Below are positions 1 through 54,860 of a stretch of DNA of 54,860 bases, piece after piece. The notes under the pieces are model-generated. The model made no database searches, was not told the origin of the DNA, and saw nothing but the letters and a program-made list of their open reading frames with translations. The position numbers were made by a program, and so were the translations under genes. The stretch comes from Maribacter sp. (GTDB lineage: Bacteria > Bacteroidota > Bacteroidia > Flavobacteriales > Flavobacteriaceae), in contig JBLICT010000001.1 in NCBI GenBank assembly GCA_047632415.1, positions 1 to 54,860 of the forward strand, given 5' to 3'. Each line of letters begins with the position of its first letter. Position 1 is the stretch's first letter.

Positions 1-1
1 G

Positions 2-697
2 ACATTTATACCAGACAATAAGGAAATCTTCACTAAAGAACTAAAATTAGACTTTTACGAATATCTTCCAATCTTATCTCTTAGGGAAATTCCTTTAGAT
101 AGTACTTTCAATCGTTTTTATAAAAGGATGTTTGATGTTATTATATCCCTATTTGTCGTATTTTTCATTTTATCATGGTTGTTTCCTATAATAGGATTAT
201 TTATAATACTTGAGTCAAAAGGTCCAGTGTATTTCATACAAAATAGACCTGGCTTTAAAGAAGAAGGGTTTTTGTGTTATAAGTTCAGAACAATGAGGAT
301 TAATGACGATACAGAAAAGTCGGCCACTAGAAATGACCCGAGAGTTACTAAATTAGGCGCATTGCTTAGAAGGACAAGTCTTGATGAATTGCCGCAGTTT
401 ATAAACGTGCTTTTAGGAGACATGTCCATAGTGGGACCTAGACCGCATTTGTGGAGACAAAATCATGAATATAATTCTACGGTTCAAAGATATATGTTAA
501 GACACTATGTGAGCCCAGGAATTACTGGCCTTGCTCAGGCAAAAGGATTTCGTGGTGAAATTCAAACCAATGAGGATATCATTAATAGAATTCGATATGA
601 TGTATTTTATATTGAAAACTGGTCAATTTTACTCGATATAAAAATAATGATTCAGACCGCTGTAAATATAATTAAGGGAGAGGATAAGGCCTATTAG
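2..697 (+). CDS. Undecaprenyl-phosphate glucose phosphotransferase (WcaJ/WbaP-type priming glycosyltransferase), 5'-truncated by window edge
   Basis: Frame is open from base 2 (TFIPDNKEIF...). Carries bacterial sugar transferase motifs YKFRTM, DPRVTKLG, SLDELPQF, GDMSIVGPRP, PGITGLAQ and YIENWS. Confidence 0.9.
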   Translation, partial: TFIPDNKEIFTKELKLDFYEYLPILSLREIPLDSTFNRFYKRMFDVIISLFVVFFILSWLFPIIGLFIILESKGPVYFIQNRPGFKEEGFLCYKFRTMRINDDTEKSATRNDPRVTKLGALLRRTSLDELPQFINVLLGDMSIVGPRPHLWRQNHEYNSTVQRYMLRHYVSPGITGLAQAKGFRGEIQTNEDIINRIRYDVFYIENWSILLDIKIMIQTAVNIIKGEDKAY

Positions 698-953
698 TTT
701 TAACGATGTAATTATTTTTACTATTATTAGTTGATTTTGGTTTTTTCAAGGAAAAACTTAACAGTAACGGTTTATAATACTCTTTATATATGTGTGAGAT
801 TAAATGATTGTTATGTTGGGAGCTGATGATAGGGCGTTCAGAAGGTTTAAAAATCTTATACGATTATTTTAAGTCGCTCACAAAAACAGATTTACAAAAG
901 AAAGAACATCAAGACTTCTCCAATAGATAATTTACTATTAGCAAGGCAAGTAC

Positions 954-961
954 TATGTTTG
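954..961 (+). promoter_or_regulatory. Bacteroidetes primary-sigma -7 element (TAnnTTTG) for purD
   Basis: TATGTTTG ends 17 bp before the purD ATG. Confidence 0.6.
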
Positions 962-978
962 CCAAAATTTAAAAATAA

Positions 979-2250
979 ATGAACATTCTTATCCTTGGCT
1001 CTGGAGGCCGCGAACATGCATTGGCATGGAAACTAAAACAAAGTAACAAGTTAAAACAGCTCTTTGTGGCGCCAGGTAATGCTGGTACAGCGAGCATAGC
1101 AAAAAATATAACGATTGGTGTAAATAATTTTGAGGCTATTGGGAATTTTGCATTGGATAATGGTGTTGACATGGTCATTGTAGGCCCTGAAGACCCATTA
1201 GTCAACGGAATCCATGATTATTTTCTTGATGATGAAGAATTGGCTGCAATTCCCGTAATTGGCCCGCAGAAAATGGCCGCTACATTAGAAGGCAGTAAAG
1301 AGTTCGCAAAAGAGTTTATGATGCGCCACCATATTCCAACAGCGCGTTACGAGAGCTTCACTTCTGAAACTGTGACTCAAGGTTATGAATTCTTGGAAAC
1401 ACTTACCCCTCCTTATGTGTTAAAGGCAGATGGCCTTGCCGCAGGAAAGGGAGTGGTTATCCTTAAAGATTTAGCAGAAGCCAAGATCGAGCTTACAGCG
1501 ATGCTCGTAGATGAGAAATTCGGGTCAGCAAGTTCCACGGTGGTCATCGAAGAGTTTTTGGATGGCATAGAATTGAGTGTTTTTGTGCTAACCGACGGTG
1601 AAAATTATAAAGTAATGCCCACCGCGAAGGACTATAAACGCATCGGTGAAGGTGATACTGGACTCAATACAGGGGGTATGGGGGCTATTTCGCCAGTGCC
1701 CTTTGCCGATGAAGAGCTAATGAATAAGATTGAGCAGCTAATAGTAAAACCTACCGTAGAAGGCCTTAAAAAGGATAAGTTGCCGTATAAAGGTTTTATA
1801 TTCATTGGGCTGATAAAGGTAGGGGATGACCCCAAGGTAATTGAATACAATGTGCGTTTGGGTGATCCAGAGACCGAAGTAGTGCTGCCGCGTATCAAAA
1901 ACGATCTGGTGGAATTATTTCAAGCCGTTGCAAATGGCACTTTGAATTCGATTGACCTAGAAATAGACCAACGCAGTGCAACAACGGTAATGGCGGTTTC
2001 TGGTGGATATCCTGGGAGTTATGAGAAAGGAAAGGAAATTTCGGGAATAGAAACAATTACCGATTCCCTCGTATTTCAGGCTGGCACAACGGTTAAGGAT
2101 GGAAAAACAGTAACTAATGGTGGACGAGTGATCGCCATCACTTCTTTTGGAGAAGATTTTAAATCGGCCTTGAAAATATCTTATAAGAATGTTGGGAAAC
2201 TTTCGTTTGAGGGTATGAATTACAGAAAGGATATAGGGTTCGACCTATAA
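979..2250 (+). CDS. purD: Phosphoribosylamine--glycine ligase
   Basis: Motifs GSGGREHAL, LKADGLAAGKGV, GDTGLNTGGMGA, EYNVRLGDPE and YRKDIG. Confidence 0.98.
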   Translation: MNILILGSGGREHALAWKLKQSNKLKQLFVAPGNAGTASIAKNITIGVNNFEAIGNFALDNGVDMVIVGPEDPLVNGIHDYFLDDEELAAIPVIGPQKMAATLEGSKEFAKEFMMRHHIPTARYESFTSETVTQGYEFLETLTPPYVLKADGLAAGKGVVILKDLAEAKIELTAMLVDEKFGSASSTVVIEEFLDGIELSVFVLTDGENYKVMPTAKDYKRIGEGDTGLNTGGMGAISPVPFADEELMNKIEQLIVKPTVEGLKKDKLPYKGFIFIGLIKVGDDPKVIEYNVRLGDPETEVVLPRIKNDLVELFQAVANGTLNSIDLEIDQRSATTVMAVSGGYPGSYEKGKEISGIETITDSLVFQAGTTVKDGKTVTNGGRVIAITSFGEDFKSALKISYKNVGKLSFEGMNYRKDIGFDL

Positions 2251-2270
2251 TCTATTCAATCTATACTAAA

Positions 2271-2330
2271 TAAAAGCACCGTTTACCTTGGTTTCAACTA
2301 CCAATTAAACGGTGCTTTTAAATTGTAAGG
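2271..2330. terminator. Bidirectional intrinsic terminator between convergent purD and small membrane protein gene
   Basis: Inverted repeat TAAAAGCACCGTTTA...TAAACGGTGCTTTTA with A/T tracts at both ends. Confidence 0.75.
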
Positions 2331-2339
2331 AAAAGCGCC

Positions 2340-2561
2340 TTACAAATAAGAGTGAGAAGTGACAGACTTGTCTTCTTCACCCGTATCGTTGTATTTTTTC
2401 AACTGCAACATCCAATAAACAAAAGCTACAGAACCAATCAACATAAAAAACCAGTTTATGCTATTGGAGAGTGTCCAGCTTTCCATAAATCGTAAAACAT
2501 CGAACGGTGTAAATAGCACATTTACAAATAAATCGGCAATACCTTCAAATAATGACTTCAT
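2340..2561 (-). CDS. Small conserved Flavobacteriaceae membrane protein (DUF6341-like), 73 aa
   Basis: MKSLFEGIADLFVNVLF...NWFFMLIGSVAFVYWMLQLKK with one TM segment. Typical neighbour of purD. Start moved to the internal ATG at 2561. Confidence 0.75.
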   Translation of the reverse strand: MKSLFEGIADLFVNVLFTPFDVLRFMESWTLSNSINWFFMLIGSVAFVYWMLQLKKYNDTGEEDKSVTSHSYL

Positions 2562-2602
2562 CTTATTCCTATATTTACACCACAAAAGTATAAAAATCGT
2601 AG

Positions 2603-3541
2603 ATGATTTCAAGCATTTTTGGAAAAACAAAACCGATAAACTTCATAATTTTATTAGGTTTTTTATTCCTTTTTTATTGGGTAGTGCAAGTTTACCTTCT
2701 CGGGACCGATTTTTCTACCAACCAAATAGCGGTAGAAATCCTTGTTTTGAGTATTCTTTTGTTTAGTGTTTTTATTGTCGATTTTATCGTAAACAGAAAC
2801 AAACTCACCGGGGCAAATTCGTATGCAATCCTTTTTTACACGCTCTTGTTCGTTGTTTTTCCAGAAACATTATCAGATAGTAATGCCATTCTATGTAGTT
2901 TGTTTCTACTGCTTTCAACCAGAAGGGTGTTAAGTATAAAGTCCTTAAAGGATATAAAGTCAAAAGTTTTTGATGCTACGCTTTGGGTTCTTGTCGCTAG
3001 TTTATTCTATGACTGGGCTATATTGTATATGGTTCTGGTCTTTGTTACTATTTATATTTATGAACCTAAGAATATCAGGAATTGGCTGGTGATTTTGTCC
3101 GCTGCTTTTTCATTTTTTATGATAACGTTTACGGTTTTGATATTTGCTAATAATTCTGACTTTTTAATACAACACTATAGCTTTGATATTGACTACGCTG
3201 CTATTTATCCTCCCAAATGGGATTCCAGTATTAAAGTAAGTGCGTATATCATCATTAATCTGATACTAGCCTTTTGGTCTTTTTTGGCTTTAGGAAAAGC
3301 CGGCGCAGGTAAAATTATTACCATTAGGCTTGTGGCCCTTTCTTTCGTTCTAGGGTTGCTGGTAAATTTATTGGTGCTTACAGAAAGCACCTATGCAATT
3401 ATGATTACCTTTTTTCCCTCTGTTATTTTTATTTGTAATTATATAGAATCTATAAAAAGGCAAAATCTTTTGGAGTTGAATCTTGTGCTAAGTGTAGTGG
3501 TACCCTTGCTTGTATTTTTAGTTAAACTATGGGTTGGGTAA
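2603..3541 (+). CDS. Polytopic membrane protein (DUF6427-like)
   Basis: 312 aa with many TM segments. MISSIFGKTKPINF start is typical of Flavobacteriaceae homologs. Confidence 0.7.
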   Translation: MISSIFGKTKPINFIILLGFLFLFYWVVQVYLLGTDFSTNQIAVEILVLSILLFSVFIVDFIVNRNKLTGANSYAILFYTLLFVVFPETLSDSNAILCSLFLLLSTRRVLSIKSLKDIKSKVFDATLWVLVASLFYDWAILYMVLVFVTIYIYEPKNIRNWLVILSAAFSFFMITFTVLIFANNSDFLIQHYSFDIDYAAIYPPKWDSSIKVSAYIIINLILAFWSFLALGKAGAGKIITIRLVALSFVLGLLVNLLVLTESTYAIMITFFPSVIFICNYIESIKRQNLLELNLVLSVVVPLLVFLVKLWVG

Positions 3542-3548
3542 TTAGAAT

Positions 3549-3556
3549 TATATTTG
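3549..3556 (+). promoter_or_regulatory. -7 element (TAnnTTTG) for the DUF4254 gene
   Basis: TATATTTG ends 15 bp before the ATG. Confidence 0.55.
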
Positions 3557-3571
3557 TAAAAAAGTAGTCTT

Positions 3572-4183
3572 ATGTTCAGTAAACTCGCAATCGAGATTTT
3601 TCAGAAGAGTATAGAAAAGTATCATATAAAGGACGATGTGTACCAAACGTTTGCCAACCCCTATGAAATGGACAGTATTGAGCATTTACTCTATCGAAAA
3701 AATTGGATAGACACCGTTCAGTGGCATTACGAAGATATTATTCGTGACCCGCAAATTGAACCGAATGCGGCATTGACTTTGAAACGTAAGATTGACGCCA
3801 GTAACCAAGATAGGACAGATTTGGTAGAATTTATAGACAGTTATTTCTTAAATAAATACCAATCGGTAGAAATCAAAAAAAATGCCACGATAAATACCGA
3901 AAGTCCGGCGTGGGCTATTGACCGACTCTCTATTTTAGCTTTAAAAATATATCATATGAATGAAGAGGCTACTCGCACGGATGCTTCTTCTGAACATATG
4001 ATAAAGTGTGAAACGAAGCTGGCAATTTTATTGGAACAACGTGTAGATTTATCTACGGCAATTGATCAGCTTTTGAATGATATAGAAGCAGGAAATAAAT
4101 ACATGAAAGTCTACAAGCAAATGAAGATGTATAATGATGATGAGTTAAATCCAGTGTTACGAAAGACAACGAAAGAGAGGTAG
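3572..4183 (+). CDS. DUF4254 domain protein
   Basis: Motifs KNWIDTVQWHYEDIIR, NTESPAWAIDRLSILALKIYHM and KQMKMYND. Usual partner of a GT9 gene. Confidence 0.85.
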   Translation: MFSKLAIEIFQKSIEKYHIKDDVYQTFANPYEMDSIEHLLYRKNWIDTVQWHYEDIIRDPQIEPNAALTLKRKIDASNQDRTDLVEFIDSYFLNKYQSVEIKKNATINTESPAWAIDRLSILALKIYHMNEEATRTDASSEHMIKCETKLAILLEQRVDLSTAIDQLLNDIEAGNKYMKVYKQMKMYNDDELNPVLRKTTKER

Positions 4184-4247
4184 TGTAACACAAGTTGCTT
4201 TATTTTTTGGCAATACTAATTCATAATAGTTTTAATTTTTTTGATTG

Positions 4248-5345
4248 ATGGATCCGGATTCAAGTTCAAGCACTACTTTGAAACCTGCCAATAGGAACGC
4301 GCAACATTTGTTAGTTATTCGCCTTTCGGCGATGGGTGATGTAGCCATGACCATTCCTGTGTTGATTGCCTTGACCCAAAAATATCCTCATTTAAAAATT
4401 ACTGTACTTACCAAACCATTTTTCGAACCTATTCTTTCACAGCTGCCTAATGTAACGATTCATAAGGCAGAGGTAAAAGGAAAGCATAGGGGTATTTTAG
4501 GTCTTTGGAAACTATATAAAGAGCTTAAGCCTACTGGAATTGATAGTGTTGCCGATCTTCATAATGTCCTTCGAAGTTCCATTTTAAAACGATTTTTTAA
4601 ATCTAAAGGCATTCCGTTTATACAGATAGATAAAGCAAGAAAGGAAAAGAAGGCACTTACGGCCATTAAAAACAAAGTATTTGAACCTTTAAAACCTATG
4701 CATTTACGTTATGCGGATGTATTTGCATTGTTAGGTTTTCCGATAAATTTAGAAAACAAGCATGTACTTTCTTGGTTGGAAATTTCAACTAAGTTAAAGC
4801 AAACGATTGGGGTAGAGGAGAAGCGATTTATCGGGATAGCTCCGTTTGCTGCCTTTTCTGGAAAAATGTATCCCTTGCACCTTATGAAAGAGGTTTTAGA
4901 GCAATTGAATTCCTTGGGAGCTTATCAAATTTTATTATTTGGTGGTGGTACCACAGAAAAGAAACAATTGGAAGTGTGGGAACAGGAACTGGAGCATTGT
5001 GTAAGTGTTGTAGGTAAGATTAATTTTAAAGAAGAACTAGCCCTTATTTCACACTTGGACCTTATGGTAGCAATGGACAGCGGTAACTCGCATTTAGCTG
5101 CCATGTATGGGATTCCAACTATAACACTCTGGGGCGTTACGCACCCTTTTGCTGGCTTTTATCCCTTTGGACAACCTCAAGAAAATGCACTGTTATCCGA
5201 TAGAGAAAAATATCCTTTAATACCTACTTCGGTCTACGGCAATAGATTTCCAGAGGGTTATGACCGAGCTATGGAAACCATAGCTCCGAAACAAGTAATT
5301 CAAAAAATTAAAGAAGTATTGCGTTTAGAAGAAATTAAACCGTAA
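4248..5345 (+). CDS. Glycosyltransferase family 9 (ADP-heptose:LPS heptosyltransferase-like)
   Basis: Motifs IRLSAMGDVAM, ADLHNVLRS and MDSGNSHLAAM. Start uncertain. Confidence 0.9.
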   Translation: MDPDSSSSTTLKPANRNAQHLLVIRLSAMGDVAMTIPVLIALTQKYPHLKITVLTKPFFEPILSQLPNVTIHKAEVKGKHRGILGLWKLYKELKPTGIDSVADLHNVLRSSILKRFFKSKGIPFIQIDKARKEKKALTAIKNKVFEPLKPMHLRYADVFALLGFPINLENKHVLSWLEISTKLKQTIGVEEKRFIGIAPFAAFSGKMYPLHLMKEVLEQLNSLGAYQILLFGGGTTEKKQLEVWEQELEHCVSVVGKINFKEELALISHLDLMVAMDSGNSHLAAMYGIPTITLWGVTHPFAGFYPFGQPQENALLSDREKYPLIPTSVYGNRFPEGYDRAMETIAPKQVIQKIKEVLRLEEIKP

Positions 5346-5952
5346 CGTTTTTAGCTTCGATTAATTTGAAGTATTGTTTAAGTTGACCCATAAAACGATA
5401 TTTTCTAGCACTAGGTGAAGCTCCTGCCATTAGGGTTCGTACACCAAAGTAGGCACTCATTAGATAGGTGGCTACGGCCTCACAATCTACATGACGGTCT
5501 AAATGGCCATTGAACTTTCCTTTTTGTAAGGTAGAAACAAGATTTACTTCCCAAATAGAAAGAATATCATTTAAATGCTTCATAATGGTGTCGTTTCGCC
5601 CGTTAAATTCAGACATAAAATTACTAAGAACACAACCAAAATCCATCTCGTTATTAAGGGCGCTTTCTAGGGCATCCTCAAAACATTCTATAATAGTCTG
5701 AATAGGATTATCATGACCTTCAATAGGTTCGATTAACGTGCTGTAGACCTTCCTAGCCAGTAAATTCTGTACAATCTGTATAAAGAAGTCCTCCTTAGAA
5801 TCAAAGTGATAGTAAAATGCGCCTTTACTCATAGAAAGCTCCTTTAAGACGTCATCTACACTTGTGTTATAATATCCTTTTGAATAAAATAATTCTAGAC
5901 CTTTAGCCTGCATACGTTGCATGGTAGCCATGCGTTTTAATGATTTTTCCAT
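5335..5952 (-). CDS. TetR/AcrR-family regulator, NemR/LmrA-like, with three Cys
   Basis: HTH GYYNTSVDDVLKELSMSKGAFYYHFDSKEDF and C-domain 'GC' motif (FGCVLSN). Start taken at MEKSLK. Confidence 0.9.
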   Translation of the reverse strand: MEKSLKRMATMQRMQAKGLELFYSKGYYNTSVDDVLKELSMSKGAFYYHFDSKEDFFIQIVQNLLARKVYSTLIEPIEGHDNPIQTIIECFEDALESALNNEMDFGCVLSNFMSEFNGRNDTIMKHLNDILSIWEVNLVSTLQKGKFNGHLDRHVDCEAVATYLMSAYFGVRTLMAGASPSARKYRFMGQLKQYFKLIEAKNVTV

Positions 5953-5972
5953 AATTTCAAGATTTGGGTTAA

Positions 5973-5990
5973 ACCGACCATGTGGTCTAT
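5973..5990. promoter_or_regulatory. Putative TetR operator, copy 1 (autoregulatory)
   Basis: ACCGACC-ATGT-GGTCTAT, 20 bp upstream of the tetR ATG. Confidence 0.7.
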
Positions 5991-6099
5991 ACAAAGAACC
6001 CTCAGATTGTATTTAGGAACAGGATATTTGGATGTACGCATACAAATAATCGGTCAAAGTGCAAAATATCGATATACTACCTATAATTCTAAAATAGTT

Positions 6100-6117
6100 A
6101 CCGACCGAGTGGTCGGT
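6100..6117. promoter_or_regulatory. Putative TetR operator, copy 2 (perfect arms)
   Basis: ACCGACC-GAGT-GGTCGGT in the tetR/bestrophin divergent region. Confidence 0.75.
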
Positions 6118-6255
6118 TTAAGTGCTAAAGTTTTGCGACAAAAGACCACCGTTACGGCAGTTATAAAACATCTAGTTTGATTTCTATGTCTAAATCGGGT
6201 AACTTTCGAGCAATACGACTATTGATATTGAATAGACATATCAAACTATAAGCTT

Positions 6256-7311
6256 ATGTACACCAAAAAAAACTATACCGCTTTTCAAATGGCGTGGTGG
6301 ACCCGTTTTGAAACTTTTCTTTTCATTATAATTATTTCTGTTTGGGTGGCACTCTATCACTTTCTTGATTTAACCTGGTTAAAAATTCCCTGGACACCTT
6401 TGGCCCTAATCGGCACTGCAGTGGCTTTTGTTGTCGGATTTCAGAATAACTCGGCTTATGATAGAATTTGGGAGGCTAGAAAGATATGGGGGGGTATCGT
6501 AAACACATCCCGAACTTTTGGGATGTTCGTTCAGGATATGATTACCAATGAATATGCTGATAAGGCTATGTCAGATGAATTCCTGCAGCAGGAAATGAAA
6601 ACACTTACCTATAGGCACATTGCTTGGATGACCGCACTAAGACGGGCGATGAGAACACCCAAAACTTGGGAAACTGCAGTAAATCATAGAACTAATAAGG
6701 AGTGGGATAACAAGCCGCCAGAATTGAACTCTACTTTGGAGGAGGATATAAAGCATTACATTTCTAAAGAGGACTATTTATATGTTATGAGTAAGGATAA
6801 TAAGCAAACGGCTCTTTTATACTTACAATCCCATCATTTAAAAAAGCTAAAAGAGCAGGGTGTACTTTGGGAATTTTCATTTTTGGAATTGGAGGCTGTG
6901 CTTAAGGACTTATTTACCTTACAGGGACAAAGTGAACGGATAAAGAATTTTCCCTACCCGAGGCAGTTCGCTACCCTAAATCATTTTTTTATGTGGGTAT
7001 TCGTGCTTCTTTTACCCTTGGCACTCGTTCCACAATTTGGGGAAATTGGACTTGAAATCGCGGAACAAAGTCCGCTTATTGGAAAATACTTTGTTTGGGC
7101 AACAATTCCCTTTTATGTTATCGTTGCATGGATATTCCATACCATGGAGCGTATTGGTAGAACAGGTGAAAACCCATTTGAAGGGACAGCTAATGATGTC
7201 CCCATCTCAACCCTTGCAAGAGGTATTGAAATAGACCTGAGACAAAACTTAGGGGAAACCAAAGAAGAGATTCCGGCACAATTCCCTATGAAGTATAACA
7301 CACAGTTTTAA
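6256..7311 (+). CDS. Bestrophin-family (YneE-like) putative anion channel
   Basis: Motifs NNSAYDRIWEARKIWGGIVNTSR, ERIKNFPYP and ENPFEG...DVPI. Confidence 0.88.
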   Translation: MYTKKNYTAFQMAWWTRFETFLFIIIISVWVALYHFLDLTWLKIPWTPLALIGTAVAFVVGFQNNSAYDRIWEARKIWGGIVNTSRTFGMFVQDMITNEYADKAMSDEFLQQEMKTLTYRHIAWMTALRRAMRTPKTWETAVNHRTNKEWDNKPPELNSTLEEDIKHYISKEDYLYVMSKDNKQTALLYLQSHHLKKLKEQGVLWEFSFLELEAVLKDLFTLQGQSERIKNFPYPRQFATLNHFFMWVFVLLLPLALVPQFGEIGLEIAEQSPLIGKYFVWATIPFYVIVAWIFHTMERIGRTGENPFEGTANDVPISTLARGIEIDLRQNLGETKEEIPAQFPMKYNTQF

Positions 7312-7408
7312 GTAAGCCCCAGTGACTATTAGTTCTTTTAAAGTTACAAGCCATTCAATTGAGTTCCTTGTAACTTTATTTGAGTATTAAGAGCATAAAT
7401 TAGGTCAA

Positions 7409-8464
7409 TTAGGCCACCGTCCCCTGACAACTACTCCCCGCACCGGCGGTACACCCATAGCAATGTTGAGAGACGATGATATTCCTATCGTTAAGTAGAT
7501 CTTCGTTATAATCTTTAATGTGCTTTATCTTACTGGCTACTTTTAAATCTAGCATTTGGTTAAAATCACAATCGTAAAGCCATCCGTCCCAACTTATGGA
7601 GATAGTATTCGTACACATTACGTTCGCTACAGCAGAAGGGTTATAAGCATCTACTAAAGCATACATATAGTCATCATAGTTTTCCGAAGCTATTAAATAA
7701 TCCAAGAAACGAGCTATGGGTAAATTGGTAATGGTAAACAAATTATGGAATTTAATATCAAAATCCTCTTTCAAAGCTTTTTTAAAGTCTTTCTCCATAG
7801 CTGCTTGGTCACCCGGTAAATATGCTCCTGAAGGATTATAAACTAAATCTAAGCGTAAAGAGCTCCCTGGTATCCCGTAGCCTCTTTCGTTAAGTTCTTG
7901 TAAAGCTTTTATCGATTTGTCAAAAACACCTTCTCCTCGTTGCTTATCCGTTTTCCCTCGTGTCCAGTGTGGCATAGAAGAGATAACATGTACATTATGT
8001 TTTTTAAAGAAATCCGGTAAGTGATAGTATTTTTTATTTGCCCTGATTATAGTAAGGTTAGAGCGTACGATAAAGTCTTTGATACCTGCTTCAGCCGCTT
8101 GTTCTACAAACCATTCAAAATCAGGATTCATTTCTGGCGCTCCACCGGTCAAATCTAAGGTATGGGCACCGGTATTTTTAATGACTTCTAAACATTGCGT
8201 CATCGTTTCACGAGTCATGATTTCTTTACGGTCCGGACCGGCATCTACGTGGCAGTGCTCACAGACTTGATTACACATGTATCCTAAATTAAGTTGTAGA
8301 ATCTCCAACTTTTTAGGGCGTAAGGGGAAATGACCTATTTCAGAAATCTTGTCTTTGAAAAAGGGAAGTTCGCCATCGGCAAAGAGGCCTCCGCTTAAAA
8401 TATCGAGTTGCTTATTGCTTTGTGCAAGTTCGTTTCCTTTTGCTTTTAATGATTTTGTAGCCAT
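7409..8464 (-). CDS. arsS: ArsS-type radical SAM / Cys-rich protein (arsenosugar biosynthesis radical SAM family, DUF3641 C-terminus)
   Basis: CNQVCEHCHVDAGP (CxxxCxxC), LDLTGGAPEMNP, LYDCDFNQML and C-terminal HCYGCTAGAGSSCQG. Confidence 0.88.
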   Translation of the reverse strand: MATKSLKAKGNELAQSNKQLDILSGGLFADGELPFFKDKISEIGHFPLRPKKLEILQLNLGYMCNQVCEHCHVDAGPDRKEIMTRETMTQCLEVIKNTGAHTLDLTGGAPEMNPDFEWFVEQAAEAGIKDFIVRSNLTIIRANKKYYHLPDFFKKHNVHVISSMPHWTRGKTDKQRGEGVFDKSIKALQELNERGYGIPGSSLRLDLVYNPSGAYLPGDQAAMEKDFKKALKEDFDIKFHNLFTITNLPIARFLDYLIASENYDDYMYALVDAYNPSAVANVMCTNTISISWDGWLYDCDFNQMLDLKVASKIKHIKDYNEDLLNDRNIIVSQHCYGCTAGAGSSCQGTVA

Positions 8465-8582
8465 TTTTTTTAGTATTGAGTACAACGTAGTGCGTATTTA
8501 AATGTCACTTTAAGGACTCTGTTTATAATCTTATTTCTAAAAGCGCAGCAGTTTTATATCTTAGAGCGCATTGTTTTGTCTA

Positions 8583-9788
8583 TTACATCGACAATTTATC
8601 ATACTTATTCATCATTTGTACCCCATGCACCAAGGTTGCTCCACTTTCAATGGCAGCTCCTACATGCACCGCTTCCATCATCTCTTCTTTGGTAATTCCC
8701 TTTTGCAGACCATCTTTGGTGTAGGCATCAATACAATATGGACATTTAACTACATGGGAAACAGCCAGGGCAATTAAGGATTTCTCCCTTGCACTTAGTG
8801 CGCCTTCTTCGAAAACGGTACTATAATAGTCAAAAAACTTTGTTCCGAGTTCTTCACTCCATTCCGTTATTTTGCCGAATTTTCTTAAATCTTTTGGGTC
8901 GTAATACGAATCTGCCATCTTTTTTTGTGTTTTAAGTGCTATAGTTTCTTTTTGTGAATGGTCTGAGTTGATTGGAATTCCCTGTCCTATTTTTTCCAAT
9001 TCGGGAAGGATTTCCATATTGTCCCAAATACCGGAAGTTAATGTATCTGCATACGATTCAGGTAGGTGGTTTTTAAACATTAGTTGCTGTGCTGTGCTGT
9101 GGTCATACTCAAAAGACCGGTGGGTATAATTTAATTCATCCTGCTGTATTTCCAGTATCATATACCAGACTCTTGTGGTACCGTCATTTGCAGGCATTCC
9201 AATTGCGCCAGGGTTTAGCCAAAGTTTTTCTTTTATGGACTGATGAAAAGGGAGTCCACAATGCCCAGCAATGATTACATCACTTTTGGTTTCTGTAAAG
9301 CACTTTTCTTTGCTACTATTGGCATTAGATTTAAAAACAAATTCTGATGTATTTTTATAATTTCCGTGAACTACCGTAATTTTTTTATCGCCATAATCAA
9401 AACTAATATATTCAGGAACCTCAGAAATCCATTGCAAGGATTCTTTTGATAAATGGCCTTTGGTATAAGGAAACCAAGTCTTTGAAAAGTCATCGCAACG
9501 ACTTCCAGCTTTAAAATCGCAACCGCAATCTTCACTATCGTTGGCCAATTGTAGCTCTACATTACCGGCTATACTCAACGCACCCCATTTACGGAATAGT
9601 TGCACGGTATCTTCAGGTTGGGCACAGTATCCGGTAATATCTCCGGTACAAATACAATTTTCTGGAGCAATGCCTTCGGTGTCAGCAATACCTATTAACT
9701 GCTCCAAAGCCTGCAGATTACTATATACCCCTCCAAAGAGTAATAGCTTTCCGTTTTTGGTTCCGATATGTGTTATCCCTTTATCCAT
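8583..9788 (-). CDS. Metallophosphoesterase fused in frame to an AhpD/CMD peroxidase-like protein of the ArsS-associated family
   Basis: N-domain has GGVYSNLQAL, CTGDITGY, IAGN, VVHG, AGHCGLP and NPGAIG. C-domain starts at MADSYYDPKDL (ATG 8918) and has EKSLIALAV..KCPYCIDAY. No stop lies between them. Confidence 0.8.
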   Translation of the reverse strand: MDKGITHIGTKNGKLLLFGGVYSNLQALEQLIGIADTEGIAPENCICTGDITGYCAQPEDTVQLFRKWGALSIAGNVELQLANDSEDCGCDFKAGSRCDDFSKTWFPYTKGHLSKESLQWISEVPEYISFDYGDKKITVVHGNYKNTSEFVFKSNANSSKEKCFTETKSDVIIAGHCGLPFHQSIKEKLWLNPGAIGMPANDGTTRVWYMILEIQQDELNYTHRSFEYDHSTAQQLMFKNHLPESYADTLTSGIWDNMEILPELEKIGQGIPINSDHSQKETIALKTQKKMADSYYDPKDLRKFGKITEWSEELGTKFFDYYSTVFEEGALSAREKSLIALAVSHVVKCPYCIDAYTKDGLQKGITKEEMMEAVHVGAAIESGATLVHGVQMMNKYDKLSM

Positions 9789-11113
9789 TTGGGTATAAAA
9801 TAGAGTGTGATACAACTTAAAATCCCCCAGAAATTAATCCAAAGTAAATCCGCATATTTTCCTGTGGTGAAAATTAATCCTTGTGGGAACCAGCTGAAAA
9901 TAAGCAAAAATCCGAATAAAATCCCACAAAAAACACTTAGGTGAAAACTTATCTTAGGTGCTTTGTCTTTCCAAAATAGAAAAATGGGTGTTAAGCCGAT
10001 GACCATAGTTCCGCTTATGGTAGTTGCCGATAGTATTTCCGCATTCAAAAAAACAGGGATGGTCCCTAGCGCGGCAATTAAAACCATGGACCAACGTCCG
10101 AATTTAAGTGAATTCCCCAATTTTAAATCGATTGCCAATAGCTTGGAAAAAGAGGAAAATGTGGAGTCTAAGGTAGATGCAGCCGAGGTTATCATAATAA
10201 AATTGACAACTAATAAAATGACGATTCCAAATGCCTTGCCCACTTCCACAGCGGCTTGCCCTTGCATTCCCTGCGATTGTGCATATACCCCAACAATACT
10301 GAAAAGTATAATGCATAAAGCACCAAGTATACTTGCCCAGAGGAAGCTTTTTAGTGTGATTTTTGGACTGCTTAGAAAACCTCTGTCCGTAAGTACTGGG
10401 TCATGGAACGGATAACTAAATGATTGCAGAACAGCTGCAAAAAGCAAGTTTAAGCCCATATCAAAGGACCAGACTCCAGAGCTAACAGCATTTTCAGGCG
10501 TAAAACTGTTTTCAGAATTAAAAATGGCACCTAGTATAATTAATAAAAGAATTGAGAACAATCCCATTTGTAGAACATCCGTAAATATGGAACTGCTCAT
10601 TCCGCCCTTAAGCACATAGGCTAACGTAAGTGCTGTGAACACCAAGATGGACCAGTAATACGAACTAGACCCTATATCCCCAAAATAGGTACCAATAACC
10701 ATTGTATTGCTCCAAACCTCATTAAATAATCGGATAGCGATGAGAATAGAGAAAACGGCCACCGCTCCTTTGCCAAACTTAGACGTAAGAAAATGATGAA
10801 TGCTTGTGTATTTACCATACAGGCGCATTTTATAAATAACCACACCGGCAACAGCAAATGAAACGTAATATCCTGCATACGCAACGCCGCCTACAATACC
10901 ATAGTCTAATCCTAGATTTGCAGCATTAGTAATGCTCTTGGCAAAGATCCAAGAGATGATTAAACTGCCCATGAGCATAAAGGTATTTGGGGTTTTCTTC
11001 TTTTCAACTGCCTTAAAAAATTGATTGGTATTTTTTGCCCATGGAGAAAGCAGAAACAACACCAAACTAGATGTAATTACTAACCCCCATTGCCATAAAT
11101 TAACCTCAATCAT
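9773..11113 (-). CDS. Sodium:solute symporter family transporter
   Basis: About 13 TM segments, with YVLKGGMSSSIFTDVLQ and SAASTLDS motifs. Its stop overlaps the next start. Confidence 0.85.
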   Translation of the reverse strand: MIEVNLWQWGLVITSSLVLFLLSPWAKNTNQFFKAVEKKKTPNTFMLMGSLIISWIFAKSITNAANLGLDYGIVGGVAYAGYYVSFAVAGVVIYKMRLYGKYTSIHHFLTSKFGKGAVAVFSILIAIRLFNEVWSNTMVIGTYFGDIGSSSYYWSILVFTALTLAYVLKGGMSSSIFTDVLQMGLFSILLLIILGAIFNSENSFTPENAVSSGVWSFDMGLNLLFAAVLQSFSYPFHDPVLTDRGFLSSPKITLKSFLWASILGALCIILFSIVGVYAQSQGMQGQAAVEVGKAFGIVILLVVNFIMITSAASTLDSTFSSFSKLLAIDLKLGNSLKFGRWSMVLIAALGTIPVFLNAEILSATTISGTMVIGLTPIFLFWKDKAPKISFHLSVFCGILFGFLLIFSWFPQGLIFTTGKYADLLWINFWGILSCITLYFIPKWIKG

Positions 11114-11150
11114 ATTTATAATTTCAATATTCGATTTCAACCTTAATACT

Positions 11151-12752
11151 TTAATTCTCGCTTTGCGAGTCCCACCAAACCGCTACATTAATACTATTCC
11201 CATCTGTTTTACTTGCAGCTGCTTCATAATTCGCAGCATTTAATGCCTCTTCTTCAGCGGGATATGGCATACGAACTGGTATTAAATTATCGTTTAAACT
11301 CGCTGAAATGGTTTTTAATTGTGGAAAGCCTGTTCTTCTGAATTCTACCCAACCTTCGTATCCGTTTATGATATTAGAAATCCACTTCTGAGTGATAATG
11401 TTTTCCAAAGAATCGCCATTGGTATAGGCGCCCGTTCTTACAAGATAGTCTGCCGGAAGCGCTACTTGCCAATAGTCAAAAGCTTGTGTTACTCCAATAT
11501 TGTAAAGGGCTTGTGCATCTGCTGTAATGAACCCTTTCTGTGCTGCCTCAGCTAACAGAAAGTGTGTTTCCATACTAGTCATGAAATTAGCATCTAAGAC
11601 GCTTGTGTTTTCACGGAAAATTGTGCCTGCTAAAGAATAATCAGATAGGACAGCAGCGTTTTGCGTGGCATCGATTCCGTTTAAAAGACCGTTGAATTCA
11701 CCAGTAGTACTATTGTTAAAAGGTTGAAACAATTTTGAGATGCGTTCGTCGTTCAAATCCGTTAAGATGTCCTCCATGGTTTCGGAGAGCACAAAGTTGT
11801 TAAAATCTCCAATGCGTAACCGCGCTAATCTAAAATTATTAGGCTCTCCATCCATAAAATCAAAAATGGCGTTTTCAGGATTCTCATCAATAAAGTTTCC
11901 TTCTGTAACTATAGCTTGCAGTTGTGAAGAAACATCCATTTTATCCGAAATTCGAATCAGATGCTTTATCCGAAGGGAATTTGCAAAGCGAATCCATCCC
12001 TGTAAATCCCCTTCAAAAAGAATATCCCCTTCCAAAGTAATACTCCCACTATAATTTTTGATTGCAGCGATTCCTTTCTCTAAGTTGTCTAAAATTCCAC
12101 CTTCATCTGTATAAATAGACTTTTGTGTATCATAAACAGGAGTTACCGTAACGCTATTTCCTTTAAAAGCTTCTGAGTAGGGTACATCTCCAAACAAATC
12201 TGTTAATCCTGCACTCATATAAGCTTTAAGAATACGAGCTGGTCCTTCATAAACCGCAAAGGTTTCGTTTTCCTGAGATAGGTTTAAAATGATTTCGTTG
12301 TCCCTTAGGTTTTTATAAAAAATAGGCCAAGGATTGCCACCTAATTGTGGCGACTTTAAATTATGTCTATCAAAAAGATTGAAATCCAGTGCTGTGGTAT
12401 ATTGACCCAATAAGTTCCCAGCAGTAAATCCTTCAAAGGACATTTGTTCTCCATAATCATAGATAACCTGCCGTAATAACAGACTTGGTTGTATAGTTAC
12501 AGGTGAATTGGGGTTGGTGTTTATTTTCTCGAAGTCTTGGGTACAGGAAGAGAATAATAATAGAACAACAGAAATTCTTACTAACAAGAAAACCTCCCTC
12601 AGTCCCTCCTTCTTAGAAGGGAGGCTAGAACGCATTCTTTTCCCCTCTAAAAAGAGGACGGCCCAATGATAATTGTGGGCGAGATTAAGCGTTGGCAAGG
12701 ATGCGTAGATTTTAAGTAAAAATGTAATTAGTATGCTATATAATTTTTTCAT
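11151..12752 (-). CDS. SusD/RagB-family outer-membrane lipoprotein (starch-binding-like subfamily) with an unusually long N-terminus
   Basis: Lipobox LLLFSSC then TQDFEKINTNPN. Motifs LTDLFGDVPYSEA, IITQKW, EFRRTGFP and WWD. Directly downstream of SusC. Confidence 0.9.
   Translation of the reverse strand: MKKLYSILITFLLKIYASLPTLNLAHNYHWAVLFLEGKRMRSSLPSKKEGLREVFLLVRISVVLLLFSSCTQDFEKINTNPNSPVTIQPSLLLRQVIYDYGEQMSFEGFTAGNLLGQYTTALDFNLFDRHNLKSPQLGGNPWPIFYKNLRDNEIILNLSQENETFAVYEGPARILKAYMSAGLTDLFGDVPYSEAFKGNSVTVTPVYDTQKSIYTDEGGILDNLEKGIAAIKNYSGSITLEGDILFEGDLQGWIRFANSLRIKHLIRISDKMDVSSQLQAIVTEGNFIDENPENAIFDFMDGEPNNFRLARLRIGDFNNFVLSETMEDILTDLNDERISKLFQPFNNSTTGEFNGLLNGIDATQNAAVLSDYSLAGTIFRENTSVLDANFMTSMETHFLLAEAAQKGFITADAQALYNIGVTQAFDYWQVALPADYLVRTGAYTNGDSLENIITQKWISNIINGYEGWVEFRRTGFPQLKTISASLNDNLIPVRMPYPAEEEALNAANYEAAASKTDGNSINVAVWWDSQSEN
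12590..12686. repeat. GC-rich multi-hairpin (REP/RPE-like) element inside the SusD signal-peptide coding region
   Basis: Stems CCTTCT-T-AGAAGG, CCTCT-AAAA-AGAGG and GCCCA-N10-TGGGC in an otherwise AT-rich 5' region. Translated as ...SSLPSKKEGLREV. Confidence 0.55.
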
Positions 12753-12763
12753 CTCTTTCTCTC

Positions 12764-15700
12764 TTAAAAATTAAACCCTGCTTTAAAACCAAAACTACGG
12801 GTGGTTGCATAGGACATGTCTTCTACACCACTAACAAAACCTTGCCCTTGAACCGCTAATTGCTCAGGGTCAAAATGTGGATTCTCTGTAATGGCGAACA
12901 AGTTTCTTCCGATTACCGATAAACTCAGGCTGGCATCTTGCTTGAATAAGCTGAGGTTGTCAAAGGTATAACCGATAGAGAACTGCCTAAGTTTAAGGAA
13001 AGACGCATCATAAGTGTTGTTCTCCTCATGGTTTCGGTCATAAAACTGTCGGTAATAGCTTTCGGCTGATACAGCAACGGTATTTTCTGTGAAAACTGGA
13101 TTTGCCGCTGTTCCTATATTTACAACTCCTTCTGGGACTATGCCAGCCTCAGGTCTAAATGAGGTTTCGGCCAGTTGTCCGCCAACATTTCCTAAGGCTC
13201 TTGTACGGGAAACGACTATTCCGCCTTGCCGCCAATCTAAGAGAAAACCAAGATTCCAGTTTTTAAAGGCAAACTGGTTATTGAATCCTAACATAAAATC
13301 TGGATTGTAATTGCCTAATTTTTGGAGGTTGTTATCTGGAATGTATCGACCTTCATCGGTTAGAATAAAATCACCGGTATCATTTTTTAAGTACCCTGTT
13401 CCGTAAAGGTCTCCAACACGGCCACCTTCTTCAACTTGTAAAAATACCGTTTGGTTTTGACTGTCGTATATTCTAGAATAGGCTAATGTTAGTCGACCTT
13501 CATCTTGGGGTAAATCTTCTACTGTAGCCCTGCTTGTACTGAAATTAAGCGTACTATTCCATTGAAAATTTTCTGAAATTACTGGAGAGATACCTGCTAT
13601 GATTTCCAAGCCTTTTGCTCGTACTTTTCCGCCATTTACAACTTGTTGTGTAAAGCCAGATGAGATGCCTATTGGAAGTGAAATAATTTGATCTTCCGTA
13701 ACGGCATTATAGTAAGAGATATCAAAACGTAATTGATCACTGAAAAAACGTAAATCAGCACCAACTTCAAAAGAAGAAGTGGTTTCTGGTCTTAGATTAG
13801 GGTTCGCAATCTTGTTTTGATTACTAAAGGTAGGTTGACCATTAAATGGCGTTTGTGCAACAAAGGCACCTGTGGTTTGATATGGATTGGTATCGTTTCC
13901 TACTTGTGCCCAACTTGCTCTAAGCTTTGCAAAAGAAAATGCTTGCGGCAATTCAACGACTTCAGATAAAATAAAACTGCTGGAAAAAGAAGGATAGAAA
14001 AACGAGGTGTTATCCACTGAAAATGGTATTGCTAAAGCACTTGACCAGTCGTTTCTTCCTGTGAGATCCAAAAATAGAAAATTTTTGTACCCAAACTTGG
14101 CCAAGCCATAGAAGCTGTTGATACGTTTATTAGATTCAAATTCGAACACTTCAATTGGTGATGCGCCATTAGAAAGGCGAAAAATACCTGGCTGCGCTAG
14201 GCTTGTAGTCTGTGATTGTGAAGTAAATGCTTTTTGGCCCAATCTATTTCCACCTATAGAAACATCAATCTTAAAATCATTAAACTGATTGGTATAATTT
14301 AAAAGAAAGTCGGTGTTTATTTCCCTAAAAAATACATCATGTTCCGCATATCCACCATTCTGAAAACGATTGGAACTAAACGCACGACGTAGTTGGCGTA
14401 ATTCGCTGGAGTAATCCATGCCAGAACGTATGGTTGCCGTTAAATGATCGGTAATATCATAACTAGCCGATATATTTCCAAAAACACGGTCCCGGTTAAA
14501 AGAGTTACGGTTCTCATTCAGCATAAAGAAGGGGTTATCAAAAAAAGTATAGTTATAAGAATACTGTTGCACGCCTTCTAGACCAGGTTGCCAATAATCT
14601 CTAAGACTATCTATGTTCAAAGAACGTGGCCCCCATGCTACCAAGGAATAGTTTACGTTCTCTGAACCATACCCGTTGGATGGACGGTTAGCACTTTGTG
14701 AATTCACATAACTGATAGAAGAATTGATGCTTAGTTTATCTGTAGGCATAAAACCTAAACGGGAACTAATTGTCTGTCGGTCTAGATTTACCCCTGGAAT
14801 AATAGATTCACTTCGTAAATCTGTAAACGAGAGCCGATAATTTCCTTTTTCAAATCCGTTGGAAATAGCAATATTATTTATGAGCGTTGTTCCAGTATTA
14901 TAAAAATCCTTCAAATTATCAGGATTGGAACGAAACTCTGTTGGTGCAATAGGTAATCCACGATATAATGCTGTATCGCCACCACGGACTATAGTGCCAT
15001 CCGTTAGGGTAACGGGGCTATCAAATTGAGAAATTAAATTCCCAGCATTTAAGCGAGGTCCCCAGCTGTAGGTAATGTTATCACTGGTTCCGCCACCAAG
15101 ACCGTCTACATATTCGAACACTCCAGATTGTCCTTGTCCGTATTCATTTTGAAAATTGGGAAGGCGAAAAGCAGAATCCACAAAAAAGCTTGTGTTGTAA
15201 CTAATACCAATTCCTTTTGAGTTTTTACCACTTTTGGTCGCGATAACGATAACGCCATTAGAGGCACGGGTTCCGTATAATGCTGCGGCACTAGGTCCTT
15301 TTAAAACAGACACTGCCGCTATATCATCAGGATTTACCTCCATGGCCCCGTTTCCAAAATCTATTGCTTGAAAACCGGCAGCAGCCTCATTGGTAAAGTT
15401 GAAGACGGAATTATTGTTTATAGGAACACCATCTACTATGAATAAAGGATTATTGTTAGAAAAAGAAGCTTCTCCTCGGATGGTAATCTTAGATGATGAA
15501 CCCACTCCCGTAGCCCCTTGGTTGATGGTTACACCTGCTAATTTTCCCGTAAGGTTATCGAGAAAATTAACTGCTTTCACTTCAGTTACTCCTTTAGCAT
15601 CCAGACTTTGCACCACATAGCCTAATTCCTTGGTCTCTCTCTTTAGACCTAGTGCCGTTAGGACAACTTCATTTAATTGCTCGGAAGATTCCAATAAGGT

Positions 15701-15967
15701 TACATCTGCAACAGATGCACCATTAATAGGAATGTTTTGTGTTTCATAACCGAGCACGGAAAATTTCAAAGTACCTTTTAAATCAGTAACGCCAAGATTA
15801 TATTGCCCCTCTTCGTTTGATATAGTTCCCTTATTCGTGCCGGTTAATTGTACGTTTACATATGGGATTGATGTTCCGACTGCATCGGTGATGGTTCCCG
15901 AAACGGTTTCTTGCGCAGTTATAATAGTTGCCATGAAGAAAGTCATGGCTAACAATAAATACTTCAT
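12764..15967 (-). CDS. SusC/RagA-family TonB-dependent outer-membrane transporter
   Basis: Signal peptide, CarboxypepD-like N-domain, LNEVVLTALG, PLFIVDGVP, SVLKGPSAAALYGTRASNGVIVIATK and C-terminal Phe. Confidence 0.95.
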   Translation of the reverse strand: MKYLLLAMTFFMATIITAQETVSGTITDAVGTSIPYVNVQLTGTNKGTISNEEGQYNLGVTDLKGTLKFSVLGYETQNIPINGASVADVTLLESSEQLNEVVLTALGLKRETKELGYVVQSLDAKGVTEVKAVNFLDNLTGKLAGVTINQGATGVGSSSKITIRGEASFSNNNPLFIVDGVPINNNSVFNFTNEAAAGFQAIDFGNGAMEVNPDDIAAVSVLKGPSAAALYGTRASNGVIVIATKSGKNSKGIGISYNTSFFVDSAFRLPNFQNEYGQGQSGVFEYVDGLGGGTSDNITYSWGPRLNAGNLISQFDSPVTLTDGTIVRGGDTALYRGLPIAPTEFRSNPDNLKDFYNTGTTLINNIAISNGFEKGNYRLSFTDLRSESIIPGVNLDRQTISSRLGFMPTDKLSINSSISYVNSQSANRPSNGYGSENVNYSLVAWGPRSLNIDSLRDYWQPGLEGVQQYSYNYTFFDNPFFMLNENRNSFNRDRVFGNISASYDITDHLTATIRSGMDYSSELRQLRRAFSSNRFQNGGYAEHDVFFREINTDFLLNYTNQFNDFKIDVSIGGNRLGQKAFTSQSQTTSLAQPGIFRLSNGASPIEVFEFESNKRINSFYGLAKFGYKNFLFLDLTGRNDWSSALAIPFSVDNTSFFYPSFSSSFILSEVVELPQAFSFAKLRASWAQVGNDTNPYQTTGAFVAQTPFNGQPTFSNQNKIANPNLRPETTSSFEVGADLRFFSDQLRFDISYYNAVTEDQIISLPIGISSGFTQQVVNGGKVRAKGLEIIAGISPVISENFQWNSTLNFSTSRATVEDLPQDEGRLTLAYSRIYDSQNQTVFLQVEEGGRVGDLYGTGYLKNDTGDFILTDEGRYIPDNNLQKLGNYNPDFMLGFNNQFAFKNWNLGFLLDWRQGGIVVSRTRALGNVGGQLAETSFRPEAGIVPEGVVNIGTAANPVFTENTVAVSAESYYRQFYDRNHEENNTYDASFLKLRQFSIGYTFDNLSLFKQDASLSLSVIGRNLFAITENPHFDPEQLAVQGQGFVSGVEDMSYATTRSFGFKAGFNF

Positions 15968-16024
15968 TTAATAGTATAGAAGGAGTTAGTACTTTAGATG
16001 GATTTACCCATCGTTTCAATAAAA

Positions 16025-16714
16025 CTAAGAATGAACTAGTACAGGGGAACCTTTGTTAAAAGGTTGCTGAAGAAAAGTTGCGGAGAATAGAGAAATTTCA
16101 ATGGTTTGAAACGCCTTTTCTAACTGTAAAAGTAACATCAAAATCTGTAGTACAGTTGATGAAATGGAATTCTTAAAATAAGCAAGACGTTTTACATCTT
16201 TGATAGTATCTATATCACTTAGAACAGGTAAATGATAAAGAAGGCTATCGGTTTGCTCTAAAAGTGAAGAAATCCTATTGAATAGGCTAAAACGTTGCCA
16301 TGGTAATCTCTTAAAAATTTCTTTATCAAAATTGGATTTATGGATGCCCATTAAGTAAAATCCACCATCTAAAGACGGACCTAAAACCGTTTCCCCAGCT
16401 TCTAGAGCGGCTTTGGTTTTCAGTAGGTGTGTGGTTTTTAGTTGAGGTGTATCGTTGCCAATGGTAATGATATTTTCAAAACCTTCTTCAAAAACCGTTT
16501 GTATTGCGTTTGTAAAACGCTCCCCAAAGGAGTTTCCCGTTTGTTCCTTTTCTGAAATATGAAAACAAGGGAGCCCTGTTTTTTTTGCCTTCTGAAGTGT
16601 TTCTTGTGTAAGTGTTTGAAACAAAACTTCCCCGTTTGGTATAGGCTTATGTGACAACTCCTCAGTAGCGGAATTGGCAAAGACCAAAATAGCGGTTTTG
16701 TGCAAAGAATTCAA
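16025..16714 (-). CDS. DUF2064 / CofC-like glycosyltransferase-like protein (family associated with ArsS-type radical SAM clusters)
   Basis: Motifs QTGNSFGERF, IGNDTPQL, VLGPSLDGGFYLMG, LPWQ and DIDT. TTG start. Confidence 0.8.
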   Translation of the reverse strand: MNSLHKTAILVFANSATEELSHKPIPNGEVLFQTLTQETLQKAKKTGLPCFHISEKEQTGNSFGERFTNAIQTVFEEGFENIITIGNDTPQLKTTHLLKTKAALEAGETVLGPSLDGGFYLMGIHKSNFDKEIFKRLPWQRFSLFNRISSLLEQTDSLLYHLPVLSDIDTIKDVKRLAYFKNSISSTVLQILMLLLQLEKAFQTIEISLFSATFLQQPFNKGSPVLVHS

Positions 16715-16768
16715 CAGGCTTCTTTTTCTTTTGTACGTAAACTTACGATAAAAAGGATACGAGGGTTT

Positions 16769-16795
16769 GGTCGTAGCAGTTATAAATTCATTACA
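16769..16795 (-). promoter_or_regulatory. Possible ECF-sigma-type promoter for the DUF2064-susCD-arsS operon
   Basis: Minus strand reads TGTAAT-N14-TACGACC, about 55 bp upstream of the start. Geometry resembles TGTAAC-N14-GTATCT at 32324. Confidence 0.3.
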
Positions 16796-16946
16796 AAGGA
16801 TGGAATAGTATTTTTCTCAAAACCAACTAACCAGTTTGTTTAACGTTCTAGATTTCTTCCAAATTAAAAAATAAGCACCGTTATAAGAGAAGGAATTAAC
16901 GGCAAAATTCAGAATAAGCCCTAGAATTCGCCGTTTACATATCAAT

Positions 16947-16964
16947 ACCGACCGAGTAGTTTAA
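16947..16964. promoter_or_regulatory. Putative TetR operator, copy 3
   Basis: ACCGACC-GAGT-AGTTTAA in the divergent region between the arsS operon and patatin. Confidence 0.55.
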
Positions 16965-17015
16965 AATCTAAGTCATAAAACATACTCGAACATGCTTCTT
17001 TCAGCTTAAACGGTC

Positions 17016-17023
17016 TACTTTTG
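17016..17023 (+). promoter_or_regulatory. -7 element for patatin gene
   Basis: TACTTTTG ends 16 bp before the ATG. Confidence 0.6.
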
Positions 17024-17039
17024 CAACTCAATCTAACCT

Positions 17040-17825
17040 ATGGAGTCACAATCATTACAATCTAAGTCACTTGGCCTTGTGCTTTCAGGAGGAGGTGTCC
17101 GTGGTATGGCTCATATAGGGGTAATCAAAGCCATGGAAGAGTTTGGTCTAGATGCTAAGATTGTAGCAGGAAGTAGTGTGGGTGCTTTGATCGGTGCGCT
17201 ATATGCCAATGGCAACTCTGTTTTGGATATGATGCGCTTTTTTAAGGAAACCCCCTTATTCAAATACAACTACTTTGCAGTAGCAAGACCTGGGCTGATA
17301 AATACGGAGCGCTACATCGACACGTTTAAAGTTTATTTTCCGGAGGATAGTTTTGAAAGCTTACAAAAGAAACTTTCAGTGGTTGCCACGAACCTAGAAC
17401 TGGGGCAGGAGGAGTTTATTTCGAGTGGCGAATTAATAAAACCTCTGTTAGCGTCTGCAGCTTTACCACCCGTTTTTAGCCCCGTAAGCTATAACGGGAT
17501 GCTTTATGCCGATGGTGGTATTATGAACAACTTTCCGTCGGAAGCCGTAATGGGTAAGGTCGATTTTGTGATTGGCAGCAATGTGTCCATTGTGTCGAAG
17601 CTCCAAAAGAAGGATTTGAATAACTCAATCCAATTAACGGGACGGGTTACCGGGTTAATGATTTACGCCATCAATAGGGAAAAAATTGACCAATGCGATT
17701 TGGTCTTTGAGCCCCAAGAACTTGAAAAAATAGGCATTCTGGACCGTAAAGGCTTAGAAAATGCCTACGCTATTGGTTATGAAACTGCGTCAAGGCAATT
17801 TGAGGCATTACTTACTACCCACTAA
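17040..17825 (+). CDS. Patatin-like phospholipase (RssA/NTE family)
   Basis: Motifs LSGGGVRGMAHIG, GSSVG (nucleophile), ASAALP and DGG. Confidence 0.92.
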   Translation: MESQSLQSKSLGLVLSGGGVRGMAHIGVIKAMEEFGLDAKIVAGSSVGALIGALYANGNSVLDMMRFFKETPLFKYNYFAVARPGLINTERYIDTFKVYFPEDSFESLQKKLSVVATNLELGQEEFISSGELIKPLLASAALPPVFSPVSYNGMLYADGGIMNNFPSEAVMGKVDFVIGSNVSIVSKLQKKDLNNSIQLTGRVTGLMIYAINREKIDQCDLVFEPQELEKIGILDRKGLENAYAIGYETASRQFEALLTTH

Positions 17826-17834
17826 TTACTTTTT

Positions 17835-18881
17835 TTACACATCATCATAGTCTACAGTTAAGGTAGCAGTGGTAGGATGCGCTTGGCAGGTTAGGATAAA
17901 ACCATCTGCTATTTCGCCATCGGTTAGGATTTGATTTTTAACCATTTCTGCTTTTCCTTCTTTTACTTTGGCAATGCAACTGCTGCATACACCGCCTTGG
18001 CAAGAGTAGGGCGCATCAATATTTTCCTTAAGAACGGCATCTAACACCAACATCTTTTTATCCATGGTGATTTCAAACTCCTCGTCATCCACAATGACTT
18101 TTACCTTAGTTTGTCCTTCAGCTAAAATGGGCATTTCCTCCTTTATTTCCGTAGACGTAAACAGTTCAAAATTAATTTTATCTTTTGGCACCTCGTTTTC
18201 GATTAGCGTATCTGTAACCAAGTGAATCATTGTTTCAGGGCCACAAAGGTAGTAGCCATCAAAACGGACATCCTTATGTTTGTTTTTTAAAGCATAATTA
18301 ACGGTAGATGTATCTATGCGACCAAACAAAGCTTTATCTTCTTTGGTTTGGCTGTTTGTGAAATAAGTAAAAAACCTATTGGTATAATCTAATTGTAATT
18401 TTACCAAATCTGTGTAAAACATGGTTTCCTCATAGGATTTATTGCCGTAAATTAAAACAAAAGTGTTTTTGGGATTGCTATCCAATACTGTCTTGGCAAT
18501 ACTCATTATAGGCGTAATTCCACTACCGGCAGCAAAAGCGGCAATATTTTTTACTTCGGCTGATTTAAAGGTAAAACGACCCTCAGGAGGCATCACTTCT
18601 AGTACATCACCAACATTTAGTTTTGTGTTTGCATAGTCCGAAAATCCACCGCGGTCCACTTTTTTAATACCAATGGTAATGTCTTCTTTCTTTGGAGAAG
18701 AGCTAATGGAATACGCACGACGCAATTCGGTGCCTTTTATTTCCTTTTTTATGGTAATATATTGTCCTGCAGAAAAAGCAAAGGTTTGCGCAAGATTCTT
18801 AGGAATAGCTAAGGTTACTGAAACGGAACTTGGGGTTAATGTTTTAATCGTCTTAACCGTGAGGGCATAAAAATCGGCCAT
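17835..18881 (-). CDS. Ferredoxin--NAD(P)+ reductase with C-terminal 2Fe-2S domain (PaaE-like)
   Basis: RAYS (FAD), AAGSGITP (NAD), YLCGP and PYSCQGGVCSSC...LTCQ. Confidence 0.92.
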   Translation of the reverse strand: MADFYALTVKTIKTLTPSSVSVTLAIPKNLAQTFAFSAGQYITIKKEIKGTELRRAYSISSSPKKEDITIGIKKVDRGGFSDYANTKLNVGDVLEVMPPEGRFTFKSAEVKNIAAFAAGSGITPIMSIAKTVLDSNPKNTFVLIYGNKSYEETMFYTDLVKLQLDYTNRFFTYFTNSQTKEDKALFGRIDTSTVNYALKNKHKDVRFDGYYLCGPETMIHLVTDTLIENEVPKDKINFELFTSTEIKEEMPILAEGQTKVKVIVDDEEFEITMDKKMLVLDAVLKENIDAPYSCQGGVCSSCIAKVKEGKAEMVKNQILTDGEIADGFILTCQAHPTTATLTVDYDDV

Positions 18882-18906
18882 AGTTTTTATTCTTTTAAAT
18901 AGACTG

Positions 18907-18914
18907 CAAAATTA
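18907..18914 (-). promoter_or_regulatory. -7 element for the ferredoxin reductase gene
   Basis: Minus strand TAATTTTG, 25 bp upstream of the ATG. Confidence 0.55.
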
Positions 18915-19020
18915 AGCATTGATAAAGCGATAAAAAATTGCATCATTGAAAAAAATTACTTTTTTGTAACAAAAACCATTTTTGGGTTACCAATTATCAG
19001 AACGTTAAAACCAACCGACT

Positions 19021-20490
19021 ATGTTCAAACTATTTACCAGGCTTCAATGGAAGTCGTTTTTCCGCTCTTCTACGTTTGGTAAGAGCCTTGGGATTAAAAT
19101 CCTTATGGGTTTTTTCGGAGTGATGATGCTTTTTTATCTAGCTGCAGCGGGTGGTGGCATGTATTTTATCCTTAAAAAGATATTTCCTAATCAAAGTCCC
19201 ATGTGGACTATCAGTCAATATTTTATTTATTGGATACTCATAGAGCTGTTCTTGCGCTACTTTATGCAAAAACTCCCGGTAATGGATATAAAACCTTTTC
19301 TCACTACGCCAGTAAAGAAAAGCGCTATTGCCCATTATATTTTAGGTCGGTCCGGAGTATCTATCTACAACTTATTGTCGCTCTTTTTCTTTGTACCCTT
19401 TGCTATTGTGCTGTTGTTTCACGGATACCCTGTATTGAACGTGCTGCTATGGGTTGTGGCTATTTTCGCCATTGTGCTCTGTGTAAACTATATCAACTTG
19501 CTCATAAACAAGAACGACAAGGCTTTAATTACAATCGGCGGCCTTATTGTCTTAGGATATGCACTGGATTACTTTCAGGTATTTGATGTAAAGGCATTCT
19601 TTGCCCCTATGTTCCACGCATTGTATGCCTATCCGTTGGCGACTCTAGTGCCTGTTGGCTTTGCAGCGCTTATTTATTATGTCAATTACAAGTACCTAAG
19701 AGCAAAAATTTATTTGGATGCTACCCTAAAGCCCAAAACCATTAAGGCGAATACAAGCGATATGGCATGGGCCAAGAAATTTGGCGAAATGGGCCCTTTT
19801 TTACAACTTGACCTTAAAATGATATGGCGTAACAAGCGCACCAAGAGCCAAGTGTTTATTTCTTTATTGTTTGTTTTTTACGGATTGATATTTTACACTC
19901 AAGATATTTATTCTGATATGATGCCCATGAAAGTATTTTTAGGGGTGTTTATGACGGGTATTTTTCTGAGTAATTTCGGGCAGTTTATTCCAGCATGGGA
20001 CTGTAGTTATTATTCGATGATGATGTCTCAGAATATTCCGCTACGTAAGTATTTGGAATCAAAAGCTACTTTGATATCTGTAAGCGTGGCGGTCATGTTT
20101 TTGCTTACCATCCCCTATATTTACTTTGGTTGGGAGGCCTTGGCTATTAATTTTGCATGCGCATTATATAATTTAGGAGTTAATATACCGGTCATTCTAT
20201 TTTTCGGTTCATTTAATAAAAAACGAATCGAGTTGGACCAAAGTCCGTTCGGGAATATGCAAGGTACCAGTGCTACTCAGTTTTTGATTATGCTACCTGT
20301 ATTGATTGCCCCTATCGTATTGTTTTCTATTTTTTATTATGCGATTTCCTTTAAGGCTGCCATTATCGTTTTATCCGTTTTGGGAGTCATTGGGTTTTCC
20401 ATGAAGAATTACTTATTAAACCTAATTACGGAGCAATACAGAAAAAAGAAGTACGGTATGATTGCAGGGTTTAAGGAAAAAGCGAGTTGA
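19021..20490 (+). CDS. DUF5687-family ABC-type permease-like membrane protein
   Basis: About 12 TM segments, with LQWKSFFRS and LKMIWRNKR. Precedes an ABC ATPase. Confidence 0.8.
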   Translation: MFKLFTRLQWKSFFRSSTFGKSLGIKILMGFFGVMMLFYLAAAGGGMYFILKKIFPNQSPMWTISQYFIYWILIELFLRYFMQKLPVMDIKPFLTTPVKKSAIAHYILGRSGVSIYNLLSLFFFVPFAIVLLFHGYPVLNVLLWVVAIFAIVLCVNYINLLINKNDKALITIGGLIVLGYALDYFQVFDVKAFFAPMFHALYAYPLATLVPVGFAALIYYVNYKYLRAKIYLDATLKPKTIKANTSDMAWAKKFGEMGPFLQLDLKMIWRNKRTKSQVFISLLFVFYGLIFYTQDIYSDMMPMKVFLGVFMTGIFLSNFGQFIPAWDCSYYSMMMSQNIPLRKYLESKATLISVSVAVMFLLTIPYIYFGWEALAINFACALYNLGVNIPVILFFGSFNKKRIELDQSPFGNMQGTSATQFLIMLPVLIAPIVLFSIFYYAISFKAAIIVLSVLGVIGFSMKNYLLNLITEQYRKKKYGMIAGFKEKAS

Positions 20491-20554
20491 TTTTCTTGTA
20501 GACAAGTGATAACATTGTATTGAAGGCATCTACTAATATATTTATTTTACAACC

Positions 20555-21250
20555 ATGATAATAACTGAAAAATTAACCAAGAAGTACGGAAAGCAAACCG
20601 TGCTTAGTATAGAACACCTAGAAATACCTAAAGGACAAAGTTTTGGCTTAGTGGGCAATAACGGAGCAGGTAAAACAACATTTTTTAGCCTTTTGTTAGA
20701 TTTGATTCAGCCAAGTTCTGGTCATATTACTTCTAACGGAGTTCAAGTGAACACTAGCGAAGAATGGAAACCTTTTACTTCATCTTTTATAGATGAGAGT
20801 TTCTTAATTGGCTACTTGACACCAGAAGAATACTTTTACTTTATTGGTGACCTAAGAGGGGCTAATAAAGCTGATGTAAATGCGCTATTAGAGCAGTTTC
20901 AAGACTTTTTCCATGGCGAAATCTTGGGACAGAAGAAATATTTACGTGATCTCTCCAAAGGAAATCAGAAAAAAGCAGGTATAGTGGCCTCTTTTATTGG
21001 AAACCCGGAAGTCGTTATTTTGGATGAGCCTTTCGCAAATTTGGACCCCACCACACAGATTCGATTAAAAGGAATCATTAAGGATTTAGCAGCCAAAGAC
21101 AATGTAACCGTTTTGGTTTCCAGTCATGACTTAATTCACGTGACCGAAGTCTGTGAGCGTATTGTGGTCTTGAACAAAGGGGTGGTGGTAAAGGATATTC
21201 AAACCTCTACCGAAACCCTAAAGGAGTTGGAGACGTTTTTTGCAGGGTAG
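20555..21250 (+). CDS. ABC transporter ATP-binding protein
   Basis: Walker A GNNGAGKTT, signature LSKGN, Walker B ILDEP and SSH. Confidence 0.93.
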   Translation: MIITEKLTKKYGKQTVLSIEHLEIPKGQSFGLVGNNGAGKTTFFSLLLDLIQPSSGHITSNGVQVNTSEEWKPFTSSFIDESFLIGYLTPEEYFYFIGDLRGANKADVNALLEQFQDFFHGEILGQKKYLRDLSKGNQKKAGIVASFIGNPEVVILDEPFANLDPTTQIRLKGIIKDLAAKDNVTVLVSSHDLIHVTEVCERIVVLNKGVVVKDIQTSTETLKELETFFAG

Positions 21251-21325
21251 TTATTTTTTCCACCCATAGTTTCATGAAATATGGGTAGCAATACTGCAGA
21301 CCGTGCGCAAACAAGAGGATAATGA

Positions 21326-21508
21326 TCAAATAATATAGTCAATGCATCTCTTATCGGCTTCTGTATAGGTATAGTAGTGTATAGTGCAGTGAAAAATGGA
21401 TTTGGGTTTTTTACGTTTCTCCCGATGGTTTTTGTGTATTTCTTATCAAAGAACGGAAAAAACATTTAGGCATTAGACCAAGAATTAAAGTCACGAAACT
21501 TAATATAG
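21326..21508 (+). pseudogene. Relic of a small two-TM Bacteroidetes membrane protein
   Basis: Frame reads *SNNIVNASLIGFCIGIVVYSAVKNGFGFFTFLPMVFVYFLSKNGKNI*ALDQELKSRNLI*. No start codon, internal TAG at 21467. Confidence 0.65.
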
Positions 21509-21825
21509 TAAAAGATGAATTATCTACAAATTTATACAAGTTAGGGTCTATCCTTATTGCGCCCACCCTTATAAGCCATCATACCTAAATCGAAAAATAG
21601 GGCTATACAATGGGGTCATATCACCGCAACACATACGTTTGATATGATTTTATTCAGAGTTTCAAGTCATACATAGCTCTACATACGAACTATTAGGAAC
21701 GGATTATCGATTTGAACATTGACCATAACCGACAGATCAGAGCTAGATCTTGTATTACAGTTTATCGCTTTAATTTAAACCCTACTATGAGGGGGCAGTC
21801 TTAATACTTGGGTTTGAACTTAACA

Positions 21826-21843
21826 ACCGACCACTCCGTCGGT
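21826..21843. promoter_or_regulatory. Putative TetR operator, copy 4
   Basis: ACCGACC-ACTC-CGTCGGT, a 17/18 match to the reverse complement of copy 2. Confidence 0.7.
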
Positions 21844-21951
21844 TTTTAGAGGGTATGTTTCAGCCGAGTTAGGAAAATCCATAGACAGCAAGAGAGAAAG
21901 TATCGTTCAACAGTTGGTTTAGTTGATTTTATCGACCAAAAAAAAACCCAA

Positions 21952-21969
21952 ACAGACTGCTCGGTCGGT
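21952..21969. promoter_or_regulatory. Putative TetR operator, copy 5
   Basis: ACAGACT-GCTC-GGTCGGT. Abuts a minus-strand TAGATTTG -7 element at 21971-21978. Confidence 0.65.
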
Positions 21970-22092
21970 ACAAATCTAAAACTTGAAAGAGAATAGCTTC
22001 TTTCTGCAAGAAAAAAAAACTCCCTTTTACCGATGAACTGTATAATAATATGGTTGTTTTTAAGTTAACCATACATACGTATACAGATAATT

Positions 22093-24645
22093 TTGACGCT
22101 TAAACAAAGATACATTTCGGCCCTACTTTTAGGAACACTGCTATTTAGCGCATGCTCCACGAAAAAGGATGCGGCAATTAACCGTAACTGGCACGCTTTA
22201 AACACAAAGTATAATACCTTATACAATGGTAATATTGCTTTTGAGGAAGGCCGTGTCGCGTTAAATGACAGCTACCGAGACGACTATTGGGAAGTGTTAC
22301 CCATAGAGCGTTTGGAAGTGACTGGAGAAGTGAAGCTAGATTCCGAAGATAACAACCCTAATTTTTTATTGGCAGAGGAAAAAGCGACAAAGGCCATTCA
22401 GCGCCATAGTATGGACATTAAGGACGAAGAGCGTAATCCACAGATCGATGAAGCTTTTCTACTTCTTGGAAAAGCTCGCTATTTTGACGAACGTTACATT
22501 CCTGCCTTAGAGGCCTTCAATTACATTCTGAATAAGTATTCGCAAAGCGATAAATTGAACGAGGCCACCATTTGGAGAGAGAAAACCAATATTAGACTGG
22601 AAAACGAGGATTTGGCGATTAGGAATTTGAAGCGTCTTATGAAATATGAGACGTTAAAGGACCAGGAGTATGCTGATGCTCGGGCTATGTTGGCCCAAGC
22701 GTACATTAATTTAATGGTACCGGATACGGCAATCCAACAATTAAAGATAGCATCCTATTACACCCAAAAAAACCCAGAAAAAGGCAGATACTATTACATC
22801 ATAGGTCAGTTATACAACGAAATAGGCCATAAAGACAGCGCTAATTATGCCTATGATAAGGTGATTGAGTTAAACAGGAAATCGCCAAGGGTTTACATGA
22901 TAAATTCAGAAATTCAGAAAATAAGGAATACGGTTATTACGGAAGAAAATAAGGAAGAAGTACTGGAATACCTGACATGGTTGGAAGAAAATCGTGAAAA
23001 CAGACCATTTTTGGATAAAATCTTCCGTCAAGTGGCTGAATTTCATTTGGAGCAAGAGTCCGATAGTCTAGCGGTAGCCTATTTCAATAAATCGCTTCGG
23101 GCGACACAAAATACACCCAAATTAAATGCGTTGAACTACGAGAATCTGGCGGAGTACAATTTTGACCGGAACGGATATAAAGATGCAGGAGCCTATTATG
23201 ATAGCGTCTTGCCCAATTTGGATGAGAATTCAAAAAAATACAGAATCGTTAAAAGGAAGTTGGACAATTTGGAAGATGTTATCAAATACGAAGATATCGT
23301 TCAATATACAGATAGTGTGATTACACTTTACGAACTGCCGGTAGACGACCGTATCGCATATTTTGAAAATCATATTTCCGAACTAAAAATAGCGCAAGAA
23401 GCAGCACAAAAAAAAGAAAAAGACAAGATAACAGAAGGATTTGCATCGTTTTCAAAAAGTAAGGGTGGTAAGGAAAATAAAGGTAAATTCTACTTCTATA
23501 ATATTACCAGTCTTGGTTATGGCCAAAATGAGTTTAAGAACAGATGGGGCAATAGGGAACTGTCCGATGACTGGCGTTGGTCCGACAAAGCCATTGCAAA
23601 AGTGTCAGAAGCAACCGGAGAACTTGTTGCGGAACTTCCGTCCGATGCGCAGCTGACCGAAGACGAAAAATTCTCCTTGGATTTCTATATGGATCGTGTA
23701 CCCAAAGAAGTAACGGTTATAGATAGTCTAAGAACGGAGCGTAATTTTGCGAATTATCAATTGGGTTTAATCTATAAGGAAAAGTTTAAGGAAAACCTTT
23801 TGGCGGCTGGGAAGTTAGAGAATGTATTGGAATCCAACCCGGAGGAACGTTTGGTTCTTCCATCAAAATATAACTTGTATAAAATATATGAGGAAGAAGG
23901 CAGTCCGTTAACGGCTTCGATGAAGGCAGATATCATAGCGAATCATTCAGATTCTCGCTACGCGGAAATACTCTTGAATCCTCAAGCGGTGTTGGCAAAT
24001 GATTCCGACAGTCCGGAGAAACGCTATCAAAATTTATATAAAAAATACAACAATCAGGAATTTCTTCAAGTAATTACTGCATCGGAAGAAAACATCAATA
24101 GATTTACAGGGGATGCTATTGTGCCAAAATTTGAAATGCTTAAGGCCAATGCTGTTGGAAGACTACAGGGTTTTGAAGATTTCAAGGAAGCCTTAAATTA
24201 TGTGGCGCTTACCTATCCTAACAATCCAGAAGGGAAAAAGGCAGAGCAGATGATTTCGGAGCAGTTGCCAAAATTAGAACCCAAAGAATTTTCTCCTGAG
24301 ACAGACTCTAAAGGAACTTCTAATTGGAAGGTGATGTTCCCTTTTAAAAGGAGTAACAACGAAAAAGCCTTAAAATTGATGGAGTTATTGGAGAAATCCA
24401 TCACAGACCTGAAATATAGAAATAGTGTGTCCAAGGATATTTACAATTTGGAAGACCAGTTTGTTGTTGTGCATGGCTTTAAATCAAAAGAATTTGCCCT
24501 GGGTTACGCAGAGCTTTTAAAAAACAATAAGGATTACCGAGTTGCTGATAAGAATTTTGTAATTTTATCGGAGAACTATAAGGTAATTCAAGTACATAAG
24601 AACTTACAAGACTATCTAAATACGCTTATAACCCCAAAACCCTAA
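22093..24645 (+). CDS. sprE: T9SS/gliding motility TPR lipoprotein SprE (PorW family)
   Basis: Lipobox LFSAC, KYNTLYNG, KATKAIQRHSM, TPRs, FYFYN and WGNRELSDDWR. Upstream of bactofilin/atp genes as in flavobacteria. Confidence 0.85.
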   Translation: MTLKQRYISALLLGTLLFSACSTKKDAAINRNWHALNTKYNTLYNGNIAFEEGRVALNDSYRDDYWEVLPIERLEVTGEVKLDSEDNNPNFLLAEEKATKAIQRHSMDIKDEERNPQIDEAFLLLGKARYFDERYIPALEAFNYILNKYSQSDKLNEATIWREKTNIRLENEDLAIRNLKRLMKYETLKDQEYADARAMLAQAYINLMVPDTAIQQLKIASYYTQKNPEKGRYYYIIGQLYNEIGHKDSANYAYDKVIELNRKSPRVYMINSEIQKIRNTVITEENKEEVLEYLTWLEENRENRPFLDKIFRQVAEFHLEQESDSLAVAYFNKSLRATQNTPKLNALNYENLAEYNFDRNGYKDAGAYYDSVLPNLDENSKKYRIVKRKLDNLEDVIKYEDIVQYTDSVITLYELPVDDRIAYFENHISELKIAQEAAQKKEKDKITEGFASFSKSKGGKENKGKFYFYNITSLGYGQNEFKNRWGNRELSDDWRWSDKAIAKVSEATGELVAELPSDAQLTEDEKFSLDFYMDRVPKEVTVIDSLRTERNFANYQLGLIYKEKFKENLLAAGKLENVLESNPEERLVLPSKYNLYKIYEEEGSPLTASMKADIIANHSDSRYAEILLNPQAVLANDSDSPEKRYQNLYKKYNNQEFLQVITASEENINRFTGDAIVPKFEMLKANAVGRLQGFEDFKEALNYVALTYPNNPEGKKAEQMISEQLPKLEPKEFSPETDSKGTSNWKVMFPFKRSNNEKALKLMELLEKSITDLKYRNSVSKDIYNLEDQFVVVHGFKSKEFALGYAELLKNNKDYRVADKNFVILSENYKVIQVHKNLQDYLNTLITPKP

Positions 24646-24649
24646 ATCC

Positions 24650-25075
24650 ATGTTTTCAGATAAACAAAAACCTAGAGCTATGAACGAAGTAGGAGGACAA
24701 CCCAACAGAATTGAGAAAAACACAAAAATCAAAGGAGATATTATTTCCGAAGCCGATTTCCGTATTGATGGTAAATTGGATGGTAACGTAAAAACCTCTG
24801 GTAAAGTAGTGATCGGAAAGGACGGTTACATTCACGGAAAAGTAGAATGTGTAAATGCGGATATAGAAGGGAGCTTTAACGGCGAACTTTTGGTTTCTGA
24901 TTTATTATCCTTAAAGTCATCTGCGGTAATAGAAGGAACGGTATCGGTTAGTAAACTTGCCGTAGAACCAGGAGCTACTTTTAATGCTTCTTGTACCATG
25001 AAAGGTAGTGCAGGCGCTATGAGCTCAAATTCTGGAAGCTTCAAAGCTAAAAATGAGCCAGCAAAAGCCTCGTAA
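24650..25075 (+). CDS. Bactofilin / polymer-forming cytoskeletal protein
   Basis: Beta-helix repeats IKGDI, RIDGKLDGNV, IEGTV and LAVEPGATFNASC. Confidence 0.9.
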   Translation: MFSDKQKPRAMNEVGGQPNRIEKNTKIKGDIISEADFRIDGKLDGNVKTSGKVVIGKDGYIHGKVECVNADIEGSFNGELLVSDLLSLKSSAVIEGTVSVSKLAVEPGATFNASCTMKGSAGAMSSNSGSFKAKNEPAKAS

Positions 25076-25277
25076 AGATAATAAGGGCCTTAGAAACGCC
25101 GCAAGACTATCTGGGATAGCAATCCAGATGGGTGCTACCATATATTTAGGAAATCTTTTGGGTTCGTGGCTAGACAGTAAATTCGATAAAACCTTTTGGG
25201 AAGCAACCTGCACGCTTTTAGCTATTGCCTTATCCATGTATTCCGTTATTAAACAGGCAAATCAACTTAATAGGTAG
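25053..25277 (+). CDS. AtpZ/AtpI-family protein (ATPase gene 1)
   Basis: Motif GIAIQMGATI...GSWLDSKF with two TM segments, upstream of atpB. Confidence 0.85.
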   Translation: MSQQKPRKDNKGLRNAARLSGIAIQMGATIYLGNLLGSWLDSKFDKTFWEATCTLLAIALSMYSVIKQANQLNR

Positions 25278-25280
25278 GTT

Positions 25281-25682
25281 TTGATAAAAAAATTGATAAT
25301 CTATTTAGTGGTCTTTGGGGTACTTTTGGTTTGTGGTTCCTACGTACATCTATATTTTTTGGGAGCTGAAGTTAGCTCCTTGAATTTTTTTGTAAGCAAC
25401 ATTTACCTATTCCACGCTGTGTTTTCTTTTCTGCTTTGTAGTGTGTTTTATGTGTTGTCAAACATTCACAAATTCCAGCATCAGCTTGGTTTTCTTTACC
25501 TCGGGGCATTGCTTTTTAAATTACTAACCTTTTCCGTTATTTTCTATTCCGTGTTGTTCCAGCAGGAAACCTTGAGCAATAATGAACGTCTCTCCCTTCT
25601 AATTCCTGTGTTTATTTTTATGGTTCCAGAGCTATACTTTATCTCCAAAATATTATTGAAAATACACCCAGTTAAGAATTAG
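25281..25682 (+). CDS. Four-TM AtpI-like membrane protein (DUF6168-like)
   Basis: Hydrophobic 133-aa protein with LGFLYL...FKL. Lies between atpZ and atpB. Confidence 0.7.
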   Translation: MIKKLIIYLVVFGVLLVCGSYVHLYFLGAEVSSLNFFVSNIYLFHAVFSFLLCSVFYVLSNIHKFQHQLGFLYLGALLFKLLTFSVIFYSVLFQQETLSNNERLSLLIPVFIFMVPELYFISKILLKIHPVKN

Positions 25683-25715
25683 GGAAAAAAAATTAGAAAA
25701 TTATTTTTTAATAGG

Positions 25716-25723
25716 TACCTTTG
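25716..25723 (+). promoter_or_regulatory. Internal -7 promoter element upstream of atpB
   Basis: TACCTTTG ends 31 bp before the atpB ATG. Confidence 0.65.
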
Positions 25724-25754
25724 CGCGACTTTTAGAAAGACATATTTTGAAAGA

Positions 25755-26939
25755 ATGGCAATGAAAAAAGCATCTACATATTTTAGTAAATTAATTACCA
25801 CTTTAATTCTTTTAACTGTGGTCACTGGTTTTTCCAATTCAGAGTCTGATGAGGAAGGCCAAGTAGACACAAGGGATGAGATAAAGAAGTACATAGATCA
25901 TCACATAAAAGATTCTCACGATTTTCATCTATTTTCTTATTCAAATGATGCAGGAGAGCGTAAGCACATCGGTTTTCCGCTACCGATAATCGTTTGGTCT
26001 TCTGAAGGCTTAGTTGCTTTTATGTCGTCTGCATTTCATCACGATGATAATGGTGAGGTCATTGTAGAGAAAAATGGCACTAAATTTGCGAAATTGCACA
26101 GTAAAATATATGAGCTCAATAGGGGTGAGACCGCAATTACTTTTGATGAAGAGGAGCATGCTTCGAATGCAAGTAAGGTTTTGGATTTTTCAATTACAAA
26201 AAGTGTGGTCGGTGTGCTGTTGGTAGGATTGTTAATGCTACTAGCTTTTTCATCTTTGGGACGTCAATACAAAAACAAAAAAGTTCCTACCGGTTTTGGT
26301 AGAGTATTGGAGCCGTTGGTGCTTTATGTACGAGACGAAATTTCAAGACCTAATATCGGCGAAAAACATTACAGAAAATTTACCGGATATCTCTTAACGG
26401 TATTCTTTTTTATATGGATACTAAATTTATTGGGTTTAACTCCATTTGGTTTTAATGTTACTGGGCAGTTGGCGGTAACGGCTTGTTTGGCAATTTTCAC
26501 TTTAGTTATTTACACAGTCAGCGGTAATAAAGATTATTGGATGCACATCTTGTGGATGCCAGGAGTGCCATATCTTATCAGACCTGTACTAGCTGTTATA
26601 GAATTAGCTGGAGCTTTGATTATAAAGCCTTTCTCATTATTGGTACGTCTTTTTGCAAATATATCCGCAGGGCATATTGTAGTAATGAGTTTAATAGCGA
26701 TTATGTTTACGTTAAAGGAAACGTTGGGTGTAGCTGGAGCAACGGTCTTGTCGTTTATTTTATCCTTCTTTATTACATTAATTGAAGTTTTGGTTGCCTT
26801 TTTACAGGCATATATATTTACAATGCTTTCAGCACTGTTCATTGGAATGGCAGTTGCTGAACACGATCATGATCATGCACATGATAAGAATGGTCATGAA
26901 GTGGTGGATGCTGAGGATGTTCGTGAAAATTTTATTTAG
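25755..26939 (+). CDS. atpB: F0F1 ATP synthase subunit a
   Basis: Motifs KPFSLLVRLFANISAGH and LVAFLQAYIFTMLS. Bacteroidetes-type long N-terminus. Confidence 0.97.
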   Translation: MAMKKASTYFSKLITTLILLTVVTGFSNSESDEEGQVDTRDEIKKYIDHHIKDSHDFHLFSYSNDAGERKHIGFPLPIIVWSSEGLVAFMSSAFHHDDNGEVIVEKNGTKFAKLHSKIYELNRGETAITFDEEEHASNASKVLDFSITKSVVGVLLVGLLMLLAFSSLGRQYKNKKVPTGFGRVLEPLVLYVRDEISRPNIGEKHYRKFTGYLLTVFFFIWILNLLGLTPFGFNVTGQLAVTACLAIFTLVIYTVSGNKDYWMHILWMPGVPYLIRPVLAVIELAGALIIKPFSLLVRLFANISAGHIVVMSLIAIMFTLKETLGVAGATVLSFILSFFITLIEVLVAFLQAYIFTMLSALFIGMAVAEHDHDHAHDKNGHEVVDAEDVRENFI

Positions 26940-26951
26940 AGTTTTTTTTAA

Positions 26952-27161
<210 letters not shown>

Positions 27162-27184
27162 GAACAAAAACTAGTAAAGACATT

Positions 27185-27210
27185 TTCCTGCAACGGTTGG
27201 TTGCAGGGAA
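27185..27210 (+). other. Strong stem-loop between atpE and atpF
   Basis: TTCCTGCAAC-GGTTG-GTTGCAGGGAA, with no clean U tract directly after it. Confidence 0.6.
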
Positions 27211-27248
27211 TTGTTTTAATTGAAAAATAAGAAGTAGAATTTTAAGTT

Positions 27249-27749
27249 ATGGAAACTTTAATAAACGATTTTTCTCCGGGGTTATTTGTAGTGCAGACAA
27301 TTCTTTTATTAGGATTGATTTTGCTATTGGTAAAATTTGCCTGGAAGCCTATATTAAGTTCATTGAACGAACGTGAGGAAGGTATTACCAATGCTTTAGA
27401 AGCCGCCGAGAACGCCCGTAAAGAAATGCAAAATCTTCAGGCGGACAATGACAAGCTTTTAAAGGAAGCCCGTGCAGAGCGTGAGGCTATGCTCAAAGAG
27501 GCAAGAGAGATAAAAGATAGGTTGATTTCCGATTCTAAGGAGCAGGCAAAGATTGAAGGCGATAAAATTGTACTTCAAGCGCAAGCCGCTATTGAAAGCG
27601 AAAAGAAAGCTGCTATGGCCGATATTAAAAGTCAAGTTGCCGAGCTATCCGTTGCCATTGCTGAGAAGGTAATTAAGCAGGAACTTTCTAATAAAGACAA
27701 GCAATTGAAATTGGTTGACGAGCTTTTGGGAGATATCAAATTGAAGTAA
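27249..27749 (+). CDS. atpF: F0F1 ATP synthase subunit b
   Basis: N-terminal TM, KFAWKPI..ERE and coiled coil. Confidence 0.96.
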   Translation: METLINDFSPGLFVVQTILLLGLILLLVKFAWKPILSSLNEREEGITNALEAAENARKEMQNLQADNDKLLKEARAEREAMLKEAREIKDRLISDSKEQAKIEGDKIVLQAQAAIESEKKAAMADIKSQVAELSVAIAEKVIKQELSNKDKQLKLVDELLGDIKLK

Positions 27750-27755
27750 GAAAGC

Positions 27756-28295
27756 ATGAGTGAATCTAGAGCAGCAATACGTTACGCCAAGGCCATCTTG
27801 GATTTGGCGGTAGATAAAAAGGCTACGGATGCCGTGGAGAAGGATATGCGTTCTGTTTTGGCTACTATTTCCGATAGTGCCGAGCTAGGGCAACTAGTAT
27901 CTAGCCCAGTAATTTCTGGCCCTAAGAAAAAGGATATTCTATTAAAAATATTTAAGGGGAGTCACGCCATTTCAGAAGGATTGATTGGAATGTTGGTAGA
28001 TAATAAAAGAGTTTCCATTTTATATGAGGTGGCTTTAAAGTATATTATTCTTAATGAGCAACAGAAAGGAAAGGATGTAGTCTATGTGACTACGGCCGTA
28101 CCAATGGATGCTGCAATGGAAAAAAAGATTTTAAAACAGGTGACTAATATTACAGGAAATAAGGTCACTGTAGAGAATACCGTAGATGAAAGCATCATTG
28201 GCGGTTTTGTTTTGCGTGTTGGTGATTTACAGTATGATGCTAGCATCTCCAATAAACTGAATAATTTAAAAAGAGAATTTACAAATAGTCTATAA
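27756..28295 (+). CDS. atpH: F1 subunit delta
   Basis: Motifs RYAKA and IIGGFVLRVGDLQYDAS. Confidence 0.96.
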   Translation: MSESRAAIRYAKAILDLAVDKKATDAVEKDMRSVLATISDSAELGQLVSSPVISGPKKKDILLKIFKGSHAISEGLIGMLVDNKRVSILYEVALKYIILNEQQKGKDVVYVTTAVPMDAAMEKKILKQVTNITGNKVTVENTVDESIIGGFVLRVGDLQYDASISNKLNNLKREFTNSL

Positions 28296-28316
28296 ATAAC
28301 TATAATTGGACAATGG

Positions 28317-28351
28317 CGTCTAACGTCTAACGTCTAATATCTAACGTCTAG
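28317..28351 (+). repeat. Heptamer tandem repeat (CGTCTAA)x5, imperfect
   Basis: CGTCTAA CGTCTAA CGTCTAA TATCTAA CGTCTAG, ending 5 bp before the atpA ATG. Confidence 0.9.
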
Positions 28352-28356
28352 TAAAC

Positions 28357-29937
28357 ATGGCAGGAGTAAAAGCCGCTGAGGTATCAGCAATTTTAAAGCA
28401 ACAATTATCAGGTTTTGATGCAACCGCTACTTTGGATGAAGTAGGAACAGTATTGCAAGTAGGTGATGGAATCGCTAGGGTCTTTGGTTTGGCCAACGTG
28501 CAATATGGCGAACTAGTTGAGTTCGACGGTGGTTTGGAAGGAATCGTTTTGAACTTGGAAGAAGATAATGTAGGGGTGGTTTTATTGGGCCATTCTAGAG
28601 AAATTGGAGAAGGAACTACCGTAAAGCGCACACAACGTATTGCTTCCATAAATGTTGGTGAGGGTATTGTTGGCCGTGTAGTGGATACATTAGGACAACC
28701 TATCGATGGTAAAGGACCTATTTCTGGTAAAACGTATGAAATGCCATTGGAGCGCAAGGCACCAGGGGTAATTTTCAGAGAACCGGTTACAGAACCTTTA
28801 CAAACTGGAATTAAGGCAATTGATGCTATGATCCCTGTAGGTAGAGGACAACGTGAATTGGTAATTGGTGACCGTCAAACAGGCAAGACTACTGTTTGTA
28901 TCGATACCATTTTGAATCAGAAAGAATTTTACGATGCTGGTGAGCCAGTATATTGTATATATGTGGCTATTGGACAAAAAGCTTCAACGGTTGCTGGAAT
29001 TGCTCAGGTATTGGAAGATAAAGGAGCAATGGCATACACAACTATAGTAGCTGCGAATGCATCTGATCCTGCACCAATGCAGGTATATGCTCCTTTTGCA
29101 GGTGCATCTATTGGAGAGTACTTTAGGGATACTGGTCGTCCGGCTTTGATTATATATGATGATTTATCAAAACAGGCTGTTGCCTATCGTGAGGTTTCTT
29201 TGTTATTGAGAAGACCTCCGGGACGTGAGGCATATCCTGGGGATGTTTTCTATCTACACTCTAGATTATTGGAGCGTGCTGCAAAAGTAATCAACAATGA
29301 CGCTATTGCTAAGGAGATGAACGATTTACCAGATGTGTTAAAACCAATGGTAAAAGGTGGAGGTTCGTTAACTGCCTTGCCAATTATTGAAACTCAGGCG
29401 GGTGATGTATCGGCCTATATTCCAACGAACGTAATTTCTATTACGGACGGTCAGATTTTCTTGGAGCAAGATTTATTCAACCAAGGGGTTCGTCCTGCAA
29501 TTAACGTAGGTATCTCGGTATCTCGTGTTGGGGGTAATGCGCAAATCAAGTCCATGAAGAAAGTGGCAGGTACACTTAAACTGGATCAAGCACAGTTCCG
29601 TGAATTGGAAGCTTTTGCCAAGTTTGGTTCTGATTTGGATGCTGCTACATTAAACGTAATTGAAAAAGGACGAAGAAACGTGGAAATATTAAAACAAGCG
29701 CAGAACGATCCATTTACAGTGGAAGATCAGGTTGCAATTATCTACGCAGGTTCTAAGAACTTGTTAAGAGATGTTCCTGTGGAGAAAATAAAGGAATTTG
29801 AAAGAGATTATATCGAATTTTTAAATGTGAAGCATAGAGGAATTTTAGACACACTTAAATCAGGAAAGCTAACGGACGAGGTTACGGATACCTTAACGTC
29901 GGTTTGTAAAGAGCTTTCATCTAAATACGTAGGTTAA
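28357..29937 (+). CDS. atpA: F1 subunit alpha
   Basis: Motifs [31 protein letters not shown] and [14 protein letters not shown]. Confidence 0.99.
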
Positions 29938-30012
29938 AAGATAGTAGATAGTTAAAAGTATGGAGTAAATAGTGCTTTATACTTAGAACAAATCACTCAA
30001 TACTGATAGAAA

Positions 30013-30873
30013 ATGGCCAATTTAAAGGAAATACGGAACAGAATAGCATCAGTATCATCAACGATGCAGATTACCAGTGCCATGAAAATGGTTTCTGCTG
30101 CTAAGTTAAAGAAGGCCCAAGATGCAATTACGGCAATGAGGCCTTATGCCGATAAGCTGACAGAATTACTACAGGGACTTAGTGCCAGTATGGATTCGGA
30201 TGCCGGAAGTAAGTATGCTGATAATAGAACGGTAAACAAAGTATTAATCGTTGCCATTACCTCAAACAGAGGCTTATGTGGTGCTTTTAACACCAATATC
30301 CTAAAGCAGAGTACGAATTTAGCGGATACTGTTTATGCGGGTAAGCAAGTAGATTTTATTGCCGTTGGAAAAAAGGCAAATGATTTTTTAGTAAAAAAGT
30401 ATACGGTTCTTTCGAATCATAGCTCAGTTTATGAAGACCTTACTTTTGATAATGTCGCTAAGATAGCCGAGGGTTTAATGGAGCAGTTTACAAATGGTTC
30501 CTACGATAAGATTGAAATTGTGTACAACAAGTTCAAGAACGCAGCTACACAAATCGTAATGACTGAGCAGTTTTTACCTATTGTTCCTATGGTAGGTGAC
30601 GAAACTACAAGCGCAGACTATACGTTTGAGCCATCTAAATTGGAAATTATAGAGCAGTTGATTCCTAAATCTTTGAAAACGCAATTGTATAAGGGTATCA
30701 GGGATTCGTTTGCAAGTGAGCATGGTGCGCGGATGACAGCGATGCATAAAGCAACGGATAATGCTACTGAGCTTAGAGATGAATTGAAATTAACTTACAA
30801 CAAAGCAAGACAAGCTGCTATTACTAATGAGATTTTAGAAATTGTTGGCGGTGCTGAGGCTTTAAATAACTAA
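30013..30873 (+). CDS. atpG: F1 subunit gamma
   Basis: Motifs QITSAMKMVSAAK, RGLCGAFN and NKARQAAITNEILEIVGGA. Confidence 0.98.
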   Translation: MANLKEIRNRIASVSSTMQITSAMKMVSAAKLKKAQDAITAMRPYADKLTELLQGLSASMDSDAGSKYADNRTVNKVLIVAITSNRGLCGAFNTNILKQSTNLADTVYAGKQVDFIAVGKKANDFLVKKYTVLSNHSSVYEDLTFDNVAKIAEGLMEQFTNGSYDKIEIVYNKFKNAATQIVMTEQFLPIVPMVGDETTSADYTFEPSKLEIIEQLIPKSLKTQLYKGIRDSFASEHGARMTAMHKATDNATELRDELKLTYNKARQAAITNEILEIVGGAEALNN

Positions 30874-30928
30874 GATTTCATACTGATTTCGGTCGAAAGA
30901 CCACACTAGTAAAAGCTTACAATTAACT

Positions 30929-30957
30929 AAAAACCTCACAAAACGTGAGGTTTTTTT
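30929..30957 (+). terminator. Intrinsic terminator of the atp operon
   Basis: AAAAACCTCAC-AAAAC-GTGAGGTTTTTTT. Confidence 0.88.
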
Positions 30958-31007
30958 ACGGATAAAATTGATAGTATAGCTCATTTTTATTCGACTTTTG
31001 CAAACGC

Positions 31008-32261
31008 ATGAAAGCCAAAAAAACCGCCTTACTTTTTATTTTTATTACCATTCTTGTAGATGTTATTGGTATAGGAATTATACTACCCATAATACCGGAG
31101 CTAATCATGGAACTCACCGGGGAAGGAACCCATATGGCAGTTATTTATGGTATGTGGTTGACAACAGCCTTCGCTGGGATGCAGTTTTTGTTTTCTCCAG
31201 TGTTAGGAGAGATTTCGGATAGGTTTGGTAGGCGACCCATTTTGTTGATGGCGCTTTTGGGGTTGAGTATAGATTACCTTATTCATGCATGGGCACCGAC
31301 GATAACATGGTTGTTCATAGGCAGGTTTTTGGCGGGTATTACGGGAGCAAGTTTTACCGTTGCCTCTGCTTATATAGCTGATATTAGTACAAAGCAAGAA
31401 AAGGCAAAGAACTTTGGACTCATTGGAGCCGCATTCGGCTTAGGATTTATCATAGGCCCAGGTATTGGAGGTTTTTTCGGAGAAATTGATATTAGATTAC
31501 CTTTTTACATTGCTGCCGGACTCACCTTTGCCAACTTTCTATTTGGTTGGTTCTTTGTGCCGGAGTCCTTGGCCGTTGAGAATAGACGACCTATCAATTT
31601 GGTTAAGATGATTCCAGGCGTTTCTCTGGTGAGTCTTAGAAATTACAAAGGTGTTTTACTACTTATTTCCGCGTTCTTTTTAGCGAACTTGGCAGGGCAG
31701 GCCTTACCGTCCACATGGTCCTACTATGGGATAGAACGCTATGATTGGAGTCCTAGGGATATTGGTGTTTCCTTAATGGTCGTTGGTCTTTTCGTTGCTA
31801 TAGCTCAAGGGTTTTTGGTAGGAATAGCTGTCAAAAAATTCGGACGTAAAACAGTCGTTATTTCTGGATTTTTACTTTGGACGGTTGGGATGTTTCTTTT
31901 TTCCTTAGCCAAAGAGCCTTGGATGTTATACGCTTTTCTTGTCCCTTATGCATTGGGTGGTGTTGCCGGTCCAACCGTGCAAGGCGTTATTTCAAATCAG
32001 GTTTCTGAAAAGGAACAGGGAAATCTGCAGGGAGCTATTACGGGCTTGGTAAGCGTAACGGCTATTTTGGGTCAATTGACTTTCTCACCTGTGTTTTATT
32101 ATTTTATACGCCCGGAAGGCGAAATATACTTTCCGGGAGCACCATATGCATTAGCATCTATTTTCCTCCTTGTGGCGCTTGTTTTGGCTTCTTTAGCCAT
32201 GAGTAAGATGGGCCCCTCCGATGAAGAGGACGAATTATCTTCAGAGGTTTCTCCAAAGTAA
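31008..32261 (+). CDS. MFS transporter, TCR/Tet (DHA1) family
   Basis: Motif A GEISDRFGRRP, GRFLAGITGAS and antiporter motif GAAFGLGFIIGPGIGG. Confidence 0.92.
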   Translation: MKAKKTALLFIFITILVDVIGIGIILPIIPELIMELTGEGTHMAVIYGMWLTTAFAGMQFLFSPVLGEISDRFGRRPILLMALLGLSIDYLIHAWAPTITWLFIGRFLAGITGASFTVASAYIADISTKQEKAKNFGLIGAAFGLGFIIGPGIGGFFGEIDIRLPFYIAAGLTFANFLFGWFFVPESLAVENRRPINLVKMIPGVSLVSLRNYKGVLLLISAFFLANLAGQALPSTWSYYGIERYDWSPRDIGVSLMVVGLFVAIAQGFLVGIAVKKFGRKTVVISGFLLWTVGMFLFSLAKEPWMLYAFLVPYALGGVAGPTVQGVISNQVSEKEQGNLQGAITGLVSVTAILGQLTFSPVFYYFIRPEGEIYFPGAPYALASIFLLVALVLASLAMSKMGPSDEEDELSSEVSPK

Positions 32262-32323
32262 GTCTTAATTTTAGGTCTTCAAACGGGTCTTTTACGAAAA
32301 AATGTGACTTTTTTTAAATCAGA

Positions 32324-32349
32324 TGTAACATTTGACAATAAATGTATCT
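32324..32349 (+). promoter_or_regulatory. Possible ECF promoter of the hydrolase-ECF-antisigma operon
   Basis: TGTAAC-N14-GTATCT ends 27 bp before the ATG at 32377. Confidence 0.4.
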
Positions 32350-32376
32350 AAAAGGAAAATCCTAAATACAGATACA

Positions 32377-33222
32377 ATGAAAGCACTAAAAATCATCCAC
32401 CTCGTTTTAATTCTTATGACCTCCATTTGCGTAAACGCGCAAGACTACCCTTTTGAAGTATTGATAAAAGGTAGCGGACAACCTATTTTACTTTTCCCAG
32501 GTTTTACATGTACTGGTGATGTTTGGGAAGATTCCGTTACCGAACTTTCTAAAAATTATGAGTGTCACATCTTTACTTTTGCAGGTTTTGGCGATGTAGC
32601 CCCTGTAGAAAAGCCTTGGTTTCCCAAAATAAAAAGGGGAGTAGAAGCCTATGTAAAAGAACAAAATCTAGAAAATCCAATTATTATAGGGCATAGTTTG
32701 GGTGGCACTTAGGGTCTTTGGTTGGCTACAGCAGCAGAACATCCGTTCTCGCAACTAATAGTAGTCGACGCATTACCTTCCACCGGGGCACTTATGATGC
32801 CTAATTTTGATAGCGAAGCACTTGTATACGAAAGCCCGTGGAACAAACAAATGTTGGCTATGGATGATGCATCCTTTGCTGTTATGGCTACTCAAATGGC
32901 CACTGGAATGTCAATGGACAAAGAAAAACAGGAACAGATTAAAGATTGGATACTTGAAGCCAATAGAGAAACCTATGTGTACGGCTATACAGACCTCTTA
33001 AAACTTGATTTAAGAGAAGCTATTGGTGAAATCAATATTCCGGTCACTATTTTGGCGGCCGCACAACCTTATGGCTTGGAAATGGCTAAGAGTACCTATT
33101 CAGAACAATACAAGAATCTACAGGATTATAAGATAGAATTTGCAGCTGATGCTGCTCATTTTATCATGTACGACAGTCCTATCTGGTTTAAAGAAAAATT
33201 ATTCACTAGTTTGGGGAACTAA
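32377..33222 (+). pseudogene. Secreted alpha/beta hydrolase interrupted by one in-frame TAG (32710-32712)
   Basis: Signal peptide and GHSLGGT*GLWLA continue in one frame to AAHFIMYD. The two ORF-track entries are one gene. Confidence 0.85.
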
Positions 33223-33716
33223 TGAATAGCAGCGACAAAAAATATAAAGAGCTATATACTACACATTATGCTAAGGTGATGCGCTTATGTCTTGGCTATG
33301 TTGCAGGAGACCAAGATTTGGCCAAAGATTTAACCCAAGAAATTTTTATAAAGATTTGGGAAAACCTAGAAAGCTTTAGAAGTGAAAGCAGCATAAGCAC
33401 TTGGATTTATAGAATAAGCGTGAACACCTGTTTGTCTAACTTAAGAGCTAAAAAAAAGATGCCCAGAGCAATCACCATCGACGATGTTCCCGAAATTAGT
33501 GAAGAACATCCTAATGCAGACAAAGCACATCAATTATCGCTGTTGTATGCTTGTATAAAGAAGCTATCTGAAACAAACAGGGCTATTATTTTATTAGTTT
33601 TGGAAGGACTTCCGCATAAGGAAATATCCGATATCATCGGAATAAAACATGATGCGATTCGTACGCGAATACATCGAATTAAAAGTCAATTAACAAAATG
33701 TGTATCCCATGAATAA
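33222..33716 (+). CDS. ECF RNA polymerase sigma-70 factor
   Basis: Region 2 DLTQEIFIKIW..STWIYRI and region 4 LEGLPHKEISDIIG..RIHRIK. Confidence 0.92.
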   Translation: MNSSDKKYKELYTTHYAKVMRLCLGYVAGDQDLAKDLTQEIFIKIWENLESFRSESSISTWIYRISVNTCLSNLRAKKKMPRAITIDDVPEISEEHPNADKAHQLSLLYACIKKLSETNRAIILLVLEGLPHKEISDIIGIKHDAIRTRIHRIKSQLTKCVSHE

Positions 33717-34272
33717 TTTTGAAGAGTTAGAATCAAATTGGAACAATCAACCCGAAATACAAGCAACAGAGCAAGGGTTTCATGAGGTTTTGAACGGATT
33801 ACGAAAAATTAAAAATAAACAACGTATTACTAATGTAGTCTTAGGCAGTACCGCCATCATATTAGTCGTTTTTTTCTTTTACATATCAGGATATGGTAAC
33901 CAACAAGTCATTCTAGGAATTTCTCTTATGATTGGGAGTTTATTGGTACGTATCCTACTCGAAGTTTTAAGCATACAAAAACTGAGACAAATGAATGCGG
34001 TAGCACACAGCATGGATTTTAGAAACGGCTTGATAGGATACTATAAGGGTCGTAAATTTGTCCATTTTGGATGGACACCCCTACTTATTCTGATTTATAT
34101 TGCTGGGTTTCTAATACTCTTGCCGCTTTTTAAAGCTAATTTATCTTCTGGATTCTATACCTATATCATTGTATCCTCTATTATACTAGTAGTCTTTTTA
34201 TCAATTTTCATAGCCAAACAAATTAGGACTGAAATGAATAATTTAAAGCGATTGCAAGAGGAATTTCTATAG
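33709..34272 (+). CDS. Four-TM membrane protein, putative anti-sigma factor
   Basis: Overlaps the sigma gene stop. Short soluble N-terminus (FEELESNW) followed by four TM segments. Confidence 0.65.
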   Translation: MNNFEELESNWNNQPEIQATEQGFHEVLNGLRKIKNKQRITNVVLGSTAIILVVFFFYISGYGNQQVILGISLMIGSLLVRILLEVLSIQKLRQMNAVAHSMDFRNGLIGYYKGRKFVHFGWTPLLILIYIAGFLILLPLFKANLSSGFYTYIIVSSIILVVFLSIFIAKQIRTEMNNLKRLQEEFL

Positions 34273-34439
34273 TGTTTAGCCTATTTATCTCGCATGATTT
34301 CAGATTGATGTATGAGCTTAAGTTGTAAAGTGAAAAATTGGATGAAAGAAAAGTGACCGTTCATTCATAACAGTATCCCTAAAAGTAACTTTGTTTACAG
34401 GGTCTAAATAGGTACTTTTAGGGTTTCAATACAACAGGC

Positions 34440-35897
34440 TTGAATCCACTTAAAAAACTTTTTCAACAAACGGCTATTTATGGGCTGGCGACAGTGTTGC
34501 CAAGGATGCTCAATGTCATATTAGTGCCGATTTATACCGCGGTAATGCTACCTGGTTCTTATGGGGAAGTTATAGTGATATTTGCCTATTTCGCTATTTT
34601 TAATGTATTCTTGGCCTATGGAATGGAGACAACTTTCTTTCGTTTCTATAAGGAAGCAGATCAGCGAAAGAAAGTAGTGACAACCTCCTTACTTTCCATC
34701 CTAGCTACTACCTTATCATTTCTGATTATAGGATTTATTTTTAAGGAAACTTTGTCCCAACTACTCGAGATTAAACCAAAGTATATTGGCTATGTATTTG
34801 GCATACTTACCTTAGATGCTTTGGTAATCATACCTTTTGCTTGGTTACGGGCTAACGAAAAACCTATGCGCTACGCTATTGTTAAAATAGCCAATGTGGT
34901 AATGAACCTCGGGCTAACGGTTTTCTTTTTGATTCTTTTACCTGATCTAGTTTCACCAGAACCAACAGGGGTGTTCAGTGCTATGTATATCGAAAATTTT
35001 GAAATTTCATATATACTGATAGCCAATCTCATAGCAAGTGGCGTCACGTTTTTATTGATGCTCAGGGTATATATGAGACGCCCATATATATTCGATGTTA
35101 ATCTTTGGAAAAAAATGATGCGTTATGCTATGCCAATTCTAATAGCAGGTGTAGCTTTTACAGTAAATGAAGTTTTGGATAAGATTCTGTTGGAACGATT
35201 GCTCCCTGATGACATTGCCAGCGCCGAAGTAGGTAAATATGGAGCCTGTATTAAACTGGCTGTTTTTATGACCTTGTTCGCTACCGCTTTTAGAATGGGG
35301 ATTGAACCGTTTTTCTTTAGTCACTCGGAGACCAAGAATCCTCAAAAAGCTTATGCTCAGATTACAAATTATTTCGTGGTACTCGGAAGTATTATCTTAT
35401 TGGCAGTAGTAGTGTTTGCAGATGTGTTAAAAGAGCTTTTTGTCAGAAATGAAGCGTACTGGGATGCCATGCCTGCAGTGCCTGTTATTTTGTTGGCCAG
35501 TTTTTTCTTAGGAATCTATCATAACCTGTCTGTATGGTATAAGGTTACCGACCGCACAAAGTTTGGGGCGTATATTTCAATGATTGGCGCCGTGCTTACC
35601 ATCATTATTAACGTTGCCCTAATACAATACTTTAGTTATATGGCTTCGGCTGTCGCAACATTAGTTGCTTATGGCACTATGATGTTGCTTTCTTTTTATT
35701 TTGGCCGTATGTATTATCCTATTCCTTATAATTTTAGAAAAATTGGTTTTTATTTAGGAGTTTCAATCCTTTTTTCAATCCTGTCGTTTTATATTTTTGA
35801 TAGGAATTTGATACTAGGTAGTATACTACTGCTCATTTTCCTTGGACTAGTTTATAAATTGGAGGCGGATAACCTTAAAAAAGTATTTTTAAAATAG
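34440..35897 (+). CDS. Oligosaccharide flippase / polysaccharide biosynthesis protein (MOP/Wzx-like)
   Basis: QTAIYGLATVLPR and YGMETTFFRF motifs with many TM segments. Conserved upstream of dut in Bacteroidetes. Confidence 0.85.
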   Translation: MNPLKKLFQQTAIYGLATVLPRMLNVILVPIYTAVMLPGSYGEVIVIFAYFAIFNVFLAYGMETTFFRFYKEADQRKKVVTTSLLSILATTLSFLIIGFIFKETLSQLLEIKPKYIGYVFGILTLDALVIIPFAWLRANEKPMRYAIVKIANVVMNLGLTVFFLILLPDLVSPEPTGVFSAMYIENFEISYILIANLIASGVTFLLMLRVYMRRPYIFDVNLWKKMMRYAMPILIAGVAFTVNEVLDKILLERLLPDDIASAEVGKYGACIKLAVFMTLFATAFRMGIEPFFFSHSETKNPQKAYAQITNYFVVLGSIILLAVVVFADVLKELFVRNEAYWDAMPAVPVILLASFFLGIYHNLSVWYKVTDRTKFGAYISMIGAVLTIIINVALIQYFSYMASAVATLVAYGTMMLLSFYFGRMYYPIPYNFRKIGFYLGVSILFSILSFYIFDRNLILGSILLLIFLGLVYKLEADNLKKVFLK

Positions 35898-36332
35898 ATG
35901 AGAATCAAAATAATAAATAAATCGGCACACGAATTGCCACATTACGAAACAGGAGCATCTGCAGGGATGGATTTGCGGGCCAATATATCTGAGCCCGTAA
36001 CGCTGGAACCACTTGCAAGAACTATAATTAGAACAGGGCTTTTTATGGAGCTTCCAGTGGGTTACGAGGCACAAGTACGTCCTAGAAGCGGACTGGCTGC
36101 CAAAAAAGGGATTACAGTGTTGAATGCGCCAGGCACGATTGATGCGGATTATAGAGGTGAAGTAGGCGTTATATTGGTAAACCTTTCCGGTGAAACATTT
36201 GTAATTGAGAACGGGGAACGTATTGCACAAATGATCATTACAAAGCACGAACGAGCGGAGTGGGAGCAAGTTGAATTATTATCTGATACGCTAAGGGGTG
36301 ATGGTGGTTTTGGAAGTACAGGGGTAAAATAA
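35898..36332 (+). CDS. dut: dUTP diphosphatase
   Basis: Motifs [26 protein letters not shown] and [10 protein letters not shown]. Confidence 0.98.
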
Positions 36333-36386
36333 TCCCATAACCATTTCGTAACTGTAGGCTGGACCAAACGTGAATTGACACATAGC

Positions 36387-37331
36387 ATGAAAAAGGATAA
36401 TTTTCTTGGTTTTATACTGGTTTTGGGATTGAGTACGATTCCAGTGAATAGCTACGCCCAAGAAGAACAGGAAATACAGGTAGAAGAAAGTGCCGAGGTT
36501 TTTCTTGAGGAATATTCTGATGAATTTCAAGAAAATTTCTTTGAAGGACTCAAACAAAAGGGCATTCAGAACTACGATAGGGCTATCAATTTTTTATTGG
36601 AATGCAAACGACTTCAACCCGATAATGAGGCCGTAAGCCATGAGTTGGCCAGAGTGTATTTTTTGGATAAGGATTATGAACAATCAAAGGAATACGGTAT
36701 AGCTGCAGTAGCTGCTGTTCCAGAAAATTACTGGTATCTTAATACCTTAATGACGACTGTAAAAAAGCAAGGAAAAGATATTGCTACGGTAACTAATGAT
36801 ATTCCAATGGAGAATAGCAGCTTAAAGGAAAACTTAGCACGTATATATTATAATCAGGATAAGTATGAGGAAGCTTTAGCCTTGTTACAATCTCTGAAAA
36901 AATCCAAAAAGGCCATGGTGTTGGAACAGAATATAAAAGAAGCGCTGGCAAAAAAGGAAAAAAGCACCAAAACCATATCGTTTACCCCAACGGTTGTAAA
37001 TACGGATATAAGTGATTTAGAAAGTTATAAATCAAGAATACGTGACCTGCTTATGATGCCGTCCGATAATCCTATATTGTTGCAGGTTTCAGAAGAGGCG
37101 CTGGAAAATTATCCGGCGCAGCCTTATTTTTATTATGCCAATGGGTATGCATTGAATAAAAACGGAAAACACAAAGATGCCATTGAAATTTTGGAAATAG
37201 CCTTGGATTATATGGTCAGTGATATTTCTCTGGCGAATAAGATTTATACAGAACTCTCTGTAGCATACAACGCAATATCCAACCCTTCTAAGGCAAATAT
37301 GTACCTTCGTAAGGTAAAACCTGGATTTTAA
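36387..37331 (+). CDS. Exported TPR-repeat protein
   Basis: Signal peptide plus TPR-like helices (NYDRAI..., YEEALALL, KDAIEILE). Confidence 0.75.
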   Translation: MKKDNFLGFILVLGLSTIPVNSYAQEEQEIQVEESAEVFLEEYSDEFQENFFEGLKQKGIQNYDRAINFLLECKRLQPDNEAVSHELARVYFLDKDYEQSKEYGIAAVAAVPENYWYLNTLMTTVKKQGKDIATVTNDIPMENSSLKENLARIYYNQDKYEEALALLQSLKKSKKAMVLEQNIKEALAKKEKSTKTISFTPTVVNTDISDLESYKSRIRDLLMMPSDNPILLQVSEEALENYPAQPYFYYANGYALNKNGKHKDAIEILEIALDYMVSDISLANKIYTELSVAYNAISNPSKANMYLRKVKPGF

Positions 37332-37333
37332 TT

Positions 37334-38119
37334 ATGGCAAGCAGTTTAACTAAGTATCTAAAGGCATGCGTGTATGTGCTTTTAACCCTATTGGTATTCT
37401 CCTGTAAAGGCACCAAAGTAGTAAGCGATGGTAGTATAGATTCACGTCTATCCGCAAAATCGGTCATTAAAGCACATTACCAGAATAAAACCAATTTTAA
37501 GACTTTAAGAGGTAAATTAAAAATTGACTATGACAATGGAGAGGATGCTCAAAGCTTTACGGTTAGTTTGCGTATGGAAAAAGACAAGGGTATTTGGATT
37601 AGCGCCCCATTCGGAATCGTAAAAGCCTATATTACTCCGGACAGAGTCTCCTTTTATAACAAATTACAAAACGAGTATTTTGATGGTGATTTTTCTTACC
37701 TCAGCCAACTTTTAGGCACGGAGGTAGATTTCAATAGTGTGCAAAATCTGCTTTTAGGGGAGGCTATCTTCGATTTAAAAAAGGACAAATACAGTATTAG
37801 TACAATAGCTAATAGTTATAGACTTACCCCTAAAATCGGGAGAGAATTATTTAAAGTACTTTTTCAAATAGAGCCAAAGAACTTTAAAATGGCCATACAG
37901 CAGGTATCCCAACCCGAGAAGGGTAGGCTCCTCCAAATCAATTATCAAAACTATCAAACCGTGGGCCCAACAGTGTGGCCTAATGTAATTTCTATCAGTA
38001 CGGTAGATGGGACTATCGAAAATGCGATAACTTTGGAGTATAAGAATTTAGAATTAAACCAGAAGCTTAATTTTCCTTATACTATCCCAAAGGGATATCA
38101 AGAAATCGCGCTAGAATAA
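37334..38119 (+). CDS. DUF4292 lipoprotein
   Basis: Lipobox LVFSC and LRMEKDKGIWISA. Conserved dut-TPR-DUF4292-envC order. Confidence 0.8.
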   Translation: MASSLTKYLKACVYVLLTLLVFSCKGTKVVSDGSIDSRLSAKSVIKAHYQNKTNFKTLRGKLKIDYDNGEDAQSFTVSLRMEKDKGIWISAPFGIVKAYITPDRVSFYNKLQNEYFDGDFSYLSQLLGTEVDFNSVQNLLLGEAIFDLKKDKYSISTIANSYRLTPKIGRELFKVLFQIEPKNFKMAIQQVSQPEKGRLLQINYQNYQTVGPTVWPNVISISTVDGTIENAITLEYKNLELNQKLNFPYTIPKGYQEIALE

Positions 38120-38120
38120 C

Positions 38121-39356
38121 ATGAGTCTTAAAACAGGTTTACGTTTGGTTTATATTTTGTTTTTGACCGTTATGGTCCAGGCTGCCCATGGCCAGACTAC
38201 AGAACAAAAAGCACTTGAGGAGAAGCGAGAAAAGCTACAGCAAGAAATAAGGGATATTAATCGCTTGCTTTTTGCCGAAAAGAAGGAAAAAGGAAATGTG
38301 CTTGACCAAATGGAGGCACTGGATAAAAAAATTACTGTACGCCAAGAGTTGATACGGGTTACCAATCAGCAATCCAACCTGCTCAACCGGCAAATAAACA
38401 CAAATATTAGGAATATAGGAAAGCTAAAGAGCGAACTAGGGCAAGTAAAGGACGAGTACGCTACCATGGTGCAAAAATCCTATCAGAACAAATCCAAACA
38501 GAACAGATTGATGTTTTTGTTATCCTCAGAGAGTTTTTTCCAAGCCTTTAAAAGGCTTCAGTACATGAAGCAGTATACGGACTACAGAAGAGAGCAGGGA
38601 GAACAAATAGTGGTAAAATCGGACGAATTAGCACGTTTAAATAGTGATTTGAACGAAGAGCGGAAGGTTAAAGAAGTGTTGTTGGCACAAAACCGGAAAG
38701 CGAAAGATGCCCTATTTGGTGAAATCCAAGATCAGAAGGCTTTATTGGGAACCATACGTAAGAACGAGAGTAAGTACTCCACTGTCATAGATAAAAAGAA
38801 GCGGGAGGCTAAGAAGATAGATCAGCAGATAGAGAAACTGATACGTAACGCCATTGCCGCGTCTAACAAAAAGTCTGGTATAAAAACCACTAAAAGTTCT
38901 AGCAGTAAGTTTCTGTTAACGCCGGAAGCAACGGTGATAGCTAATAATTTTTCGGCCAATAAGGGTAAACTCATTTGGCCTGTAGAAAAGGGTATAAAAA
39001 GTCAGGGTTTTGGTATTTATAAAGACCCTATTTATCCGGGTATCAAACACGAGAGCAATGGTGTTATTATCGCTACGGATTCCGGTGCCAAAGCGAGGGC
39101 AATTTTTGAAGGAGAGGTTATTGCTATTCTTTCTGTCCCCGGCGGAAAAAGAGGAGTTCAAATCAAGCACGGTAATTTTATAAGCACGTATTATAATCTA
39201 GATCAGCTCTTCGTTAAAAAAGGGGATAAAGTAGCTATCAAAGAGGAATTAGGAACGGTCTATACCAATTTGTCTAACGGCCAGACCCGATTAAAGTTTT
39301 ATTTATATCAGAACACATCAAAATTGAACCCAGAAGATTGGGTGTATCAATTATAA
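38121..39356 (+). CDS. Murein hydrolase activator EnvC-family protein (coiled coil + degenerate M23)
   Basis: Long coiled coil followed by NKGKLIWPV and an M23 fold lacking Zn ligands. Confidence 0.88.
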   Translation: MSLKTGLRLVYILFLTVMVQAAHGQTTEQKALEEKREKLQQEIRDINRLLFAEKKEKGNVLDQMEALDKKITVRQELIRVTNQQSNLLNRQINTNIRNIGKLKSELGQVKDEYATMVQKSYQNKSKQNRLMFLLSSESFFQAFKRLQYMKQYTDYRREQGEQIVVKSDELARLNSDLNEERKVKEVLLAQNRKAKDALFGEIQDQKALLGTIRKNESKYSTVIDKKKREAKKIDQQIEKLIRNAIAASNKKSGIKTTKSSSSKFLLTPEATVIANNFSANKGKLIWPVEKGIKSQGFGIYKDPIYPGIKHESNGVIIATDSGAKARAIFEGEVIAILSVPGGKRGVQIKHGNFISTYYNLDQLFVKKGDKVAIKEELGTVYTNLSNGQTRLKFYLYQNTSKLNPEDWVYQL

Positions 39357-39365
39357 AACAGTGTT

Positions 39366-40199
39366 ATGCAGACACCGTTAATAAAATATGTAAAAGGAGC
39401 GTTCACACTTCGCAAAGGAGTGCAAATACCCAAATAGGACTTTCGCGGGTATAAATCTAATATTAACGACAATGAATGTTACAGACGCTGTTTAAGCACG
39501 ATTAGATGTTGGTTATAGGGAAATTAATCCTGCTTCTGTTTATATGAATGAAAATGGGATAGGTATTAAAGAAAGCCATGTTCCAAGAGAAGCGGCTTTT
39601 GTAGTTTCCAAAGTTTGGAATGCAGACCAAGGATATATTGCTACCTTAGAGTTATTTGAGGATAGTTTGGAATGATTACAATTGGATTGCTAGATCTGTT
39701 TTTGGTGCACTGCCCAGTAAAAGGAAAATACAAGGAGAATTGGAAGGCTTTGGAACGGTTGTACGCAGACAAAAGTGAGGGCAATAGGCATAAGTAATTA
39801 TCTTCAACATCATTTGGAGGATGTAAAGTCCGACGCCAAAATAGTATCTATGGTTAATTAGATGGAATTCCATCCCTACCTGGATCAGCAGTCTTTACAA
39901 GATTTCTGTAATAAAAATACCGATCAGTATGAAACTTGGTCTCCATTCATGGTGGGTAAAGTGTTTGCCTTGGACTTTTGTAAGGTATTGGCTAAGAAAT
40001 ACGATAAATCCATTGCCTAGGTAATCCTCTGCTAAACCTTTAAAAAGGGATGGTAACCATCCCAAAATCAGCATATAGTAGCCGTGTCGGTTCCAATGCC
40101 GACATTTTTGATTTCGAATTATCTACTGCTGCTGCTTATTTGGATAGTATGAATCGTAATGAGCGAACTGGCGCGCATCCCGACCATTTCGATTTTTAA
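39366..40199 (+). pseudogene. Heavily decayed aldo/keto reductase (glyoxal reductase / 2,5-DKG reductase type)
   Basis: Colinear fragments LDVGYR, FVVSKVWNADQGY, DLFLVHCP, WKALERLY, RAIGISNY, MVN*MEFHPYL, WSPF, VTIPKS, NADIFDFELS and GAHPDHFDF*, with several stops and frameshifts. Confidence 0.88.
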
Positions 40200-40711
40200 G
40201 AACCCATAAACAAAGCCTTCAACTCCGTAGCCTCATCTGGTTTCATTTTGCCTGCAAGCACTAAACTGAGTTGTTTTCTGCGCAAGGCTCCTGCAAAGCG
40301 TTCTTTTTCCAAATCGGTTTCTGGGGATAACTGCGGTACTTCGGTAGGTTTTCCCGTTTCATCAACGGCCACAAAAGTATAAATAGCTTCGTTTGCTTTT
40401 GTTCTTTCACCGCTAAAACGATCTTCCATCCAAACATCGATATAGACTTCCATAGATGTCTTGAACGCACGTGAAACTGCCGCTTCAACCGTAACAACGC
40501 TGCCTAAAGGAACCGCTCTGTTAAAAGCAACATGGTTTACGGATGCCGTAACCGTAATGCGCCTACTATGCCTTCTTGCTGCGATACTCGCTGCCCGATC
40601 CATACGCGCTAAAAGCTCGCCTCCAAATAGGTTATTTAAAGGGTTGGTCTCACTGGGGAGCACCATATCCGTCATGGTAGTTCTAGATGCCGAAGGTAAT
40701 TTTGATTCCAT
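40196..40711 (-). CDS. Acyl-CoA thioesterase (HotDog, YciA-like)
   Basis: Motifs VLPSETNPLNNLFGGELLARMD, VTASV and YTFVAVDE. TATCTTTG -7 element at 40729-40736. Confidence 0.92.
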   Translation of the reverse strand: MESKLPSASRTTMTDMVLPSETNPLNNLFGGELLARMDRAASIAARRHSRRITVTASVNHVAFNRAVPLGSVVTVEAAVSRAFKTSMEVYIDVWMEDRFSGERTKANEAIYTFVAVDETGKPTEVPQLSPETDLEKERFAGALRRKQLSLVLAGKMKPDEATELKALFMGS

Positions 40712-40824
40712 CAAAAAAATAGTTTTCGCAAAGATACGGGGCTAAAAACAGATAAAGTACGGGATTAAGAATATTTTGATGCTATTGAGTTAACACCCAA
40801 ATATTTTTACCCCCACAGTTAGGA

Positions 40825-40841
40825 TTCCCCCTTTGGGGTTA
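40825..40841. repeat. Degenerate CCCC-N4-GGGG palindromic (REP-like) element
   Basis: TTCCCCCTTTGGGGTTA just after the SPOR gene stop. Confidence 0.35.
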
Positions 40842-40850
40842 TGTGGCTTT

Positions 40851-41810
40851 TTACTTTTCAGAAAGCAGCCATGCATCGGAAGATTCGGTGCGTTTAATCG
40901 CTCTTAAAGCTTCTAACGCCTCTTGGGCATTGTTACTGCGATTATAAGTAACCATGTGCAAGCCATATGCATTGGTACCGTAATAAGCAGCGTTGTAGCC
41001 TTTATTTCTTAAGCTTACTATTTTTCTATCCGCATTGGCTTTTATTCGAAAGGCACCGGCAACAATATGGTGTTTTGCAGTAACAATCGTTTTTTCTCGG
41101 ATGGAAACAGCATCAACATTAACGGTAGGAAGCTCTAAGGGGGTCGTATTAAAAAAAGTAGCCTCCTGTATTTGTTTGGTAACTTGTTTTTGGGCGTCTT
41201 GGCGGGCAACTTGCTCGTTTAGCAGTCCATTATTGTAAAAACGATATCCTGTAAGCCCGGTTGAAAGAGCTAGTAGAAGAATCGCTGCATATTTTAAATA
41301 AGGCCTAAAAGAACTGGCTTCGCGCTGTTCTGGACTAACAATAAAAGGTATTTGGTCTTCAATGGCGACTATTTCTTCCTTTAAAACTTCCCGAGTTACG
41401 GGTATAGCACTAAAAGGTGCCAAACCAAAAGAAGAAGTAAGGTAATTGACTTCCAAATACGGTTGGAACTGAATTTTGCCTTCTACATTGGTCGATAATA
41501 GACCAATGTATGGTAGGCTTAACTTTTCTCCATTGGCCAATTGTGAGTTCCACTGCTTGGCTGTTTCTTCAATGTTAGATAGGATTGTTTCAAACGAAGT
41601 TTTTTCGGCTTCTGCAATGTGAGAAACTAAAAGACCGTCATTGGAAGTCAACTGTTGGTTGAAACCAATAGATTTGGTTGGAGCAAAGAAAGTATTGGTG
41701 GTATCATTGATTCGCGCCGAGGTCTTTTGTGTAAGGAAAGCCCCAAATGTTGGGACAGCCACACAGTTATACCTGTAAAGCAATTCGCTGATATAGTGTT
41801 CTAGTACCAT
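40851..41810 (-). CDS. HU-like (CCDC81) N-domain / TM / SPOR-domain protein
   Basis: YISELLYRYNCVAVPTFGAF, one TM segment and SPOR-like HIVAGAFRIKANA...AWLL. Confidence 0.82.
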   Translation of the reverse strand: MVLEHYISELLYRYNCVAVPTFGAFLTQKTSARINDTTNTFFAPTKSIGFNQQLTSNDGLLVSHIAEAEKTSFETILSNIEETAKQWNSQLANGEKLSLPYIGLLSTNVEGKIQFQPYLEVNYLTSSFGLAPFSAIPVTREVLKEEIVAIEDQIPFIVSPEQREASSFRPYLKYAAILLLALSTGLTGYRFYNNGLLNEQVARQDAQKQVTKQIQEATFFNTTPLELPTVNVDAVSIREKTIVTAKHHIVAGAFRIKANADRKIVSLRNKGYNAAYYGTNAYGLHMVTYNRSNNAQEALEALRAIKRTESSDAWLLSEK

Positions 41811-41901
41811 ATAGAACAAATATCAAGAAAAAAAGGGGGCATAAAAACCCTTGCCCTAACTTTTTATTAACATTAATATTTGTAGTATTTTGCAGCTCCT
41901 G

Positions 41902-43020
41902 ATGAAACAATTCCAACATACTACGGATGAGCTCATTGCAATCTTAAGACTGCAACATGTGCCTAATATTGGCGATGTGATAGCAAAACGACTTATTACG
42001 CACTGCGGCAGTCCATCGGCTATTTTTGAAGCTAAACGGAACCAATTATTACAGATTGATGGTATCGGCACTCATACCATAAAACATTTGTTCGATGCAG
42101 AACATTTGCAGGCTGCCGAAACGGAGTGTCTGTTTATAACTTCCAATGATGTGGAGTGGACCTACTTTCAAGACGCAGACTTTCCACACTATTTAAAGCA
42201 CTGTATCGATAGTCCCATCTTACTTTTTAAAAAAGGGAAGATAGATTTAGAAGGGCGAAAGCTCATTAGTGTAGTCGGGACAAGAAAAATTACGAGTTAT
42301 GGCATTGCTTTTTGTGAACGGTTTATTGCGGATATTGCTGTCTTGAACCCGATTATCGTAAGCGGTTTTGCGTATGGGGTAGATATTTGTATACAACGGG
42401 AGGCTATAAAACACGGCTTACAGACAATAGGCTGTTTGGCACATGGTTTAAACCAGATATATCCTAAAATACATGCCAAATACCAGGCCGATGTTTGCGC
42501 TAATGGTGGATTCTTTACAGAATTCTGGAGTACCAGTAGTCCGGAACGAGAGAACTTTCTAAAAAGAAACCGCATAATTGCAGGTATGAGCGAAGCTACT
42601 TTGGTAGTAGAATCTGCCGAAAAAGGCGGAAGCTTGGTTACGGCCGATATTGCTAATAGTTATAATAGGGATGTTTTTGCCGTTCCGGGACGTACTTCCG
42701 ATAAGTATAGTCTAGGTTGTAATAACTTAATAAAACAGCAAAAAGCCCATATGCTAACTTCTGCAGCCGATTTGATTTATCTGCTGGATTGGAATTTGGA
42801 AGAAAAGGAAACGAAGTCTGTACAAAAACAGTTATTCGTAGATCTGGACGAAACGGAACAGCGTATTTATACCTACTTACAACAAAATGGCAAACAGTTG
42901 TTGGACAATATCGCCCTCTCTTGTAAGATTCCAATTTTTAAGGCCTCTTCTACCTTATTAGCTATGGAGATGAAGGGGGTTATCCGGCCTTTACCAGGTA
43001 AATTATTCGAGGCTATTTAG
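41902..43020 (+). CDS. dprA: DNA-processing protein DprA
   Basis: Motifs VVGTR, IVSGFAYGVD, FLKRNRIIAG, VVESAEKGGSLVTA and VFAVPG. C-terminal winged helix. Confidence 0.95.
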   Translation: MKQFQHTTDELIAILRLQHVPNIGDVIAKRLITHCGSPSAIFEAKRNQLLQIDGIGTHTIKHLFDAEHLQAAETECLFITSNDVEWTYFQDADFPHYLKHCIDSPILLFKKGKIDLEGRKLISVVGTRKITSYGIAFCERFIADIAVLNPIIVSGFAYGVDICIQREAIKHGLQTIGCLAHGLNQIYPKIHAKYQADVCANGGFFTEFWSTSSPERENFLKRNRIIAGMSEATLVVESAEKGGSLVTADIANSYNRDVFAVPGRTSDKYSLGCNNLIKQQKAHMLTSAADLIYLLDWNLEEKETKSVQKQLFVDLDETEQRIYTYLQQNGKQLLDNIALSCKIPIFKASSTLLAMEMKGVIRPLPGKLFEAI

Positions 43021-43027
43021 AGAATTT

Positions 43028-43045
43028 ACCGACTACTCGGTCTAA
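43028..43045. promoter_or_regulatory. Putative TetR operator, copy 6
   Basis: ACCGACT-ACTC-GGTCTAA, 7 bp after the dprA stop. Confidence 0.55.
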
Positions 43046-43452
43046 AGTCACCTTTTTCTAATCTATCAAATTATGATATCGTGCAGTTTATCGGGTTTTT
43101 AATTTTGGATGACGCTGTTTTTATCCAATGTATTATGGGCTAAGGTTTCTTAAACCGATCAAAAGGTCTATTCTATTTGATACTACTACCATTACAGAAG
43201 CGTCAGTTTGTAGTTGGTGGATATAGCAGTAGATATATTTTAGACATGTTGTGTCCTTCTTCTCCAAAACTCTTTAAAAAATGTTTAAACAGTATGCTCA
43301 TTCCTTGTTTTTCACCCATAGTTAACTTTGTAAATTACTAGTTAAAAACGAGCACCAGCAATCATTTTTTATGCTAGTATCCTATAAAATCAGTACTAGT
43401 AAATAGTTATTTTCAGATTTTAGTTATTTTCGCATTCCATAAAAACAAATAA

Positions 43453-44211
43453 ATGCAGAAGTCGATTGTTGTTCTAGTAGTATTTCTTTTTGGTTTAACC
43501 AGTTTTGGCCAGAAAAAAAAGGATTTGATTAAAGAAGTAGCTGAGTTAAAAGCACAAGCTGTTGAAATGCAGGCTCAATTGAATGTAATAGCGAAAGCCA
43601 AGGAATTGAACTTACAGGACAGCCTTCAAAAGTTTAGCTATGCCTTTGGCACGAGTATTGGAAGCAACCTAAAGGCAGTAGGTTTTGATTCGCTATCCTA
43701 CAATGCCTTCTCCATAGCCTTACAAGATGCTATTAAGGGCGAAGAAAAGATGGCAGTTAAAGAGGCGCAAAAACTTATTCAGACCACTATTCAAGGAAAA
43801 CAAGAGGCATTAGCCAAAGAACAAAGTGCGGAAGGTGAACGTTTCTTGGCAGAGAACGGAAAAAGACCCGAAGTAGTTACTACCGAAAGTGGGCTACAGT
43901 ATGAAATTATAAACAAAAGCGATGGTACCATTCCTATAGCAACGGACAAGGTAAAAGTGCATTACTCAGGAACACTCATCGAAGGAACGGTATTTGACAG
44001 TTCTATAGAGCGAGGCGAACCCACTAGTTTTGGAGTTTCTCAGGTTATTAGTGGCTGGACAGAAGCCTTATTACTAATGCCAGTCGGTTCTAAATGGAAG
44101 GTATTTATACCCCAAGACTTAGCTTATGGACAAAGAGGTGCAGGAGGCGGTTCCATACCACCTTATGCCGTATTGATTTTTGAAATGGAATTATTGGCGA
44201 TTGAGAAATAG
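43453..44211 (+). CDS. FKBP-type peptidyl-prolyl cis-trans isomerase (FkpA/Mip-like)
   Basis: Signal peptide, SYAFG, TESGLQY, VHYSGTL, VFDSS, VISGWTEAL and LAYG. Confidence 0.95.
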   Translation: MQKSIVVLVVFLFGLTSFGQKKKDLIKEVAELKAQAVEMQAQLNVIAKAKELNLQDSLQKFSYAFGTSIGSNLKAVGFDSLSYNAFSIALQDAIKGEEKMAVKEAQKLIQTTIQGKQEALAKEQSAEGERFLAENGKRPEVVTTESGLQYEIINKSDGTIPIATDKVKVHYSGTLIEGTVFDSSIERGEPTSFGVSQVISGWTEALLLMPVGSKWKVFIPQDLAYGQRGAGGGSIPPYAVLIFEMELLAIEK

Positions 44212-44217
44212 TGGGTA

Positions 44218-45186
44218 TTAATACCCTAACTTCTCTCTAACGCGTTCCAAAACTCCATCGGCTACTTTCCTAGCTTTTTGGGCACCTAAAGCTAAGGCTT
44301 CGTCTACTTCGTTCAAATGGTTCATGTAGTATTCAAACTTTTCACGTGGTTCTTCAAATTTGTTTTGGATGACCTCGTATAACGCTTGTTTGGCATGTCC
44401 ATAGCCATAATTTCCAGCCAAGTAGTTGGCGCTCATGTCTTCTATCTGTGGCTGTGACGCCAATATTTTATAAAGCGCAAATACGTTGTCCGTACTGGGG
44501 TCTTTAGGGTCTTCCATAGGTGTACTATCAGTTTGTATGCCCATGATTTGTTTTCGTAGTTTTTTATCGGTCTGAAAAAGATTTATAAGATTTCCCTTGC
44601 TCTTACTCATTTTTGCCCCATCTGTTCCTGGAATGTACATGGTATCTTCTTGAACTTTTCCTTCAGGTAATACAAAGGTATCGCCCAATTGTGCATGGAA
44701 ACGGGAAGCTACATCACGGGTCATTTCTATATGTTGCATTTGGTCTTTTCCTACGGGTACAATGTTAGCATCGTACAGTAGAATATCCGCTGCCATGAGC
44801 ATAGGATAGGTAAAGAGCCCGGCATTTACATCTTCCAAACGATCGGATTTATCCTTAAAGGAATGTGCCAAGGTAAGGCGTTGGTAGGGGAAAAAGCAGC
44901 TGAGGTACCAAGATAGTTCCGTTACTTGAGGAACATCACTTTGTCTGTAGAAAACTGTTTTCTCTACATCTAGTCCAAAGGCTAACCAAGTTGCGGCGGT
45001 GGCATAGGTGTTATTTCTAAGTTCAGGCCCATCTTTTATTTGGGTAAGAGAATGCATATCTGCAATAAATAGAAAGGATTCGTTTTTTGGGTTTTGCGCC
45101 ATTTCTATGGCGGGGATAATAGCACCTAGGATGTTTCCTAAATGTGGTGTTCCTGTGCTTTGGATACCTGTTAATATTCTAGCCAT
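44218..45186 (-). CDS. trpS: Tryptophan--tRNA ligase
   Basis: Motifs HLGN, YPMLMAADIL, VPVGKDQ and KMSKS. TACCTTTG -7 element at 45207-45214. Confidence 0.98.
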   Translation of the reverse strand: MARILTGIQSTGTPHLGNILGAIIPAIEMAQNPKNESFLFIADMHSLTQIKDGPELRNNTYATAATWLAFGLDVEKTVFYRQSDVPQVTELSWYLSCFFPYQRLTLAHSFKDKSDRLEDVNAGLFTYPMLMAADILLYDANIVPVGKDQMQHIEMTRDVASRFHAQLGDTFVLPEGKVQEDTMYIPGTDGAKMSKSKGNLINLFQTDKKLRKQIMGIQTDSTPMEDPKDPSTDNVFALYKILASQPQIEDMSANYLAGNYGYGHAKQALYEVIQNKFEEPREKFEYYMNHLNEVDEALALGAQKARKVADGVLERVREKLGY

Positions 45187-45257
45187 TTGCTTTTATGATA
45201 AGAAAGCAAAGGTAAAACAAATCAAAAAATAAGAGCCGAAATACCTATTTTTGATTC

Positions 45258-46004
45258 ATGCTCAAAATGATTAGGCGTATTGGCCATGTATTGTACCGTA
45301 TTTGGTTTTATATTATGGTGGCGTTACCCATACTCCTTTTTTTTCCATTTCTGCTGTTGTTTGCTTCGAAGGAGGCTTGGTATCCTCAATTTTTTTGGAT
45401 GGCACGCAATATATGGGCCAAACCCATCCTTTATGGCATGGGCTGTCCACCAAAAGTGGTATATGAGCAACGTTTGGTTAAAAGGGAGAGCTACATGTTG
45501 GTCGCCAATCATACTAGTATGCTGGATATTATGCTGATGCTCTATGTGAGTAAAAATCCTTTTGTATTCGTAGGTAAAAAGGAATTGGTTAAAATACCCT
45601 TATTTGGTTTCTTCTATAAACGGGTCTGTATTTTGGTAGATAGGGAAGATACCCGCAGTAGAACTGGGGTTTATCGTAGGGCACAAAAAAGACTCAACCA
45701 AGGGCTAAGTATCTGTATTTTTCCGGAAGGAGGTGTGCCAGAAGAACATATTTTACTAGATAAATTTAAGGATGGCGCTTTTAGAATGGCAATTAGTCAT
45801 AACATAGCGGTAGTACCCATAACATTTTACGACAACAAAAAAAGATTCTCTTTTACATTCTTTAGCGGAGGACCGGGAATAAGTCGCGCCAAAGTCCATG
45901 AGTTTTTTGAAACAGGTATTCTGGCTCAAGACGATACATCTACCTTACGAGAAGAAGTAAGAGACGTAATTCTATCCGAATTAAACCCTAGTATTAAAAC
46001 TTAA
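45258..46004 (+). CDS. 1-acyl-sn-glycerol-3-phosphate acyltransferase (PlsC family)
   Basis: Motifs NHTSMLD, FPEGG and FKDGAF. Confidence 0.92.
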   Translation: MLKMIRRIGHVLYRIWFYIMVALPILLFFPFLLLFASKEAWYPQFFWMARNIWAKPILYGMGCPPKVVYEQRLVKRESYMLVANHTSMLDIMLMLYVSKNPFVFVGKKELVKIPLFGFFYKRVCILVDREDTRSRTGVYRRAQKRLNQGLSICIFPEGGVPEEHILLDKFKDGAFRMAISHNIAVVPITFYDNKKRFSFTFFSGGPGISRAKVHEFFETGILAQDDTSTLREEVRDVILSELNPSIKT

Positions 46005-47628
46005 AGCTAAGTCCGCTATAAAGACCCAAGGCATAAGGGTTAAACGTACCATCTGTTTCCGAGAAGGTATTAAGCTGATATTTGAATACAGGTTCAATGT
46101 TCAATTGAATATTCTGTGAAAACTTATAGTTAACACCAAGCCCAAAATTTGCACTAAAATTAAGGTCGTTTAGGTTATTTGCATCGCCCATTTCTGTAGT
46201 AAGGTCGCCAGAAGTCAGCGCAACTGAGTTGTCTACCAAAAACAAGGAACTTACTCCACCGATAACATTTAGCCCGAACTTCTTGTCTATAAGAGCGTAA
46301 TTTAATTCTACCGGAATTTCTAAATAACCCATTTGCTGTGTCATGACACCTTCTCTTTCTACATTTTGAGCAGAAACGTCTAATGAATTAGTGGGGGCTT
46401 GTGCAAGAGCGCTTCCGCCTGGTTTGCTGGAGACAACTAAATTTTTAGAGGTTACCCGATAGTTTATGTTATCTATCTGCCCGTTTGTTGAGGCTATAGG
46501 AGAGGATGAAAAGGCGATATCATTAGTGTCGTAACCGTAGTCTACCTTATGAATTCCTGAGCGAACAGTAAGTTTGGGACTTATTTCGTATCCTACGGAT
46601 AGCCCATAACTCATATTGATGTTTCCCGATTTAGCATTTGGCACAAAGATGGAGTGTACGGAGGAACCTTCTCCTATAGCATTAAAGTAAACAGGGGCTA
46701 CACTGGGCCCGACCGACCATTTTTTGGTAGATGCTTTTGCAACAGCTTCTTCTTCTTTAATTTCTATTTCGTCGAAAATAGATTTTTTATTAGCAGTATT
46801 TAGACTGTCTTTCTTAAGTGCCGCTTCATTTGTTGCTACTTGGGATTCTTTGCTAGTAGCACCTAATTTTTCTACTGCATTCAAGTCAATTAAACCGTTT
46901 GTAATTGTTGTTTTTTCGGCTGTTTCTGTATTGTTGGCAGCTATCGCTGTTTCGTTATTGTCGCTTACTATTATTTCTGCCGCATCCGAATTTTGAGCAG
47001 AATTTATTTCATTAGTAGTTTGTTGAAGGGATTCTTGTGATTCAGCAATAGCACTATCGGTTTTCAGTTTTGGTTTATTGATATCCTGATATGCTTTGTT
47101 TTTTAGTTTGTTGCTATTTTGGTCCCCTGTGTTTTGTGTTTGTACAACAACCTCTTTTTCTTTAGACCAATCGCTACCAGTTACGTCCTTCTTTTGCTGG
47201 TTGGTATCTTGCGCATTTTCAGAAGAATTAATTTGAGTAACGTCCGTAGTTACCACCTGTTCTTCGGTTTCTTCTAAAATGGATTTCGTTTTATTATCTG
47301 TGGCCACTTCAATGACGTCTTCGTTATTTTGGTCTATTTTTAAAACTTTAGAAGCATCACTTGGATTTGTAATAGTGTCTGTGTTGTTCTGCTCTGTGTT
47401 TGTTATAATCTGTTCTGCAGAGGTATTTTTATTGAAGGGGTTAAAAACAAGGAATCCCACCAACAATGCTGCGGCAATACCACCAAGAGACCACCATAAC
47501 GGCAGTACTCGTTTCTTTTTCTTTTTGTCCAGCGAAGTTTCAATAGAAGCCCAAACGCTATCGTCGGGGGATTCCTTGAAATCCGAGAGGGTATCTCGGA
47601 AAAGTTCGTCTAATTTCTTTTTATTCAT
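45994..47628 (-). CDS. Putative dual-membrane-spanning anti-sigma factor (anti-sigma domain, TM, disordered linker, C-terminal outer-membrane beta-barrel)
   Basis: LDELFRDTL..PDDSVWASIE, then KKKKKR plus a TM, a long N/T/E/K/Q-rich linker and beta-strands (YLEIPVELNY) ending SFKF. Downstream of an ECF sigma. Confidence 0.8.
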   Translation of the reverse strand: MNKKKLDELFRDTLSDFKESPDDSVWASIETSLDKKKKKRVLPLWWSLGGIAAALLVGFLVFNPFNKNTSAEQIITNTEQNNTDTITNPSDASKVLKIDQNNEDVIEVATDNKTKSILEETEEQVVTTDVTQINSSENAQDTNQQKKDVTGSDWSKEKEVVVQTQNTGDQNSNKLKNKAYQDINKPKLKTDSAIAESQESLQQTTNEINSAQNSDAAEIIVSDNNETAIAANNTETAEKTTITNGLIDLNAVEKLGATSKESQVATNEAALKKDSLNTANKKSIFDEIEIKEEEAVAKASTKKWSVGPSVAPVYFNAIGEGSSVHSIFVPNAKSGNINMSYGLSVGYEISPKLTVRSGIHKVDYGYDTNDIAFSSSPIASTNGQIDNINYRVTSKNLVVSSKPGGSALAQAPTNSLDVSAQNVEREGVMTQQMGYLEIPVELNYALIDKKFGLNVIGGVSSLFLVDNSVALTSGDLTTEMGDANNLNDLNFSANFGLGVNYKFSQNIQLNIEPVFKYQLNTFSETDGTFNPYALGLYSGLSFKF

Positions 47629-47664
47629 CTGTATAAAACTTATTTTTATAGTGATTCCTAGGAA

Positions 47665-48228
47665 TCAAAAATAATTTCCAATCAAAACGGCTATGCCAAT
47701 AATGGTCTGGAGAATCTTCGTTTGTATTTTTTCTTTTAAAAGTATTCGTGCACGTGCAAGATTGGACTTCGATGTCCCTGCCGTTGTTCCTAATAACTCA
47801 CCAATTTCCTTGTGTGTATGGCCATCCAATACATAAAGGTTAAACGTGGCTCTGTACTTGTTCGGAAGTTCTTTAATATATTCCAAAAGGGTCTGTAAAG
47901 AAATATCGTTGTCTTGCGTATCTATCATTACCTCTTCTTCCGTGTTTTCGTTTATAACACTTAAATGCTCTTCTTTTCTATATTTTTGTAGTACCGTATT
48001 TACAGTTATACGTTTCATCCAACCTTCAAATGACCCTTTAGAAGAAAACTGATCTATTTTTTCATAAATGGTCATAAAACTATCGTGTAAACTGTCCTCG
48101 GCTTCTGTTTTGTTTTTAGAATATTTAACGCAAACCCCATAAAGTACACCAGAATAGGTGCGGTACAGTTGTTCCTGCGCCCTACGGTCACCCTTTCTAC
48201 AATGCAGTATGAGTTCCTCTTGACTCAC
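47665..48228 (-). CDS. ECF RNA polymerase sigma-70 factor
   Basis: Motifs AQEQLY, GSFEGWMKRI, FNLYVLDGHTHKEIG and GTSKSNLARAR. GTG start. Confidence 0.93.
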   Translation of the reverse strand: MSQEELILHCRKGDRRAQEQLYRTYSGVLYGVCVKYSKNKTEAEDSLHDSFMTIYEKIDQFSSKGSFEGWMKRITVNTVLQKYRKEEHLSVINENTEEEVMIDTQDNDISLQTLLEYIKELPNKYRATFNLYVLDGHTHKEIGELLGTTAGTSKSNLARARILLKEKIQTKILQTIIGIAVLIGNYF

Positions 48229-48252
48229 TTAAAATAGTTGGTTTTTTGGGTT

Positions 48253-48672
48253 TTAGCTTACAGGTACAATTACCTCTAAATATTCATTTTCACCCTCACT
48301 ATCTTCCCCTTGATAAAATTTAAAGGTGTAAGGCTGGTCATGAATAACGGTAAAATTGAAAGAAGCTTGTGCTTCAATAGTTTCTTCCGTACAGCCTTGT
48401 TGATCTGTCCTTACATAACCGATAGCAACCACGTTTCTTATGGTGGTATCTTCTTGAGTTACTTCAAATCCATCAAAAAGAGCGCAGTTGTTGGGTAATG
48501 TATAATCTACTATAACCTCATAGGTTTCATTCAGTTCAAAGGATTGTGGTAGGTTTACCGTATTTATCCTAAGGGCGGTAAAATGAAAATTTGGACCATC
48601 ATCATCTAGAGAGCAACCCCCTAGAAATAACCCTGTACAAAACAGCAGGAATATTAATTTGTTCCTCATCAT
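48253..48672 (-). CDS. Small lipoprotein, first gene of ECF operon (possibly NigD-like)
   Basis: Lipobox FLGGC followed by acidic SLDDD. Beta-rich, with a Cys pair. Confidence 0.7.
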   Translation of the reverse strand: MMRNKLIFLLFCTGLFLGGCSLDDDGPNFHFTALRINTVNLPQSFELNETYEVIVDYTLPNNCALFDGFEVTQEDTTIRNVVAIGYVRTDQQGCTEETIEAQASFNFTVIHDQPYTFKFYQGEDSEGENEYLEVIVPVS

Positions 48673-48690
48673 AGCACTTTCTTTTTAGTT

Positions 48691-48722
48691 TTAAGATGAA
48701 AATAGTCCGCAAGGGTTGCGTA
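48691..48722 (-). promoter_or_regulatory. Putative autoregulatory ECF promoter
   Basis: Minus strand TACGCAACC-N15-CATCTTAA, 18 bp upstream of the lipoprotein start. Matches 50113-50144. Confidence 0.65.
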
Positions 48723-48756
48723 AAAGATTAAAAAATCAATAAGTAATAGGTTTTCT

Positions 48757-49764
48757 TTAAGTGTTTATAGCTTTTATAGCTTCACGTATTTTACCATCCA
48801 GCTCTTCAAAAAGCTCTGGGTTGTCAAGTAATAGCGATTTGACTGCATCCCTACCTTGGCCAAGTTTAGTGTCGCCATAGCTAAACCAAGAACCAGCCTT
48901 TTTAATGATTTCATATTCGACCCCAAGGTCAACAATTTCACCTACTTTAGATATTCCTACACCATACATGATATCAAATTCTGTGGTACGAAAAGGTGGA
49001 GCTACTTTGTTTTTCACAACCTTAACTCGCGTTTTATTACCTTGTACGTTACCATCCGTATCTTTTATCTGAGTAGATCTTCTTATATCTAACCTTACAG
49101 AAGCATAAAATTTAAGCGCATTACCACCGGTGGTCGTTTCCGGGTTACCGAACATAACACCAATTTTTTCCCGTAACTGGTTAATGAAAATAACAGTACA
49201 ACCAGTCTTACTTATGGAACCCGTAAGTTTTCTTAAGGCTTGTGACATTAATCGTGCGTGTAATCCCATTTTAGAATCACCCATTTCACCTTCAATTTCA
49301 CTTTTTGGTGTTAATGCAGCAACCGAATCAATTACGACAATATCAATAGCCCCTGAACGGATTAGGTTGTCTGCAATTTCTAGTCCCTGCTCTCCGTTAT
49401 CAGGTTGAGATATGATAAGGTTATCAATATCAACCCCTAATTTTTCGGCATAAAAACGGTCAAAAGCATGTTCCGCATCAATAAATGCTGCAATACCGCC
49501 GTTTTTCTGAGCTTCTGCAATTGCGTGTAAAGTTAAAGTGGTCTTACCCGATGATTCTGGACCGTAAATTTCCACTACTCTTCCACGAGGGTAACCACCT
49601 ACACCCAAAGCAATGTCAAGCCCCAAAGAACCAGAAGGAATCACCTCTACATCTGCAACAACACGATCTCCCATTTTCATGACAGCACCCTTTCCATAGG
49701 TTTTGTCCATTTTATCAAGGGTTAGTTTTAGGGCTTTTAATTTTGCTTCTTTCTCGGAACTCAT
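48757..49764 (-). CDS. recA: Recombinase RecA
   Basis: Motifs [27 protein letters not shown] and [14 protein letters not shown]. Confidence 0.99.
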
Positions 49765-50112
49765 AGTATGTGTTTTTTAATATTTTGTAACCCAATTGAT
49801 ATAAAAGGGCTAGAGCTTTATTGAATTCTCCATCTAGGCGTATAAATTTTGATGTTTATTCCAATTGATAAGCCTTAATTGCGTAAAATTTTTATGGAAT
49901 GCTAAATTAGCATTTCTTTTTTTTAAATGATTGTTGTGAGGTCAAATTTGTTACAATTATAAAGATGCCCCGTAATCATAGTGGCTTAGAAATGGAAATC
50001 CTTAAGTACCCCATTTGGTATACCGCTATGCATAGCTTTAATAACTAAATTGTACGTGTTTCATTATTGTTTAGCAACCTGTTGTTGTAAAAATGAAATA
50101 AATAGACAATCC

Positions 50113-50144
50113 TACGCAACCATTCTATAAAATGAGTATCTTAA
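50113..50144 (+). promoter_or_regulatory. Second copy of the putative ECF promoter
   Basis: TACGCAACC-N15-TATCTTAA. Confidence 0.6.
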
Positions 50145-50149
50145 AGGTA

Positions 50150-50292
50150 TAATAGTGATTAATATGGTTGATTCTGTTGTTTTAGCAACAGATAATTGGC
50201 GGCTATCTCCTTTTAAGTACGTGGAAATATTGCTATGAAGAGGAAAAAATGGAATAGTCAATAAAGAGTCTTAGGAAACTGAGACTCTTTTT
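50150..50292 (+). ncRNA. Candidate ECF-dependent small RNA (or 24-aa sORF transcript)
   Basis: Bounded by the ECF-like promoter and an intrinsic terminator. Internal hairpin TCTGTTG/CAACAGA. The 5' end is estimated. Confidence 0.4.
50263..50292 (+). terminator. Intrinsic terminator with no annotated gene upstream on this strand
   Basis: AAAGAGTCTTAG-GAAA-CTGAGACTCTTTTT. Confidence 0.8.
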
Positions 50293-50344
50293 AGTTCATA
50301 GCTTATGGTGAGTCAAAGAATCGGTATTTAATTTCAATTAGTAG

Positions 50345-50352
50345 TATCTTTG
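50345..50352 (+). promoter_or_regulatory. -7 element for trhO
   Basis: TATCTTTG lies downstream of the terminator, 37 bp before the ATG. Confidence 0.6.
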
Positions 50353-50389
50353 TAGTTATCATAATTCTTTAACTTAAAATTGGTATAGC

Positions 50390-51421
50390 ATGCAACTGTA
50401 CAATACATTAAGTGCGAAGGAAAGAGCTGCTTTGATAGAAGAAGCAGGCAAAGAGCGTTTAACAATTTCTTTCTACCAGTACGCACACTTAGTAAATACT
50501 TCCATTTTTAGAAATCATTTATTTATCCATTGGGATGCGCTAGAAGTGTTGGGCCGCATATACGTCGCAGATGAAGGCATAAATGCGCAATTATCTGTTC
50601 CTGCCGAGAATTTTGATGACTTTAAAGCACATTTGGATGGTATTTCTTTTTTGAAAGGAGTGCGACTTAACATTGCGATTGAACAGGACAATATGTCTTT
50701 TTTAAAATTGAAGGTAAAAGTGCGGCATAAAATTGTTGCCGATGGCCTTAACGATACTTCCTTTGATGTGACAAATAAAGGGATTCACGTAAATGCAATG
50801 GAGTTCAATGCACTCATAGAAGATCCTGATACGGTTTTAGTGGATATGCGTAACCATTACGAAAGTGAAATAGGACACTTTAAAAATGCGATTACGCCAG
50901 ATGTAGATACGTTTCGGGATTCTTTGGACATTATAGAAAAGGATTTAGCGAACCATAAAGAGGACAAAAAATTAGTTATGTACTGTACTGGAGGAATACG
51001 ATGCGAAAAAGCCAGTGCGTATTACAAACATAAAGGGTTTAAACAGGTATATCAATTAGAAGGTGGAATTATAGAATATGCCAAACAGGTAGAAAACCAG
51101 AAGTTAGTGAATAAGTTCAAAGGCAAGAATTTTGTCTTTGACCACCGTCGAGGAGAACGAATTTCGGAAGATGTTATAGCCAGTTGCCACCAGTGCGGGC
51201 AAGCGTGTGATGAGCATGTGAATTGTGCCAACGAAGCCTGCCATCTACTATTTATACAGTGTGAGGCCTGTGCGGATAAAATGAACGATTGTTGCTCAGA
51301 TAATTGTAAGAAAGTGCATGAACTGCCTTTTGAAGAGCAGAAGGCACTGCGAAGAGGGAAAACGGTAAGCAATAAGATATTCAAGAAAGGCCGTTCCGAG
51401 GTTTTGAAGTTTAAGAAGTAA
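50390..51421 (+). CDS. trhO: tRNA uridine(34) hydroxylase, rhodanese-related (UPF0176/YceA)
   Basis: Motifs LGRIYVADEGINAQ, DMRNHYESEIGHF, MYCTGGIRCEKAS, QLEGGI and NFVFD. Cys-rich C-terminus. Confidence 0.93.
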   Translation: MQLYNTLSAKERAALIEEAGKERLTISFYQYAHLVNTSIFRNHLFIHWDALEVLGRIYVADEGINAQLSVPAENFDDFKAHLDGISFLKGVRLNIAIEQDNMSFLKLKVKVRHKIVADGLNDTSFDVTNKGIHVNAMEFNALIEDPDTVLVDMRNHYESEIGHFKNAITPDVDTFRDSLDIIEKDLANHKEDKKLVMYCTGGIRCEKASAYYKHKGFKQVYQLEGGIIEYAKQVENQKLVNKFKGKNFVFDHRRGERISEDVIASCHQCGQACDEHVNCANEACHLLFIQCEACADKMNDCCSDNCKKVHELPFEEQKALRRGKTVSNKIFKKGRSEVLKFKK

Positions 51422-51594
51422 TTTTGTGCTATATACTATTCCCAATACATGCTTTTTTTGTTGTCTTCCCGAGGGGGAACTAAAAAGAGAATTGGCTACT
51501 TGCTGCTAGTAAGGTTAATCTTTTTACGTTCAGGTTTCAAAAGATAGCCTATGCCACGTGCGGCCTCCTTAAAAACGCTTAAGGGAATAGCAGG

Positions 51595-51631
51595 AAAACC
51601 AGTGTAAGTTTTACGCTGGTTTTTATTTTTT
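51595..51631 (+). terminator. Intrinsic terminator downstream of trhO
   Basis: AAAACCAGTGTAA-GTT-TTACGCTGGTTTT followed by a T-rich tail. Confidence 0.7.
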
Positions 51632-51769
51632 CACTAGATAAAACTATGGCCTACCCGATATCTTCCTTTTACTTCACATCAAAAAAATAGTATCTTTACA
51701 AATAAGATAAAATTTTTTACGAACCTTAATCCAAAAAATGACTTGTTTTTTGGAGTCAATATATATATT

Positions 51770-53053
51770 ATGGGGTGTAGCAGTTGTTCTACCGGTAAGG
51801 ATGGACAACCTAAGGGATGCAAGAATAATGGCACTTGCGGTACGGATGGTTGCAATAAATTAACAGTTTTTGATTGGCTTTCGAATATGGCGCTTCCTAA
51901 CGGGGAAAAGCCATTTGATTTTGTAGAGGTCCGATTTAAGAATAGTAGAAAGGAATTTTTCCAAAACACAGAAAATCTTTCACTTTCCATTGGCGATATT
52001 GTTGCCACACAGGCAACTTCAGGTCATGACATTGGTATGGTTACCTTAACCGGAGAACTGGTAAGGGTGCAAATGAAGCGAAAAAAGGAAGATTTTAAAA
52101 AGGAAGATTTTCCAAAAGTCTACAGAAAAGCCTCTCAAAAAGATATTGATATTTGGCAAAAATGTAGGGACCGAGAAGGTGAAATTAAAAAGCGCTCCCG
52201 CGAAATTGCTATTATTCTGCAGCTGCAAATGAAGATTTCAGATGTGGAGTTTCAAGGTGATGGTTCCAAGGCTACATTCTATTACACGGCAGAAGACCGC
52301 GTAGACTTTAGACAACTAATCAAGGATATGGCCAAGGCCTTTGGCATTCGAATAGAAATGCGTCAAATCGGTTATAGGCAAGAGGCACAGCGTTTAGGCG
52401 GTATCGGTTCCTGTGGCAGGGAACTTTGTTGTTCTACCTGGCTTACGGATTTTAGATCGGTAAGCACCTCTGCGGCTCGGTACCAACAACTGTCGCTTAA
52501 CCCTCAAAAATTAGCTGGGCAATGCGGAAAACTTAAGTGTTGCTTAAACTATGAATTAGATGTCTATTTAGATGCCTTAAAGGATTTTCCATCGCAAGAA
52601 ACCAGGATTTCTACGGAAAAAGGTATAGCTTTTTGTCAAAAAACAGATATTTTTAAGGAACAACTATGGTTTTCTTATAAAGACGAGCCTGCTAACTGGC
52701 ACGTACTCTCTAAAGATCAGGTCAATGAGATTTTAGAAAAAAATAAGAACAAGGAAAAAGTGCCCAGTCTTGAAGCTTATGCGGTAGATAATATTATCGA
52801 GGAAAAAGTAGTGTTCGAAAATGTTGTTGGCCAAGATAGTCTTACCCGTTTTGACAAGCCTAAGGGTAGTAAAAACAGCCGTAACAGAAATAGAAACAAA
52901 GGCAAGCGCACTGCCAGCTCTAAGAATAGCAACGCTAATCCTAACAACAGTAACAACAAGAGTAATGGCGATAATGCCAATAGCGGCAATAGCAACAACA
53001 ATAATAGCAGAAGAAAGAACAACAATAGAAAAGGAAAGCCTAATAATGCGTAA
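51770..53053 (+). CDS. PSP1-domain / RicT (YaaT)-family Fe-S protein with N/K/R-rich tail
   Basis: Motifs VEVRFKN, RVDFRQL, GGIGSCGRELCCS and KLAGQCGKLKCCLNYE. Start taken at MGCSSC. Confidence 0.9.
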   Translation: MGCSSCSTGKDGQPKGCKNNGTCGTDGCNKLTVFDWLSNMALPNGEKPFDFVEVRFKNSRKEFFQNTENLSLSIGDIVATQATSGHDIGMVTLTGELVRVQMKRKKEDFKKEDFPKVYRKASQKDIDIWQKCRDREGEIKKRSREIAIILQLQMKISDVEFQGDGSKATFYYTAEDRVDFRQLIKDMAKAFGIRIEMRQIGYRQEAQRLGGIGSCGRELCCSTWLTDFRSVSTSAARYQQLSLNPQKLAGQCGKLKCCLNYELDVYLDALKDFPSQETRISTEKGIAFCQKTDIFKEQLWFSYKDEPANWHVLSKDQVNEILEKNKNKEKVPSLEAYAVDNIIEEKVVFENVVGQDSLTRFDKPKGSKNSRNRNRNKGKRTASSKNSNANPNNSNNKSNGDNANSGNSNNNNSRRKNNNRKGKPNNA

Positions 53054-53531
53054 TCTCAGTTGTCTTGTCATGTTTGGTATTATGGTACTTTCCTGTAAAA
53101 CCGATGTAGTCCGTTCCGAATACAAAAGCGTTGGTGGCGCAGTTTGGAATAAGGACGATGTTAAGGAATTTACTTTTTCAGAGATGGATTCGCTCCAAGA
53201 ATACCAAATGTTTATTAACGTAAGGAACGACCAAAATTTCCGGTACAGCAATCTTTTTTTAATAGCCTCGCTTAATACTCCTGAAGGGGAAGTAGTACAA
53301 GACACCCTAGAATATGCAATGGCCTTGCCAGATGGCACTTGGTTGGGAAAGGGCAGTGGTAGTATTAAAGAGAATAAATTGTGGTACAAGGAAAACATCG
53401 TTTTTCCTACTTCTGGCGTATATAACTTACAGGTCTCACATGCAATGCGTAAAAATGGCAACGTTTCCGGTGTTATTGGATTGGAAGGCATTACGGATGT
53501 GGGCATAGAAATAACAAAAATCAACCCCTAG
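53046..53531 (+). CDS. gldH: Gliding motility lipoprotein GldH
   Basis: Lipobox VLSC, RNDQNFRYSNLFLI, DTLEY, GTWLGKG, HAMR and GITDVG. Conserved PSP1-gldH-PBP1A order. Confidence 0.9.
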   Translation: MRNLSCLVMFGIMVLSCKTDVVRSEYKSVGGAVWNKDDVKEFTFSEMDSLQEYQMFINVRNDQNFRYSNLFLIASLNTPEGEVVQDTLEYAMALPDGTWLGKGSGSIKENKLWYKENIVFPTSGVYNLQVSHAMRKNGNVSGVIGLEGITDVGIEITKINP

Positions 53532-53535
53532 TTTA

Positions 53536-54860
53536 ATGGCAAAAACGGTTAAAAAGAAGAAACCTCAAGGGTTTTTTAAATACATCAAATGGTTTTGGAT
53601 TCTTTTTGTTTCCGGTATTGCGCTCTTTGCATTACTATTTTTATCCGCTTCCTGGGGCTTTTTCGGTGATTTGCCACCCTATGAGTATCTAGAGAATCCA
53701 CAGACGAATTTGGCATCGCAAATAGTTTCCTCTGATGGAAAGCTTTTGGGAAAATTCTATTTAGATGATAACAGAACCGATGTAACCTACGACGATTTAC
53801 CAGAAAACTTAGTTAATACGCTTATTGCAAGTGAGGATATTCGTTTTAGAGACCATTCAGGAATAGATGCTCGGGGAACACTTAGAGCAGCATTCTTTTT
53901 AGGAAAGCGAGGAGGGGCAAGTACGATTACCCAGCAGTTGGCACGCCAACTCTTTGTGGGTGTTAGGTCTAGAAGTAAATTTGAGACCATTCAGCAGAAA
54001 TTAAAGGAATGGGTTTTAGCCATACGCTTGGAACGCAGCTACACCAAGGAAGAAATTATAAGTATGTATTTGAATATTTATGATTTTGGTAATAACGCTG
54101 ACGGTATCCGTTCTGCATCCCGAATTTATTTTGGTAAAGAACCAAAAGACCTAAAAGTGGAAGAATCTGCTATGTTGGTGGGTATGCTTCAAAATTCATC
54201 GCTTTTTAACCCGTTACGACGAGAAGAGATTACGCTGAATAAACGAAATATAGTATTGGGACAGTTGGCGCGGTACGAATATATTACCGAGATAGAAAAA
54301 GATTCGTTACAAGCCCTAAGAATGGATATCAACTTTAATCCGGAAAGCCACCGGGAAGGCTTAGCTACGTATTTTAGAATGTATCTTCAACGTTTTATGA
54401 GAGGTTGGATAGATAAGAATCCTAAACCGGCTATGGAAGGGGAACGTGATCGTTATAATTTGTACTTAGACGGATTAAAAATATACACTACGATTGATTC
54501 TAGAATGCAGCAGAATGCCGAAGATGCAGTTTCCCAGCACATGGAACGACTGCAAGCCGAATTTTTTCGTCAGAATACGCCGGATAAAAATCCCACAACA
54601 CCATTTTTAGATCTAACCACAGAGGAAACGGACCGAATCATGGAAAGAGCCATAAAAACTTCGGAACGATGGCGAAAAATGAAAGATTTAGGGAAATCTG
54701 AAAAGGAAATCCGAGAGTCGTTTACCAAAAAGACAGAAATGACCGTTTTTGACTGGAAAAGTGATACCCGGGAAAAAGACACGATACTTACACCAATGGA
54801 TTCCATTCGGTATTATAAAACCTTCTTAAGGGCGTCAATGATGTCTATGGAACCACAATC
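53536..54860 (+). CDS. Penicillin-binding protein 1A (transglycosylase/transpeptidase), 3'-truncated by window edge
   Basis: ATG at 53536 (MAKTVKKKK) plus a TM. GT51 motifs SEDIRFRDHSGID, GASTITQQLARQL, KLKEW and YTKEEIISMYLN. Absent from the ORF track because there is no stop in the window. Confidence 0.93.
   Translation, partial: MAKTVKKKKPQGFFKYIKWFWILFVSGIALFALLFLSASWGFFGDLPPYEYLENPQTNLASQIVSSDGKLLGKFYLDDNRTDVTYDDLPENLVNTLIASEDIRFRDHSGIDARGTLRAAFFLGKRGGASTITQQLARQLFVGVRSRSKFETIQQKLKEWVLAIRLERSYTKEEIISMYLNIYDFGNNADGIRSASRIYFGKEPKDLKVEESAMLVGMLQNSSLFNPLRREEITLNKRNIVLGQLARYEYITEIEKDSLQALRMDINFNPESHREGLATYFRMYLQRFMRGWIDKNPKPAMEGERDRYNLYLDGLKIYTTIDSRMQQNAEDAVSQHMERLQAEFFRQNTPDKNPTTPFLDLTTEETDRIMERAIKTSERWRKMKDLGKSEKEIRESFTKKTEMTVFDWKSDTREKDTILTPMDSIRYYKTFLRASMMSMEPQ

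What the first reader, a model, noticed from the sequence alone, without database searches (positions are those of the whole stretch)
7409..16714. PUL-like import operon built around an ArsS-type radical SAM enzyme: candidate organoarsenical (arsenosugar) uptake/processing system
Seen: six tightly packed co-oriented genes, namely DUF2064/CofC-like, SusC, SusD, Na+:solute symporter, metallophosphoesterase-AhpD fusion and radical SAM (CxxxCxxC plus C-terminal CYGCTAGAGSSC). There are no glycoside hydrolases, and no arsM, arsR, arsC or acr3/arsB in the window. Known: cyanobacterial ArsS adenosylates dimethylarsenite in arsenosugar biosynthesis and works with ArsM. AhpD-like and CofC-like genes are recurrent ArsS neighbours, and SusCD pairs import specific solutes. 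Inference: a two-membrane import chain feeding ArsS without a local methyltransferase suggests scavenging of pre-methylated arsenic or algal arsenosugars for remodelling. It could instead handle an unknown nucleoside-like metabolite. I know of no characterised SusCD for such substrates.
Basis: partly seen in the sequence, partly recalled or inferred. Interest (0 to 1): 0.82.

Follow-up and report, generated by a model that had tools for sequence, protein, structure and literature searches.

The report
Arsenic-scavenging importer with stalling leader
A marine flavobacterium that lacks the arsenic-methylating gene arsM carries a two-membrane importer, an arsenate-reductase-like protein and the arsenosugar enzyme ArsS in one operon, so it likely scavenges already-methylated arsenic on purpose, and the operon's first gene is predicted to be a ribosome-stalling switch.

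Summary
All six genes are real. ArsS and the AhpD-like domain pass their NCBIfam cut-offs. The module sits only in arsS genomes in a one-per-genus family survey (23 of 201). ArsM is missing in 11 of these 23 but in only 8 of 135 other arsS genomes, and this genome's arsM slot is cleanly empty. The phosphoesterase keeps the Cys pair of ars-operon (Car1-type) arsenate reductases, has lost part of its metal site and gained a third Cys. Best reading: it imports dimethylarsinate or a near equivalent, reduces it, and hands DMA(III) to ArsS. (1) The first gene is not the CofC-like enzyme: it is a degenerate DUF2064 ending in NKGSP at a fixed distance, and its homologues end in the arrest motifs RAPP/RGPP, so it is likely a ribosome-stalling leader. 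(2) A sister SusCD, with an ABC importer, nucleoside hydrolase-like and methylthioribose-kinase-like genes, occupies the same slot in genomes lacking ArsS, which suggests interchangeable supply routes into one pathway. No substrate is shown.

The parts
16025..16714 (-). Degenerate DUF2064 protein (229 aa), predicted ligand-sensing ribosome-arrest leader of the operon; lacks the N-terminal RNPELGKxKTRL loop of TIGR04282
16043..16057 (-). NKGSP motif (residues 220-224); K221 lies 54 residues after the DxD motif; same position as RAPP/RGPP in homologues
12764..15967 (-). SusC/RagA TonB-dependent transporter (1067 aa); groups with ABC/hydrolase-linked and phosphonate/phosphoester-locus SusCs
11151..12752 (-). 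SusD lipoprotein (533 aa; conserved Cys70; N-terminal extension holding a palindromic repeat)
9773..11140 (-). Sodium:solute symporter-fold permease (likely start 11113)
8919..9788 (-). Metallophosphoesterase-fold domain with a degenerate first metal site (GGVYSN, GNVE) and Cys88/Cys90/Cys98; predicted As(V)-type reductase
9495..9527 (-). Codons for C88-G-C90...C98; C88/C90 align with C74/C76 of ars-operon phosphoesterase-type proteins
   Evidence: Car1 numbering from PMC12124457 passage
8583..8918 (-). AhpD-like TIGR04169 domain (CPYC), fused in frame to the phosphoesterase
7409..8485 (-). Radical SAM enzyme ArsS (TIGR04167 over cut-off; likely start 8464)

Best explanation
The operon is likely an optional salvage front end of the arsenosugar pathway that imports a pre-methylated arsenical (most likely dimethylarsinate, DMA(V)), would reduce it to DMA(III) and would feed it to ArsS. 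Steps: (1) SusC/SusD would concentrate the scarce solute across the outer membrane and the symporter would carry it into the cytoplasm (families shown, cargo inferred). (2) The phosphoesterase-fold domain would reduce As(V) through its Cys88/Cys90/Cys98 cluster, recycled by the fused AhpD-like CPYC domain (homology and motifs shown, chemistry inferred). (3) ArsS adenosylates DMA(III) to DDMAA (known for the cyanobacterial enzyme; family membership shown here). (4) The unlinked C31 genes (purine nucleoside phosphorylase, TIGR04282, TIGR04283, DUF547) would turn DDMAA into an arsenoriboside or arsenolipid (inferred). (5) The first gene likely acts as a CruR-like upstream ORF: a degenerate DUF2064 domain senses a pathway product as it leaves the ribosome and releases or holds a stall at NKGSP, which sets expression of susC onward (anatomy shown, function inferred).
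For: Linkage: the symporter is found in 23 of 201 family genomes, all with arsS over cut-off. 61 of 65 loci of 15 kb or more hold arsS. ArsM-like genes are missing in 11 of 23 module genomes versus 8 of 135 other arsS genomes (Fisher p 2e-6; 8 of 19 vs 5 of 116 among genomes at least 90% complete, absences rechecked). The losses are scattered over the module tree. In 35 named module genomes, 20 have no NF038099 match, 13 are intact, 1 is split and 1 has only a weak match. In this genome PNP abuts GT2 (33 bp gap) where 10 of 10 relatives examined have ArsM. The phosphoesterase is 29% identical to a protein flanked by arsM and acr3; 12 of 16 such distant proteins carry CGC, 9 of them at positions 74/76, the positions reported essential in the reductase Car1. 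All 104 module copies keep three Cys and GNVE. Other importers occur in the same cluster: PiT or Pst phosphate-type transporters next to arsM, and TonB receptor plus ABC in an ArsM-less genome. Leader: of 201 distinct DUF2064-type proteins, 101 end in N[KR]GSP, 34 in RAPP/RGPP, 56 canonical ones have neither and 10 are unclassified; DxD-to-motif spacing is 53-55 in 101 of 101 while the distal linker is 17% identical; synonymous codons are all used.
Against: No ligand, transport, induction or product data exist. 12 of 23 module genomes keep an ArsM-like gene, so the module does not replace it outright. 8 arsS genomes lack both ArsM and this module; one of them has a different importer and no importer was seen beside arsS in the others examined. 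Synechococcus elongatus has ArsS but no ArsM over either cut-off (controls). One Aquimarina genome has the module with neither ArsS nor ArsM found. Related genomes are not independent, so the p-values overstate. The symporter fold is not substrate-specific: SGLT, CHT1 and SiaT match equally. The changed metal site means the Car1 activity cannot be assumed. For the leader: Arg is irreplaceable in ApcA/ApdA/ApdP mutagenesis and most known TonB-linked RAPP leaders have signal peptides (PMC12992588); KGSP is not obviously depleted in this proteome (7 occurrences in 830,260 aa).
Confidence: 0.55

Rival explanations
1. The importer takes up intact algal arsenosugars or lyso-arsenolipids, which are broken down to DMA or remodelled; ArsS is used for re-synthesis.
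For: SusCD pairs usually carry larger solutes (general knowledge). The nearest SusCD clade is tied to nucleoside hydrolase-like and methylthioribose-kinase-like genes. ArsM loss fits equally well. Arsenosugar phospholipids dominate surface-ocean arsenolipids (bioRxiv 10.1101/2021.03.22.436501, passages).
Against: This clade has no hydrolase or kinase and nearly always keeps ArsS (23 of 23; one exception). The hydrolase/kinase clade occurs in three genomes without ArsS.
Confidence: 0.18
2. The module imports inorganic arsenate and reduces it to arsenite for ArsM or an unrecognised methyltransferase.
For: The closest characterised relative of the phosphoesterase is an arsenate reductase. 12 of 23 module genomes keep ArsM. 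A distant locus pairs the symporter with a phosphate-selective porin family gene.
Against: Half or more of module genomes have no ArsM, so arsenite could not reach ArsS by the known route. The first metal site differs from the ars-operon type in 103 of 104 copies. Phosphate-type transporters already fill this role in ArsM-bearing clusters.
Confidence: 0.1
3. The flavobacterial cluster works on a non-arsenic analogue (a phosphonate, phosphinate, selenium or sulfur species), and the module imports that.
For: Sister SusCDs lie in phosphonate-catabolism loci (PbfA, PhnX-like, HpnW). ArsS occurs in 158 of 201 genomes, which is very common for a trace-arsenic function. ArsS activity is shown only for a cyanobacterial enzyme.
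Against: The cluster methyltransferase passes the arsenosugar ArsM model (578 bits, cut-off 400) and is present with arsS in 139 of 158 genomes when all ArsM-like matches are counted. The phosphoesterase's relatives sit in arsM/acr3 operons.
Confidence: 0.15

Closest known systems
Cyanobacterial arsenosugar pathway (Synechocystis ArsM + radical SAM ArsS; NCBIfam TIGR04167, TIGR04169, TIGR04282, TIGR04283, NF038099)
   Same: ArsS and AhpD-like domain over cut-off; TIGR04282 and TIGR04283 elsewhere in the genome. ArsS makes DDMAA from DMA(III) (review passages, PMC13598754; ArsM partnership, PMC8552651).
   Different: No ArsM; a two-membrane importer, a reductase-like domain and a leader are added; heterotrophic host.
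Car1, metallophosphoesterase-fold arsenate reductase of Rufibacter tibetensis (Shen et al. 2024; seen only through the citing passages of PMC12124457)
   Same: Same fold family; Cys pair at the aligned position after GN.
   Different: About 29% identity to ars-operon homologues; DxH becomes GxY, GN[YH]D becomes GNVE, a third Cys is added, it is often fused to AhpD, and it sits in an import operon rather than a resistance operon.
CruR/DUF2946 copper-sensing upstream ORF of Bordetella (PMC9426467) and RAPP arrest peptides (PMC12992588)
   Same: First gene of a TonB-transporter operon; C-terminal arrest-type motif a few residues from the stop; fixed spacing between a sensor-like motif and the arrest motif (54 here, 45 intervening residues in CruR).
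   Different: The sensor is a whole degenerate enzyme domain without an obvious signal peptide; the flavobacterial motif is NKGSP, not RAPP; ligand unknown.
Polysaccharide utilisation loci (SusC/SusD)
   Same: SusC/SusD pair followed by an inner-membrane transporter.
   Different: No carbohydrate-active enzymes; best solved SusC match is BT2264; nearest paralogues lie in phosphonate/phosphoester and riboside-salvage-like loci.

Membership tests
ArsS (TIGR04167) | HMM score over curated cut-off; CxxxCxxC and C-terminal Cys cluster | tested here: met
   434 bits vs 300; 8 of 9 Cys invariant in 40 sequences
ArsS (TIGR04167) | Adenosylation of DMA(III) to DDMAA | not testable with these tools
   Needs in vitro assay
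Canonical arsenosugar biosynthesis cassette | ArsM in the genome | tested here: not met
   Best NF038099 score 23 bits; slot on C31 empty; genome 79.7% complete
Canonical arsenosugar biosynthesis cassette | TIGR04169, TIGR04282, TIGR04283 present | tested here: met
   (the last two on contig C31)
TIGR04282 CofC-like enzyme (for gene 16025-16714) | Score over cut-off and N-terminal RNPELGKxKTRL loop | tested here: not met
   98.9 vs 134 bits; loop absent
Car1-type arsenate reductase | Phosphoesterase fold with Cys74/Cys76 | tested here: met
   Fold; C88/C90 align to C74/C76 of ars-operon homologues
Car1-type arsenate reductase | Canonical DxH/GNxD metal ligands as in ars-operon homologues | tested here: not met
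   GGVYSN and GNVE in the module clade; compared with homologues, not Car1 itself
Car1-type arsenate reductase | As(V) reductase activity | not testable with these tools
   Needs assay
RAPP-type arrest peptide / CruR-like uORF | Literal RAPP/RGPP near the C-terminus | tested here: not met
   The window's protein has NKGSP; 34 homologues have RAPP/RGPP
RAPP-type arrest peptide / CruR-like uORF | First gene upstream of a transporter, fixed sensor-to-motif spacing, variable linker | tested here: met
   90 of 97 motif-bearing copies directly before susC; spacing 53-55 in 101 of 101
RAPP-type arrest peptide / CruR-like uORF | Ribosome stalling and ligand-dependent control | not testable with these tools
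   Needs toeprinting and reporter assays
Polysaccharide utilisation locus | SusC/SusD pair | tested here: met
Polysaccharide utilisation locus | Linked carbohydrate-active enzymes | tested here: not met
   None in the operon or among conserved neighbours in 20 orthologous loci

The most novel reading that the evidence does not exclude
Many aquatic Bacteroidota treat organoarsenic like a vitamin. A conserved downstream cassette builds an arsenoriboside or arsenolipid, and three interchangeable front ends supply it: de novo synthesis (phosphate-type transporter, ArsM, ArsS), dimethylarsinate salvage (SusCD, symporter, Cys-reductase, ArsS; this locus) and arsenoriboside salvage (SusCD or TonB receptor, YnjB-type ABC, hydrolase, kinase; no ArsS). 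All are throttled by a dead pathway enzyme reused as a product-sensing ribosome-arrest leader, with NKGSP as a new stalling motif.
Probability: 0.3. Interest if true: 0.92.

Novelty: new variant of a known kind. Interest (0 to 1): 0.74.

Why it matters
Known arsenic transport genes mostly expel arsenic or admit it by accident. A dedicated, regulated importer would mean common marine heterotrophs seek methylated arsenic. It would give a sink for seawater dimethylarsinate and a candidate bacterial source for the ether-type arsenolipids seen in surface oceans. Natural ArsM-less cultured strains make the test direct. The leader would add a metabolite-sensing enzyme-domain class of arrest peptides and possibly a new stalling motif. 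The sister module points to functions for the YnjB-type ABC family and for unassigned late steps of arsenosugar synthesis.

Tried and rejected
Promoter and terminator scan: 26 and 8 sites, equal to shuffles (27.4, 8.9); uninformative. Expression: no RNA holder listed. AhpD-ArsS complex prediction gave no verdict. The primary ArsS-pathway and Car1 papers were not held, so both are cited through other papers' passages, and their supplements may bear on residue roles. A homologue search with the Roseivirga-type leader found only itself. The Atlas returned only unnamed phosphoesterase clusters for a stored homologue. Symporter specificity: the best sequence match is a choline-transporter-family protein (E 9.6e-9), but the fold search does not separate families, so I draw no substrate from it. 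SusD matches to solved structures are generic. Rejected: assembly gap as the reason for missing ArsM (slot contiguous on C31); fusion as a sequencing error; horizontal island signal (GC 0.38-0.39, like the flanks); first gene as catalytic CofC-like enzyme. Literature searches listed no paper on this importer or leader; 'DUF2064' occurs in 0 papers; one search was swamped by unrelated matches and most subscription papers are not in the library.
Full report
Observation. The six minus-strand genes are present as described. ArsS, the AhpD-like domain and SusC pass curated cut-offs; SusD and the symporter match Pfam; the DUF2064 gene falls below the TIGR04282 cut-off. The closest symporter relatives (up to 94% identical) are in Maribacter records, so the host is likely a Maribacter-type flavobacterium. 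GC content matches the flanks.

The rest of the pathway. The genome (79.7% complete) has a second cluster on contig C31: rhodanese, TIGR04282, purine nucleoside phosphorylase, TIGR04283, with DUF547 nearby. No ArsM was found by two family models, a protein query or tblastn. In 10 of 10 relatives examined that have this split layout and an ArsM, it lies directly after the phosphorylase. Here the phosphorylase and TIGR04283 are 33 bp apart, so the gene was lost, not missed. The cluster methyltransferase scores 578 bits on NF038099, arsenosugar ArsM.

Distribution. In 201 family genomes, one per genus plus this one, arsS passes the cut-off in 158. An ArsM-like gene is found in 144 and the symporter in 23. 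SusD orthologues at 64-76% identity occur in 21 besides this one. In 20 SusD loci fetched, DUF2064, SusC, SusD, symporter and phosphoesterase are present together in all 20 and arsS in 19. All 23 symporter genomes have arsS. ArsM-like genes are absent in 11 of 23, against 8 of 135 other arsS genomes (lists copied; the 19 absences were rechecked). Kin are not independent, but the ArsM-less genomes are scattered over a tree of the module. Of 35 named module genomes chosen from the 80 loci, 20 have no NF038099 match. The module also occurs in four other families, all with arsS in the genome, two without ArsM. Against this: 12 of 23 keep ArsM, one Aquimarina genome has the module with no ArsS or ArsM found, and Synechococcus elongatus has ArsS without an ArsM over cut-off (controls).

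The phosphoesterase. Its predicted fold is that of SapH/PH1004-type phosphoesterases. Its more distant Bacteroidota relatives sit beside acr3 and arsM. PMC12124457 (passages read) reports that such a protein, Car1, is an As(V) reductase needing Cys74 and Cys76. Nine of 16 distant relatives aligned have CGC at exactly 74/76, three more have it with shifted starts, and four lack it; the window's Cys88/Cys90 align with it. All 104 distinct module copies keep this pair plus a third Cys, and replace the DxH and GN[YH]D motifs with GxY and GNVE. I infer a reductase whose pocket has fewer oxygen ligands, as would suit a methylated As(V). That step is inference. The fusion to the CPYC domain (56 of 104) suggests a redox relay.

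The first gene. It lacks the N-terminal loop of TIGR04282 and has a tail ending NKGSP. Among 201 distinct DUF2064-type proteins collected, 101 end in N[KR]GSP, 34 in RAPP or RGPP, 56 canonical ones have no such motif and 10 were unclassified. The distance from the DxD motif is 53-55 residues in 101 of 101, and 51-55 in the 18 of 34 RAPP/RGPP copies where the pattern matched, while the distal linker is only 17% identical. Codons vary synonymously. 90 of 97 motif-bearing copies stand directly before susC; others precede ahpD-arsS, other TonB receptors or ABC importers. This is the anatomy of CruR, a RAPP leader with fixed spacing ahead of a TonB transporter (PMC9426467, passages). The caution is that Arg was irreplaceable in three tested arrest peptides (PMC12992588, passages), so NKGSP stalling is untested. 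I put the leader reading at about 0.75 for the family and 0.6 for NKGSP itself.

Interchangeable front ends. Following one ArsM-less genome without the symporter led to a TonB receptor plus ABC importer behind the same leader. Its binding protein family is PRK11622 (I recall this as E. coli YnjB). Homologues occur in 5 of 201 family genomes and 80 metagenome loci, 45 of 91 loci clustered carrying a DUF2064-type gene. In four family genomes it follows the second-tier SusD (39-40% identity) and precedes a nucleoside hydrolase-like gene and, in three, a methylthioribose-kinase-like gene (both below cut-off). Three of these four lack ArsS and ArsM yet keep TIGR04282, TIGR04283-like and the phosphorylase, and two place the module at the same chromosomal slot as this window's operon. 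A hydrolase plus kinase would give the same ribose-1-phosphate that the phosphorylase would make from DDMAA (inference by analogy with methylthioadenosine salvage). In ArsM-bearing clusters, PiT-type (four loci) or Pst-type (one locus) transporters follow arsM. A SusC tree groups the window's clade, the ABC/hydrolase clade and a phosphonate/phosphoester-locus clade together (SH-aLRT 99) apart from six other SusCs; the background is small and has long branches.

Mechanism. The cargo should lie downstream of ArsM, since ArsM is often lost, and upstream of ArsS, since ArsS is kept. DMA fits, and a reductase is needed because ArsS uses DMA(III) (review passage). I give this 0.55; intact arsenosugar 0.18; a non-arsenic analogue 0.15; arsenate 0.10.

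Novelty. The pathway core is known; ten literature searches listed no description of the importer or leader (see Tried and rejected). The scan noted the importer-ArsS block three times on other genomes; look-ups for the leader returned nothing. Verdict: new variant of a known kind, interest 0.74.

Noticed in passing
window 12585-12665 (-): The SusD N-terminus carries an in-frame extension holding a palindromic element; a 30-50 bp part recurs on at least five other contigs. Different extensions occur in close relatives, so it looks like a coding repeat insertion.
   Followed up: partly
L202/L297 (G083), L287-L290, L207-L286: Leader + TonB receptor or SusCD + PRK11622-family ABC importer + an unassigned radical SAM enzyme, often with nucleoside hydrolase-like and methylthioribose-kinase-like genes; a widespread uncharacterised system worth its own study.
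   Followed up: partly
L288:8407-9690: The binding protein belongs to PRK11622. From memory this is E. coli YnjB, whose operon also has an AhpD-like gene and a rhodanese, as the arsS clusters do. The paper search listed four general E. coli studies, none with 'arsen'.
   Followed up: partly
L172 (G459): A distant genome pairs the same symporter and a phosphoesterase with a phosphate-selective porin family gene, a DUF2064 ending LPPP and a different radical SAM enzyme below the ArsS cut-off.
   Followed up: partly
L293, L294, L296: SusCD paralogues at 37-38% SusD identity lie with HpnW, PhnX-like, DUF5690 and PbfA genes: candidate TonB-dependent phosphonate importers.
   Followed up: partly
L098:13819-14786: arsM directly after arsS is split into two ORFs in one Maribacter genome, possibly a loss in progress.
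   Followed up: no
L333:7226-11164, L334:5701-9647: Stand-alone leaders (RGPP, KGSP) sit upstream of about 1050-aa probable TonB receptors with no arsenosugar gene nearby.
   Followed up: no
L335:5014-6000: A methylthioribose-kinase-like gene directly follows arsS at the window's chromosomal slot, tying the kinase to the pathway.
   Followed up: partly
L173, L177, L181, L182: Some ars operons hold two tandem phosphoesterase paralogues, one with and one without the CGC motif.
   Followed up: no
G000 contig C29:5226-7979: A second TIGR04283-like gene (178.5 bits, just under cut-off) lies between a DUF547-like gene and a gene that looks glyoxalase-like by eye.
   Followed up: no
window 6256-7311 (+): A bestrophin-family gene converges on arsS at a position where other Maribacter loci have arsM or other genes; neighbours vary.
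   Followed up: no
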